From the NCBI GenBank assembly GCA_951406725.2, contig OX597831.1:26102001-26166000 (forward strand): 64,000 nt of DNA, in the 5' to 3' direction. The notes under the pieces were generated by a model. That model worked only from the letters and a program-made list of their open reading frames with translations, did no database searches and had not been told where the DNA came from. Of the stretch, positions 1-64,000 are shown piece by piece; positions within the stretch are counted from its first letter, which is position 1; each line of letters begins with the position of its first letter. Position numbers and translations under genes: made by a program. This DNA is from Octopus vulgaris. Lineage: Eukaryota.

Positions 1-416
1 TTTCTAAGTGTGAGTTAACTAAAAACAATAGCTCACAGTTCTGTTATTTTACTTTTTTGTTGTTAGGTTATTGTTATTTTTTTTTTTTTTTACTAATATG
101 TATGCCTCTGTAGAAATGTTATTTTATGCTGGTTGTTTTTTTTTAATTCCAAAGTGGGGATTTTTTTGTCATATTTATTTAGTTTATTTTGTTTCTTCTT
201 TAATTCCTCTTCCATTTACTCTCTATGTTTTGTTCTTTTTTTGTTTTGTTTTTTTTTCATTAGTTTTAAAACTACTGGAAAAGAAAAAAATATAGATAGG
301 TAGGCAGATTAAGCAAATATAAAAAATAACAGACACTGAGAACTAGTAAAAGATAGAGAGATAGATGTTAATCTTACTGAATATGTATTTACTGATCAAG
401 TTTAATCTAAGGTAAC

Positions 417-417
<1 letters not shown>

Positions 418-454
<37 letters not shown>

Positions 455-751
455 GTGTAAGAGAGAGAGAGAGAGAGCAAGAATATATAAGAGAGAGAAA
501 AATTGTGTGTAAGTGAGAGAGAGAGCAAGAGAGTGTGTATAAGTGAGAGAGGGAGCATATAAGAGAGAGAGATACTATAATAGAGAGAGAGAGACAGTAA
601 TAAGGACTTATGAGAGAGAGAGAGAGAGAGATACTGTAAGAGAGAGAGAGAGAAACAGTAAGAGAGAGAGACTGTGTGTGTGTGAGAGAGAGAGAAAGAA
701 AGTGATACACACTCACACACATGTAGTTAGTAAGACACACACACACACACA
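418..751. repeat. Compound (AG)n/(CA)n microsatellite
   Basis: Interrupted AG runs ending in CA repeats; source of the SL/RE-rich ORFs. Confidence 0.95.
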
Positions 752-1188
752 AATAGAAATAAAATTAACATAACTACAAAATAAGAGGATGATCAATCTA
801 TAAAAAAAACACAAACTTCAATACAATAAAAATAAAAACATCAAGCTGCAGTTGTCTTTTTATCTTAGTTTTTGAGACTATTTCAATTCGAAAGTTGAAA
901 TGTAAGAGGATACTTATAAATAAAGGAGCTAAAATATCCAAGACTCATTTATGTTCACATTTCCAACTGGACAAATCTACAATTCGGACTCACTTATAAA
1001 ACTCATAATTAGGTCTAAATTTCTTCTGACCTGATCTTATAATCTGCAATTCTTGACATTCACAGTTCTCTGGTCTGAAACTAAAATCTGAAATCCAGAC
1101 TCGCTAATCTCTTAATCTCTTTAAGTCAAACTTCAGAATCAGACTGGCTTACTTTTTCGTTTCTTCCGGCCACCAGAGTAAGGACAGT

Positions 1189-1243
1189 ATGCACACAAAT
1201 GTGCAAGCTCACGTTGCAGTTGAATCCGCTCATAAAAAATACG
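1189..1243 (+). CDS. Weak candidate alternative first coding exon (MHTNVQAHVAVESAHKKY, phase 1)
   Basis: ATG at 1189 in unique CpG-containing sequence; 18 codons + 1 nt, then weak donor G|GTATTT at 1244; no homology recognised. Confidence 0.2.
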
Positions 1244-1718
1244 GTATTTTCATTTCAAATTTGACTCATTTTAACAATTTTTATGTTATAAAGTTTGTTC
1301 CTGTGTTTCTTAATGAATCGTTCATTGACAGACTTTCTTTTTTTTTTCTTTTTGCCCGTCTTGCTTCATATATTTCATATGTGTATAGACAAATAGATGT
1401 GCTTTTCTTATTTTCATATTTATAACAGATGTGTAGAAATAGGTCCATGAGGAGGTGTTGGTTCTTATATATATATATATATATATATAATATAGTTCAA
1501 TTAAAGGTTAAAAACCTCCTTAAGGGATAATAATATCTGATGAATTTACAAGTTTATTACCTATTATTTATTTTGAATATTTGATTTAATATTCAAAAAT
1601 AAGGTAATAATTAGAGATTATGTCTAGTCTTGTAATTAATATATATAATTATTAATTGATTTATCACTGTTTTCTTATTTTTCTTATATATATGTATACA
1701 TGTATATACATAAATGTG

Positions 1719-1760
<42 letters not shown>

Positions 1761-2974
1761 TTAATTAATGCTTATCTTTATGTCAAGTTATATGTAATAT
1801 AAAAATCAACTTAATCACACACACACATATATATATATATATACACGCACACATGCACACACCTCTCACACACATATATAAATATACTGAAATACCACAT
1901 AGGAGTACAAACCATCAATCAACAGGTAATATTAATTTTTATAACCAGCATTATTTTGTGTTTAACAAATTAGTAAAAACATAACATATATATCAGACAA
2001 TGTTTCATGCAAACTATACCACCCTGTGTCACCTTATATATATATATATATATATATTCATATATATGCTTATATATATTCATATATATTCATATATATA
2101 TGGGTATGTTTATGAGAGATTGTATGTGCATTTGTGTGGTGCACATGATGTGTAAAGTTCGTATAACATTGTCATTTTATTTCAGTCCATATATATTTGA
2201 TTTGCATTTCGTATATACAAAAAAAAAAAAAAATAAATAAAACAGAATTTGTACCTAATTTGGCATATAAGCAGAGGAGTAAACATTTATAAGGAAATGA
2301 GAAATAGGATTGCATGATCTTAAGTGATTTTCATAAAGCCAACAGCAAAATAAATTAAGTGAAAAAACTCTAACTAGGAATCATACTAATTCAACATAAA
2401 AGAAGTTTCAGAAACTTTCTCTACACTTTTACTTTTGTTTTATGTTTGTTTTTTTGTTATTTTCTACTTAATTTGTTTTAGGCATGTAAATAATATTGAG
2501 CAAAATCACATTTAATTTCTTCATTGAGTATTCCCAATCCATACAACTTTCTCAACATTCACACACACATACACACATCATGTGAGACCCCTAACTTAGC
2601 AATTTGGCAAAAGACACCAATAGTTCTTCCATTGGCCAGCTTCTGTCAAAACCATCTAATACATGACTGCATGGAAAATGGACATTATATGATAATGATG
2701 ATACATGTATGAGTATATATATATTTTTATTTTTGATCAATATATACATGTGTGTGTATGTATGTATGTATATATATATATATATGAATATTGAAAAAAT
2801 GGAATAAGAACATAACGGACGACAATAAAACATACAGACAGATAGACGACACAAAGACAGACAGGACAGATCATTCATGACCCCTCTATTCATCAGTCAC
2901 ACACCGCATGTGTGTGTGTGTGTGTATTTGTATAACATAATATATCAATATATATGTAAATTTTTAGATATATA

Positions 2975-3357
2975 GGTGCAGGCATGGCTGTGTGGTAAGA
3001 AGCTTGCTTCCCAACCACATGGTTTTGAGTTCAGTCCCACTGCATAGCACCTTGGGCAAGTGTCTTCTATTATAGCCTTCAGCTGATCAAAGCCTTGTAA
3101 GTGGATTTGGTAAACGGAAAATTAAAGAAGTCCATCGTATATATATATAGTGTGTGTGTGTGTCTTTGTGTTGGTGTTTGTTCCCCCACCATCACTTGAC
3201 AATTGATGTTGGTATGTTTACATTGCCGTAACTTAGCAATTTGGCAAAAGAGTCCGATAGTGTAAGTACTAGGGCTACAATTTCTTCAACTAAAAACCCT
3301 TTAAGACCGTGCTCCAGCATGGCCATAGTCAAATAACTGAAACAAAAGTAAAAGAAT
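2975..3357 (+). mobile_element. SINE family A (tRNA-like head, CORE-like ACCTTGGGCAAGT), full length
   Basis: Head GGCATGGCTGTGTGGTAAG...GAGTTCAGTCCC, internal TA/TG tract, tail CCAGCATGGCC...CTGAAAC; many copies in window. Confidence 0.9.
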
Positions 3358-3498
3358 ATACACAAAAAAAAAGATTTAAAAATTTTATAAGACTGAATTA
3401 TCACAGCTGTCTAATGAATTTCGGTGGCATGAAACTTTGAGTAATAGTTTATGAAGTTTGTTTTGGCTTCTATAAAACAAAGCGTACTTGTGTGTGTA

Positions 3499-3541
<43 letters not shown>

Positions 3542-3729
3542 GTGTGTACATGCATGCATGCATTAATATAAAAGTTGTAAAGTATATAAAAATATTTATG
3601 TACTGCAGACATTATGGTATAAATCTCAAAATGTTGAGAAGAATGTTTATATATTTGTATAAATACATGTGTATACACATGTTAGTGTTTGAGTCTTTCT
3701 CTCTCTCTCCATATATATATATATACATA

Positions 3730-4104
3730 CGAGCAAAACGCCCCCCCCCCCCCCCCGTCCAATGGACGGTGCTGAGTTGTCAAACATTTAAACCAAATTT
3801 TCTCAAAACAACTTGTCCGACTGTCCCATAGGCCTCCCCTTTGAGAAACACTGGTTTAACCTATAATTGAGACGCCAACAAAAGACGGATTTCGACTGAT
3901 GTACTTGCGCATACAAATGCACGTTCCCACGGCTTTATCGATCGCATTCTCACCTGGAATCAATTTTTGTAATTTTTTCAAGATTTATACACGCCCTGAT
4001 ACTGTCGGTATCTACATAACAAATTTGATTACAATCGGATGGAGGATGCCTGAGATTCCAGAAGACACACACACAGACAGACAGAATGGATTTTATATAA
4101 TAGA
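3730..4104 (-). mobile_element. Non-autonomous Helitron-like element, degenerate, with a hAT-like end fragment near 3841-3853
   Basis: AAATTTGATTACAATCGG...CAGACAGACAGA...TTTTATATAATAGAT end, same architecture as 40529-40921. Confidence 0.45.
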
Positions 4105-4289
4105 TACATATATATATATAATAAATATACACACTCATATATGTATATCTATATTTACATATCTATATGTGTGTAAATACACATATATTTGAGTATATAA
4201 ATGTGTGTGTATATATACTTATATACACATATACATTTACACACAATTATATGTATATATATCTAAATGTCTATATATTTTTTGTTTTG

Positions 4290-4531
4290 GGAGTTGGTGC
4301 TGCATAAAAAGCATGTGTACCTGTTCCACAAAGACACATCTGTGCCAGTGCTGTGTAAAAGTACCAAGTACACTCTGTAAAGAGGTTGGTACTAGGAAGG
4401 GCATCCAGCTGTAGAAAGAAACCATGCCAAAAGAGACTTTGAGCCTGGGCAGCTAATCTGTTGGCCAGTTTCTGTCAAAACCATCCAACACATGCCAGCA
4501 TGGAAAATGGACATTATATGATGATGATGAT
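4290..4531 (+). mobile_element. SINE-like family B with (GAT)n tail
   Basis: GGAAGGGCATCCAGCTGTAGAAA...CATGGAAAATGGACATT then GAT repeats. Confidence 0.8.
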
Positions 4532-4757
4532 ACATGTATGAGTATATAGATGTGTGTTAATAATATTTATTTTTATTTTTGGTCAATATATACATGTGTG
4601 TGTGTGTGTGTGTGTGTATACACATGCTGACATAGAACCAACGTTGAACCCTTTATTCGCAATATTACCAAATCTGGTAACTATGGTCTGTCTATAGCAC
4701 TTATTCAGCATTACCTGACACGTTTGTGCCTCAATGACACCATTATCTCTTATAACC

Positions 4758-4784
<27 letters not shown>

Positions 4785-4788
<4 letters not shown>

Positions 4789-5060
4789 CGAAAAAATGGA
4801 ATAAGAATGTAACGGATGACAACAAAAGCATACAGACAGATAGACGATACAAAGACAGACAGGACAGGTCATTCGTGACCCCTCTATTCTTCAGTCAAGC
4901 TTACAATTATCATTACGGTTTCCATCTATTACACTTGAGACTGTTAGAAATTGGTAGGCCCCAAAAATCTAAGCTAAGAGCCTTAAATTTTTTGAAGAAA
5001 GCATGCGAATGTGTACAACAACACAGACAAAAAAAATGAGAAAACGAAGAAAATGTTACA
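4785..5060. repeat. Unclassified interspersed repeat (partial copy at 2790-2899; related inverted copy at 39560-39750)
   Basis: Shared CTAAGCTAAGAGC/GCTCTTAGCTTAG and CTTGAGA/TCTCAAG blocks. Confidence 0.6.
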
Positions 5061-5394
5061 TGAATACAAATAGATTCCACATCTACCATCTCCACACTCT
5101 TTTACAAAGAATTCGGTTTTAGTTTCTGATGAGAATTTCGCTCTAGTTAGTTGTTTCTTCAGGTTTTTGTCTTGTCATTTACTGTTTTTTATGCAGTATT
5201 TGTTTAATATGTTTCCCATTTTGGGGCTTTGTAGGACTATTGGTAGGTTTGAATGTATGTTTCAAATCATATTGAATCACTAATGGACACACTCCAGTCT
5301 CTGGCCCACATGCATGCTGTTTCTTCTCTGTGTCACTTCTCCCTGTCTTTTCTATCACTACCAAAATAACATCTGCTCCTCAGCATTGGCTGGT

Positions 5395-5645
5395 GGAGGC
5401 ACAGGGCTTAGTGGTTAGGGTGTTGGACTTATGATCGTAAGATTGGGATTTCATTTCATGGACCAGGTGACACATGGTTTTTGAGCAAAATACATCATTT
5501 CACATTGCTCCAATCCACTCAGCTGGCAAAAATGAGTAATTCTGTGATGGACCAGCGTCCCATCCAGGTGATGAATATATATGCCACAGAAACCAGGAAA
5601 TAGGCCCTTGTGAGTCAGCACGACTCGAAAAGGTAACTTTGCCCT
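5395..5645 (+). mobile_element. SINE family D (tRNA-like head, CORE-like TTGAGCAAAA...CCACTCAGCTGGCAAAAATGAG)
   Basis: A-box-like GGCTTAGTGG head; similar to 32443, 48965 and 60075 copies. Confidence 0.75.
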
Positions 5646-5659
5646 CACTTATTGGCTGG

Positions 5660-5870
5660 TTTTGTACCTCCACTATTTACACAACCTTCACTCACTTGTT
5701 TGTCCATCACTTGTCATTCTTGTTGCATCATAGCTCCTGGGCCCTATTCTATCCATTATGACCAGTCCTTTCTTCCGAGAACTTTGGCCCTCTTGAACCT
5801 TCTCCTTTTTCATGTCTTTTTATTCAGATGTTGATCTACAACAGTTTAGATGGTACATTAATGGCATCAA
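5660..5870 (+). mobile_element. Decayed CR1/L2-group LINE ORF2 3' end
   Basis: Translation HYDQSFLPRTLALLNLL...DLQQFR resembles the SFFPRT..LWN.LP..VF....L..FK C-terminus. Confidence 0.45.
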
Positions 5871-8438
5871 ACCCATGAGTCTTGAAGGGCCTGCAAAGAC
5901 CATAATCACCGACTCTTCCATCAGACTAAACAAAAGGACAAAAAAAAATGATAAAATGGAAGGCAAAGTTGACCTTGGCAAGATTTCAACTGAGAATGAG
6001 AATGTAATAATAATTTAAATAATTTCTAATTTAGGCACGAACCCAGAAGTAACACCTGTTTCTGATTTAAATACAAGAACAACAATTTTGATGTAAGAAA
6101 ATTAGTCTATACCATAACTAAGTACCACAAGGCATTTGTCTGATGTTCCAATAATTCCGCCAGTTTCTCACAAAACCAGAAATTTGGTGGTGTTGGAGGA
6201 ACAGTCAACCATTGTATTACACTGGTACTTTATTTCATCATCTAAGAAGATAGCTAAGCTGACCCTGGCAAAATTTGAACTTGTGATATAAAAGTATATG
6301 ACTAAATACTCCACAGCATTTTGTCTGAAGCTCCACCCACCTTCGCATCCACCACCCACTTTTAATAGCAATAATAACATCAATAACAATCCTTTCTTCA
6401 TTTGCCACAGTAGCCCATTACAAAAAGGATTACAAAACATGTTAGATGTATCTGTAAATGTGTTAGGTGGGAGTAGGACATAAATTTAATTGAAACGGGT
6501 CAATTAAATTTTTAAAAAAACAATGTCAAGCTACTCACTGACATGGATGAGAAACGATCACCAAGATAAGATCAGAAAACCACACCAACTCTGACCACCT
6601 TTCACTGTGATCACTATAATCTCTGAAATTGCCCATGAATGTTCTGGCTTTAACTGAGCTGTGAAAAGTCCCAAACTTCATGGACAGAGATGCCATAGCT
6701 GTCAAGAGACTGCCTTCTACCCTGTAGGGTATTGACCCTCCAGCTTCTCAATCTGGACAGTACTTGTTTTGTCCTCTTTTAGATTCAGTATAAAATCAAA
6801 TTGGCTGCAGTTTATGTTTAAATTACCATCAAATTCAAGTATTCCAGGAGAGCAGGGTACCATTCTTTTTTTTTTTTTTTTTTTTTTGGTGAAAACATTC
6901 CAGCCTTTACTTTCAGTTCATTCAATTTTTTTCCCTCTTTCCTAACTTTCTTGCTTTCCCCTATGGTTTTCCAACCTTTTCCCTCTTTTTCCCTAGTAAA
7001 CCCAGGAAGTCACTATGGCGTGATTTCCAAAATCTGATATGTACACTTTATATGGCTTTTCCTTTGTGAAAGGCACAATAGGAGATTGAATATCTCTGTG
7101 AAAAATTTGTCATATTTTTTTTGTAATTTTTTAATTTGTCCTCTCTAGTAATACAGTGGCTCAACTAACTTTTTATAGTCTGTTAGTAGTGATTTTTCAG
7201 AACAAACTAAAGCTATTAACCTAAAACATAATACATTTTTATATTTTACGGGTTTTTTTTTTTATATTTTAGTGTTTCACATTATTAGCAATAAAAGCCA
7301 TATCTTGATCAGCAGCAAATTCTTTTTTATTCATGTTGTTATTGCTTGGTGGCACAGACCAACAGTTTTTTTGTTTTTTTAAGACAGCAAAATGCAATTT
7401 CACTTACATTGTTTTCTAGAAGTATTTTATATATTTCTTTTCATAGCTAACCCATTGACTGCAGTGTTGGAGCACCATTAAATACCTCACCATATTTAGT
7501 GACAATAAGGTTCAAGAGACAATATTTGGAAACAATTTCCCATTGCCTTTTTTTAATAGCTTCACAAACAATTTTAAGTTCTCAAGGGGATATCTTGATG
7601 GGGCTGATTTAGTTGATGATGAGCAAACCCAGCAGATTGGAGAGAAAATTTTTAATTAATGTTGACAGAGAGGTTTTGAAAGGTACGGTCTGAATGGAAA
7701 GACAGAAACAAGATGCTTTGTATAATGGAAAGAGACAGGGGTATCAAATGGGTGTGGGTGGTTGCACAATTCAAATGAGCTGTGACTTTGGTATTTGCAT
7801 GATAGGAGAAACAAAAGAATGACAGTGTCTGTGTTGGTTCACTGGTTGTAAAATAAATGTGGATGAGTAAAGGCTTGCCTATTAGTACCAGCACTTGTAA
7901 ACAAGTTATTCTAAAGTACAGACTCAATAAATGCAAGCAAAAGACTACACTGCTATAACAAAAAAAAAACAAAAAACCCCCGAAAAACAAAACAAAACAA
8001 GTGTTTTCTGACCTGCTTTTGTTGCCAAGATGTGGATAAATATAGTCAGTGGTGTATTTAAGAAGCCTTTCTTTGGGTTAATAAAATTTTCTTATAAATA
8101 TAGCTAAACTGACAGACCTTTTCACCAGGCATAATTTACTGGCTTGATTGTTATTCGTGATGTGATTGTAGACTGAATGTCTTAGTTGCTGCAGCAAAGG
8201 AGGCAATCTTAGGAATTCACATGAATTGGCTCACCTATCAAGTAAGACAGAGGGTATGGGAGTAGCAAGAGTTTTCTTTATTTTGTGTGAAATAATTAAA
8301 ATAATTGCTTTATCTTACTGTAAAGTACAAAACTATACAAGTCTGTTGAAATCAAAAGATCGATTTATTATTCAACCTAATTTCTGCAGGTTTCCTTCCC
8401 TTTTTTTATTCACTTTCATTGTTCCTTTTCTTTCTTAA

Positions 8439-8574
<136 letters not shown>

Positions 8575-8774
8575 CTCCTATATCTAAGATTTGATTTTAT
8601 ATTTATTTTCAATTTTTTTTATATATATATGTATTTTTTTTTTATTTTATTTTTTTTTTTCTAGACAGTCTGCCAAATATTTTACCTGAAAGGAAATTGA
8701 TTTATTCCCTTTGGATGGATATGCATGGCAAGATTGAGGAGATGTGAAAATGCTTGTGTATATGTGCATATCAG

Positions 8775-8813
<39 letters not shown>

Positions 8814-8975
8814 TAGCCATGTGTAAGACTGCTTACATAATTAACTACATATATATATACACATAGACATATTAGTAATAAATATTAGTTATAGATGTTT
8901 GACCACATGTTCACTTACACACATACACACACACTTTTTCTCTCAAGGAGAAATGGGTTGGTGAAATTGTGCATG

Positions 8976-9007
<32 letters not shown>

Positions 9008-9105
9008 CATACACATACACAACTATATATATATATATATATACAACTTTATGTGTCTGAATGTAATCTATATGTGCTTATGTATGTGTGTGTGTATTTG
9101 TGCAC

Positions 9106-9137
<32 letters not shown>

Positions 9138-9729
9138 GAGTGTATGTGTATGCATGTATTATCATGTAAGTATATATAAATACACAAACATATTTTGTGC
9201 ATGTATGTATAGACATATATACAAATATATGTGCATGCACACACACACACTTACACATGTCAACAATTACTTTGCTACAAAAATCATTATCGATCCTATT
9301 GATTTAATCTATTTTGAAAATTTTTCTCTTTTTACTTTCGGACAACTAAGACTCAAATGAACTTTAGTCAAACATCAGTAGAAATGAAGGGGGAAACCTA
9401 TTCTTTTATTATTTTCTAACAGGAATTCAGTTATCACTCTCCCCAACTGAGGAATAGTCTGAAATTATAGTTTTTACTCTCATTTCATGTTTTACTGTTT
9501 CATATATATACACATATATATATATACAAGCATATTTATTATATTTATATACATATATACACTTTCTGTCTCTCACTTTCTCTTTCGCACACACATACCC
9601 GTCTCTGTTATATAGCCTATGTAACTATGTCTGCTTAAGTTATTCTCTGAACTTTCTACATTGGGATTTCATTCACACACTGATGGCAGTGGAAGCAATC
9701 TGCTCACTATGAATAGATACATATCATCA

Positions 9730-9790
9730 TGTCAGATTGACAGACGAAGCTGAACCAATAAGCTTTGGGATGCCAATTCGCTAATTGGCT
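9730..9790 (+). promoter_or_regulatory. Candidate promoter motif cluster upstream of the 10040 exon
   Basis: TGTCA-gat-TGACA palindrome (9730-9742), CCAAT at 9755 and 9773, ATTGG at 9784, in non-repeat sequence. Confidence 0.35.
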
Positions 9791-10039
9791 TGGCAATAGC
9801 AAATAATAGCCATCAAAGGAAAATTATAGATGTATATAGACAGGAGGAAAGAAGGAAAAATACTACAAAGCAAATTAAAAACAAAAAAAAATACAAAAGA
9901 TAGCCAACCAACTGGACAGATAGACATAATTATCGAAAAACTTTTCAAGAAAAAAAAACAGAAAAAAACAACATCAAAAGTAGATATAAGTCAGAATGAA
10001 AAGTTTAGTGAGAGCAAAAAAGTGAAAACACTGATTAAG

Positions 10040-10181
10040 ATGGAGGTGCTTGGTGTGAAAGACCTTTTAAATCCTAAATTGAGGAAAGATATTAAAAGAA
10101 AAATTAGTCATTGGATACAATCTTTATGCTTTCGAAAGTTCCAAGATCCATGCCGTGATTCTAATTCTGCAATATCCAGCC
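10040..10181 (+). CDS. Candidate first coding exon MEVLGVKDLLNPKLRKDIKRKISHWIQSLCFRKFQDPCRDSNSAISS (phase 1)
   Basis: AAGATGG Kozak context; 47 codons + 1 nt of complex sequence; consensus donor GTAAGT at 10182; A-rich leader; family not recognised. Confidence 0.5.
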
Positions 10182-10943
10182 GTAAGTTTTCACACAAGAT
10201 GCATATATCTCAGTTCTGTCTTGTTTTTAATATGTTCGTTTGTTTGTTTTGATTTTTAGAAACCAAATGTGATATCGTACTGCTCGTTAACATCCATTTC
10301 AAATATGTCATAATTAAAATGTTAGTTTGTTTTATCTCATTGTATATTTAAAAAAATTTTATTCCAATAATTATCTAATTACATTCAGTGAATATTGCTT
10401 TATTGCACTGTTGCAGGAGAAAGAAAAGGGTGGGGGAAAATATTGTTTTTATTAATTTTAATCCAGTCTGATGATACTTTTAAAGGAATTTACTGAACTA
10501 AATCATAGAATAAGCTGATTAAATTCCACCACCACCATCATTTTTTTAATTAAATTATAACATCAATTTCTAAACATAAATATTTCTAGAATTCTGTTTC
10601 TATTTCTAAGTAATAATTAATTAATTACATGCAATGACCCCACCATCACCACTTATTTCATCACCACCACCACCATCAGCATCTCACTATGTTTATCTTT
10701 ATTGACATGGTTGAATTGGTCTCCATCATGACATATTACACCCATCTCTTTATTATATATTTTCACATAATGACATTTAATTTCACCCCTCATTGGTACT
10801 TCCTACACTTGATATATGGAATGGTTTCCATGAGCACATGTCATCAACTTGAATCACATGTCATAGCAAGCAGTTGTCTCTCCTGCATACTTTAGTTGAT
10901 GTCTTTAATGCACAGATTCTGTCTCAATTTCTTTCCACATCGA

Positions 10944-10979
<36 letters not shown>

Positions 10980-10994
10980 ATTTATATATATGTA

Positions 10995-11164
10995 TTGCAG
11001 ATATGGCTGTGTGGTAAGAAAATTGGTTCCCAACCACATGCTTCCAGGTTCAGTCCCACTGTGTGGCACTTTGGGCAAGGTCTTCTACTATTGCCTCAGG
11101 CTGACCAAAGCCTTATGAGTGGATTTGGTAGGCGGAAACTGAAAGAAGCCCGTAATGTGTGTAT

Positions 11165-11202
<38 letters not shown>

Positions 11203-11390
11203 TTGTCCCGCCCCCACCATTGCTTGGAAACTGATGCTGGTGTGTTTATATCCTTGTAACTTAGCAGTTCAGCAAAAGAGAATGACAGAATAAATACATC
11301 CAGGGGTCAATTCATTTGATTAAAATCCCTTCAAGGTGATGCTCCAGCATGGCCACAGTCAAATGCCTGAAACGAGTAAAAGAATAAAAG
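10995..11390 (+). mobile_element. SINE family A, near full length, followed by (GATA)n
   Basis: Colinear with the 13728 copy. Confidence 0.9.
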
Positions 11391-11994
11391 GATAGATAGA
11401 TAGATAGACAGATAGATCGATAGATAGATAGATAGATAGATAGATAGACAGATAAATAGATAGACAGACAGACAGACATGCCATACTCAATCTGTTTCCA
11501 ACCTTTCCATCTCTTCTGTTCACAGATTTCCATAACATTTTGTTACTCCTGTCTCTAATGGTCTCCCATACTCCTATAAATGTGTGTTCGGGTCTTTTGG
11601 AGATGTTTGTATTTTGTGAAACATGTATATTATGTTGTTACACGCTGCTTAAAACCTGTTATAGTTTTATTTATCTTGTTCTACACGTACAGCAATGAAT
11701 CTTGTTGTTGCTTTGGAAACTGCAAGTTAAATTCTGCTTAACATTTTGCAAGTTTATTTTGCATTTACTTCTTATATTCTATAGATTCAGTATTGAATAG
11801 AATTCTTTCACACCTTGGATTTACAGGAGGAATTTGTTGTCATTTATTTAACATTAGTGATTCATAATAACTTGAATAAATATGTAAATATTCATTATCA
11901 GATTGACTTTGCATTTTCTTTAAACCATGTATCAGTAAGCAGATAGGCTAGCATCTTTTACACTCTAACCTAAATGACACCATTACAATTATTT

Positions 11995-12012
11995 TCATTA
12001 TTATTATTATCA

Positions 12013-12045
<33 letters not shown>

Positions 12046-12125
12046 CTTCTTTCTTCAAATTTTCTTCCGTTTCTTGCTGAGTGTTTTCCATACTCCTAGG
12101 GCAGAGAAGCTCATTGTTGTTGTTG

Positions 12126-12181
<56 letters not shown>

Positions 12182-12544
12182 GTTATTATCATTATTGTTA
12201 TTATCATTATTATTTGTCTTGCAAACAACTTGCACATGCAAGTGCTACCAGTCAAAAACTCCACATACCAGAAGCCAGCAAGTGTATGGGGTCATCAGGA
12301 GAGAATGCGCACCATTTTGGGACCTACCTCTCGACGGCATCAATGTGCACCCCACCCCCCCCCTCACTGATATGAGACCCCGCTTGTTAGATCAACTGTT
12401 TATCAAATAAAGCTCAATATTCTTCTTGCCATTGCTCATTGTCGCTTTTTAACCAAATCCAGTGGCTAGCCTTCTCCACTGTAGTTTGGATATCAGTCAT
12501 GGTGGTATTGACTTTACAATAAGTTAGGACTAATGATAACAACA

Positions 12545-12624
<80 letters not shown>
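11995..12624. repeat. (ATT)n tracts interrupted by inserted fragments
   Basis: ATT runs at about 11995-12043, 12131-12212 and 12546-12624. Confidence 0.9.
12213..12543 (-). mobile_element. 3' end of a Hero-like (REL-endonuclease) non-LTR retrotransposon
   Basis: Minus strand reads TTMTDIQTTVEKASHWIWLKSDNEQWQEEY*, like the Hero C-terminal AEKASxWLWxKR motif; second copy at 42478-42897. Confidence 0.65.
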
Positions 12625-12625
<1 letters not shown>

Positions 12626-13727
12626 GGCAGTGAGCTTAGCAGCATTTCATTCATCTTTATATTCAAAGTTCAAATGAAGTCAACATTGCTTTTCATCATT
12701 TTGGCAAAAGAGACCCACAGAATATGTACCTGGCTTAAAAAAAACAATAAATAAATGCTGGGGTCAATTTGTTCAACTAAGCCCTTCAAGGCAAAAAAAA
12801 TGTGTAAAGATCAAAAGGTAGTTTTGACAAGTTTAAACAGTTGGAAAACATTGTGATTTTATTAAACATACCAATTTCTCAAACCCCTTTCAGTCATCAG
12901 AAGCTAGTTTTTCTCATAAGAGGATTGTGCCCTTCCCCCGATGCGAAACTTTTGCCTGATGGACATAGCTACTGAATCAGTCATGAATCCAAAAATACTC
13001 ACACTTGGAAATTACTGGACAGTCATAAATGATGTGGTCAGTCATCTCTTTATAACAATTGCATAGTCTAGACTTGATGTTATTTTTATTTCCCATTTAT
13101 TTTGGTTTTGTAATTATCTTTGATTTGGCATTGCTCCTGTCTATTATTATCATTATTAACACCAAGTCTATCATAAAACTTGACCTGTCACCTTCCTTTG
13201 GACATAAGGGCAAGCGGTCTTCCTCTATCTGTTGGCTATAATAGAAAAGGTTCTATGTTAGACAGACTTATAAGGACCAAGGAGCAGCATTTCCTTCTTT
13301 AGTCAAGCCCTTATCAATTTGTCTTAAAGAGGCAAGTTATGATGAAAAGAGAGATCTTATCTCCTTCTACGGGGAGCTACGAGAATGCCATAAGTGAATG
13401 GGTCTACTCTCAAAGTACACCAATAAGATGGAGAACACATCTAAGAGAAGATACATGGCCTCAGTAAAAAGGATCATTCTGAATCCATGGAGTTCCCTGT
13501 TTGATCCCATGAGGATATTCCATTGATGAAACATTTCATTTATTTTATACTATTGTTTTTCCTGTCTATTTTTTCATATTCAGTCCTATGTTTTCATGCC
13601 TAGAGCCTTTGCCCCTATTATTACTGGCACTGTTCTATTTTCATACCCCACATCCCTAGATTTCAATTATAATTTTCTAGCACTTAGTTTCTCCACCTCT
13701 ATGATTTGAACAGAGGGAATTGAGATA

Positions 13728-13892
13728 GGCGTAAGAGTGGCTGTGTGGTAAGTACCTTGCTTATGAACCACATGGTTCTGGGTTCAGTCCCACTGCATGG
13801 CACCTTGGGCAAGTGTCTTCTACTATAGACTCAGGTTGACCAAAGCCTTGTGAATGGATTTGGTAGACAGAAACTGAAAGAAGCCTGTCGTA

Positions 13893-13943
<51 letters not shown>

Positions 13944-14162
13944 ATGTGTATATGTTTGTGTGTCTATGTTTGTCCCTCCAACATCGCTTCACAGCCGATG
14001 CCGGTGTGCTTACATACCCGTAACTTAGCAGTTCAGCAAAAGAGACTGATAGAATAAGTACTGGGCTTACAAAGAATAAGTCCTGGATTTGATTTGCTCG
14101 ACTAAAGGCAGTGCTCCAGCATGGCCACAGTCAAATGACTGAAATGAGTAAAAGAGTAAAAA
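13728..14162 (+). mobile_element. SINE family A, full length
   Basis: Complete head, body and GAGTAAAAGAGTAAA tail. Confidence 0.92.
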
Positions 14163-14227
14163 TTATATCTATCAAATTACAGACATTTTCATTCAATTAC
14201 GGTTATTAGTATTAGAAAATATTATAA

Positions 14228-14445
14228 GGTAGCAAGCTGGCAGAATCTTTAGCACATAAGACAAAACGCTTAGTGGTGTTTCATCTGTCTTTATGTTCTG
14301 AGTTCAAATTCAGCTGAGGTCATCTTTGTCTTTCATCCTTTTCAGGTTTGATAAAATAAGTACCAGTTGAGTACTTGGGGTTGATGTAACCAACTTAACC
14401 TCTTCCCTGAAGTTGCTGGCCTTGTGCCAAAATTTAGAATCAACA
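14228..14445 (+). mobile_element. SINE family C (tRNA-like head, Meta-domain-like CTTTCATCCTTT...GATAAAATAAGTACCAG)
   Basis: GCTGGCAGAAT...GAGTTCAAATTC head plus the central domain. Confidence 0.8.
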
Positions 14446-14955
14446 TTAGAAAATATCATTACTACTGCTGCTGCATGTATCAGCAGCATTGGTGGTGCTC
14501 CCCACCCCAACACGTTTGGCTATATCCGTCTTAATCTGTTAATCAGCAAACTTCTTGACTAACTAAATCAGGGTGATTAGTAAACAGGATGAAACAAGCT
14601 TCAGCTATTACAGTGCACTCCACACTAACAAATGTAAACTTAAGTATGTAATACTTGGTTGACTAAATATCCTTCTCCTTCAGAAAGATTAATCCAGTTA
14701 TTTAGCAACAATTTCTAATCTTTAATGTACTTTGTCTTCCAACAGCATTTGCTTCTTTAGACTTGTTTACTCCACAGTTAAATATACAATTCACACCTAC
14801 ATCTTATATTTTAGCAATGAACTGCAACTTAATAACTTGGTAATCCTCTACAACATTTTCCCTATCCATCTTTCCAAGTGCATCCAACCGGAACATTCTA
14901 TCACATACATATCTTTACCAAGCATCAATGCTCATAGATGCAAGTTAACCATTAA

Positions 14956-15372
14956 CCTGTTTCTTTACTACCCACAAGGGGCTAAACACAGAAGGGACAA
15001 ACAATGACACACAAATGAATTAAGTAGATTATATCGACCCCAGAGTACAACTAGTACATATTTAATTGACCCCGAAAAGATGAAAGGCAAAATCGACCTC
15101 GGCGGAATTTGAACTCAGAATGTAGCGGTAGACAAAATACCTATTTCTTTATTACCCACAAGGGGCTAAACATAGAGGGGACAAACAAGGACAGACATAG
15201 GTATTAAGTCAATTACATCGACCCCAGTGCACAACTGGTACTTATTTAATCGATCCCGAAAGGATGAAAGGCAAAGTCGACCTCGGCGGAATTTGAACTC
15301 AGAATGTAGTGGCAGACAAAATACCGCTAAGCATTTCGCCCGGCGTGCTAACGATTCTGCCACCTTGCTGCC
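14956..15372 (-). mobile_element. SINE family C, one head plus two tandem body units
   Basis: Two units of about 185 bp; junction GACAAAATACC|TATTTCTTT near 15141. Confidence 0.88.
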
Positions 15373-15549
15373 TAACCAAAACTTAGCAATCTAGCAGGTT
15401 TCAAGAGGCTCCTTAGTACTAAAGACTTTTGTCATTTCCCTTAGACTCAGCAGTACGTAAAATACATATGTTTATTTATCTTACATTCAGATTATCTAAA
15501 CCAAACTTATTAGTTTACTCAGGTACATATCTGTAGTTATTTTACTTTG

Positions 15550-15688
15550 ATTGGCATTAAGAAGGGCATCCAGCTGTAGAAACTCTGCCAGATCAAGATT
15601 GGATCCATCTAGTTTGCCAGCCCTCAGTCAAATCGTCCAACCCATGCTAGCATGGAAAGCAGATGTTAAATGATGATGATGATGATGT
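15550..15688 (+). mobile_element. Family B 3' fragment
   Basis: GAAGGGCATCCAGCTGTAG...CATGGAAAGC plus GAT tail. Confidence 0.8.
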
Positions 15689-15930
15689 ATATCTTGATTT
15701 ATACTAAAAGTCCATCCTAGTTGTAGGACTACCTACATCAGATTATCAATTAGTTCAAAAATAGATTATTGTATCACAAAATCTTTCTATAAGTCTTTTT
15801 ATATTTCTTCAAATTGTAATAATTTAGTCTTTGGTTTTGTATTAATTCAACTAATTGCTTTCTTCTGTGAACATCATACCTTAGGTGAAGTGATATTTTA
15901 AATATTTTTTCAACAATTTTTTTTTTTTGA

Positions 15931-16545
15931 TGAGGGAGTGCTGAGAAGTTCCTTGGCAGACACCCATAAAATTATTAACCATCTTACAAACAATAACTCT
16001 GAGCACCTTTTCAAACTCCACCTGTCTAACACCCGTGGACATGTTTACAAAGTCAGAAAACAGCACAGCTCCCATGACTTTCGGAAACATTTTTTCACAC
16101 TAAGATTTGCTTAAGTATGGAACAAACTGCCGGCATCAGTTGTTAGTTGTTGGAGCATTGCATCCTTCAAAACCTCCATGCTTCCTGAGATTCGCCAACA
16201 CTACACCTGATTTTCTCCCCTCCATACACATGCAAGCATGTATCTGACCCATACACTGTTCACTTCTCAGACATTTGTACATTACTGCATATGCTTTATA
16301 TGCACTTTTGACAAGTTGGGGTGCACCTGAGCACTGTATACAATAATTTCATTATTATTATTTTTTTTAAGGGTATTTTGAAAGGCCTGGTTGGTGGCCC
16401 AACCTTCCAAGTTCTTTTACAGGGCTTAAAAAACTGAAGGACCTGCAATAAGTGTGTGAATCTGGGAAGGGATTATGTTGAATAAAATCATAATTTACAG
16501 ATCCTCCTGTATTTTCTTTTACCCAAAGCCATGAACTTTTCAAAT
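15931..16545 (+). mobile_element. Deleted mariner element interrupted by a CR1-like insertion
   Basis: TIR-like GAGGGAGTGCTGAGAAGTTCC and GCCATGAACTTTTCA; right part frameshift-translates GLKKLKD..NKCVNLGRDYVE*, the mariner C-terminus. Confidence 0.7.
15956..16362 (+). mobile_element. CR1-like LINE 3' end with ATT tail
   Basis: Translates NTRGHVYKVRKQHSSHDFRKHFF...VWNKLPASVVSC..IASFK, the typical CR1 ORF2 C-terminus. Confidence 0.8.
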
Positions 16546-16914
16546 GGAACATGCTTTACAATGTGTATGTCATGCCTTCTCCAGCCTTGAACAAATGCTC
16601 ATGTGTTCAGCTTAGAATAATATCTCCCAGGTGCACCAATAGTCAACTGCATCTTATCTACAAGTGGGTAAATAACATTTAAGTTCTGTTTCTATAGTCA
16701 GAGTGCCATATACTGCAGTGTAGGATAATTAATTGATATACCTATAACAGTAGTACAATACAAAATTAACTAGGCTACTTCTAAATTTTGTATATTCAAA
16801 GAGAAGGTTTTGCTGAAATTATGATTGTATTGTTTGATAAATAATTTAAAATATTAATCCAACCCATGCTAGCATGGAAAACGGACGTTAAACGATGATG
16901 ATGAATTAAACATA

Positions 16915-17085
16915 GATGCAGGTACGGCTGTGTGGTAAAAAGTTTGGTTCCCAACTAAATGGTTCTGGGTTCAATTCCACTATATGGAAACTTGAGCAAG
17001 TGTCTCTTACTATAGCCCTGGACTGACCAAAGCCTTGTGAGTGGGTTTGTTACATAGAAGTTGCAAGATTCCTGCTGTATATATA
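16915..17085 (+). mobile_element. SINE family A 5' half, preceded by a family B tail at 16858-16903
   Basis: GGCTGTGTGGTAA...AAAGCCTTGTGAGTGG. Confidence 0.8.
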
Positions 17086-17249
17086 TATCAGGGACATGCC
17101 GCCTAGGTAGGCAAGGTAGGCACTGCCTACCTTGAATAAAATGGATCAATAGCAACAGTTTCCTTTTATGGCAAAATATGCACCTAATTCAATAAAATTA
17201 TGAAAGTCACTCTGAATAAGTACCAGCCTTGAAGAATTCTTAGTCTAAT

Positions 17250-17578
17250 GAATTGACCTCAGTACTTATTTTCTCTTAAATGCTGGTACATATTCTATCA
17301 GTCTCCTTTTGCCAAGCGACCAAGTTATGGGGACGTAAACTAACCAACACTGGTTGTCAAGTGGTGGGGGAAGGGGACAAACACAGACACAAAAATATGT
17401 GCACGCACACACACAATGGGCTTCTTTTGGTTTCCATCTACCAAATCCACTCTCAAGGCTTTGGTCGGCCCAAGGCTATAGTAGAAGACACTTGCCCACA
17501 GTGCCATGCAGTGGAACTGAACCCAGAACCATGTTGTTGAGAAGCAAGCCTCTTACCACGCAGTTATGCCTGCACCTG
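17250..17578 (-). mobile_element. SINE family A
   Basis: Reverse complement of head and body. Confidence 0.85.
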
Positions 17579-18580
17579 TATAAATATTCTGAGTCTGAAT
17601 TTTACATCTCCAATAGTCAGTAATTGATAAAATATGTACCAGTAATTCATTGATCTCATTTCAATTGATTATAATTTTTGGCTGTATGGTAATAAGAATA
17701 TTTAGCCTGTATGTACACTCATAGATTTTTTTCCCCTGCACATGCATGTTCCCACTCTCCACTTCCCCACCACCACCACCACCAAATGGTGTTTAACAAT
17801 TTGTATCAAATAAATAGAATGGTCTTATTAAAAATCAAGATAATATTAGGAAAGATCAATAAATTAATAGTTGTATGAATGAACACATGTTCAATGATAC
17901 TGCACAAGACATACAGATGTATTCATTATTGATCTTCGATAAAAACAACCATGTTAACGCAATCAGTAATTTAACATTGAAAAGTGATTTAGAAAAGTCT
18001 GTTAATCTATTCCTTGAGAAATGTTTATTTCCATATAGACTTCCATTAATGTAGCTTCGGACAGATTCTCTTTCAGCTGATTTTTCATTAAAACATGCTC
18101 GAATTCTGTAGAAGTTGAATATTTACAAATGTGAATATTGTAATATTTTTTTTAATTTTTACAAAGAAAATTTTAGTATTTTAGGAAAATTAATTTTATT
18201 TTATTTTATATTCTCACATTAAGGTTATTAAAAGAATGTTCTGTGTGTAATATTTGGAATATTATTGATGGATTTTTATGCAGGGCATTATTGTGAATAT
18301 GTAACCTGACGAAAGCTATTCCTCTTAAGTAAAAAGTTTCCTTAACTTTAGCTGAATAATGTAAAAGTAACAAAATACTTATCTACTATGCATTAGTTTC
18401 AATGCTGATAATGGTCGGCTTCTATAGAGATTTTTTCATCACTGCCTTACCCAAGAACACAGGACAGAATTAGGAAGATGACATTATGTATGAACCCATA
18501 AGCCATTTGTAGTAGTGTCCTTTGGCTTCAGCTACCCTCAGTTCTGGGCATCACTGTGAAGAGTATTATTATCATTCAAG

Positions 18581-18772
18581 ATGGCAGAATCATTAGCATG
18601 TTGGGCAAAATGTTTTGTGGCATTTCATTTGTCTTTACGTTCTGAGTTCAAATTCCATCAAAGTCGACTTTGCCTTTCATCTTTTCAGGGTCAATAAAAT
18701 ACCAGTCAAGTACTGGGGTTGATGTGATCGACTATCCCACTCCCCAGACCTTGTGCCTATAATAGAAAGGTT
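18581..18772 (+). mobile_element. SINE family C
   Basis: TGGCAGAATC...GTCGACTTTGCCTTTCATC. Confidence 0.8.
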
Positions 18773-18780
18773 TATTATTA

Positions 18781-18821
<41 letters not shown>

Positions 18822-19242
18822 GAAGAGTGGTGAATGACAGAATAGTTAGTATCCTCACAGAATTTAGTTCAAATCCTACCCTGGTTAACTTTATCAATAG
18901 TCCTTCCATAGTCAATAGAATAACTACCATTTCTGTACCCTGAAAGGAAACAATAATTTACTCCATTGCAGTATTTTTGTCCCTTTTTGAGGTTAAATCC
19001 CTTCATAATTGACTTTATTTCCTGCACTGATTTGATGATTCCCCACTGCTCCAAATTTGAAATACTGTTCCAATTTAAGAAATTGCTACATACCTTGCAT
19101 TATTTAGTCACAACTCAAATCTCAACAAGATCAATTTTGATCTTCGTCTCTCTGGGGTGGGAGTGGGGGTCAATAAATTTAAGTGTCAATCTAGTATTCA
19201 AGTCAATGATGGTGACTAAAACCCTTGCTCTCAACATTGCTG

Positions 19243-19450
19243 GCTGCCGGGCAAAATGCTTAGCGGTATTTCGTTTGCTGCTACGTTCTGAGTTCAAATT
19301 CCGTCGAGGTTGACTTTGCCTTTCATCCTTCTGGGGTCGATTAAATAAGTACCAGTTACGCCCTGGAGTCGATATAATCGACTTAATCCGTTTTTCTATC
19401 CTTGTTTGTCCCCTCTGTGTATAGCCCCTTGTGGGTAATAAAGATATAAG
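19243..19450 (+). mobile_element. SINE family C, 5' truncated
   Basis: GCTTAGCGGTATTTCG...CCCCTTGTGGGTAATAAAG. Confidence 0.85.
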
Positions 19451-21458
19451 AAATAAGCAGAGAAACAGCAGTAGTAGTAGTAGCAGTAGTAGCAGTAGTA
19501 GTAGTAGTAGTGTCACACGAGACCAGATCTTTGTAATCACTTATGCAACTATCTTTACATCACTTCACTTCAGCTGTTTTTCTTTGGAGAGATAGCATAA
19601 GATAGGAGGTAAGGTTGCTTCTAATATTATATGTAGACTTTGTAAGTAAGCAACATCCATCATTACAAAGAAAGGAAACTCTATGCAGTCATTCCATCTG
19701 TTATTTCCAGCAGATGGAGACTCAACATTCGTGTCTCTCTCAAACCACACATTTACTGCTTTAACAATAGAATTGAATAATGTTATCCCTGACGTACAGA
19801 AAGACAGAATGATCATGTCTGAAATGCCTTTGCTTATACTTTGTTCTAAGGCCAAACAATAATAACTAGTATATATAATAACCCTATATAATAACTGTTT
19901 ACACAAAGAAAAATATTGTAATAATCTTTGTTTTAGTTGAATTGCTGTGGTTAGCATGTATAATTATATTAGCAATATGCAACCTATATTTTGTTAATAT
20001 AACCTAATTTATCTCAACGTTGTGTCTAGCTTGAGAAACAATCTTATATTACTACTGGTGTGTTTTCTAAACTGTATTGTTCAGCATCCAAATAGATTTC
20101 AAAATTTCAATAGAATTTCATTTCCTTCCGTTTTTAAGTGGAAAATTTACGATGAAAATATAAATAGTTGAGAAACATTGTCTGTGTGGATGGAGACAAT
20201 CCCAGAAGATTGAATTAGGACCAACATCAGAGTAAGCAGATCAATAACTTACAACAGTATCTATACATGGGTAATAACTAATACCACAAGAGTCAGAACC
20301 TATAAATAGAAGCTGTATTTAAGAATAAAGTCAGTTCTAAAGTAAATGTGAAATAAGAAAATAGCTAACTTACTGGATTAGCAGTGCAATGGCTTGTGAA
20401 TTCAAATTTATTGTCAGTCTCAGTGCACAAGGGAAATGGCTTAATGGATAAGGTATTGGGCTACTGTTTCTTGGTTTATGAGTTCAACTCTATCACTAGC
20501 ATTTTGTCATGTTTTTGTGCAGAACTCTTTATTTCAAATATTTTACTGTCAAGAATATATGCAAGTACTTCAAGAGAAAGTTATGTAAAAACACGGGCTT
20601 CCAGTCCAGAGGAAAATGTATCTCATATTTACTTAATGTGAATAAGGTACCACTCTAAAGGGTCCCTGAAGTTTGTAATACATTTAATGCTCCAAGGCAG
20701 ATCTGAATAAATTAAGGAAACTGATTTTTAAAATGTATAAAAGATGTTTGTACAAAATATATATACATATATAGAGAGAAAGAGTGCTTTAGTTTCCAAA
20801 CTTTAACATCTCCAGAATATCTCTTTCTTGGTTAGTTTGTTTTGTTTTCATTTGGGATTCTCAGGAAGGAAGACAAACAATTCTAAATCGTTCATTTCAT
20901 GTCCATTTTCTATGCTTGGAATAGTTTAGGAAAATTTTATCATCTACGTATCATTCCATGTAGTGAATTTGTTTCTTAAATGTTTTTACCTCCTAATCTT
21001 TCTTCTGTAAAATCTTTATTTTTGATCTCTGATTACAAAAGAGTACAATAGCTGTTTTTCACTTCTGAATCTGTCCAAGCACTTTGATTCACAAACTCTA
21101 AATCTTGTCTCTATATCATAACTTTTGTACCTTTAAGTATGTGGGAGTCTTTTAATATTGAGAAAATTAATGAACTGAGTTATCAGCCTTAAATTATCAA
21201 GAAACAATATTACTTTTCCAGCTTTTTGAGGTTAAACAACATTTTGCCACTGCTTATTTCATCTCAGTAAAACTTATTTCATCTCTGTAAATTTTAAAAT
21301 AGCATTTATGTTACCAAAGTCTACGTCTTTGGATTCATCTCTGACACATCCTTTGCAATAACATCTGTCAATTTTTCTCCAAGTCAGTTTTTTTTTTTTT
21401 GTTTATCAGAAAATGAAGAAAGCATTTCAAGAGGTGTTACATATTTCTTCCAACATGA

Positions 21459-21459
<1 letters not shown>

Positions 21460-21515
<56 letters not shown>

Positions 21516-21537
21516 CATGCATGTATGTATGTATGTA

Positions 21538-21600
<63 letters not shown>
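21460..21600. repeat. (GT)n/(GTAT)n microsatellite
   Basis: Directly visible. Confidence 0.95.
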
Positions 21601-22271
21601 TTGTCATTGTTCAGTTTTGTTTCCAGATTTCATGCTAATAGAGAAAGAGTTGGTCTCTAACCTAGATCCAAAGTTCCTTCATTGGAATTTCAACATCAAC
21701 AACAGGATAATTTTGTTTGTATGTATACATGCAGATTTGTATGTTTTGCTTTATGTATGTATTCTCATGCATATAGCAGCATATCTGGACATGCTCATAT
21801 ATATTTAAATGATAAACTTCTAGAAAGTTTTACAGACTTTTACAATTCCAGTGATGGACTGAATCTGTAGTCTTTGAATTAGCTTTCTCCTTTCTGGTTT
21901 TGACAAGCCTAATTTTTCAAGATCCCAGGGCCCCAATAATTACAGGTATAAACCTCAGCTTGTAATCTGGATAGAGTAACTGCAGATTTCTCAATAGTTC
22001 AGCCTAGGTGTTCTCTTTATCACTGATCATCAGCTTTATGTTAACATACGCTGGACAGCTAATTTCCACAACTGTGCACAGTTTCTCTTCTCTATTCCAA
22101 ATCATTATATCAGGTCTGTTGTGCTTACATTTTATTGAGATCTTCACTGGGACATTCCACCAGTACACCTTAGATCTTTTTATTATGAGTGGCTATGACT
22201 TCTACCACACTGTGGGTTCTTATTTCTTTTCCTCAAGGTTATCCTTCCAATGGATTTCATTATACCTACAA

Positions 22272-22540
22272 CATGGGTTGGATGATTTGACTGAGGACTG
22301 GTGAACCAAATGGCTACACCAGGCTCCAATCTGATCTGGCAGCGACCTGGCAATGACCTTGCTCAAATGTTTTTTCATGTGCCACCAGCACAATGCCAGT
22401 AAGACAACACTGGTAACGATCATGCTCAGATGGTGCTATTAGCGCCCATTAGCATGGATGCCAGTCATTGAATTTGATTTCGATTTCACTTGCCTCAACA
22501 GGTCTTCGCAAGCAGAGTTTATTGTCCAATGAAGGAAAGG
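22272..22540 (-). mobile_element. Family B, internally deleted
   Basis: CATGGGTTGGATGATTTGACTGAGGACTGG...CCAATCTGATCTGGCAG. Confidence 0.7.
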
Positions 22541-22592
22541 TAATATATATATGTATATATATATATATTATGTAATATGTATATATTACATA

Positions 22593-22748
22593 CATGTATG
22601 GCACTTATAAAAACAAAGATGTATACATACATACACACACTTAGACACGTGTGTGTATGTGTGTATGTTCATGTATATTTGTGTTCATGTATGTGTGTCT
22701 AAGTGTGTATGTATGTGTACATCTTTGTTTATAAGTGCAATACATGTA
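22593..22748. repeat. Inverted repeat with arms of about 55 bp
   Basis: GCACTTATAAAAACAAAGATGTA...CTTAGACAC versus GTGTCTAAG...TACATCTTTGTTTATAAGTGC. Confidence 0.8.
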
Positions 22749-23439
22749 CATTATATGTCAAATTATGTAGCTTTCAGATAGAGATTGTGTTGAAAGTTTA
22801 TCTAAATCTCTGTAGAAAAGACTATTGGACAACCTTGTAATAACATTTTATAAAACAGGAACTGAAACTACAGTTCTAATGTTATCAACATCGATTATTT
22901 TGTTAGAGACATTCTAAGAATCCATGTGACAATATTGATTTACTATAGCATTCTCAGTTTCTACGAGAGTTACTTATAGTGCTTAGAACTTGTCTAATTG
23001 ACTTCAGTAAACACCAAATTCTATTTAAGCTTATAATTCTCTTTGACACATCTGTCAATGGAGTAGCTTCAAACAGTTATTTATGGACTTCAAACAGTTT
23101 CAGATTGAAACTAGATATTTCAATGCATTTGGTAAAATAGTTTTTTTATAATTTATAGCCAATTAATTAAATTATAATTCTGTCACCAATGACCTTATTT
23201 GGAATTTACTATGCTTTTCTCTTTTTCTGGCAGGGAAGCAATATCCCTGACTGCAGTTGCTGCTGCTGATCTGCCAAGATGGCTCAAGTGTTGTTAATAT
23301 TCTATTAAAACATCTGTAGAAAGACATGTACTGAAGAATATATGAGCAGAAATGATGTGATGACATGTTTTATGTAGGATATAGAAGATATGACAAGGAA
23401 AGGAAGGATAGTCTTTGGGTTAAAAATTATATGTAGCTT

Positions 23440-23831
23440 GTTTACTCTTTTACTTGTTTCAGTCATTTGACTGTGGTCATGCTGGAGCACCACCTTTAGT
23501 CAACCAAATCGACCCCAGGACTTATTCTTTGTAAACCTGGTACTTATTCTATTGGTCTCTTTTACCAAACCACTAAGTTATGGGGGAACATAAACACACC
23601 AGCATCGGTTGTCAAGCAATGTTGCGGGGACAAACACAGACACACAAACATATACACACACATACATATATACGACAGGCTTCTTTCAGTTTCCGTCTAC
23701 CAAATCCACTCACAAGGCTTTGGTCAGCCTGAGGCTATAGTAGAAGACACTTGCCCAAGGTGCCACACAGTGGGACTGAACTCGGAACCATGTGGTTCAT
23801 TAGCAAGCTACTTACCACACAGCCACTCCTA
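23440..23831 (-). mobile_element. SINE family A, full length
   Basis: Reverse complement of the 13728 copy. Confidence 0.92.
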
Positions 23832-24044
23832 TTCAAATTATTTTGTCAACTGTAATGCTTTATTATTCACATTGTTTTGAATTAATAATGTATTATCTCA
23901 TAGCTTGGAGGTTTTGATAAGTGATTGTTTATTTTTAGAATGACATTATAGAGTGGGTGCAAGAGGTCAGATTTGTCCAGTTTAAGCATAAATCAAGTAG
24001 AATATATGGGCCAGATTTTGCAGGTTTAAATGCTGAAGGATTAA
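23832..24044 (-). mobile_element. piggyBac-type MITE family P2, degenerate
   Basis: Homologous to 52361-52588; ends TTTAAATGCTGAAGGATTAA. Confidence 0.65.
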
Positions 24045-24696
24045 AGGAGTAGTTGTCATTTTATTTATTTGTTTAAAGCAGCAGTTGTCATTATGTCTGT
24101 TGTAATGGAGACAAAAAGGGAAAACAGCGTGACTATGGGTCTTACCAAGTTACTTCAGAGATAGTCAGCAACTGGTCTATGTTTATGATAGAGTATTTTC
24201 TGGCTGCAAAGAGGAAACCTAGTCTTTTGTATGCAGTTTTGCCCCTGTCATGCATGTGGGGCAGCCATGAGTTATAATCAGAGGTTCTGAAACCCAACAC
24301 TTCAAGGTTTATTATTTATAAAGAAAGACTAATTCTTTGATATGTGTAACAACTGTATTTTTGAGGTACTGAAGGAGGATTCAACTATTTTAATTAAATA
24401 CAGATTATATGTTACATAATCTTGTGTTTTATTTTTAGTTGGTATTAACTAATTACTCAGATCAAAATATCAATATGTTTTCAAAAATCGGGTGATTACA
24501 TAATAAAGATAACAATGTCAGAATTTAAGTGATGTCGCTAAATATCAGTCTATAAATGTTATTTTTTACTACACCATCTGTTTTGTCAGTTACAAATGTT
24601 TTAGAAAGGAAGACATTTAAGAACTCTGAAAATGTTTCGTTAAAAAGCTTCATGATTAAACATCATAAGAGTGAAAGAGGAAAATATCTTATTTCT

Positions 24697-25295
24697 TATT
24701 TCTTTACTGCCCACAAGGGGCTAAACATAGAGGGAATAAACAAGGACAGACAAAGAGATTAAGTCGATTACATCGACCCCAGTGCATAACTGGTACTTAT
24801 TTAATCGACCCTGAAATGATGAAAGGCAAAGTCAACCTCAGTGGAATTTAAACTCAGGACGTAACGGCAGACAAAATACCTATTTCTTTACTACCCAGAA
24901 GGGGCTAAACACAGAGAGGACAAACAAGGACAGACAAAGAGATTTAGTCGATTACATCAACCCCAGTGTGTAACAGGTACTTATTTAATCGACCCTAAAA
25001 TGATGAAAGGCAAAGTCGACCTCGGTGGAATTTGAACTCAGAATGTAAAGACAGACGAAATACCTATTTCTTTACTACCCACAAGGGGCTAAACACAGAG
25101 AGGACAAACAAGGACAGGCAAAGAGATTAAGCCGATTACATTGACCCCAGTGCGTAACTGGTACTTATTTAATCAACCCCGAAAGGATGAAAAGCAAAGT
25201 CAACCTCAGCGGAATTTGAACTCAGAATGTAAAGACAGACGAAATACTGCTAAGCATTTTGCCTGGCATGTTAACATTTCTGCCAGCTCGCCGCC
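24697..25295 (-). mobile_element. SINE family C, one head plus three tandem 184-bp body units
   Basis: Units start near 24697, 24881 and 25065; intact GGCGGCGAGCTGGCAGAA head at 25295. Confidence 0.9.
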
Positions 25296-26439
25296 TTCAT
25301 TTTTTTAACGGGCACCACACTGAATAAAAGACAGTTGGTGTACACAGCATCACCTAGTTAATGTAGCACTTTTAAACAGTAACTCACAATCTATGAAGAA
25401 TGGAAGCAGTCGAGGAGGGGAAAATAGAGCTAAAAAGGAAGCAAAAATGTAACATCATGAGGGTTGCTTTTATGCTGGAATAAGTTTTATAGCGAATGGA
25501 TTCAAAGCCAGTTTTCCTGAGGACTTCAGAGTTAGAGATATGTTGCTACCCTTTGATGTTCGTCATGGCTCTCAGATGTCGCATGACAGAAGTACTGATC
25601 TTTTGATTTGTATTTTTGTAAAGTGTCTAAAGTTCTGGTAGTATCACACAGACAACTGAAATAGCTGTTTGTCATATCTTTTCATGGGTTTCATATTGAG
25701 TCCTTGGCTGACACATTTATTCTCAAGTCACCTAGTTCTCAAGGTTGTATGAAAATAGTAAAGTCAGTGCTAGAAAGAAGTGAGAAATATCTATCAATTA
25801 AGATTAGAGAGGTGAAAATAACTCATTGTCTAAATGAGTAAATTTGGTCATAATAAAGGCAAAGGAGGTAACTCTGAAATTTAAGATGTTAATTAATAAA
25901 ATACTGTGAATTCAATTTTTTCTATTATGATAACAACTCCAAATATGTTTTATGTTTCAGTTTAACTGTGAGTGTCAGCCTTTCAAATGACTGGGGAGGA
26001 TATAAGGTTTTAGGGGTGAAATGATTAGAAAGAGGAGTAACTAGGGATTAAAAGGTGTTAAAATAATGATGGTGACTATTTTACTTACTGTTCAGAATTC
26101 AATTATATTCCAGAAAATCGAATGAACAATTGCCATAACTTTCAAGCTGATCCCTAGCACTTGAACCTCTTAGGTCTTGGAGAAGAAGTGTGACCCCCAT
26201 TTCATAAACTGAGCCTTTATTTATGTAGCATAAAGAATGGCCATGTTTCATTCCCTGTCTCCAGATCAAAAAACAAAAAAAAAATCATCTTCATTGACTT
26301 CAAATGCTTCCAGCAGATTGGAGAAGACTTCCACTGTTCTCTCTTTTAATTCAGGTGTCAACTGCCAAGTACCTATTTTGCTCACACTTTCTGATACCCA
26401 AAGTCCTCCTCCATATTCTGTAATGCTTTGTAACTATAT

Positions 26440-26812
26440 TCCAGTCGTTGGAAACTAGTGACAATGGCCACAATTGACGGTTCCCCTGCTACATGGTTTG
26501 TCTTTAATACTTTTTCTCTTCTTCAAAATTCTCCCTATCCGTACACATTTCTCTTGTCACTTGTGTCATTTTCATAAACAATTTGTAGCTTGCTATAGAT
26601 GTCAGACAGCTTGCCTCTTTCCTTCATCAAAAACTCAATGATGGCACAATGCTTCTGCTTGGAACCCATTATTTGTCTCTAATGGAGAAGGACAGATCGA
26701 AGAGTTACTGTAGAAAAAGAGTTACTCTGCCAACACGTGTAATGTGAACAACCTATGTCAATTAATAAAAGTTATGCCCTCTTCTGCATTACTTTTTGTA
26801 AAACCCTCCTAA
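26440..26812 (-). mobile_element. Mariner transposase N-terminal remnant
   Basis: From ATG at 26669: MGSKQKHCAIIEFLMKERGKLSDIYSKLQIVY...KDKPCSREP, like the mariner HTH and DxPRSGRP; TIR-like end near 26790-26812. Confidence 0.6.
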
Positions 26813-27555
26813 TTACAAAACTTCTGATCTGAAGAAGAATTACAATTCCTTACACATGATTTCTTTTGCATCTCATTTCTTTCTTTCTTTCTTTTTTTTT
26901 TTTTTTTTTGAAGTCTCAAGAATTAAACTAAACAAGCAATTCTGTAAACCAAAAACAAATAAAAAAAAAAATGCTCTTTTTGGTTGAAATCTCATTTTCT
27001 GTTGCTGTTTGGGTTTGTTCGATCTTAAGTAAATCTGGACTGTTTCCATACTAACGGCAAAATATTGCCAAAAAAATTAAAAAAAAGGAAAAAAAAAAAG
27101 CACATTTTCCAGTTCACTGATGAAATATTACTTTTTTCACTTCATTTGATTGTTTGAAATTATCATAGTTGGCAGATATCCTTACTGACATACCCACCGG
27201 CAGTTTCTCCTACATTCGTGGAAGAGTTCAGTTATTTATGAAAAAGTGTTGAAACGTTTTGTAGACAGTCTGATGGCTTCATCTTCTCTTTAATAATCAG
27301 AATAGAACTTCCCAATTTGTAATGTTTATTTTTTTTTTTTATTCCAGAAATATAACAGCTAACAGCAGTAGTAGTGGTGGTGGTGGTGGTGCTGGTGCTG
27401 GTGGCAAATATATAAACATATAAATAAATAGGGAAGAATCCTTTTCAATTCATTTCATCTGGTGTTAATATGACCCACCAGGCGAATCAATGCCATTTAG
27501 AAGAAGAGTAATGATGTTAAATGATGTTACAGTTGGTTATGGATATTTCATATAT

Positions 27556-27606
<51 letters not shown>

Positions 27607-27607
<1 letters not shown>

Positions 27608-27815
27608 TCTCTTTTCTCTTTTACTTGTTTCAGTCATTTGACTGCGGCCATGCTGGAACACCACCTTTAGACGAGCAAATCGACCCCGGGACTTATTCTT
27701 TGTAAGCCCAGTACTTATTCTATCGGTCTCTTTTGCCGAACCGCTAAGTGACAGGGCCGTAAACACACCAGCATCAGTTGTCAGGCAATGTTGGGGGGAC
27801 AAACACAGACACACA
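27607..27815 (-). mobile_element. SINE family A 3' half
   Basis: TTACTTGTTTCAGTCATTTGACTGCGGCCATGCTGG... Confidence 0.85.
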
Positions 27816-28689
27816 CATATAAAAAGAGAGCGTTTCTTTGGCAGTACTGAACAGCAGTGATGCTACTAGTGAATATCCAGGTTCTTCTTGTCCACAACAT
27901 CAATTTACTATTCTTGTTCGTTATTCAGTCACCACTACACACCACTTGTGCAAGCACTCCAACATGTTTCGCTACTTTTTAAGGATTTACTCTCAGCTTT
28001 GGTTACACATATTTCTTCCATATCCATGATGGAAGCATTTTGTTCTAACCTCTCCAGTTCATGAATCACTTCTTTGATTTCCTTCTTAAGTTAATTACCA
28101 ATCTGGTTGGACATTGTGGATCTAGCTGCAACCCATGACATCCTACCTCTTTTAGAAACACTCCACACTTCCATCATCATGTGTTAGATTTCCCTAAATT
28201 CTTCATATTTTAAGCTCCATATTTTCTAACATACCATATTTTCTAATATACAAGTCAAAATTTTCAGACCTAAATTTAAATCCAAAACAGTTTAGTTGTT
28301 TGGAAGACCAAACATTCCATGTAAAATGCAACAAGATTTGGAATAACAGTAGCGTTGTTTGAATGTTTACACTATATACTATGTCAGCTTTGTGCTGCAA
28401 AATACAGTACACATCTTGTAGTACCTTATCGAGATACTGTCAACTTATGACATCATATATATTTTGGAAATACTGTACTCTTCCACAGGCCCAACCACAA
28501 ATCAGTCAGAGAGCAGTCATCTCAGAATCCATATCCCATCACATTTCACAAAGCAATCAAAAAACATAAATCAAAGTCTTTGCACAAAAAAGCAGGAAGA
28601 AAGCTTCATAAAGGAGGTGATTTTTGTCTGTTTTTGATCAGCTCAAATAGCAACCGTTGTTTTTTGTCTCTTATTTTGTAGAACAAATA

Positions 28690-28930
28690 TTGAATGAATT
28701 TTAAATGGTCTCTTCTTAGTTCTTCTGCACCTTTTGAGGTTTTTTTTTTACATGGGTTAATTTCAGTAATGGTCTTAAATTAGTCGCTATCAATTACAGA
28801 AAGTCATTCAGTACCTTTCTCATCTTCAAGTCTCTCATCTCTGAAATGATTTTTTTTTTTTACCTATGTTGAGCTGTAGATTTGTCGAGGGTCCTCTTCA
28901 TACTTTGTTGATATTGTGAGCAGTTCTCTA
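28690..28930 (-). mobile_element. Hsmar1/Mos1-like mariner transposase remnant
   Basis: Frameshifted TAHNINKV...DKSTAQH...DERLEDEKG..LSVIDSD..KTITEINP...AEEL, parallel to ETTRNIN...DESLEDEERSGRPSEVDND.LRAIIEADP...AEEL. Confidence 0.6.
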
Positions 28931-29099
28931 TTTCTAGGTGTTCTATTTTGAACTCTGACAATAAAACCACTCAAACATTCCCCCACCCCTTTATCTTTGA
29001 CAGCCTAAAATAAACAGTGAAAGCAAAGCTGTTGAAACAAACCAACAGATTAAAATCTGTACTTCAAAATGGTAGATTAGATGAATGTTAATTAAATAA

Positions 29100-29440
29100 C
29101 AGCGTCGCCTTACTGGCACTTGTGCTGGTGGCATGGGAAAAAACATTCAAGTGAAGTCGTTGCCAGTGCCACTGGACTGGCTCCTGTGCAGGTGACACGT
29201 AAAAAACACCATTTGAGCGTGGCCATTGCCAGCACCGCCTGACTGACCCTCGTGCCGGTGGCATGTAAAAGCACCCACTACACTCTCCAAGTGGTTGGCG
29301 TTATGAAGGGCATCCAGCTGTAGAAACTCTGCCAGATCAAGATTGGAGCCTGGTGTAGCCATCTGGTTTGCCAGTCCTCAATCAAATTGTCCAACCCATG
29401 CTAGCATGGAAGGCGGACGTTAAACGATGATGATGATGAT
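29100..29440 (+). mobile_element. Family B, long copy
   Basis: Internal TGGCAT/CACGTAAAA modules, core, and GGACGTTAAACGATGATG tail. Confidence 0.88.
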
Positions 29441-30299
29441 TTTATTCCAAAACATATTATTATAAAACTGCAATTAATATATGCTCCAACAATTTATGCA
29501 ATTGGCACTATTTGTAGAACTATACAACCCACAATAAATGTGGGGAAATAGATGTAAAAAAAAATGTTAGAAAAGGCATGTATCTATTCATTGTAAAGTT
29601 ACGTCTTATCTAGTTCTCTAGATTAGTTCATTCTGAAGTGACAGTAAAAACTACTTAATTCACCTGATTTTAACAAGGTAGAGCTCACGTGATTCCCACA
29701 TTAAAAGCACATTGTTATTTCAGTCTTTTAACTGAGATGTGTCTTTGTTTTCATGACATTGTCTTTACTTGTTGTGCCACACTTATTCTCCATCATCTCG
29801 TTGGCTGCTAATTACTATCTTAGGATGCTACTGCTGTTCCCACTGTTATTATTATCAAAAAGAACATTTTTCTTACTATTGTTACTTACTTATTTCAGTA
29901 GCATGGCAGACACAAGTTTTTTGGTTTTGTTTATCATTTTATACCATTCCACCCCAACCCAGCAAAAAAAAAATAATAAAAATGACTAAATAAATAAATA
30001 AATAAAATACAAAACTTGTATTTTATTTTGCTGTGTTTTAGATAATTTTTCTTAATGACTAAAAATAGCAATTTTAATTAAACTTTTGCATATTCATATG
30101 ATGGAATTACATATGTCTCTCTTTTAATTTGAAAAGATTCTTCTTTGGTTATATCATTTTGTATCATTCTTTCGTTCCTTTACCTCTTTGTTTTTCTTCA
30201 ATGAAATTTGACTTGAAATAGAAAAAATCTTTAAAAAATTGTTCGATCATTGTCTTTCGTTCTAGAACATGTATGTGTATGTGTATGTCTGTGTATATA

Positions 30300-30307
30300 T
30301 GTTGTTG

Positions 30308-30378
<71 letters not shown>
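30300..30378. repeat. (GTT)n(ATT)n microsatellite
   Basis: Directly visible. Confidence 0.95.
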
Positions 30379-30380
<2 letters not shown>

Positions 30381-30873
30381 CTCATCGCATGTAAGATATT
30401 TGTAACTTGACAAAGTCATGATGACATTGAGAAATATAAATCAATGGTAGTGTCTAAAAAGAGCAATTATTGATTGCTATGCAAAGAAACTACACTTAAA
30501 GTCTGAAAGTGTCAAATTTTTTGTTGAAGTGTTGGAATTAAAAGGAAAGAAGAAAAACAAAACATCACCCTTACACTGAAATTGTCACAACTCTGAAAGC
30601 AAGTTTCTGATAAAAGAGTGTGAGCACATTTTCACAGCACTCATCATACCTCCTTCTTTTGTCATCGATTTCTGACATTGTATTTTGTTATAATCCATAA
30701 TACAATAGAGACAATGGTTCGTGTGCAATTCCAAATTCCTGAACTATTTCTAATAACATTGTCATTAACAGTCTGGAGCCGTCACCATATCTGCTCTATC
30801 TTTTAGTTCGGAAGAAAGGCAGTGCATGTAATCCAATTACAGGGTGTCTGAGACTGGTGAGAAGGAGGTAGAA

Positions 30874-31102
30874 TTAACCCTTTCGATACCAACCCGGCCA
30901 AAACCAGCTCTGGCTCTGTAGTACAAATGTTTTGTTTTCATAAGTTTTGAATAAAAATCTTCCACCAAACCTTAGTCACAATTTATGTTCTGAACACTAG
31001 CTGAATGATAACTAAGTTATTTTACTAAATTCTTTGTTATATTTAAAATAATTGAAAGAAACACAGACCATCTCAAAATAAATACAGTAACAAAAGGGTT
31101 AA
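30874..31102 (+). mobile_element. piggyBac-type MITE family P1
   Basis: TTAA|CCCTTT...AAAGGG|TTAA termini; inverted copy at 43160-43379. Confidence 0.85.
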
Positions 31103-31919
31103 AGGTATTCTCAAACAGGGGACCTAGCCTAAATACTCTGCTAAAGGCACTCAAGGGCCAGGTGGTTGTATTAGATCAGGCTGTAAATTAACCCCTAATT
31201 GTTTGAGTAGGTTACAGCAGGATTTGAACTTGGAATGCAAACAGCCAGAGCAAATTTTGTAAAAACATCTCATCCAACACTTAACAATTTTAGCATTCAT
31301 TTATGCCAGACTGATAACTCTTGATTTAATGATTCCTGTAAAGATGAAAGACATGGCTGAACTCAGTGACTATTGAATGCATAATGCAAGAATCCAGAAT
31401 AACCACAATATGGCATTTTGTCAGACACATTTGTAAATTTGCCATTTGAATCATGATGGTCTTGATTAATATAAACCAGACTAACTCCTCTTTATCCAAA
31501 GCCACTTAGTGGCCCTCTCTTTAGCTTTGGTGACTGAATTTATGGCCATCCCCTTTACAGCATCAGCAACTCCAAGCCCAGTCAGAGATTTGTTGAATGA
31601 ATGTCTCACAAAACCTCAGCAACCTTATTCAATTGCCTTGCATGCCTGCCAGTCTTGGTGGTTTCTGTACTGCTCCCCCAAGCTCCTGCTACATAACAAG
31701 CTTTCTCTTATGACCCATCTCCATATGTTCTTCCCTCGGCATAGTCAGTTCCTATGTGATCACTTGTCTGATGAAGGCCGAGAAGATAACTCTGTCTTCA
31801 CAGAGAATCATTGCTTCAATGCTTTCAAGGGACTTTAACAGCTCAACAAGACCCACTCTCAACTGCTAGTCTGAGGTGTGGAAAAAATGTAGGCATAGTC
31901 ATTGAGGTTTCAATGACCT

Positions 31920-32150
31920 GGGCTTCTATCCAGCTCTCTGATGTAGTGATTTTCTTTTCTTTTTCTGACAAAAATGACCTTTTCCCATCATATAAAACTT
32001 ATATCTGATGTCTTCATTGACAACATTTCTGACTGTTTCTTCTGACACACAGAGATGTTTTGCAATTGATCTCATGGACTTTCTGGGATTGTAATCAATT
32101 ATCTGTTGAACTTGCTGGATAAATTCAAGAGTTCCGATGATTTGATACTG
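31920..32150 (-). mobile_element. Tc1/mariner (maT/DD37D-like) transposase remnant
   Basis: ORF 31926-32213 contains EFIQQVQQIIDYNPRKSMRSIAKHLCVSEETVRNVVNEDIRYK (second HTH). Confidence 0.7.
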
Positions 32151-32442
32151 GTGATACATTTCCATCTTTAGTCTCCGGCTCCTTACAAACTTTGTAGGCG
32201 AAAGATCTGCCAACTTTTAAAAATCAAGTTATTTCTAAATCGCTATGCTCAGCCTTTATAACCACAATAACAGAATGCCTCTTCCTTTCTTGAGTAAGAT
32301 GAGGGTCTGCCATTATTATTTTCTGAAACAAAGATTATATAGAGTTAGCAAAAATGCAGCAATGACCCAAAAAAGGTATCTCCGCAAATACTTTATGCAC
32401 CTTGGGGGGAGGGTATCATCATCATCGTTATGTCTGTATATG

Positions 32443-32757
32443 AGTGGCTTAGTGGTTGAGGTATTTGGCTCATGATTGTAAGGACGTGAGTTCGATTCCT
32501 GGCAACACATTGTGTCCTTGAGCAAAACACTTTATTTCACATTGCTCCAATCCACTCAGCTGGCAAAAATGAGGAGTGCCTGTATTTCAAAGGGACAGCC
32601 TTGTCACATTCTGTATCACACTGAATCTCCTTGAGAACTATGTTAAAGATACATGTGTCTGTGGAGTGCTCAACCACTTACACATTAATTTCACAAGCAG
32701 GCTGTTCCATTGATCGGATCAACCGGAACTCTCATTGTTGTAACCAACAGAGTGTCA
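32443..32757 (+). mobile_element. SINE family D
   Basis: TGGCTTAGTGG A box, GAGTTCGATTCC B box, GTGTCCTTGAGCAAAACACTTT; tail shared with 48965. Confidence 0.85.
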
Positions 32758-32762
32758 GTAAG

Positions 32763-32764
<2 letters not shown>

Positions 32765-32815
<51 letters not shown>

Positions 32816-33103
32816 AATGTGTGTGTATATATGTGTGTTTGTGTGTGTATGTATGTGTGTGTGTATATATATATATATATATACGTGTGTGTGTATATAT
32901 GTATATATACGTGTGTGTGTATATATATATGTGTGTGTGTATATATATGTGTGTATATATATGAATATATATGTACATATATATGTTTATATATCTGTAT
33001 ATATATATGTGTATATATATATGTATGTATGTGTATATATGTATATATATGTGTATATATGTGTATGTATGTATATCTACATATACACATGTTTGTATAT
33101 GTG

Positions 33104-33159
<56 letters not shown>

Positions 33160-33190
33160 TGTATGTGTGTATACATACATGTGTGTGTGT
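32765..33190. repeat. Compound (TA)n/(TG)n microsatellite
   Basis: Directly visible; explains the 202-aa ORF. Confidence 0.95.
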
Positions 33191-35199
33191 GTTAGTTAAA
33201 TTTTGTCTTACACTTAGTAGGTTTCACTTTCAGGTTTGAAAAATGGATATTCAATTGAAAAGACATTAAAATAAAGTTATATGTTAGGTTTCCTTTGCCT
33301 CTTTCGTCTTTCACTTCTTTAACAAAGTGGTGTGTAAAAAGAATTCTATTGATTTGAAGATTTTGACATCAAACATGCTTTCACAAATGACATCACACTG
33401 TCTTTGGTTAATGCTACACCTGAGCAAGGTATCTGATTATAGAAATATAGAGAAATTTTAACAAGATTTTTTATGTAATGTTTTATAATCTCTCTCTCCC
33501 TCTCTCTCTTTCTCTCTATTATTTAGTATACATATATTTATTATCAAATAATTAGAAAATATTTATTGGGCTAAATACAATACAGTATAGCAGTAATGCT
33601 TAGTTTTGTGTGCATACCTAGTTCACCTTGCTAGGTGTGGTCCAGAATAAATAGCAGAGCTGTTGACCAGCCATCCTGGGGTTTTTGTACTCTGGTACTC
33701 TACAGGGGCAGGGGACTAATATCAGTGCAAACAATGCAGTGATGATGCAAATAAAGGTTGTGGTGAGGAGTGAGATGTTTATGAGAGGAATAGAGAAAAG
33801 AGAAGCTCAACTGATCTCAGTTGTTAGATAAAAGACACCAGAAGTCGACCCTTATTCCACCATATGTAGATTCTGCCATCATTCATGGAATCAATGCAAA
33901 GAATGATCCTAAAAAAAAAATACAAATACACAGATAGAGGAGCTACATCTTAACAAAAAGAGTATGCTGTTCAGATGTTACCTATGAATTCTATTTTATA
34001 TATCATTTGTAATTTTACTTAATTTTGTGAAGTTCAAATACTTGAAAATTGACGACATGGTTCTGAATTCAAACGCTATTATGACATCAGGGGATGTCTA
34101 TGTATAAATCAATTATGTCTTCTAGCTGCAGTTTCCCTGAAGGATAACAACATCCATATCTTTATTACAGTTGAGTAATTAGCAGTACATAAGGGTTGAA
34201 GGAATTACTGCGCCAAATGTAAAAATGGACAAGATGAATTTAGCTAAGCATAATATGTATGTTACTTTTCACTTGGACTTGTAACCCTCTTCAGGATCTG
34301 GTGTCTTTCTAAACCTTCAAGGAATGCAAGTGTTAACCATCATAATTGGTAACAAAATCAATAGAATCAGTAATGATGGCCATAGCATGAATCAGGAAAT
34401 GAAAATAAATTGTTGGCTGAAAATTCTTACCTGAAATGTTTTGTCTCTACTCCATCTCCCAGCACACCAACTCATGTATACCACAGTTGTTTTGTTAGTC
34501 ACAATAAATGGATACCGTCCAAGTTCCATTTACAATGGTCTGTCTTGCACTACATGATACAGAAATATTGCTAAGTATGTTGTTACATTATTGCTTTATT
34601 GTGACCTGTCACCAAAGTATTGTCTACACTTAGTAATTACAAGCATAAAACAACGATTGGAAATAATGGTACTTGATTCTTCCAGAAAATGTCAGTCTGG
34701 GATATTTTAGACAGAGATTCTTGTTTTCAAAGATTTGGCAGTAATTTGCTATTTCACAATATGCCAGTATTTAGTGCTTAGATATATATTCACCATATTT
34801 AAATAAAACAGCAGCTGTTAAATCTATCCAAATCATATTAGTTTGTGGGCTTTTTTCTCCCCAATATTTAGGAGAGAGTTGTACTATATTTCAGTAGTAA
34901 TATATAGAACAGAAAATGTAGAAAGCAGGTGAAAAAAAAAGTTTATTGTGTTACATTTGCATGCATTACATTGTTTGCAGATGACTTTCTTTACATTGTG
35001 TTGTTTTAGCAGCAACTGTCTGCTTAAGAGATTGTGTCTGCTTTTCTGGAAAGTGCTGGTTAATAATACTTATTTGAGAAACAAGATAAAAATGCTTAAG
35101 CTACAACTTTAGACATAAGTTGTCTAGTTGTATATGATCACTGTGTATCCATTCAGTTTCTGTCTTTCTTTCTATGAGTGGAATGAATGTGTATGTGTA

Positions 35200-35540
35200 T
35201 ATCATCATCGTCATCATTTAACGTCCACTTTCCATGCTAGCATGGGTTCGACGATTTGACTGAGGTCTGGTGAACCAGATGGCAGCATCAGACTCCAATC
35301 TGATCTGGCAGAGTTTCTACAGCTGGATGCCCTTCCTAATGCCAACCACTCCGAGAGTGTAGTGGGTGCTTTTACATGCCACCGGCATGAGTGCCAGTCA
35401 GGAGGTACTGGCAACGGCCATGCTCAAAAGGTTGTTTTTTATGTGCCGCCTGCACAAGAGCCAGTCCAGCGGCACTGGCAACAACATCGCTCGAATGTTT
35501 TTTACACATGCCACCAGCACAAGTACCAGTAAGGCGACGC
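35200..35540 (-). mobile_element. Family B
   Basis: CAT-repeat tail, TTTAACGTCCACTTTCCATGCTAGCATGG, core. Confidence 0.88.
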
Positions 35541-35677
35541 AGGTAACAATAGTAAGGTGACACAGGTAACAATAGTAAGGTGACGCAGGTAACGATAGTA
35601 AGGCGATGCAGGTAACGATAGTCAACACAAGTAATGATAGGCAACGCAGGTAATGATAGGCGATACAGGTAACGATT
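35529..35677. repeat. 23-bp minisatellite (AGTAAGGCGACGCAGGTAACGAT), about 7 units
   Basis: Four full and three shortened units at the family B end. Confidence 0.85.
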
Positions 35678-36264
35678 CATAATGGATGCATAACCATAAT
35701 TATTTTCAGCCACAACAACAATTTGAATGAACACAGAAGTCAAACAATGTGCATATGTTGACTACAAAGTGAGTACTCAACACATGTATTACAGTAAGCT
35801 TGTGTCATTTTCCCACCTTATTCTTAAATGAAATTAGTCTCATTAAAATGTCAATACAACACTCACACATATCACTCTGTGGCAATGAACAACTACATAT
35901 CTTACTAACTGGGTGTAACACTATTTCACTGATATTTTAGATGTGAAGGAAATTTAATATCTCCATCTCTTTTGCTCAGTCTCTGTCTCTCAAAATGTAT
36001 AAGTCTGTGTGTGACAACACAATATGGCCTTTGGTTAGACCCATCTTGTGAGTGAAATTGAATGATCAAAATACTGTGCAGAAGATTGGATTGTTGAGTG
36101 GATTTTACTCATAATTCAAATGGTACAGATTTATCACATGCTCTGTCAAGCTGATTCTGCCTAAGAACTACATTAAAGATACACATGTCTGTGGAATACT
36201 CAGCCACTTACATTGTAATCCAGGAACAGGTAATTCAGTTGATCAAATTAACTGCTCATCATTT

Positions 36265-36375
36265 TGGGGTAGGAGGTAAGTCGATTGCATTGACCCCAGT
36301 GCTCAACTGGTACTTATTTTATTAACTCTGAAAGGATGAAAAGCAAAGCCGACCTCAGCAGAATTTGAACTCAAT
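36265..36375 (-). mobile_element. SINE family C fragment
   Basis: GACCCCAGTGCTCAACTGGTACTTATTT...GAATTTGAACTCA. Confidence 0.7.
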
Positions 36376-36937
36376 GTACCAGTAATATATTGTGGCTGTT
36401 TCATTCATCTTCTCTTACAAAATATTGACCTTGTGCCCAGTGACAGGTAATCACTGCTATCAAGTCATATATTTTTGACATATACTGAACTATTTCCTGG
36501 CCATCATTTACAATTTATGCCATTCCCCTTGAAGCTATATTATTCCACATATGAAAGCTTTCTTTTAACTAAGGTCATGCTTAACAATTTATAATGATGC
36601 TACTTCAGAGAGAGATTCAGAGATGGAGAGAGAGGCTGATTGATTAGTGGCCATTTTACAGCATCGTTTCAGTTGAAACAGGGAAAAATTCATTAATGTT
36701 TATCAGTTTCTAAATTATTAGAATGATTAATGTTATATTTAATGGTGAAGTATCTACTACGGTTTCAGGTTCACATCATGTTAATCTTCAGTTACAGGGT
36801 TTAGATGAAAATAAATTTGACTTCCAACCTTATTTTGGTTTTCAGTTAAGCAGAAATAATTTTATGTAAATTAAATTAGTCACTGGTAATTCCTCTTCTC
36901 CACTTGAATCACTTCATCATTTTGTCTGCTTTTACAT

Positions 36938-37284
36938 CAAGACACCCGTGCTGGTGACATGTAAAAAGCACCGTCCAAATGTGGCAGATGCCAGCGCCAC
37001 CTGACTGGCGACCGTGTCAGTGACATGTAAAAGCACCAACTGATCGTGGCCATTTGCCAGCCAGCTCTGGCCCCTGTGCCAGTGGCATGTAAAAAAACAC
37101 CCACTACACTCATGGAGTGGTTGGTGATAGGAAGGGCATCCAGCTGTAGAAACACTGCCAAATCAGACTAGAGCCTGGTGCAGCCTCCATGGCTTACCAG
37201 ACCCCGGTCGAACCGCCCAACCCATGCTAGCATGGAAAATGGATGTTAAATGATGATGATGACGATGATGATGATGATGATGAT
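36938..37284 (+). mobile_element. Family B
   Basis: Core plus long GAT tail. Confidence 0.88.
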
Positions 37285-38021
37285 CAAGTAGTTACACTCT
37301 TTAATCATGTTCATCTTCTCAACTGCTTTATGCTTGCATAACATACAACAATTCTATTCAGCTGGTTTCTATAACATTTAACTGTATATTAAGTGTTGTA
37401 CAATATGAATAAGCTGTTAGTAAATCATATCAATAACACTGCTGGGATAACAAACCACGAGTACTGCACGTGTTGCTAATGTTCTTAAATCCTTTGAGTA
37501 AAGCATAAATGTCATACAGCCACATCTCTTATCTGCTTTAAAAACGTGGTCTTCTGCTTATACAGTTAATATTTAATTAACTTTTGTTATTATCTCCAAA
37601 AAGTCTATTACATTCTAAATAGAAATTTTCCCCCTTTTTTCATTTTTGTATGGTGTCTTAAATAATAAAAAAATTGGGTAGAAAATTTACTGAGAAATTA
37701 AATGCAAAACCATTTTCTGCTCTATCAAAATAATATCCATTTTATTTTTCCATTTTAATTTAATGAAATAACTTTATGGGTTTTAGGATTTATTTTATTT
37801 TATTTATTTATTGAATTTTAGAGATTTTTTTTTTTCCTTTATTAAAAATTTTGGTATTAATTCAGTGACATCTATGGTGAAACTGAGCAATATTTAGAAG
37901 GAGGGTGAGTTAACTTAAACGATGTATCAGACAAAAAATCTGTGCAATATTTACTTCGTGCCATTACCATTTCTGAATTAGGATTTGGCTTTGCATTTCC
38001 ATTACTAAGTTACATTCAGTA

Positions 38022-38077
<56 letters not shown>

Positions 38078-38080
<3 letters not shown>

Positions 38081-38499
38081 AGTCAAGTACATCAACATCA
38101 CTGTGCTTGAGGAGACCTATTGAGTCAAGTACATCAACATCAAAATAAATATCAAATGGAAATTGTAGCTGTGATACCTGTGCGGGTGGCACATAAAAAG
38201 CACCATCCGAACATAGCCAATGCCAGTGCTGCCTTGACTGGCTTCTGTGCCAGTGGCATGTAAAAAGCGCCAACCAATCGTGGCTGCGGCCAGCCTCCCC
38301 TGGCACCTGTGCAGGCAGCACGTAAAAAGCACCCACTACAGTCACAGAATGGTTGGCATTAGGAAGGGCATCCAACTGTAGAAACACTGCTAGATCAGAC
38401 TGGAGCCTGGTGCAGCCTCCTGGCTTCCCAGATCCCCGGTCGAACCGTCCAACCCATGCTAGCACAGAAAACGGACATTAAACGATGATAATGATGATG
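38078..38499 (+). mobile_element. Family B, long copy
   Basis: Core plus tail; 23-bp direct duplication TTGAGTCAAGTACATCAACATCA at its 5' side. Confidence 0.85.
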
Positions 38500-39487
38500 A
38501 GTGTGTGTGTGTGTGTGTGTGCGCACATGCATGTGTGTGCATCTGTATGTTTACAAACACACAGTTGTTGTTGTTCCTAGACTCCAGAGCAGCTCATTTT
38601 TGAGTCATCTAAAACTCCATTAACGGTTTTTTACACTTTTAACAAAAATCCTTTTTTTTTTGTTTACTTTTTTCTTTCTTTTTTGTTTTTATTTTGTTCT
38701 GCCATTCAAATGCCTTCACCATTTATTCTTATTATCCTCCCAAAAGTTCACAAATATAAAATAAAAGCCACTTAATTATTATACTGCCAGAGAGTTTGAA
38801 CCTCTTTTAATCAACTAACTTTTAATTAATATTGTTTTTAATAACAAATAATATACATAAAAAAATTTTGGTTCACAAAGTTTACATAAGAAAATCAATC
38901 AAGAGAATTTACTCTCAATGGAAAACAATTAACATGCTGATAATGTTTGAACAGCTAAACAATAAAAGGCCTGAGAAACCAAATTTCACTTCACAAAAGC
39001 ATGATTGAAATTTTTGTTATTTTTTTAATTAACTCATATTTAATAAATTCTCATAATGCTCTCAAAAAGTTAAAACTGTTTTTTAAAACATACTCACTTA
39101 ACTTGTAAGTTATATAAATAAAATTTCAATTCATGAAGTTTATGTATCAATATTTATACACAGAGAGGCTATTTAAATTGAACTTCAAGTGTATTACTGC
39201 ATATGTTGTAATATGAATAGCAGCTGTTTAAGTTGAAATTTTTGTAACACTTCCTAAATACACATTCTATGTATTTTGTGTTAATTTTATGCTTTAAATT
39301 ATTTGTATTGTTACTAGGTCAGTAATAATGGTTACTTAAAATGGAGAAAATACCTGTTGTAGCATGTAGAAATTAAGATACATATATAATTGACCATTTA
39401 ATCAATGAGGTATAATAAACCTGCAACTTAGTGAAGTAAGTGTTGCATCATATTTGGGAGATTAAAATTGTTAAGAAGTAATCCTAT

Positions 39488-39538
<51 letters not shown>

Positions 39539-39776
39539 TGAAGCTTCATTTCCACATGCGCCAGCTTAATTCTATTATTTTTATTGTATTTTTTCCGTCC
39601 TTGTTTTTGTATACATTCACTGCTTTCTTCCAAGGAATCTAATGCTCTTAGCTTAGTTTTTCCTTGGGTCTGGCCAGATTGGAACAATCTCAAGTATAAT
39701 CAGCTGAAATTGCGAGGATAATTTGGTGCTTGACTAAGGAAAGAAAATTTATATATATATATCCATATATATATGA

Positions 39777-39811
<35 letters not shown>

Positions 39812-40175
39812 GAATATAATCAAAAGGGTAATAATATAGATTACTACCAGTGGCCCAGCACAAAGGATGAATTAGTCATTAGACAAAATATTATTCATAT
39901 AGAAAGATATTATTCATGTAGAAATATAATTAAGGGCTCCTAAATAAGGATGCCAAGTGCTAGGGACACAAAAAAGGGATAAATTTATCGAGAGTGAAAA
40001 TCAAAAACATTTACCAATAACGATACATCCCGGACTGATATCAGTTTCTACCTCTTTCTAGCAAAACAGACAGAATATGTTTGCTAAGGCCGGTTTCATC
40101 AGCGAGAATCTTGAGTTAAATCGAGATGCGCAGCGTGTTAGACCATGTGTTGATCTAAACAACTTGCAGATATTA
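39812..40175 (-). mobile_element. (TA)n-embedded element carrying a hammerhead motif (Penelope-like/retrozyme-like fragment)
   Basis: Unique CpG-richer island bounded by TA tracts; contains the motif at 40028-40107. Confidence 0.5.
40028..40107 (-). ncRNA. Type I hammerhead ribozyme motif
   Basis: Minus strand: UCUCG-CUGAUGA-AACC...GGUA-GAAA-CUGAUAUCAG-UC-CGGGA; stem I pairs, stem III palindromic, GUC triplet. Confidence 0.7.
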
Positions 40176-40528
40176 ATATATATATATATATAGATATATA
40201 TATATATATATATATATATGGGGCATATATTCACATATTATTCATGGCTATTCTTCTAACAAAGAATAAGATGTTATTGAGCAAATAGTCATTTATATAA
40301 CTGGTATTATTTTCAAAATCTACACAGCTAAACCCTGGTTTTACCACATTAAATTTACCACCTTAATCTTTTTAAATGGGGCTTGTTTTCAAACTTTTTC
40401 CTAACTAATGCAGATCAAATAAGATATTTCTCACAGATGATATGCTGAGTTACACAATGCCTTCATCATGTTGCAAAGCCATCATTTGCATCAATTGAAT
40501 TGTCTGGGATTTGTTCCTTTAACTCTTA

Positions 40529-40921
40529 CTAGCAGTATAGCCCAGCATTGCTCAGGTTTGTTTCAACCCTTTAGAATTGAAATTTTTGAAAAGTAAAAAT
40601 TTTGCATTATGTACCTTGTTATTCTCTTTAAGTGAACATTTTTCTAGTTGAAATACACCGAAAAATGGTGACACAGCAGTAAAAAAATTGTAAAAAATAG
40701 AAATTTTCATAGAAAAAAGCACCTTTTTGATGTAAATAACTTTTGGTGTAAACATGGTCCGATTTGAATTTTTTGTTATACGGAAGGAAAAGCAAGCCTT
40801 TTTCTATCATACTCTCAATTTTGGTCAACTTGTGCCGCAGGGTCTCAGAGGAGATAGTGATAGCTGAAGGCTACCAAACCTGCCATACACAAACAACTTC
40901 AGCTTTATATATATATATAGA
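40529..40921 (-). mobile_element. Non-autonomous Helitron-like element
   Basis: Minus strand begins A|TC and ends CTAG|T; degenerate subterminal hairpin GCCCAGCATTGCTCAGGT. Confidence 0.65.
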
Positions 40922-40964
40922 TTGTAGCAAGACATTTTCTTTTAAGACACTTTCCAAGCCACAA

Positions 40965-41700
40965 TGGAAGCAGAAAAACATTAACCACAAATCATTGTCA
41001 ATGCTGGAAAATACGGAGCTGTTTGAAAAGTTAGATAAATGTGTGACATGGATATTTCTGTATGTCTTGTATGGAGTTAGTTCTTCTATCATTTATGATT
41101 TAAAAGAACACAAAGAACAAATTTAGAAGTTTTATTTCTTTTTTTGATCAAAATAAAAGGTGAAAAAAGATAGTTCTCTGATAAACTGCTTTAGAGTAAC
41201 TTATATCTGAAGTTATGAATATTTCTAGCAGCTTTATTGTTGAACAAGCCAAACATTTTTAGTGTGAATATTTGCATGGAAGGTTGCACAAATTTAGAAG
41301 ATAGACATAAAAATTTCACTGCACAGTGCATCAGATGAAAAGAGGAGTGCAGGCTTAGAAGCAGAATATTTTTGTTCAAGAATTGGCTTGTTTTGTTGCA
41401 TCAAAGAAAAAGAAAATTCTGATCAAATATATGATAGGGACGAAACTGCTTTGTTTTGGTGTTGTGCACAAAGTGAAATACTTGCTCAAGACACTGAACA
41501 AAGTCCATTTGATAGCAAATGATTGACAAAAAATCAGTGTTCTTGGTTGTGGCACTGGAACGAGCAGTCAGAAATGGTAAAGGTGCACATCCTAGAACCA
41601 ATAAAGGACTGTGGATTTTTCCCTGTTTGTTATTGCCCCGACAAGGAAGAATGGCTCACAACACTATTTTTTAATAAGTTCAAGAATTCAGAGTTTTCCG
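40965..41700 (+). mobile_element. Decayed pogo/Tigger (Jerky/TIGD-like) transposase
   Basis: ELFEKLDK....LYGVSSSIIYDLKEHKEQI (psq-type HTH); DQIYDRDETALFWC near 41420-41465 (IYNADETALFW); FPVCY....EWLT. Confidence 0.7.
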
Positions 41701-42056
41701 TTCAGAAGAAAGAAACTAGAGATTTGCTGGAGTAAACAAAAATCATGACCGGTTCCAAGTGCAGTCCTGTTATACATATGTATGTTTGTGTGTGGTTTCA
41801 TGTTTGGTTACATTTGTGCCTCTCTGAAAATCACCGAACTACAAGCAGTGGTATTGCTGCGATTTTTTCCCCTGAGAACAATTTACTTCCTTTGTGCTTT
41901 TGAAGACTTCTGGAATAAATGATCCTTGACCTAAGAGTAAGTAGAGGTTAGTAATAGGAAAGCCAGCAAACAGTGAAACAAAGCACCAACAATATATTCA
42001 TATAATTCATGCTAGTATGGAAACTGGTAGAATGACTGTAACAATAAACAAACGAG

Positions 42057-42476
<420 letters not shown>

Positions 42477-42477
42477 C

Positions 42478-42897
42478 ACTAGAGTCAGTTCATGTTTTCG
42501 CAAGCAACTTGCACATGCAAATGCTATCAGTTGAAGGCTCCGCATAGCGGAAGCCAGAAAGTGTATGGGGTCATCAAGAGAAAATGCATGCTGTTTCGTG
42601 GCATCATTGTGCCCCAGCCCCCTTCTGATATGAGGCCCCACTTGCTAGATCAACTGGTTATCCAATAGAGCTCAGTATTCTTCTAGCCATTGCTCTTCGT
42701 CTCTTTTTAACCAAACCCAGTCTCTAACCTTTTCCACTATTTGGATATTGTTCATGGTAGTATTTACTTTACAATGAGTTAGGCCTAATGATAATAACAG
42801 TCACTTCACACTGTGTCCCACGATTCTTCTACTTCTGACTTAGATTGAAAAATGCTCCACTTTCCATCCTGTGTCTTCACATTTCTTGAGGAGGTTT
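42478..42897 (-). mobile_element. Hero-like REL non-LTR retrotransposon 3' end
   Basis: KKCEDTGWKVEHFSI*VRSRRIVGHSVK*LLLSLGLT...IVEKVRDWVWLKRDEEQWLEEY*, matching the C..GW....PIEVGCRG motif region. Confidence 0.7.
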
Positions 42898-43041
42898 CAA
42901 GCCTGAATTTTACTAAAATTTCAAGCCTGAATTTTACTAAAATTTCTTTAAATTGGTGCCCCAGCAGGGCCACAGTCTAAGGACTGAAACAAGTAAAAAG
43001 ATAGAAGGCACATGTAAAAGATAGAAGATACATGTGTAATG

Positions 43042-43596
43042 CAGTGGTTCTCAGTATCCTTGGCTTCATGGCATACTGAAATTATTACAAAATAGTTAGC
43101 AGCCCACTTCGTTTGGAGAGTTCAAAATTACTGAAGCATTTTCATAGCAACGTATTTATTTCATTACCGTATTTATTTTGAGATGTTCTGTGTTTCTTTC
43201 AATTAATTTTAAATATAACAAAGAATTTAGTAAAATAGCTTACTTATCATTAAGCTAGTGTTAGGAACCCAAAATTGTGACTAAGGTTTGACAAAAGATT
43301 TTAATTCAAAACTCGTGAAAATAAGACATATGTACTACAGAATTTGTACTATCAGCTGGGTTGATATCAAAAGGGTTAAAACAGTAAGTTTTATAGTTAA
43401 AATATCAAAGGAAATTAGAAAGACCATTGCTTACCTTATTTTATTAATGATACTTGCATATAGCAAAGTTACGAATTACACATCTCTAAAGTCACAGGAG
43501 AATTAGAACAAATTTTCAGAAGTCTTAAATGATATTTCCTAAAAACCAGCAATGCACATACTAATGTGGCCCCTGTGTGTCATTTTTGAACAACTG
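43042..43596. mobile_element. hAT-type MITE with nested piggyBac MITE P1 (43160-43379, minus)
   Basis: CAGTGGTTCTCA...TTGAACAACTG ends; 6/8 flanking match GTGTAATG/ATATAATG. Confidence 0.5.
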
Positions 43597-43645
43597 ATAT
43601 AATGATAAACATTCATGCACACACACTCTCATATATGTATGTGTG

Positions 43646-43913
43646 TCATCGTTTAACGTCCGCTTTCCACACTAGCATGGGTTGGACGATTTGACTGAGG
43701 ACTGGTGAACTAGATGGCTGCACCAGGCTCCAATCTGATCTGGCAGAGTTTCTACAGCTGGATGCCCTTCCTAATGCCAACCACTCTGAGAGTGTAGTGG
43801 GTGCTTTTATGTGCCACCTGCACGGGAGTCAGTCCCGCAGCACTGGCAATGACCTCCCTCGAATTTTTTTTCTCATGCTACCAGCACAAGTGCCAGTAAG
43901 GTGATGCTGCTAA

Positions 43914-43915
<2 letters not shown>
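43646..43915 (-). mobile_element. Family B
   Basis: TCATCGTTTAACGTCCGCTTTCC plus core. Confidence 0.88.
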
Positions 43916-43970
<55 letters not shown>

Positions 43971-44190
43971 TATGTATATATATTGAGAGAGGGAGAGATT
44001 TATTATAGTACAAAGTACAATTATAATTAAAGGGAAGGGGGACAGAAGAAACCATGCCTATAATCTGAAAGTAGATGCTGAACTGTCCAGCCACTTCAAC
44101 TCATCACTCCATAATACACACATGTTGAAAGCGAAGAAGAAGACTGACAGAAATACTTAAAACAATTCAGATAATTTTGTATTAACTAAT

Positions 44191-44264
<74 letters not shown>

Positions 44265-44680
44265 CAAAATTAATTAATATTGTTCTCAAACCGGCGTTAA
44301 CTACTGCAGTGAATTGTTTATGCGGTATTTATTTCCGGAAATTTGGCGCGCTGGGCGAGGGCATTTGAATATAACTATGAATGTAATAGGCCGTACTGCT
44401 CACATTTTTGGCCTCGTGTTAATATATGGCATGCAGTTCAACAAATTATATTCTTGACAGACTTACTGACGATCTACTTGTGTAAGTAAAATTGCATAAT
44501 TTATTAACAGTGAAACAATTGTATGGAGTTAATCTATATTTTTGTTATTTTTCATTTGCCCTGCCCGATTACATTCATGGTGAGCTAAATTTTTTCTTGA
44601 GAACAACTTTTCATGGCTAGCGTAAGGGAGTTCACTTTTAGTGGATTCCCTCTCATATATGTATTAATATATATATATAT

Positions 44681-44728
<48 letters not shown>

Positions 44729-44751
44729 ATAGATAGTTTCATCCTTTAGAA

Positions 44752-45046
44752 GGAAAAGTTGTTTGTTCCTTCTCGAGCCATGCCTGGCTCATAAGGGCCG
44801 GTTTCCTTGGCATATAGGTTCCCCATATGTATGGAACACCAGTCCATTGCAGGTGAGTTGCAAGATGCAGGACGAAAGAGTGAGAGAAAGTTTTGGCGAA
44901 AGAGTCAGCAGAAGTTCGCCATTACCTTCTGCTTTATGGAGCTTAGATGTTTCACTCATAAACACACACATCAACCGGTCAGAGATTCGAACCCATGATC
45001 CCACAACCGCATGTCCACAGCTCTAAATACTAGGCCATGTGCCTTC
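44752..45046 (-). mobile_element. tRNA-headed SINE (family D-related head, different body)
   Basis: Minus strand GAAGGCACATGGCCTAGT...GGGTTCGAATCTC with A/B boxes. Confidence 0.7.
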
Positions 45047-45152
45047 ATATATATATAAATATATATATATGTGTATGTATATATATATACATACACACAC
45101 ACACACACATATATATATATACATACACACACACACATATATATATATACAT

Positions 45153-45190
<38 letters not shown>

Positions 45191-45419
45191 GCATATATAC
45201 ATATATATATATATATACACACACACATATATATATATATGTCATATGTCTATATATACATATATATACAAAGAGAGAGAGTGAGATACATACATGAACA
45301 CACAGAAACTTACATATGTGTATGTACAAATAAATGTTAGTTAATAAACTATAGGCATATAAGCATGTACAGATATATAAATATATGTATGTGTGTGGGT
45401 GTGTGTGTGGGTGTCTACC

Positions 45420-45640
45420 ATCAACATCATCCTAATTTAACGTCCACTTTCCATGCTGGCATGGGTTAGATGGTTTGACTGGAACTGGTAAGGTAAACCA
45501 GAGAACTGCAGGATGTTCCAGTCTGATTTGGCATGGTTTCTATGGCCGGATGCCTCTTTCCTAATGCCAACCACTCCAAGAGTGTAATGGTTGTTGTTTA
45601 CACGCCACCGGCACGGGTGCCATGTATACGACACCAGCAA
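45420..45640 (-). mobile_element. Family B, diverged
   Basis: TTTAACGTCCACTTTCCATGCTGGCATGGG. Confidence 0.75.
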
Positions 45641-45729
45641 CAATCACTACTATGATTTCATTGGTGCCATTTACATGACATGTATGTAGAATATCTGTGT
45701 GGATGTATGTGTGCTTGTATATAAAGTGA

Positions 45730-45763
<34 letters not shown>

Positions 45764-45860
45764 ACTTGCATTACATATATAAACATATGCTTTATCAGTT
45801 TATATCATTTTTGACATACTAATTTTTTCACTTCTCCCTTATTTCTCAGACACACATACG

Positions 45861-45909
<49 letters not shown>

Positions 45910-46120
45910 ATGCATATATATATATATATATATATAACAGAAATTACTTCACTCATTATCTGTCTTTCTCTTAAATATAATAAATGTGTTCTGTTTATAA
46001 TTGTCTACCTGTGTGTGTATGTATATATATACATATATATATATAAGTGCATTTGTATACATGTGTATATATTTATATATATATATATATATATATGTAT
46101 TTGTTTTTGTAGGCATGTAT

Positions 46121-46175
<55 letters not shown>

Positions 46176-46595
46176 CACATGCACATACACATGCACAGAA
46201 TCATGTATGTACATATACATATAAGATGGAATAAGTATGCTTGTAATTTGTGCATGTATGTGTATATGTGTGATGTTTCTGTGTGCATGTGTATATGTTT
46301 GTGTGTGTATGTGTGTGTGTGTGTGTGTGAACAAGTATCTTAATTAGTTTGCTTTAGGGTATATTTCTTACATTTATCTATTCAATTTTTATTTATTTGT
46401 TTCGGTGTAGAGTAGAGAATTGAATTTCTTTCATCAGCGGATACCTGATCATTTAGCACCTGTATAAAAAAGAAGAAAGAAAAAAAATATATATAGTTAC
46501 TCGCTTGAATTAGAAAAGGTAAAAACAAAACAAAAAAAAGGCTGATTGAGTTTTTACCATATTGTCTGCTTAGATCAATAAACACATTCACTAAG

Positions 46596-46671
46596 ATGTC
46601 TCCTTGCAAACTACTCTGTGAAAGTCTTGCAACCAAAGTTGGCTTACACCGTTCACATACAAAGCTGACAG
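46596..46671 (+). CDS. Candidate first coding exon MSPCKLLCESLATKVGLHRSHTKLT (phase 1)
   Basis: AAGATG start; 25 codons + 1 nt; strong donor CAG|GTAAGA at 46672; possible acceptor TAG at 46571-46573. Confidence 0.4.
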
Positions 46672-47854
46672 GTAAGAAATGCTTAGTGGAATTATATCTC
46701 CCTACCATACGTTATTTTACTAAATAGTTGAAGAATATTAAAATAATTGGTACCACATTCCATAAACTGTAATATTGGTTAATGTAGCACATTGAGAAAT
46801 GACACGGTTCGAGTATGTTGTTTATTGAAAAGAAGAGAATGAGAGAATGATAGAAAAATAAAAAGAAAAATATTCATTTTTTTTTCCTCTTTACAGAATT
46901 GTGTCAGTAAAATTTTAGAGAATACTAAATATTAGTAAAATATTAAATACTAAATATTTGTAAAATATTAAATACTAAATGTTAGTAAAATTCATTTAAT
47001 ATTCATTTCAATATTGTGTGAAGGAATTTAGCTAAATTTGATATATTTTAAATATGAATGCAGAAATAATAGATTAAGACTTGAATTAAACATCACTGTG
47101 AATTCATTTTGAATGGTTTTATATTTTGTTTCCTAATGAACTGATTTCATATCTCATATCAGTAAGACGTATGTATATGTGATTATGTGTGTGTAAGTTT
47201 AGATATACACGTATGAGTGTCTGAGGTGTGGTATAATACGGATACACTATGCGCACACACACATATGCAGACGCACAAAAACATGCACACACACTCACAC
47301 ACACATATATACACATGCATGCACATATACACACACATGCATTCAGTCGTAATGATAGAGCTCTCTGCCTCATAGCCAAGCCTTGCTATTAATGAGTGAC
47401 CTACAGTCTGTAATTACTTACCCACCATGTGCCTGTGTCCACCTGCTGACGCTTTGACAGCTACTAATACAATAACTATGTCATCCCAAATCTTTTCATC
47501 TATATTTACTCTCTATACATCAAACTCTGTTTTACTTGTCAAATTCACTTAATAAGCACTATCATATATATATATACATATATACACATATTTATACACA
47601 CACATACACATATATACATATTTATATATACATATATATAAATAAACACACTCACACACACATATATATACATACATACACATGTATGCGTACATATATA
47701 TATATAAGTAATAAAGGGTACTATCTTTAGCATGCTGGTGCTACAAGTAGTATCCTTCCTTATTAATTGATAATTTTACATTTATGGTTCTTTTATTCAT
47801 GCTAGCCACTGACATTGTTGTCAATTATAAACAGTAATATCCTTATATATATAT

Positions 47855-47890
<36 letters not shown>

Positions 47891-47924
47891 ATTGATAGAT
47901 AGATAGATAGATGCATACACACAC

Positions 47925-48125
47925 TCTTTTACTTGTTTCAGTCATTTGACTGTGGCCATGCTGGAGCACTGCCTTTAGTCGAGCAAATCGACCCCAGGAC
48001 TTATTCTTTGTAAGCCTAGCATTTATTCTATCGGTCTCTTTTGCTGAACCGCTAAGTTATGGGGACGTAAACACACCAGCATCTGTTGTCAAGCGATGTT
48101 GGGGGGACAAACGCAGACACACAAA
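47925..48125 (-). mobile_element. SINE family A 3' half
   Basis: Reverse complement tail and body. Confidence 0.85.
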
Positions 48126-48158
48126 CACACACAAACACATATATATATATATACATAC

Positions 48159-48204
<46 letters not shown>

Positions 48205-48213
48205 GTATATATA

Positions 48214-48249
48214 GGGGGGAGTTTCTATTTTCTTTTTTTAACATATTTC

Positions 48250-48301
<52 letters not shown>

Positions 48302-48340
48302 CATACATACATATATATATATATATATAGGGGAGTTTCA

Positions 48341-48392
<52 letters not shown>

Positions 48393-48527
48393 TAAGGTAC
48401 TCAATACATAAGGTAAAATTAATTTATATATAGAAGTTTCTATTTTGTTTTTGTAACATATTTCTATTATATATATATATATATATATATATACATACAT
48501 ACATATATACATACATACATATATACA

Positions 48528-48592
<65 letters not shown>

Positions 48593-48625
48593 GGAGTTTC
48601 TATTTTGTTTTTGTAACATATTTCT

Positions 48626-48630
<5 letters not shown>
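48214..48630. repeat. Compound tandem repeat: about 40-bp unit GGGGAGTTTCTATTTTGTTTTTGTAACATATTTCTAT, four copies separated by TA tracts
   Basis: Units near 48214, 48329 (short), 48432 and 48589. Confidence 0.8.
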
Positions 48631-48675
<45 letters not shown>

Positions 48676-48964
48676 TGTATATATATATTGATGTAAGGTG
48701 GACTGGCTTGCTTTAGTATTTCAGTGCTCCTTCAAATTGTCACAACAGTTACTATATATTAATTCAAAACAAATCCCTCTGCCCCACTATTCAAGCTAAT
48801 GACAAATACAATTCAAAGTATTCTTTCAGCAAAACCGAAAGGAATACACTAAGCCCCTTAGTAATCCAAATACTAAACAATTTCTTTCATAAGTTTCTGG
48901 TTTATTGCATAGCTAGTGGGAGGCAAGCCTGCTTGTGTGTGCATACATATATATATATATATGT

Positions 48965-49317
48965 GGAGGCACAGTGGTCCAGTGGTTAGGGCAGCAGACT
49001 TGCAGTCGTAGGATCATAGTTTCAATTCCCAGACCGGGCGTTGTGAGTGTTTATTGAGTGAAAACACATAAAGCGACCCCTGTTGTAGTCTTTCACCATA
49101 ACTTTCTCTCACTCTTTCTTCTTGTTTCCGTTGTATCTGTATTTTGAAGAGCCAGCCTTGTCACACTGTGCCATGCTGAATCTCCCCGAGAGCTAAACTA
49201 TGTTAAGGGTATACATGCCTGTGGAGTACTCAGCCACTTGCACATTCATTTCACAAGCAGGCTGTTCCATTGATCGGATCAACTGGAACCCTCGTCGTCA
49301 TAACTAACAGAGTGCCA
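48965..49317 (+). mobile_element. SINE family D variant
   Basis: GGAGGCACAGTGGTCCAGTGGTTAGGG head; 3' half matches 32590-32757. Confidence 0.8.
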
Positions 49318-49395
<78 letters not shown>

Positions 49396-49460
49396 TGGAG
49401 TAAACACATAAATGTGAAAAAGGTGGAAAAAGAGTACTCAAATACCAGTGGTAGAGTAAT

Positions 49461-49624
49461 ATACTTTATTTAAAGCAGCAGAAAATTCAACAAAACCTGT
49501 TACTCTGAGTTTCACGTTCCCGTTCATCGGACAGTTTTTGCTAGAAAAACCTGTCCGACGAACGGGAACGTAAAACTCAGAGTAACAGGTTTTGTTGAAT
49601 TTTCTGCTGCTTTAAATAAGGTAT
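49461..49624. ncRNA. 164-bp palindrome holding two opposed minimal hammerhead-like motifs
   Basis: Minus 49496-49534 reads CUGU-CCGAUGA-ACGGGAACGU-GAAA-CUCAGAG-UA-ACAGG; plus copy 49550-49589 has AAAA for GAAA. Confidence 0.65.
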
Positions 49625-50241
49625 ATATATATATATATATATACTTACATCTCCATTTCAGTGTGTGAAAAACAACATTCTTTCATATGTTCATCTGCCT
49701 ACATATACATCCAAATATACATACATACATACACAGATACATAGATGCATGCATACATACATACATACATACATACATACATACATACATACATACATAC
49801 ATACATACATAAATGTATGTATGTGCATGCATGCATTAGTGTAGGTGTGTACATATGTATGTATATACGTTTGTATGTACGCATGCATGCATCTATGTTA
49901 ATGATTACATTTATTCTCATAACACCTATTTTTCCATGCTGGTATAGGTTAGATGGGGAGAGAATTGTATTTAAGCAGAATTTTGTCCAGAATTTTGCCT
50001 AATAGCCCTGCTCTTTCAGTAATTATCCCATACCTGTTTTTCAAGTAAGGGATTTTAATTCCAGAGTATTTGAAAGTAGATGGCAATCAGCCAGTATATC
50101 AATAAGGAGCATAAACATTATCACTGTTCTGCTCAGATACAAACATAGGATACCTAGTTTTATGCACATTTGTGTTTTTGCACGTATGCACACACACACA
50201 TGCATGCACATTTGTATGTACATATATATATACACACATAT

Positions 50242-50278
<37 letters not shown>

Positions 50279-50380
50279 AATAGATAGATATATTTACTGA
50301 AAGAGAGGAGAAAAGAGAAAGCATATGACAGGCAGCAGGCTTCCTGTTGTTACCATCTACCAAATAGACCAGGTATATAT

Positions 50381-50439
<59 letters not shown>

Positions 50440-50491
50440 TATGTATGTATATATATATATATATGTATGTATATATATATATATATGTATG

Positions 50492-50522
<31 letters not shown>

Positions 50523-50674
50523 GTATGTATGTATGTACGTATGTATGTATGTATGTATGTATGTATGTATGCATGTATGTATGTATATAATGGAGAAATT
50601 ATACAAAATGTATATATAGATATATATATACAAAATATATATATAATATGTATATATGAGTAAAGCACTGGCAC

Positions 50675-50985
50675 ATGTTCTGAGTTCAAATTCTGTTGAG
50701 CTCGACTTTGCCTTTCATCCTTTCAGGGTCAATAAATTAAATACCAGTGAAAAACTGGATTGATGTAATCGACTATCCCCTCCCCCAAAATTTCAGGCCT
50801 TGTGCCTTTAGTAGAAAGGATTATATAGGCGGTATATATATTCTGAGTTCAAATTCCACCTGAGTCAACTTTGCCTTTCATCTCCTCAGGGTTGATAAAA
50901 TAAATTCCTGCCAAGCACTAGGGTCGATGTAACTAACTAACCCTTTCTCCCTATAATTGCTGGCTATCTGCCAAAATTTGAAATA
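50675..50985 (+). mobile_element. Two adjacent 5'-truncated family C SINEs
   Basis: TTCTGAGTTCAAATTC...CTTTGCCTTTCATC at about 50678 and 50841. Confidence 0.75.
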
Positions 50986-51100
50986 ATTATACAGCCATCA
51001 TCGTTACATATCATATACTTCTGCAGCATGTTGATGACACCACCATGAAAGTTTTCTCAATTAAGAGCAAATTCTCTGACCAGATGAAGCCTTAGCATTA

Positions 51101-51594
51101 CCATAAATCCTCGAGTATAGTCCGCCCTTGAGTATAATACGCAGGGGATTTTTAGTGGGTTGTACCTCTGAAAAACCTAAACCTTGTGTATAATACGCGC
51201 CCCTTCTCTAACTTGAGTCAAGGAGGTCTATATAATGTCCTTGGTTTGTAAAACTGTATACGGTAACGTCCTTTATTATTATTGTACATATAACATAATG
51301 CAAACGTGTAGCTTTTTTGTGCATTTTGTTTGCAGAAAATAAAGAAATAACAGTAATAATGTTTATTAAATGTTGCTTACTGCAAGTTATGGATGATTCT
51401 TTTATGACTTCATTGCTTTCAGGCTTACCTTAAGGTATTTTCATGCCCGACATCACATAATGCATCTGAATAAATATTGCCGGACAGCAAAAAGAGACAT
51501 ATTTTTCATCTTTAACTTCATATATAGTACGCACTAGGGATTTTGACCTTTAAATTTTGGGAAAAAAATGTGGATTATACTCAAGGATTTACGG
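51101..51594. mobile_element. Tc2/pogo-type MITE
   Basis: TA|CCATAAATCCTCGAGTATA...TATACTCAAGGATTTACGG|TA; second copy at 58688-59191. Confidence 0.85.
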
Positions 51595-51926
51595 TACTTC
51601 TCAGAGTGTTTTCTTGGCAGAGATATCAGGGTGCCATTACCTTCCCCAACTGTATTTCGTTGGTCCACAAGGAGCTCATTCCGCCATTCAACAGGTTTTG
51701 TTTTTAGTCCTACAGGATATCCAGACAACCTCCTCACAACAGTAGCAAGCTATTCAAGTGAGGGAGCTAGTTTACTTGCTGACCACTTGACCATGGAACA
51801 GGTCATAGTAGTTTACATAGTACCAGTAGCAAGTCTCATTAGCTTGTGATGAGATCCCTGACCTAACTATTAATTATGCTAGAAGTAGATGAATATTACT
51901 CAGTTACATTGTCCTCTTACTTTAAC

Positions 51927-52105
51927 TTAACCCTTTAACATTGAAACCAGCCATATCAGGCCCAGATATTCTACCTGTTTTGTGTTCAAACTGACTGGAT
52001 CAGGCCTATCACAACTACTCTGCAATGTCATTCTATAAGTAAACAAATTCATCATTGAAATCTCAAAGCTATGAGGTAAAGTATTAGAAATTACTAATTC
52101 TTTAC
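51927..52105 (+). mobile_element. piggyBac-type MITE P2, partial
   Basis: TTAACCCTTTAACATTGAAACCAGCCATATC. Confidence 0.7.
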
Positions 52106-52360
52106 ACATGTATTTATATATTATCTGAACAGTTTAAAATAAATAAATAAACATAGTATACTGTCTAACAGCTGATGAATTCTACCTCTGGATTCCCTCC
52201 ATTTTCTTCTTGCAATATAAATTAAGGGTAAAACCACTTATTACCCTCGCCTAATTATTATACTCGGTGGGGTAATTGCCACACATTAATCAATACTTGT
52301 GTAATAATTAGGTATTCTACCAGCAGTATATTGGATAGGAAGAATTCAAACACTGATGTG

Positions 52361-52588
52361 TTAAACCTTTAGTGTTTAAACCGGCTGTATCCGGCCCAAA
52401 TATTCTACACATTTTATGCTCAAACTGGTCAGAACATGCATCTCACACCTACCCTGCAATGTCACTCCAAAAATAAGCCATTACATCTTTCCTATCTTGA
52501 AGCTACAAAATAATATCAGATAAATTTTTTTAAATGTGAATAAATAAGGATTACTTTTGACAAATTAATCTGAACGCTAAAGGGTTAA
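52361..52588 (+). mobile_element. piggyBac-type MITE P2
   Basis: TTAA|ACCTTTAG...CTAAAGGG|TTAA. Confidence 0.85.
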
Positions 52589-52590
52589 AT

Positions 52591-52924
52591 CAGATGTTCT
52601 CAACCATTTTTTTTATCTGTGGACCCCTTTGAATGCTATTTTTTTCTGGTGGACCCTCATAGCCATTTGGGGTTTAAAAACTAGTTTTATATAAACTTTT
52701 TTCAAAGTTCCTATTTTGTTTTTCACACCTTAATTTGTATAGGTTAAACTATGTAACATGTTCGAGAAAGAAACCCAGCTGTTTCTTTCAATACATACCA
52801 GTACATACATCTAAAGTAAAAATTTTTAGGGTCCCTTAAAATACTATTGTGGTTCCCCAATTTACTATGTTGTTGTTGAGTGGACCCTCCAAAATCTTAT
52901 ATGGACCCTGGTTGAGAACCACTG
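52591..52924. mobile_element. hAT (Charlie-like) MITE
   Basis: TIRs CAGATGTTCTCAACC / GGTTGAGAACCACTG; 8-bp TSD GGTTAAAT/TGTTAAAT. Confidence 0.85.
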
Positions 52925-53030
52925 TGTTAAATGTAGCTGTGCCTGTGGGGCACAAGGCATATAATCTCACAGAGATATCTATATATCAGCTTATGTTGAT
53001 AAATCAAAATTAAGGGGAACAGTATTAACA

Positions 53031-53437
53031 GGCACAGGCGTGGCTGTGTGATAAGAAGCTAGCTTCTCAAGCACATGATTCCGGGTTCAGTCCATCTGCA
53101 TGGCACCTTGGGCAAATGTCATCTGCTATAGCCTCGGGTTGACCAAAGCCTTGTGAGTGGATTTGGTAGATGGAAACTGAAAGAAGCCTGTCATATATAT
53201 ATGTGTCTGTGTGTGTGTGTGTGTGTGTGTGTTTGTGTGTCTATGTTTGTTCCCCCACCATTGCTTGACAACCTATGTTGGTGTGTTTACATCTCCACAA
53301 CTTAGCAGTTCAGCAAAAGTGGTCAATAGAATAAGTACTAGGCTTACAAAGAATGAGTCCTGGTATCAGTTTGTTCAACTAAAGGTGGTGCTCCAGCATG
53401 GCCGCAGTCAAATGACTGAAACAAGTAAAAGAGTAAA
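53031..53437 (+). mobile_element. SINE family A, full length
   Basis: Complete head to tail. Confidence 0.92.
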
Positions 53438-53640
53438 AAAACCCTTTAGAATTCAGACTACTCTGTTTTGAATTATTCATAAAATAGTCTTGTAGCTTCA
53501 AGATTTAAACGAAGTGATTCTTCATTTTTAGAATGACATTGTAGGGTAGGTATGATGGGCCAGATCTGAACTCTGGCTAGATCATAAAACATGTAGAATA
53601 TATGGGATGGATATGGCCCGTTTAAATGCTAAAGAGTTAA
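53438..53640 (-). mobile_element. piggyBac-type MITE P2
   Basis: CCCTTTAG...TTTAAATGCTAAAGAG|TTAA. Confidence 0.75.
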
Positions 53641-54344
53641 TTTTTATTACAACCCAAACGATATGCATTCTGATATTTATTCTGAGGATCTCTCGATTCT
53701 AAGTATATGTACTGAAGTGAATTTTAGCCAAATTATATCAGCATGCCCCAATTATTGATTCCATTTAATTAAATTCATTTTTAGAATATCAGAATAAATC
53801 ATTACATAAGAAAAAAATATTTTCACTTGTCTCTTCCTCTTTATTTTCTTCAAGTTTGTTTTGTGTTTATTTACTACATTTCTACTAATTTCAGTTTTTC
53901 TCTCTCTGTGCATATTTGTATCATATGCATCATGTATACAGTTAGTTTTCTAACCACTGTGTGATAGTAAACAGACAGATTCGTTTTAGTGGCATCTCTA
54001 GAAAAAAAAAGACAGCCATGTGAGTGATCTACCTCATAACATGCTTGTTATCTTAAAAAATAAAAAAAAACTAGGTATTTGTTTGTTTTGTTAATGTTCG
54101 TGTGTTTTGTTAATGTACGAGTATCTTTTCATTTGATAACCTTTGGGTTAATTGTAGAAAAAGAAGAGAAAAATTATTAAATTTATTGAAAATTAATTAT
54201 AATGTTAATTATTTGCTATCTTATAAAGGTCACGGAGTGTGTGTCTGTTTTTCATTGTCTGCGGCAGTCAAAGTTCTGAAAATTATAATCACCCTCATAA
54301 TCATCTTCCTCCTACTTTTTAACTTCACCATCACCCTCCTCCTC

Positions 54345-54520
54345 CTCATCATCATCATCATATTCATCATCATCATATTCATCATCATCATATTCATCAG
54401 CAGCAGCAGCATATTTATCATCATCATCATCATCATCATAGTCATCATCATCATCATAGTCATCATCATCATCATAGTCATCATCATCATCATAGTCATC
54501 ATCATCATAGTCATCATCAA
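54345..54520. repeat. Imperfect (CAT)n; duplicate at 55586-55692
   Basis: Directly visible; source of poly-I/M/D ORFs. Confidence 0.9.
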
Positions 54521-55003
54521 CATTCATGATTCCATATTTTTTTTCCTTACGCATGCATGAGCTGAACATAACTTCATAATTGATTCCTTTCAGCTGTTCC
54601 TGTTGTTAGTCTTCTCCGAATGCATCATCCTTGGCACTCTCATTCCACGTCTTCCTTACCCTACTTAAACCAATAACCTGGATACCGTCTTTTACAAATT
54701 TACAACACCTGTTCATTCTTCGCATATTTCTTAGCGCTACATGATATTTCTCTCTTATTTAAGCAATACTTTGTCATTCCTAGTATTAACCATTCCCATG
54801 GCAGATACAACTTAATTCTATAAAATAGAAAGATGTGCATAAGAAAATATCCACTCATATAAATAATTCATAAGAATTGTTTGAATGGATCTCCTGGTAT
54901 CTTATGAGGACTTCAGAACGATACAAAACTACTTTCAAGTCTGTAGGTTTAAACTCAGAATTTAGTCAGCCAAATTTCCACTTCACCAATTATATATATA
55001 TAA

Positions 55004-55039
<36 letters not shown>

Positions 55040-55058
55040 GTGTGTGTGTATATATAAT

Positions 55059-55086
<28 letters not shown>

Positions 55087-55089
<3 letters not shown>

Positions 55090-55238
55090 CTATACAATAT
55101 GTTACATTACTCGGTAGTCAAGATAAAACTCTGAGTTTCAGGTGCCGAAGTCACACCTGTGGGGTGTTGTGGTTTCCACTTCGGCATCTGAAACTCAGTT
55201 TTATCTTGACTACCGTAATGTAACATATTGTATAGATA
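55087..55238. repeat. Inverted repeat (arms of about 60 bp) containing the GAAACTCAGAGT hammerhead 3' half
   Basis: TATCTATACAATATGTTACATTAC..GGTAGTCAAGATAAAACT versus its reverse complement at 55195-55238. Confidence 0.8.
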
Positions 55239-55909
55239 AATTTCCTCTATTTACATAATATTGAGGTCTCTTTCTTTCTTTTGTTATCTTACCGTTTTAT
55301 CAATATATATATATATATATATATATATAAGTATATGTGTATATATATAAGTATATGTGTTTATATATATATATGTGTGTGTATATATATATATATATAT
55401 AAGTATATGTGTATATATAGATATGTATATGTGTGTATATGTATATATATATATATATGTATATGTGTATATATATATATGTATGTGTGTATGTGTGTGT
55501 GTGTGTATACAGTCAAAGTTCTGAAAATTATAATCACCCTCATAATCATCATCCTCCTACTTTTTAACTTCACCATCACCGTCCTCATCATCATCATCAT
55601 TATCATCATCATCATCATTATCATCATCATCATATTCATCATCAGCAGCATATTTATCATCATCATTATCATCATCATAGTCATCATCATATATTCATGA
55701 TTCCATATTTTATATATATTACGCATGCATGAGCTGATACATATATTCATAATTGATTCCTTTCAGCTGTTCCTGTTGTTAGTCTTATTAGGAGATGAAA
55801 AGATCCTTGGCAAACTCTCATTCCACGTCTTCCTTATCTACTGGTGAAACCAATAACCTGGATACCGTCTTTATACAAATTTACAAGCAGCATAATAGTT
55901 GAGTCTACT

Positions 55910-56050
55910 TTAGGAACAATGCCAACAATTTTGAGGGGAAGGGGTTAGTTGATGCAGTTGACCATGATGCTTGACTGGTACATTATTTTAATCAACCCCA
56001 GAGGGATGAAAGGCAAAAATGACTTTAGCAGGATTTGAACTCAGAATGAA
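55910..56050 (-). mobile_element. SINE family C fragment
   Basis: CTGGTAC..TATTTTAATCAACCCC..GGATGAAAGGCAAA..TTTGAACTCAGAA. Confidence 0.65.
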
Positions 56051-56336
56051 AGACCTGTGAACAAAATATCCACTCATATAAACTAATTCATAAGAATTGT
56101 TTGAATGGATCTCCTGATCTTATGAATTATGCCAATCCACTGCCCTGAAAGAGCAGCCTGGTAATAACATAAGTCAATTAACATTGTATAATAGCATAAC
56201 TCTCATTTATTGTATTGCCTGTAATTACATCATCAATATCAGTTTTCCCCATAAATTAATATTCTCTTCCTATTTGTATTTGATTAGCAAAATTCTTAAT
56301 GTGAATTTGGGCATTGAAGCAAATTTTGTATCTTGT

Positions 56337-56618
56337 GAGGGTCATTATGCTAATAATAATATAACACATGCACTGGTTTAATATCACTTCTTTATTGTTA
56401 GTCAGTTGGTTGTTTAATGAACTGGTTAAACAACCAGTTGGTTGGTTGTTTACATCAAAATGACTTTGACTAACAAACAACTGGTTGATTGTTTAACCAG
56501 CACATTAAACAAGCAATCGATTAGTTATTTGGTGAGATATTTGACCAATTGACTAACAATAACGAAGTGATATTGAACCAGTGCATGTGTTATTATTATC
56601 ATTGGTATAACGATCCTC
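56337..56618. mobile_element. Foldback-type MITE with TIRs of about 75 bp
   Basis: ATAACACATGCACTGGTTTAATATCACTTC..TATTGTTAGTCA versus TGACTAACAATA..GAAGTGATATTGAACCAGTGCATGTGTTAT. Confidence 0.75.
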
Positions 56619-56912
56619 CCAAAAGAACATGAGTATTTTCTCTTTGATTAAAACGTCTTCTTGGATACTAAATAAAACTGGAAGAATTCTTTACATAAAC
56701 TATATGTCAGTGGTTTTTATATACTGTTTCTTCTTTTTAACTGTCTAATCTCTGTTTATGTTGGTTCTGCATATTTAGATATTCTATATGGATTTTTTTT
56801 TTTTTTCCCAACAACTCACTGTCAACCAGTAAATCAGATATTTTACAGACTGAAATATATTGAATGATATTCCTTGTCTAAGGGGCCAAGCTTCAAACTG
56901 GGGGTCTTAGAA

Positions 56913-57185
56913 ATCATCATCATCATCATCATCGTTTAACGTCCGCTTTCCATGCTGGCATGGGTTGGACGGTTTGACTGAGGACTGGTGAACCAGTTGG
57001 CTGCACCAGGCCCCAATCTGATCTGGCAGAATTTCTACAGCTTTTTTCCCTTCCTAATGCCAACCACTCTGAGAGTGTAGTGGGTGCTTTTACATGCCAC
57101 TGGCATGATGACCACTCAGGCGGTACTGGCAACGGCCACGCTCAAATGGTGTTTTTTATGTGCCACCTGAACAGGAGCCAGTCTG
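56913..57185 (-). mobile_element. Family B
   Basis: CAT tail plus core. Confidence 0.88.
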
Positions 57186-58350
57186 GTGGATATAAAAAAC
57201 ATTTTTTTTGTAATTAACACAGTGTATATAATTACAAGAAGGAAATAAAAAAATATTCTCTGAAATGAAACGCCATGAAAAATAATTGATCCATTAAGGG
57301 GTTAAATATATAAGTTAAAGGTATAATGAAAGTAATTAAGGGTGACCACAATAGATATATACAACAAACATGAGTGTGATTATAATCATTTTGTAAAATT
57401 AATTAATAATTATCATTCTCTTTTAAGCATTATTAAGTCTTCCCTAATATATGGCATTTGGAATCTATTATAACTCTTTCATTAGAATTGTTTTGTGTAT
57501 TTTGGGCTTTTTTTTTTTGTTGAAGTGCTTCTTTTTTGTTTAAAGATGATAAGGTGTAATTTTAGGGTAATTTTTCTGCCAAGGAGAGCCAGATTAAAGC
57601 CATCTGGTGCTCTAAGCACCACCCAACAATGATATATTGTCATTTCCATTGTCTAACAGATATATTAAGTGCTGATAGTGAAATGACAAACTAGAAATTC
57701 ACTTTTCTCTCATGCAATCTCCCATAGCTAAACACTAAGTAACAGTAAATACAAAAAAAAAGTTATGTTTAACTATTGCAATTAATGCAAATTATGAACA
57801 CTTTTTTATTAATTATTTTAAAAAAATTTTGTAATTAACCATTTGCACCATGATAAATCCAACACTGGGATATCTCTGTGATACTCTGTGGGGATAGCTC
57901 ATACTTATTTTCATTAATTATTCATACAGTTCTGCTGCTATATCTAGAGATCAAATAACTGAGTAGAGAAAGGAAATAGATTTCAAGAAGATATCATTGT
58001 GTGCGTGTGTGTGTGTGTGTGCGTGTGTGTGTGTGTGTGTGTGTATGTCCTTTATTTTTTCAAACCATCTGTCAGAACTGATGTATTTAGAATGATTTTT
58101 TTTTCTGTTGTATTGTTTAATGCATCTGTATTTTACACGAAGCTGAACACAGTTGCATTGATTATAGACTCTGGAAGAGACTGCAACCAAAAATTGCACA
58201 TCTGTATCTACATTTTCAATTGACATTGTACCCATGGATATGTCAAGCTTTAAGTACATTTGCGATTTTGATAAAAATTCCTAAACTTATTCAAATTTTA
58301 AGATTTTGACAAAATAATCTTTAATATTCATTGCTACAATTATTTCATCA

Positions 58351-58440
58351 CTTTTTCCTTTTCTTTTCTTTTCTAGGTAAGTGTTCATTTAACTTTTTTG
58401 GACTTTGGTCTTCTTATAATTTACAGTTTGAAAGGTAAGT
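58351..58440 (+). other. Recursive-splice-like site with a 58-nt exon (58377-58434)
   Basis: 24-nt pure pyrimidine tract, TAG|GTAAGT at 58374-58382, second donor AAG|GTAAGT at 58435. Confidence 0.55.
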
Positions 58441-58687
58441 CTTGTCTCCTGTTTATCTTAGAGGGGTGACTAAAGAAAAAAAAAAAACATCATCAAATGG
58501 AAATAAGTGAGAAAAACTATTATTCTTTCAAGTCAGAAAATATTTCATATTTTCATATATTTAAAACATTTGCAATATCCTTGATACTGTTTCATCTGGG
58601 AGACATACAATTTATGGTTTATAGTTGAGAGCTGTGTTGTTTGATCGTCTTATTTGCTTTGATTGGTTACCCTGCAAGGAATCTCTA

Positions 58688-59191
58688 CCATAAATCCTCG
58701 AGTATAATATGCAGGGGATTTTTAGGGGTTGTACCTCTGCAAAATCTAAACCTTGTGTATAATACGCACCCCTTCTCTGACTTGAGTCGTAAGTAATTAA
58801 GCCAGGAGCACCTAGTTGAACAAACACTTCCTCGCATGCGTAATACAATAATGGTGATGTTCTTAACTGTTATATGGGAATGTAAATATGTTTGCAAATT
58901 GTTTTTGTTACACGTTATTCTGTGTTCTGTATACTTTTATTTTAATAAATGTTGGTTACTGCAAGTTATGGATGATTCTATTATGACTTCATTGCGTTCA
59001 GGCTTAGCTTAAGGTATTTTCATGTCCAACATCACAAAATGCCTCTGAATAAACATTGCCAGACAGCAAATAGAGACTCGGACATTGCTCAGAAAATACT
59101 TTTCATTTTTAACCTCGTATATAGTACACACTAGGGATTTTGACCTTTAAATTTTGGGAAAAAAATACAGATTATACTCAAGGATTTACGG
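58688..59191. mobile_element. Tc2/pogo-type MITE
   Basis: TA TSDs and TIRs as in 51101-51594. Confidence 0.85.
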
Positions 59192-59486
59192 TATTATCTA
59201 ATGATAACCTTTTGGAATTGTCCTAGATATATCAATAGGTATGGATGGATGACAAGATTAATAAAGCATACCAGACTCACAGTAGTCATACAGGCACATC
59301 ATTGAGTGGACAGTCCTTGTTGTTACATGCAAAAGTCTCTCTGCCTAACAGTTTTAAATAGACCCTGTACTTCAGGAGTAAGCTTGAGAAAGCAAGGGAC
59401 TAGCAGACTAAACTGTAAAATGAACCAGCAGAAGGCAAGAGAAAATCCACAACCAGTTGTTATTTTAGAGGAATGCTTGCACAATA

Positions 59487-59684
59487 AATTCTCAGCATTC
59501 AGATTAATCTGTCAAATGTGATGTTTATTTAATCATGCATTATCTTGTAACTTTAAGATTTCAGTGATATGATTATTTTTAGAATGACATTGTAGAGTGG
59601 GTGTAAGGGATTGGATCTGGCTGGTTTGAACATAATTAAAATATTTAGGCCAGATATTGGCTGGTTTATATGCTGAAGGGTTAA
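59487..59684 (-). mobile_element. piggyBac-type MITE P2
   Basis: Ends TGCTGAAGGG|TTAA; body homologous to 52361. Confidence 0.7.
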
Positions 59685-60074
59685 AGTGTGGTTGGTGTAA
59701 TATTTGTAATATGGAGGTTACTGGTAATGTTCGCTGACTCTCTGGAAGTCTTTCCATGCTCAGATCTTTGTCTGCAGGTTTTGGCTTAGATGAGTCCAAT
59801 TAATAACATTAATCTCACTAATGTAGGAAGTTCTACAAGGCACTGCCTCTCTCTCCAGACCCAGCAAGTAAATAAATTGCTTGCTGCATTATATTGGTAA
59901 AGATATTGGTAAATAAATACCAACTAAAAACTAAAAAATACACAGTGCTTTAAAGAACACAAGAACACATCCTTGCTAATCTTGCCTTCATAAATAAAGT
60001 GAACAACATGTGGTCCAACTGGAATAAGTAACAGTAATATTTTGGCTAAATGTTTAGTTCACATTACTCTGTAA

Positions 60075-60296
60075 AGTGCTTTGGGTCAGTTTCTTGTTTT
60101 CCCTGGTGTATATATTCTTCCCTGGATGGGACGCCGATCTGTCACAGAATTACTCAATTTACCAGCTGAGTGAACTGAAGCAACATGGAATGAAGCGTTC
60201 CACTCAAGAACACAACATATTGCCCAAACCAGGAATTGAAGCAACAATCTTACTATCATGAATCCAATACCTCTAATCACTAAGCCATATTCCACC
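60075..60296 (-). mobile_element. SINE family D, diverged
   Basis: CCAGCTGAGTG..GCAACATGGAAT..CACTAAGCCAT. Confidence 0.65.
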
Positions 60297-60326
60297 ACAA
60301 ATGTCTTGGTTAATGAACTTTAACTA

Positions 60327-60555
60327 TCAACCCTTTAGCATTTAAACCGGCCATATCCGGCCAAAAGTATTCTGCCTGTTTTATGTTCAAAATGGCCAGA
60401 TCTGGTCTCTCGCACCAACCCTACAATATCGTTTTAAAAATTAACAGCTACCTCATCAAAATCTCATAGCTACAAGATAAGGCATGATTAGTTCAAAACA
60501 ATTAGGATAAAAAAGAATTAATTTTGGCAGAATAATGCGAACACTAAAGGGTTAA
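60327..60555 (+). mobile_element. piggyBac-type MITE P2
   Basis: TCAA|CCCTTTAGC...CTAAAGGG|TTAA. Confidence 0.85.
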
Positions 60556-60842
60556 ACAGTATTGCCACTGTGTCCAATTAGAAAACATTGATATTCACTA
60601 ATTTGAGAAAAAAGAGGAATAAGCCTTGAGCTCATTTGCCATTTTAATAAAATAATTTTAATTAAAATATTACAACATTTATTTTCATGTACTGCTATAA
60701 TTAGTTCACTAACTATTAATGTTGAAGATGGAGGTGCATATGACATAATTAATAGAAATAGTTTTAATATAGATACAAATCCAATACATGATCATGAATG
60801 ATGGATAAAATTTGTACTCTGTAATGTATCAACATCATAAGA

Positions 60843-61050
60843 CTGCTGGCAGAATTGTTAGCATGCCGGGCAAAATTATTAGCAGAATTTCGTCCGTCTT
60901 ACACTGTGAGTTCAAATTCCACCGAGGTCAACTTTGCCTTACATCTTTTCAATGTTGATAAAATAAATACCAGTTGGGTGCTGGAGTTAGTGTAATTGAC
61001 TTATCCCTTTCCCCCAAATTGCTGGCCTTGTGCCAAAATTTGAAACCAAT
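60843..61050 (+). mobile_element. SINE family C
   Basis: GCTGGCAGAATTGTTAGC...GAGTTCAAATTCC... Confidence 0.8.
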
Positions 61051-61197
61051 AATATAAGGCCACTAAGCTGTAGATAGGCACCACATCACAGAACAGCTGA
61101 GTAGAATTATTTCTGATATTAGCACAAACCCAGTACTTGTTCAGTAGAATGATGGACAAACGTAGTTAATTGGGTCAACAGTTTGTATAGTTAGTTA

Positions 61198-61585
61198 TTC
61201 ATCATCATCATCATTTAGCGTCCGTTTTCCATGCTAGCATCGGTTGGATGGTTCAACTGGGATCTGTGAAGCCAGAAGGCTGCATCAGGCCCAGTCTGAT
61301 CTGGCAGTGTTTCTACGGCTGGATGCCCTTCCTAACGCCAACCACTCCGCGAGTGTAGTGGGTGCTTTTTACGTGCCACTCGCACAGGCGCCAGATGCTG
61401 CTGGCAAATGGCCACGAACGGATGGTGCTTTTACGTGCCAGGCGAGGCTGGCAACGGACACGAACGGATGGTGCTTTTATGTGCCACCGGCACGGAGGCC
61501 AGTCGGGGCGGCACTGGCAACAGCCACGAACGGATGGTGCTTTTTACGTGCCACTGGCACAGGGGCCAGGCGAGGCTGGCAAATG
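61198..61585 (-). mobile_element. Family B, CpG-rich copy with triplicated internal module
   Basis: CACGAACGGATGGTGCTTTT occurs three times. Confidence 0.88.
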
Positions 61586-62859
61586 ACCACTAAGCTGTAG
61601 ATAGACAGCATATTAAAGTAATAAGCAGTAAGGGCCCTCAAAATTCAATGCTTCATTAGCTTGCCATACATTGAGGCAGGCCCATTGCCAGACTTTAGTG
61701 CCTGGGAGTGCTTCAGAATATTCTAGTTGGACTTTAATTTGTAATAATGCTAAAGTAGTATTTTCAAATAACTATATCACTGGTTAATCTGAGGGTGCAA
61801 CATTGACCAATGAGAAGGAAGTACTGTCCAGTGTACTGTCCAGTGTTCCTCCTTAGTGATGGGAATGTGTTGAGGTCTTCCTATGGCTAAAACTTGGAGA
61901 TTATGGGCTTTTTCTTTTTCCACTTGTCTGCTTGAAAACAGAGTCTTTAAAAGTGTTACTAGAACCTGATGAGGTAAAGGACTTCCAACTATGATATATT
62001 AATACAGATTCTCAATAAATGTGAGCTAAATTAGCTACACTGATATTTGAACTGTTTTTGATCATGCTATTTCTAGTATAAATCAATTTTTATATCTGAT
62101 GAAAGAAATGAGACAATGCAGGTACAAAAGTGGCAGTAACTAGGTGTACATATGCAAACAAACTTGAGCATTGTTTCACAAACTAAATATATTACACTAT
62201 ACTATGTTTATATAGGTACTTCTGAAAATATGAACTAGATAAAAATAGTGCCAAAGTGTAGTTGTAGCAAATACTTGAAATTCCAATTATGATCTTCTGA
62301 TGGTTATCATACCTGGTGTTACCTGTAGGCTATTGTTAATTGGAACTGGTAAAGGGTTGTAATCATTTCAAGACTTGTAGAAGAAATAGAGCTTCATTTA
62401 TTTCTTCCATAATCTCGAAATTACAGCAATATTTTTTACATGTTATACTTCATAATATTCTCTATATCGTATGAAAATCTTTATTACGTGTAGATTGCTG
62501 CATGCAAATAAGAAATAGAGAATGCTGTTCTTTATTATCAAAGCCTTTGTTTTTTTTTATGTTGTTCATTTTTCTTTTTTACACATTTAAACCATATCAC
62601 TGTATCATTCACATCAACTTTTATCAATGATTTGCATCTGTAGAACAGGTGCCCTACCATAATCTGTACAGTATTGATTAGTGATATATATATATATTTA
62701 TATATGTGGATGGATGGATACACACATATTTATATACACACACACATAAATATATATGTACAGATATATATGCATATATGCGTGTGTATATGTATATACT
62801 CCAGCATGGCCACAGTCAAATGATTGAAACAAATAACTGAATAAAGGAATATATATTTT

Positions 62860-62945
62860 TATATATGTGTGTGTGTATGTGTGTGTGTGTGTGTGTATGT
62901 GCATGTGTATGTATATATATATATATATATGTGTGTGTATGTATG

Positions 62946-63034
<89 letters not shown>

Positions 63035-63041
63035 ATGTATG

Positions 63042-63074
<33 letters not shown>

Positions 63075-63112
63075 GGGGAGAGATAGTTATATAGATAGAG
63101 AGAGAGAGAGAT
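62860..63112. repeat. Compound (TG)n/(TA)n/(AG)n microsatellite
   Basis: Directly visible. Confidence 0.95.
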
Positions 63113-64000
63113 GATAATGAAGATAAACACAACTAAGTTTTATATATATAAATTTGCATACATGCATACACACGTACTTATACACAGGTATATATATATA
63201 TATATAAGGATATTCAAAAGCTGAAAATATTGCAAAGATAAACACTTATGAGCAAGTATATAGATATTTATATATACTGACAAATAAATTTACATGGTGT
63301 ATAAAAGGTTCTGAAAGCTGAGGGGAGAAAGCTATGCACTCTCCCCTCAGTTTTTTTTTTGAATTTTCTATATTCCATGGAAATTTATTTATCAACGTAT
63401 ATAGAAATATCTATATACATAAGTGTTTATCATTTCAATATTTTTCAGTTTTTGTATATCCTTATATATATACCTACATGTGTATTATGTAAAGTTATAT
63501 GGGTACTGTATATAGTAATGCATGTGTTATTATATAGTATTGTATGTATTTTGTGTATTGTATATGTGTGCTGTGTATTGTACTGTGTGTCCTGTGTATA
63601 ATAAGGTGTACTGACTTCACAACCAAATGCTCTTCTTCCAAATGAAAACCTCCTGCAACTCATTAGATCCCTAAAGCACCGTGAAGACATTAATTTCAAG
63701 AAGTATATCAGAAGTAAATATATCGGATGAAGTTTGTTCCTTTCCAAACTTCTGGTTCTGAAGAACTAAAATCTTGCCTCAGCAGACAGAAGTAGTCCAG
63801 AATGTTTATATTATAAAAAGGAAAACAAAAATCAAAGTCCATCCCTGAATCATAGGCCCATAAAGTTGGTTTCTCAGATTCTATGATGTATACTGTTATC
63901 AAGTAAGATGTATTCTATTGTACTCAGAATATATAACTTTATAAAATGAATGAAGATTAATAAAGCATACCAGACTCACAGTAGTCATACAGGCATACCA

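Follow-up and report, generated by a model that had tools for sequence, protein, structure and literature searches.

Penelope-like retroelements (PLEs) of the Hydra clade with a C-terminal endonuclease (EN+) are marked by the motifs RWK, DKT, CxCx5C, CxxC and CxH and are generally shorter than 3 kb, according to section 11 of PMC8557442. Absence of an IFD and position on an RT tree further define the clade. Insertion into (TA)n of inverted copies that are 5'-truncated and bear a tail on one side only is standard PLE architecture in the relevant parts of PMC8557442 and PMC2377424. The two published Hydra consensi from a coral and a sea cucumber end in CTGT-CTGANGA...GAAACTC-N-GAGTAACAG (PMC8557442, part of the supplement). 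Minimal type I hammerheads in the pLTRs of metazoan PLEs were described with low activity and with a palindromic stem III for dimers, and the dual motifs of Schistosoma were placed on opposite strands 100-700 bp apart, in the cited part of Cervera and de la Pena 2014 (PMC4209133). For Poseidon of Anolis, the part of Frangieh et al. 2024 (PMC11167929) concerned reports that both strands of AT-rich DNA serve in vitro as substrates for cutting and extension by the PLE protein, that two internal RT start sites bound the tail, and that uncleaved RNA is the main substrate. In Adineta vaga, Penelope elements with head-to-head inverted pLTRs, palindromic junctions, an optional tail and solo pLTRs were described, and the junction palindromes were explained by self-priming (Arkhipova et al. 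2013, PMC3846280, in part).

The locus described here lies in a window of 64,000 nt of Octopus vulgaris DNA, the whole stretch that was analysed. As judged from its sequence, the window element is a stub, 228 bp long, left by a Penelope retroelement that resembles the Hydra clade. The stub layout and the pairing of hammerheads on opposite strands are already published in the cited parts of PMC8557442, PMC2377424 and PMC4209133; the locus itself is ordinary debris. The family shared with the Hydra-clade PLEs the five protein motifs, the (TA)n targets, the inverted copy that is 5'-truncated and tailed on one side, and the hammerhead frame. The same frame was found in the coral and sea cucumber consensi, and the motif is therefore conserved across phyla; the middle base of stem III in these consensi differed from that of the window family. 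The core-to-core unit of L137 (L101, L137 and similar names are labels of fetched genomic loci) was 3,357 bp, which was outside the general Hydra range of less than 3 kb, and the tail was ~70 nt compared with 30-40 nt. The window family also differed in having an amplified subfamily with a U4C core. Hydra-1_Obim was a separate family, listed without a pLTR and with an N-terminus that differed by eye.

With Poseidon, the window family would share two neighbouring internal RT start sites that delimit the tail, an AT-rich target, cutting of both strands and dispensable cleavage, which in Poseidon were shown in vitro. The hammerhead and start sites of Poseidon overlap the ORF start, whereas those of the window family were located in the 5' UTR. 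The cores of the two opposite-strand frames in the window were 25 nt apart, much closer than in Schistosoma. Compared with the hammerheads of PMC4209133, stem II of the window frames was 2-3 bp long with a GNRA loop and lacked G10.1-C11.1. The head-to-head pLTRs, palindromic junctions, optional tail and solo pLTRs of A. vaga recurred in the window family; however, non-nested arms favoured two priming events over self-priming. In LINE-1 twin priming, two target ends prime cDNA and the products are joined by microhomology, as proposed below for the window family. In LINE-1 the inverted part comes from elsewhere in the RNA, further upstream, whereas both arms of the window family copied the same 3' pLTR segment.

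Features of the palindromic stub and its flanks (window coordinates)
Feature	Position	Strand	Basis
Left (TA)n target tract	49319..49393	.	Sequence; limits approximate; family inserts in (TA)n
PLE 'tail', ~70 nt, this arm only	49394..49463	-	Runs on into ORF leader in full-length copies L101, L137
Long (tail-bearing) arm: pLTR 3' end, 5'-truncated ~16 nt upstream of core	49464..49546	-	Arm mapping, pLTR identity
Minimal type I hammerhead frame, predicted	49492..49539	-	Motif frame; same frame in published Hydra consensi
Stem I of - frame	49539-49531/49500-49492	-	Motif frame
Core CCGATGA (U4C) of - frame	49530-49524	-	Motif frame
Stem II ACG-GGAA-CGT, GAAA and palindromic stem III of - frame	49513-49510 (GAAA)	-	Motif frame
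Predicted cut of - frame	between 49501 and 49500	-	Motif frame
Inversion junction: own self-complementary CTAG + two long-arm bases (-16/-14 type)	49541..49546	.	Arm mapping
Second hammerhead frame, likely dead	49546..49593	+	G12 kept in 35/35 and 44/44 other copies
Core CCGACGA (U4C) of + frame	49555-49561	+	Motif frame
G12A of + frame	49572	+	Motif frame
Predicted cut site of + frame	between 49584 and 49585	+	Motif frame
Short arm: pLTR 3' end ending at the family's fixed short terminus	49543..49621	+	Same terminus in sampled copies
Right (TA)n target tract	49622..49643	.	Sequence

The arms of the palindrome paired over 49459-49626 about the centre 49542/49543, giving 84 pairs with 5 mismatches (49540/49545, 49535/49550, 49526/49559, 49513/49572 and 49465/49620), and self-BLAST aligned 168 nt at 94%. 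The RNA of 49397-49640 folded with -132.9 kcal/mol (z -21.7), which was equalled by 0/200 shuffles. The left arm was ~70 nt longer than the right arm, and TA tracts were present at both ends. An earlier, sequence-only reading had described near-perfect arms around a CTAG at 49541-49544, each with a minimal hammerhead, and both pairing and self-BLAST bore out the arms; in each of them the frame runs outward from the centre. The motifs that it listed, CCGATGA in the - arm, CCGACGA in the + arm, ACG-GGAA-CGT, ACTC-A-GAGT and GTA, were all present, as was the contrast of GAAA in the - arm with AAAA in the + arm. Its stem I held only for the + arm, where 9 bp were perfect and one base departed from the family sequence, whereas the - arm contained an A.G mismatch. 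The element limits that it gave, 49397-49624, were displaced by family copies to about 49394/5-49621.

The CUGANGA core was absent from both window arms, which carried CCGAYGA. Position 4 of the core was C, and G12 was kept, in 35/35 older copies that were chosen on upstream sequence and not on the core; the copies with an intact ORF had CUGAUGA in 44/44 motifs. U4C therefore marks the subfamily of the window, and the G12A of the + arm is a private hit. G12 is the general base of the hammerhead. The GAAA box and an NUH cleavage triplet were present in the - arm, and the + arm carried G12A. U4C lowers activity considerably in vitro yet permits viroid infectivity, as stated in part of PMC3088659. 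Stem III formed a self-duplex of -9.4 kcal/mol, and only a small fraction of the ensemble adopted the monomer hammerhead fold (p 6e-5 and 0.014); as predicted from the sequence, the palindromic stem III suits dimer formation. The two window motifs are on opposite strands, so both could not form a dimer within one transcript. No step in copy number was found at the predicted cut site (+29/+30). Rfam returned no hammerhead family for a single arm, for a young copy with the canonical core, or for an 11-kb region among the best 150 of 233 matches. The hammerhead call thus rests on the motif frame and on the match to the Hydra consensus ends. Across subfamilies, the stem II loop stayed GNRA (GGAA or GCAA) with a variable outer pair (A-U, A.G or A.A), and stem I kept a purine-purine mismatch (A.G or A.A). 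Elsewhere in the window, CUGANGA...GAAA was matched at six more places, where inspection by eye showed no convincing stems.

Further repeats surround the stub. A second palindromic stub of another family was located between TA tracts at window 55095-55300; its arms shared a GAAACTCAG(A)GT stem III and were cut inside the core, with a one-sided ~70-nt extension on the right. Older, decayed palindromes with 71-78% arm identity were found at 63197-63472, 56333-56622 and 22573-22765, the first of them between TA tracts. At 48207-48630, a 35-40-nt unit starting GGGGGAGTTTCTATTTT recurred about four times between TA tracts. What we take to be a tRNA-derived SINE-like repeat filled 48963-49318, immediately to the left of the TA tract that precedes the stub.

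The parent was traced by an upstream walk from the pLTR arm to the full copy L101. The tail-bearing 153-nt arm was 96% identical to the L101 pLTR and 94% identical to the L137 pLTR. L101 was composed of an inverted pLTR with tail, a short direct pLTR, a broken ORF, a 1.4-kb 3' UTR and a pLTR with the short end, in this order, and in L101 and L137 the tail was the segment that links the short end to the ORF leader. A search with the RT of L101, which gave 150 scored matches out of 11,079 candidates, placed many of these in 727-aa open frames, and this frame (711 aa from Met) was open in 16/20 fetched loci. Of 7,996 candidates that were scored, 1,071 were homologues of the parent protein with E<=1e-20. 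The model of the parent protein had a pLDDT of 92, and its top PDB fold match was TERT (3du5, E 1.9e-9), with no GIY-YIG chain among the whole-protein fold matches listed. When L137 was compared by eye with the published Hydra EN alignment, motifs of a C-terminal GIY-YIG endonuclease were recognized, without CCHH and with a CxCx5C linker, CxxC and CxH. The RWK motif and the change of DKG to DKT were present in both the L101 and L137 translations, and insertion into (TA)n and a hammerhead in the pLTR were further traits of the parent family. By motif and alignment likeness, the parent is a Penelope-like retroelement with Hydra-clade motifs. The Penelope-like origin suggested by the sequence-only reading was thus upheld by an ORF-bearing parent with an RT of telomerase-like fold, and the RT/GIY-YIG partner that it proposed to look for was found as RT and C-terminal GIY-YIG-type motifs in one ORF. 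Pfam gave no significant match for the broken L101 frames or for the intact protein, a PDB sequence search with the parent protein gave no match, and neither blastn nor tblastn detected a parent body inside the 64-kb window.

A young subfamily (for example L137-L156) contained many near-identical intact 711-aa ORFs, with ~70 tied top scores among the matches listed; these ORF sequences suggest that the subfamily was active very recently. PMC13282606 lists Penelope-like families with recent activity in Octopus vulgaris; the cited part of it does not mention hammerheads. About 200 nt upstream of the core, L101 and its relatives contained a GTAAGG donor-like word and a TTGAC branch-like word, and a TTCTAG acceptor-like word ended at stem I, which echoes the pLTR intron of D. 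virilis; the same GTAAGG word was absent from the young subfamily.

Positions on the arms were counted from the hammerhead C3 = 0, and the searched genome comprised 2.8 Gb in 227 contigs. Counting of genomic copies, proposed by the sequence-only reading, gave 1,878 exact matches (931+947, control 0) to a 34-letter pattern of the older subfamily of the window, mostly CCGAYGA, and 3,501 exact core matches were found for the young subfamily (CUGAYGA). An inverted arm ending at the same short terminus adjoined 24/29 other best genome matches to the tail arm. The outer ends of the arms were fixed, the short end at ~+66 and the tail end at ~+136. Contig C1 had 96 listed exact core matches; fetching the DNA on either side of every one and mapping the arms gave 151 arms, which formed 52 head-to-head pairs and 47 single arms. 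One locus in this sample is duplicated, and two of the pairs are young ones that were included incidentally. The pairs were composed of 41 short+tail, 1 short+short, 0 tail+tail and 10 unclassifiable pairs, so that 41/42 classifiable pairs were short+tail, an excess with p=2e-11 at 50:50, whereas the single arms comprised 23 short, 23 tail and 1 other. The same combination was found in 10/10 classifiable pairs among the first 30 young-subfamily matches (3 common to the first set) and in 8/8 multi-kb inverted insertions with both ends in view. The arms of a pair shared lineage alleles, with 5/49 discordant compared with 23.8 expected. In L002, L017 and L022, a pair of linked lineage sites distinguished the arms, a pattern that fits either two RNA templates or gene conversion. 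The apparent single arms of L058, L165, L188 and L196 bore a very short remnant (8-17 nt) of the other end in inverted orientation, and two-ended priming may therefore exceed what the pair count shows. An apparent tandem at C1:121.19 Mb was a local duplication of one stub.

In contrast to the outer ends, the junction varied from -140 to +86 over the 52 pairs of the C1 sample, with a hotspot at the element's own CTAG (-14..-11), on which 11/52 pairs were centred. Microhomology overlaps were found at 32/52 junctions; 7 were blunt and 13 contained inserted bases. The exact CTAG-centred pattern gave 232 strand hits in the genome (control 0), with at least 75 loci among the first 100 matches listed, and was found in old as well as young subfamilies and in either polarity with respect to the tail. 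Both cores were held by 38/52 sampled pairs, and about half of the sampled insertions were without a second core. The sequence-only reading had asked whether the inversion point is fixed, as a family feature, or variable, as an insertion by-product; a variable point with fixed outer ends is likely what a by-product of insertion would leave.

Among the arms that reached -5, 88/115 ended in -5..-19, with an edge at -17/-18, and single arms showed the same 5' pile-up as paired arms; seeds had to match the core to -4, so arms ending further 3' were under-sampled. Exact young-core 34-mers starting at +30, -4, -10, -17 and -21 numbered 3036, 3501, 3031, 1854 and 1581, respectively, counts that are not strictly comparable, the +30 probe using other diagnostic bases. 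About 55% of the young-subfamily arms stopped 5-21 nt upstream of the core, a 17-nt zone. Probes at -23 and -66 gave 684 and 1003, a difference owing to sub-lineage variants and too confounded to speak to pure TA microhomology. The YYANWYY-like word near -17 is a weak motif. The TAG at -13..-11 resembles a splice acceptor, and the pLTR intron of D. virilis ends at helix I in the description given in PMC4209133 (in part). A splice acceptor was rejected as the cause of the stop zone; the arms kept bases 5' of the TAG, with no shared upstream exon.

These observations are best explained, in our view with good probability, by a 5'-truncated head-to-head insertion of two pLTR ends, likely in a single event, with the hairpin and the hammerheads as passengers that have no selected role. 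With (TA)n cut, the RT-endonuclease would start cDNA on the two sides of the break in one event, using uncleaved RNA as template, and each broken DNA end would prime at one of the two internal start sites, which correspond to the short end and the tail end. Both cDNAs would run off the RNA 5' end near -17, a terminus placed from DNA only. Two cDNAs of the same polarity could anneal only at a self-complementary word such as CTAG, and fill-in after this annealing would yield the palindrome. A literature search, mostly outside subscription sources, found no published two-primer or start-site account beyond the papers cited here, and no account of one start site per end or of a 5' stop zone was found in the cited part of PMC11167929.

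The main competitor, which we regard as improbable, is that the second arm arose by self-priming, when the first cDNA or an antisense template folded back at the CTAG palindrome, and that endonuclease resolution of the intermediate set the short end. Self-priming was proposed for PLE junction palindromes in PMC3846280 and the tail was attributed to EN resolution in PMC8557442, as given in parts of these papers; junctions of the -16/-9 type fit a small hairpin primer, and the arms were usually of one lineage. The junction of the window, with its longer tail arm, is also compatible with it. The two readings part on how the arms overlap. The tail arm reached further 5' in 5/41 pairs and the arms ended within 5 nt of each other in 18/41, and fold-back could also explain these nested or near-equal pairs. 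However, in 18/41 pairs the short arm reached >5 nt further 5', and neither arm can copy the other there because the short arm holds extra 5' sequence that is absent from the tail arm; in 2 pairs there was no overlap at all. Later deletions could mimic some of the non-nested arms. The two linked lineage differences in L002, L017 and L022 also speak against self-priming.

Recurrence of the CTAG-centred junction could mean that the palindrome spreads as one unit, as a non-autonomous element resembling a MITE or a retrozyme. This is extremely improbable, given that 41/52 pairs had other junctions, that the recurring junction occurred in both tail polarities and both subfamilies, and that the ends were asymmetric and the sequence was continuous with an ORF-bearing parent. 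The asymmetric ends and variable junction likewise led to rejection of a MITE or fold-back DNA transposon, which has symmetric TIRs and a fixed interior, and a non-LTR retrozyme of non-coding tandem hammerhead monomers was rejected on the upstream walk, which led into a 1.4-kb 3' UTR and an RT-EN ORF. A fold-back artefact of sequencing or assembly has a negligible probability: the arms differed at 5 positions, the right arm ended exactly at the family short terminus and the left arm bore the tail, and the same layout recurred across the genome with lineage-matched arms.

The sequence-only reading had also proposed that a transcript would fold as a dsRNA hairpin that blocks cleavage and could be a Dicer or ADAR substrate. 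The energetic part of this proposal stood, as the full hairpin (-132.9/-134.9 kcal/mol for the two strands) was 62-70 kcal/mol better than the hammerhead-constrained fold (-70.4/-65.0 kcal/mol) on either strand. The blocking part did not, since there is probably little cleavage to block, U4C being fixed in the subfamily and the + arm having also lost G12. That the palindrome works as a hairpin silencing its ribozymes and feeding Dicer or ADAR, as an element feature or a host switch, is very improbable. Such hairpins would be numerous, judging from the pairs with both cores, and PLE small RNAs were reported in rotifers in part of PMC3846280. However, the junction varied, about half of the sampled insertions had no second core, both cores of the window were mutated, and the five arm mismatches looked like drift rather than compensation. 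As host-gene context, Pfam detected no significant family in 77 long window frames, a set that omitted low-complexity frames and those near 50.1-50.3 kb. A selected role for the hairpin was thus unsupported, with mutated cores on opposite strands and a variable junction. It is plausible that such stubs give rise passively to dsRNA in read-through transcripts, and palindromes of this kind, which number in the thousands, could passively supply it.

As a doubtful extension of the two-end priming account, the stubs would record the PLE complex itself: a dimeric RT-endonuclease with one start site per end, and an uncleaved RNA, sometimes two RNAs, copied to a transcription start ~17 nt upstream of the hammerhead, with stem III as an RNA dimerisation signal and catalysis optional. 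If true, stem III dimerisation with optional catalysis would explain how the U4C subfamily reached thousands of copies.

The inverted repeats and tails of PLEs and the role of their hammerheads are questions posed in the cited parts of PMC8557442 and PMC11167929, for which the octopus family offers material. It combines intact ORFs with thousands of short insertions, and its ends give three concrete predictions, namely that each end uses one start site, that the template's 5' end lies 5-21 nt upstream of the core, and that cleavage is unneeded.
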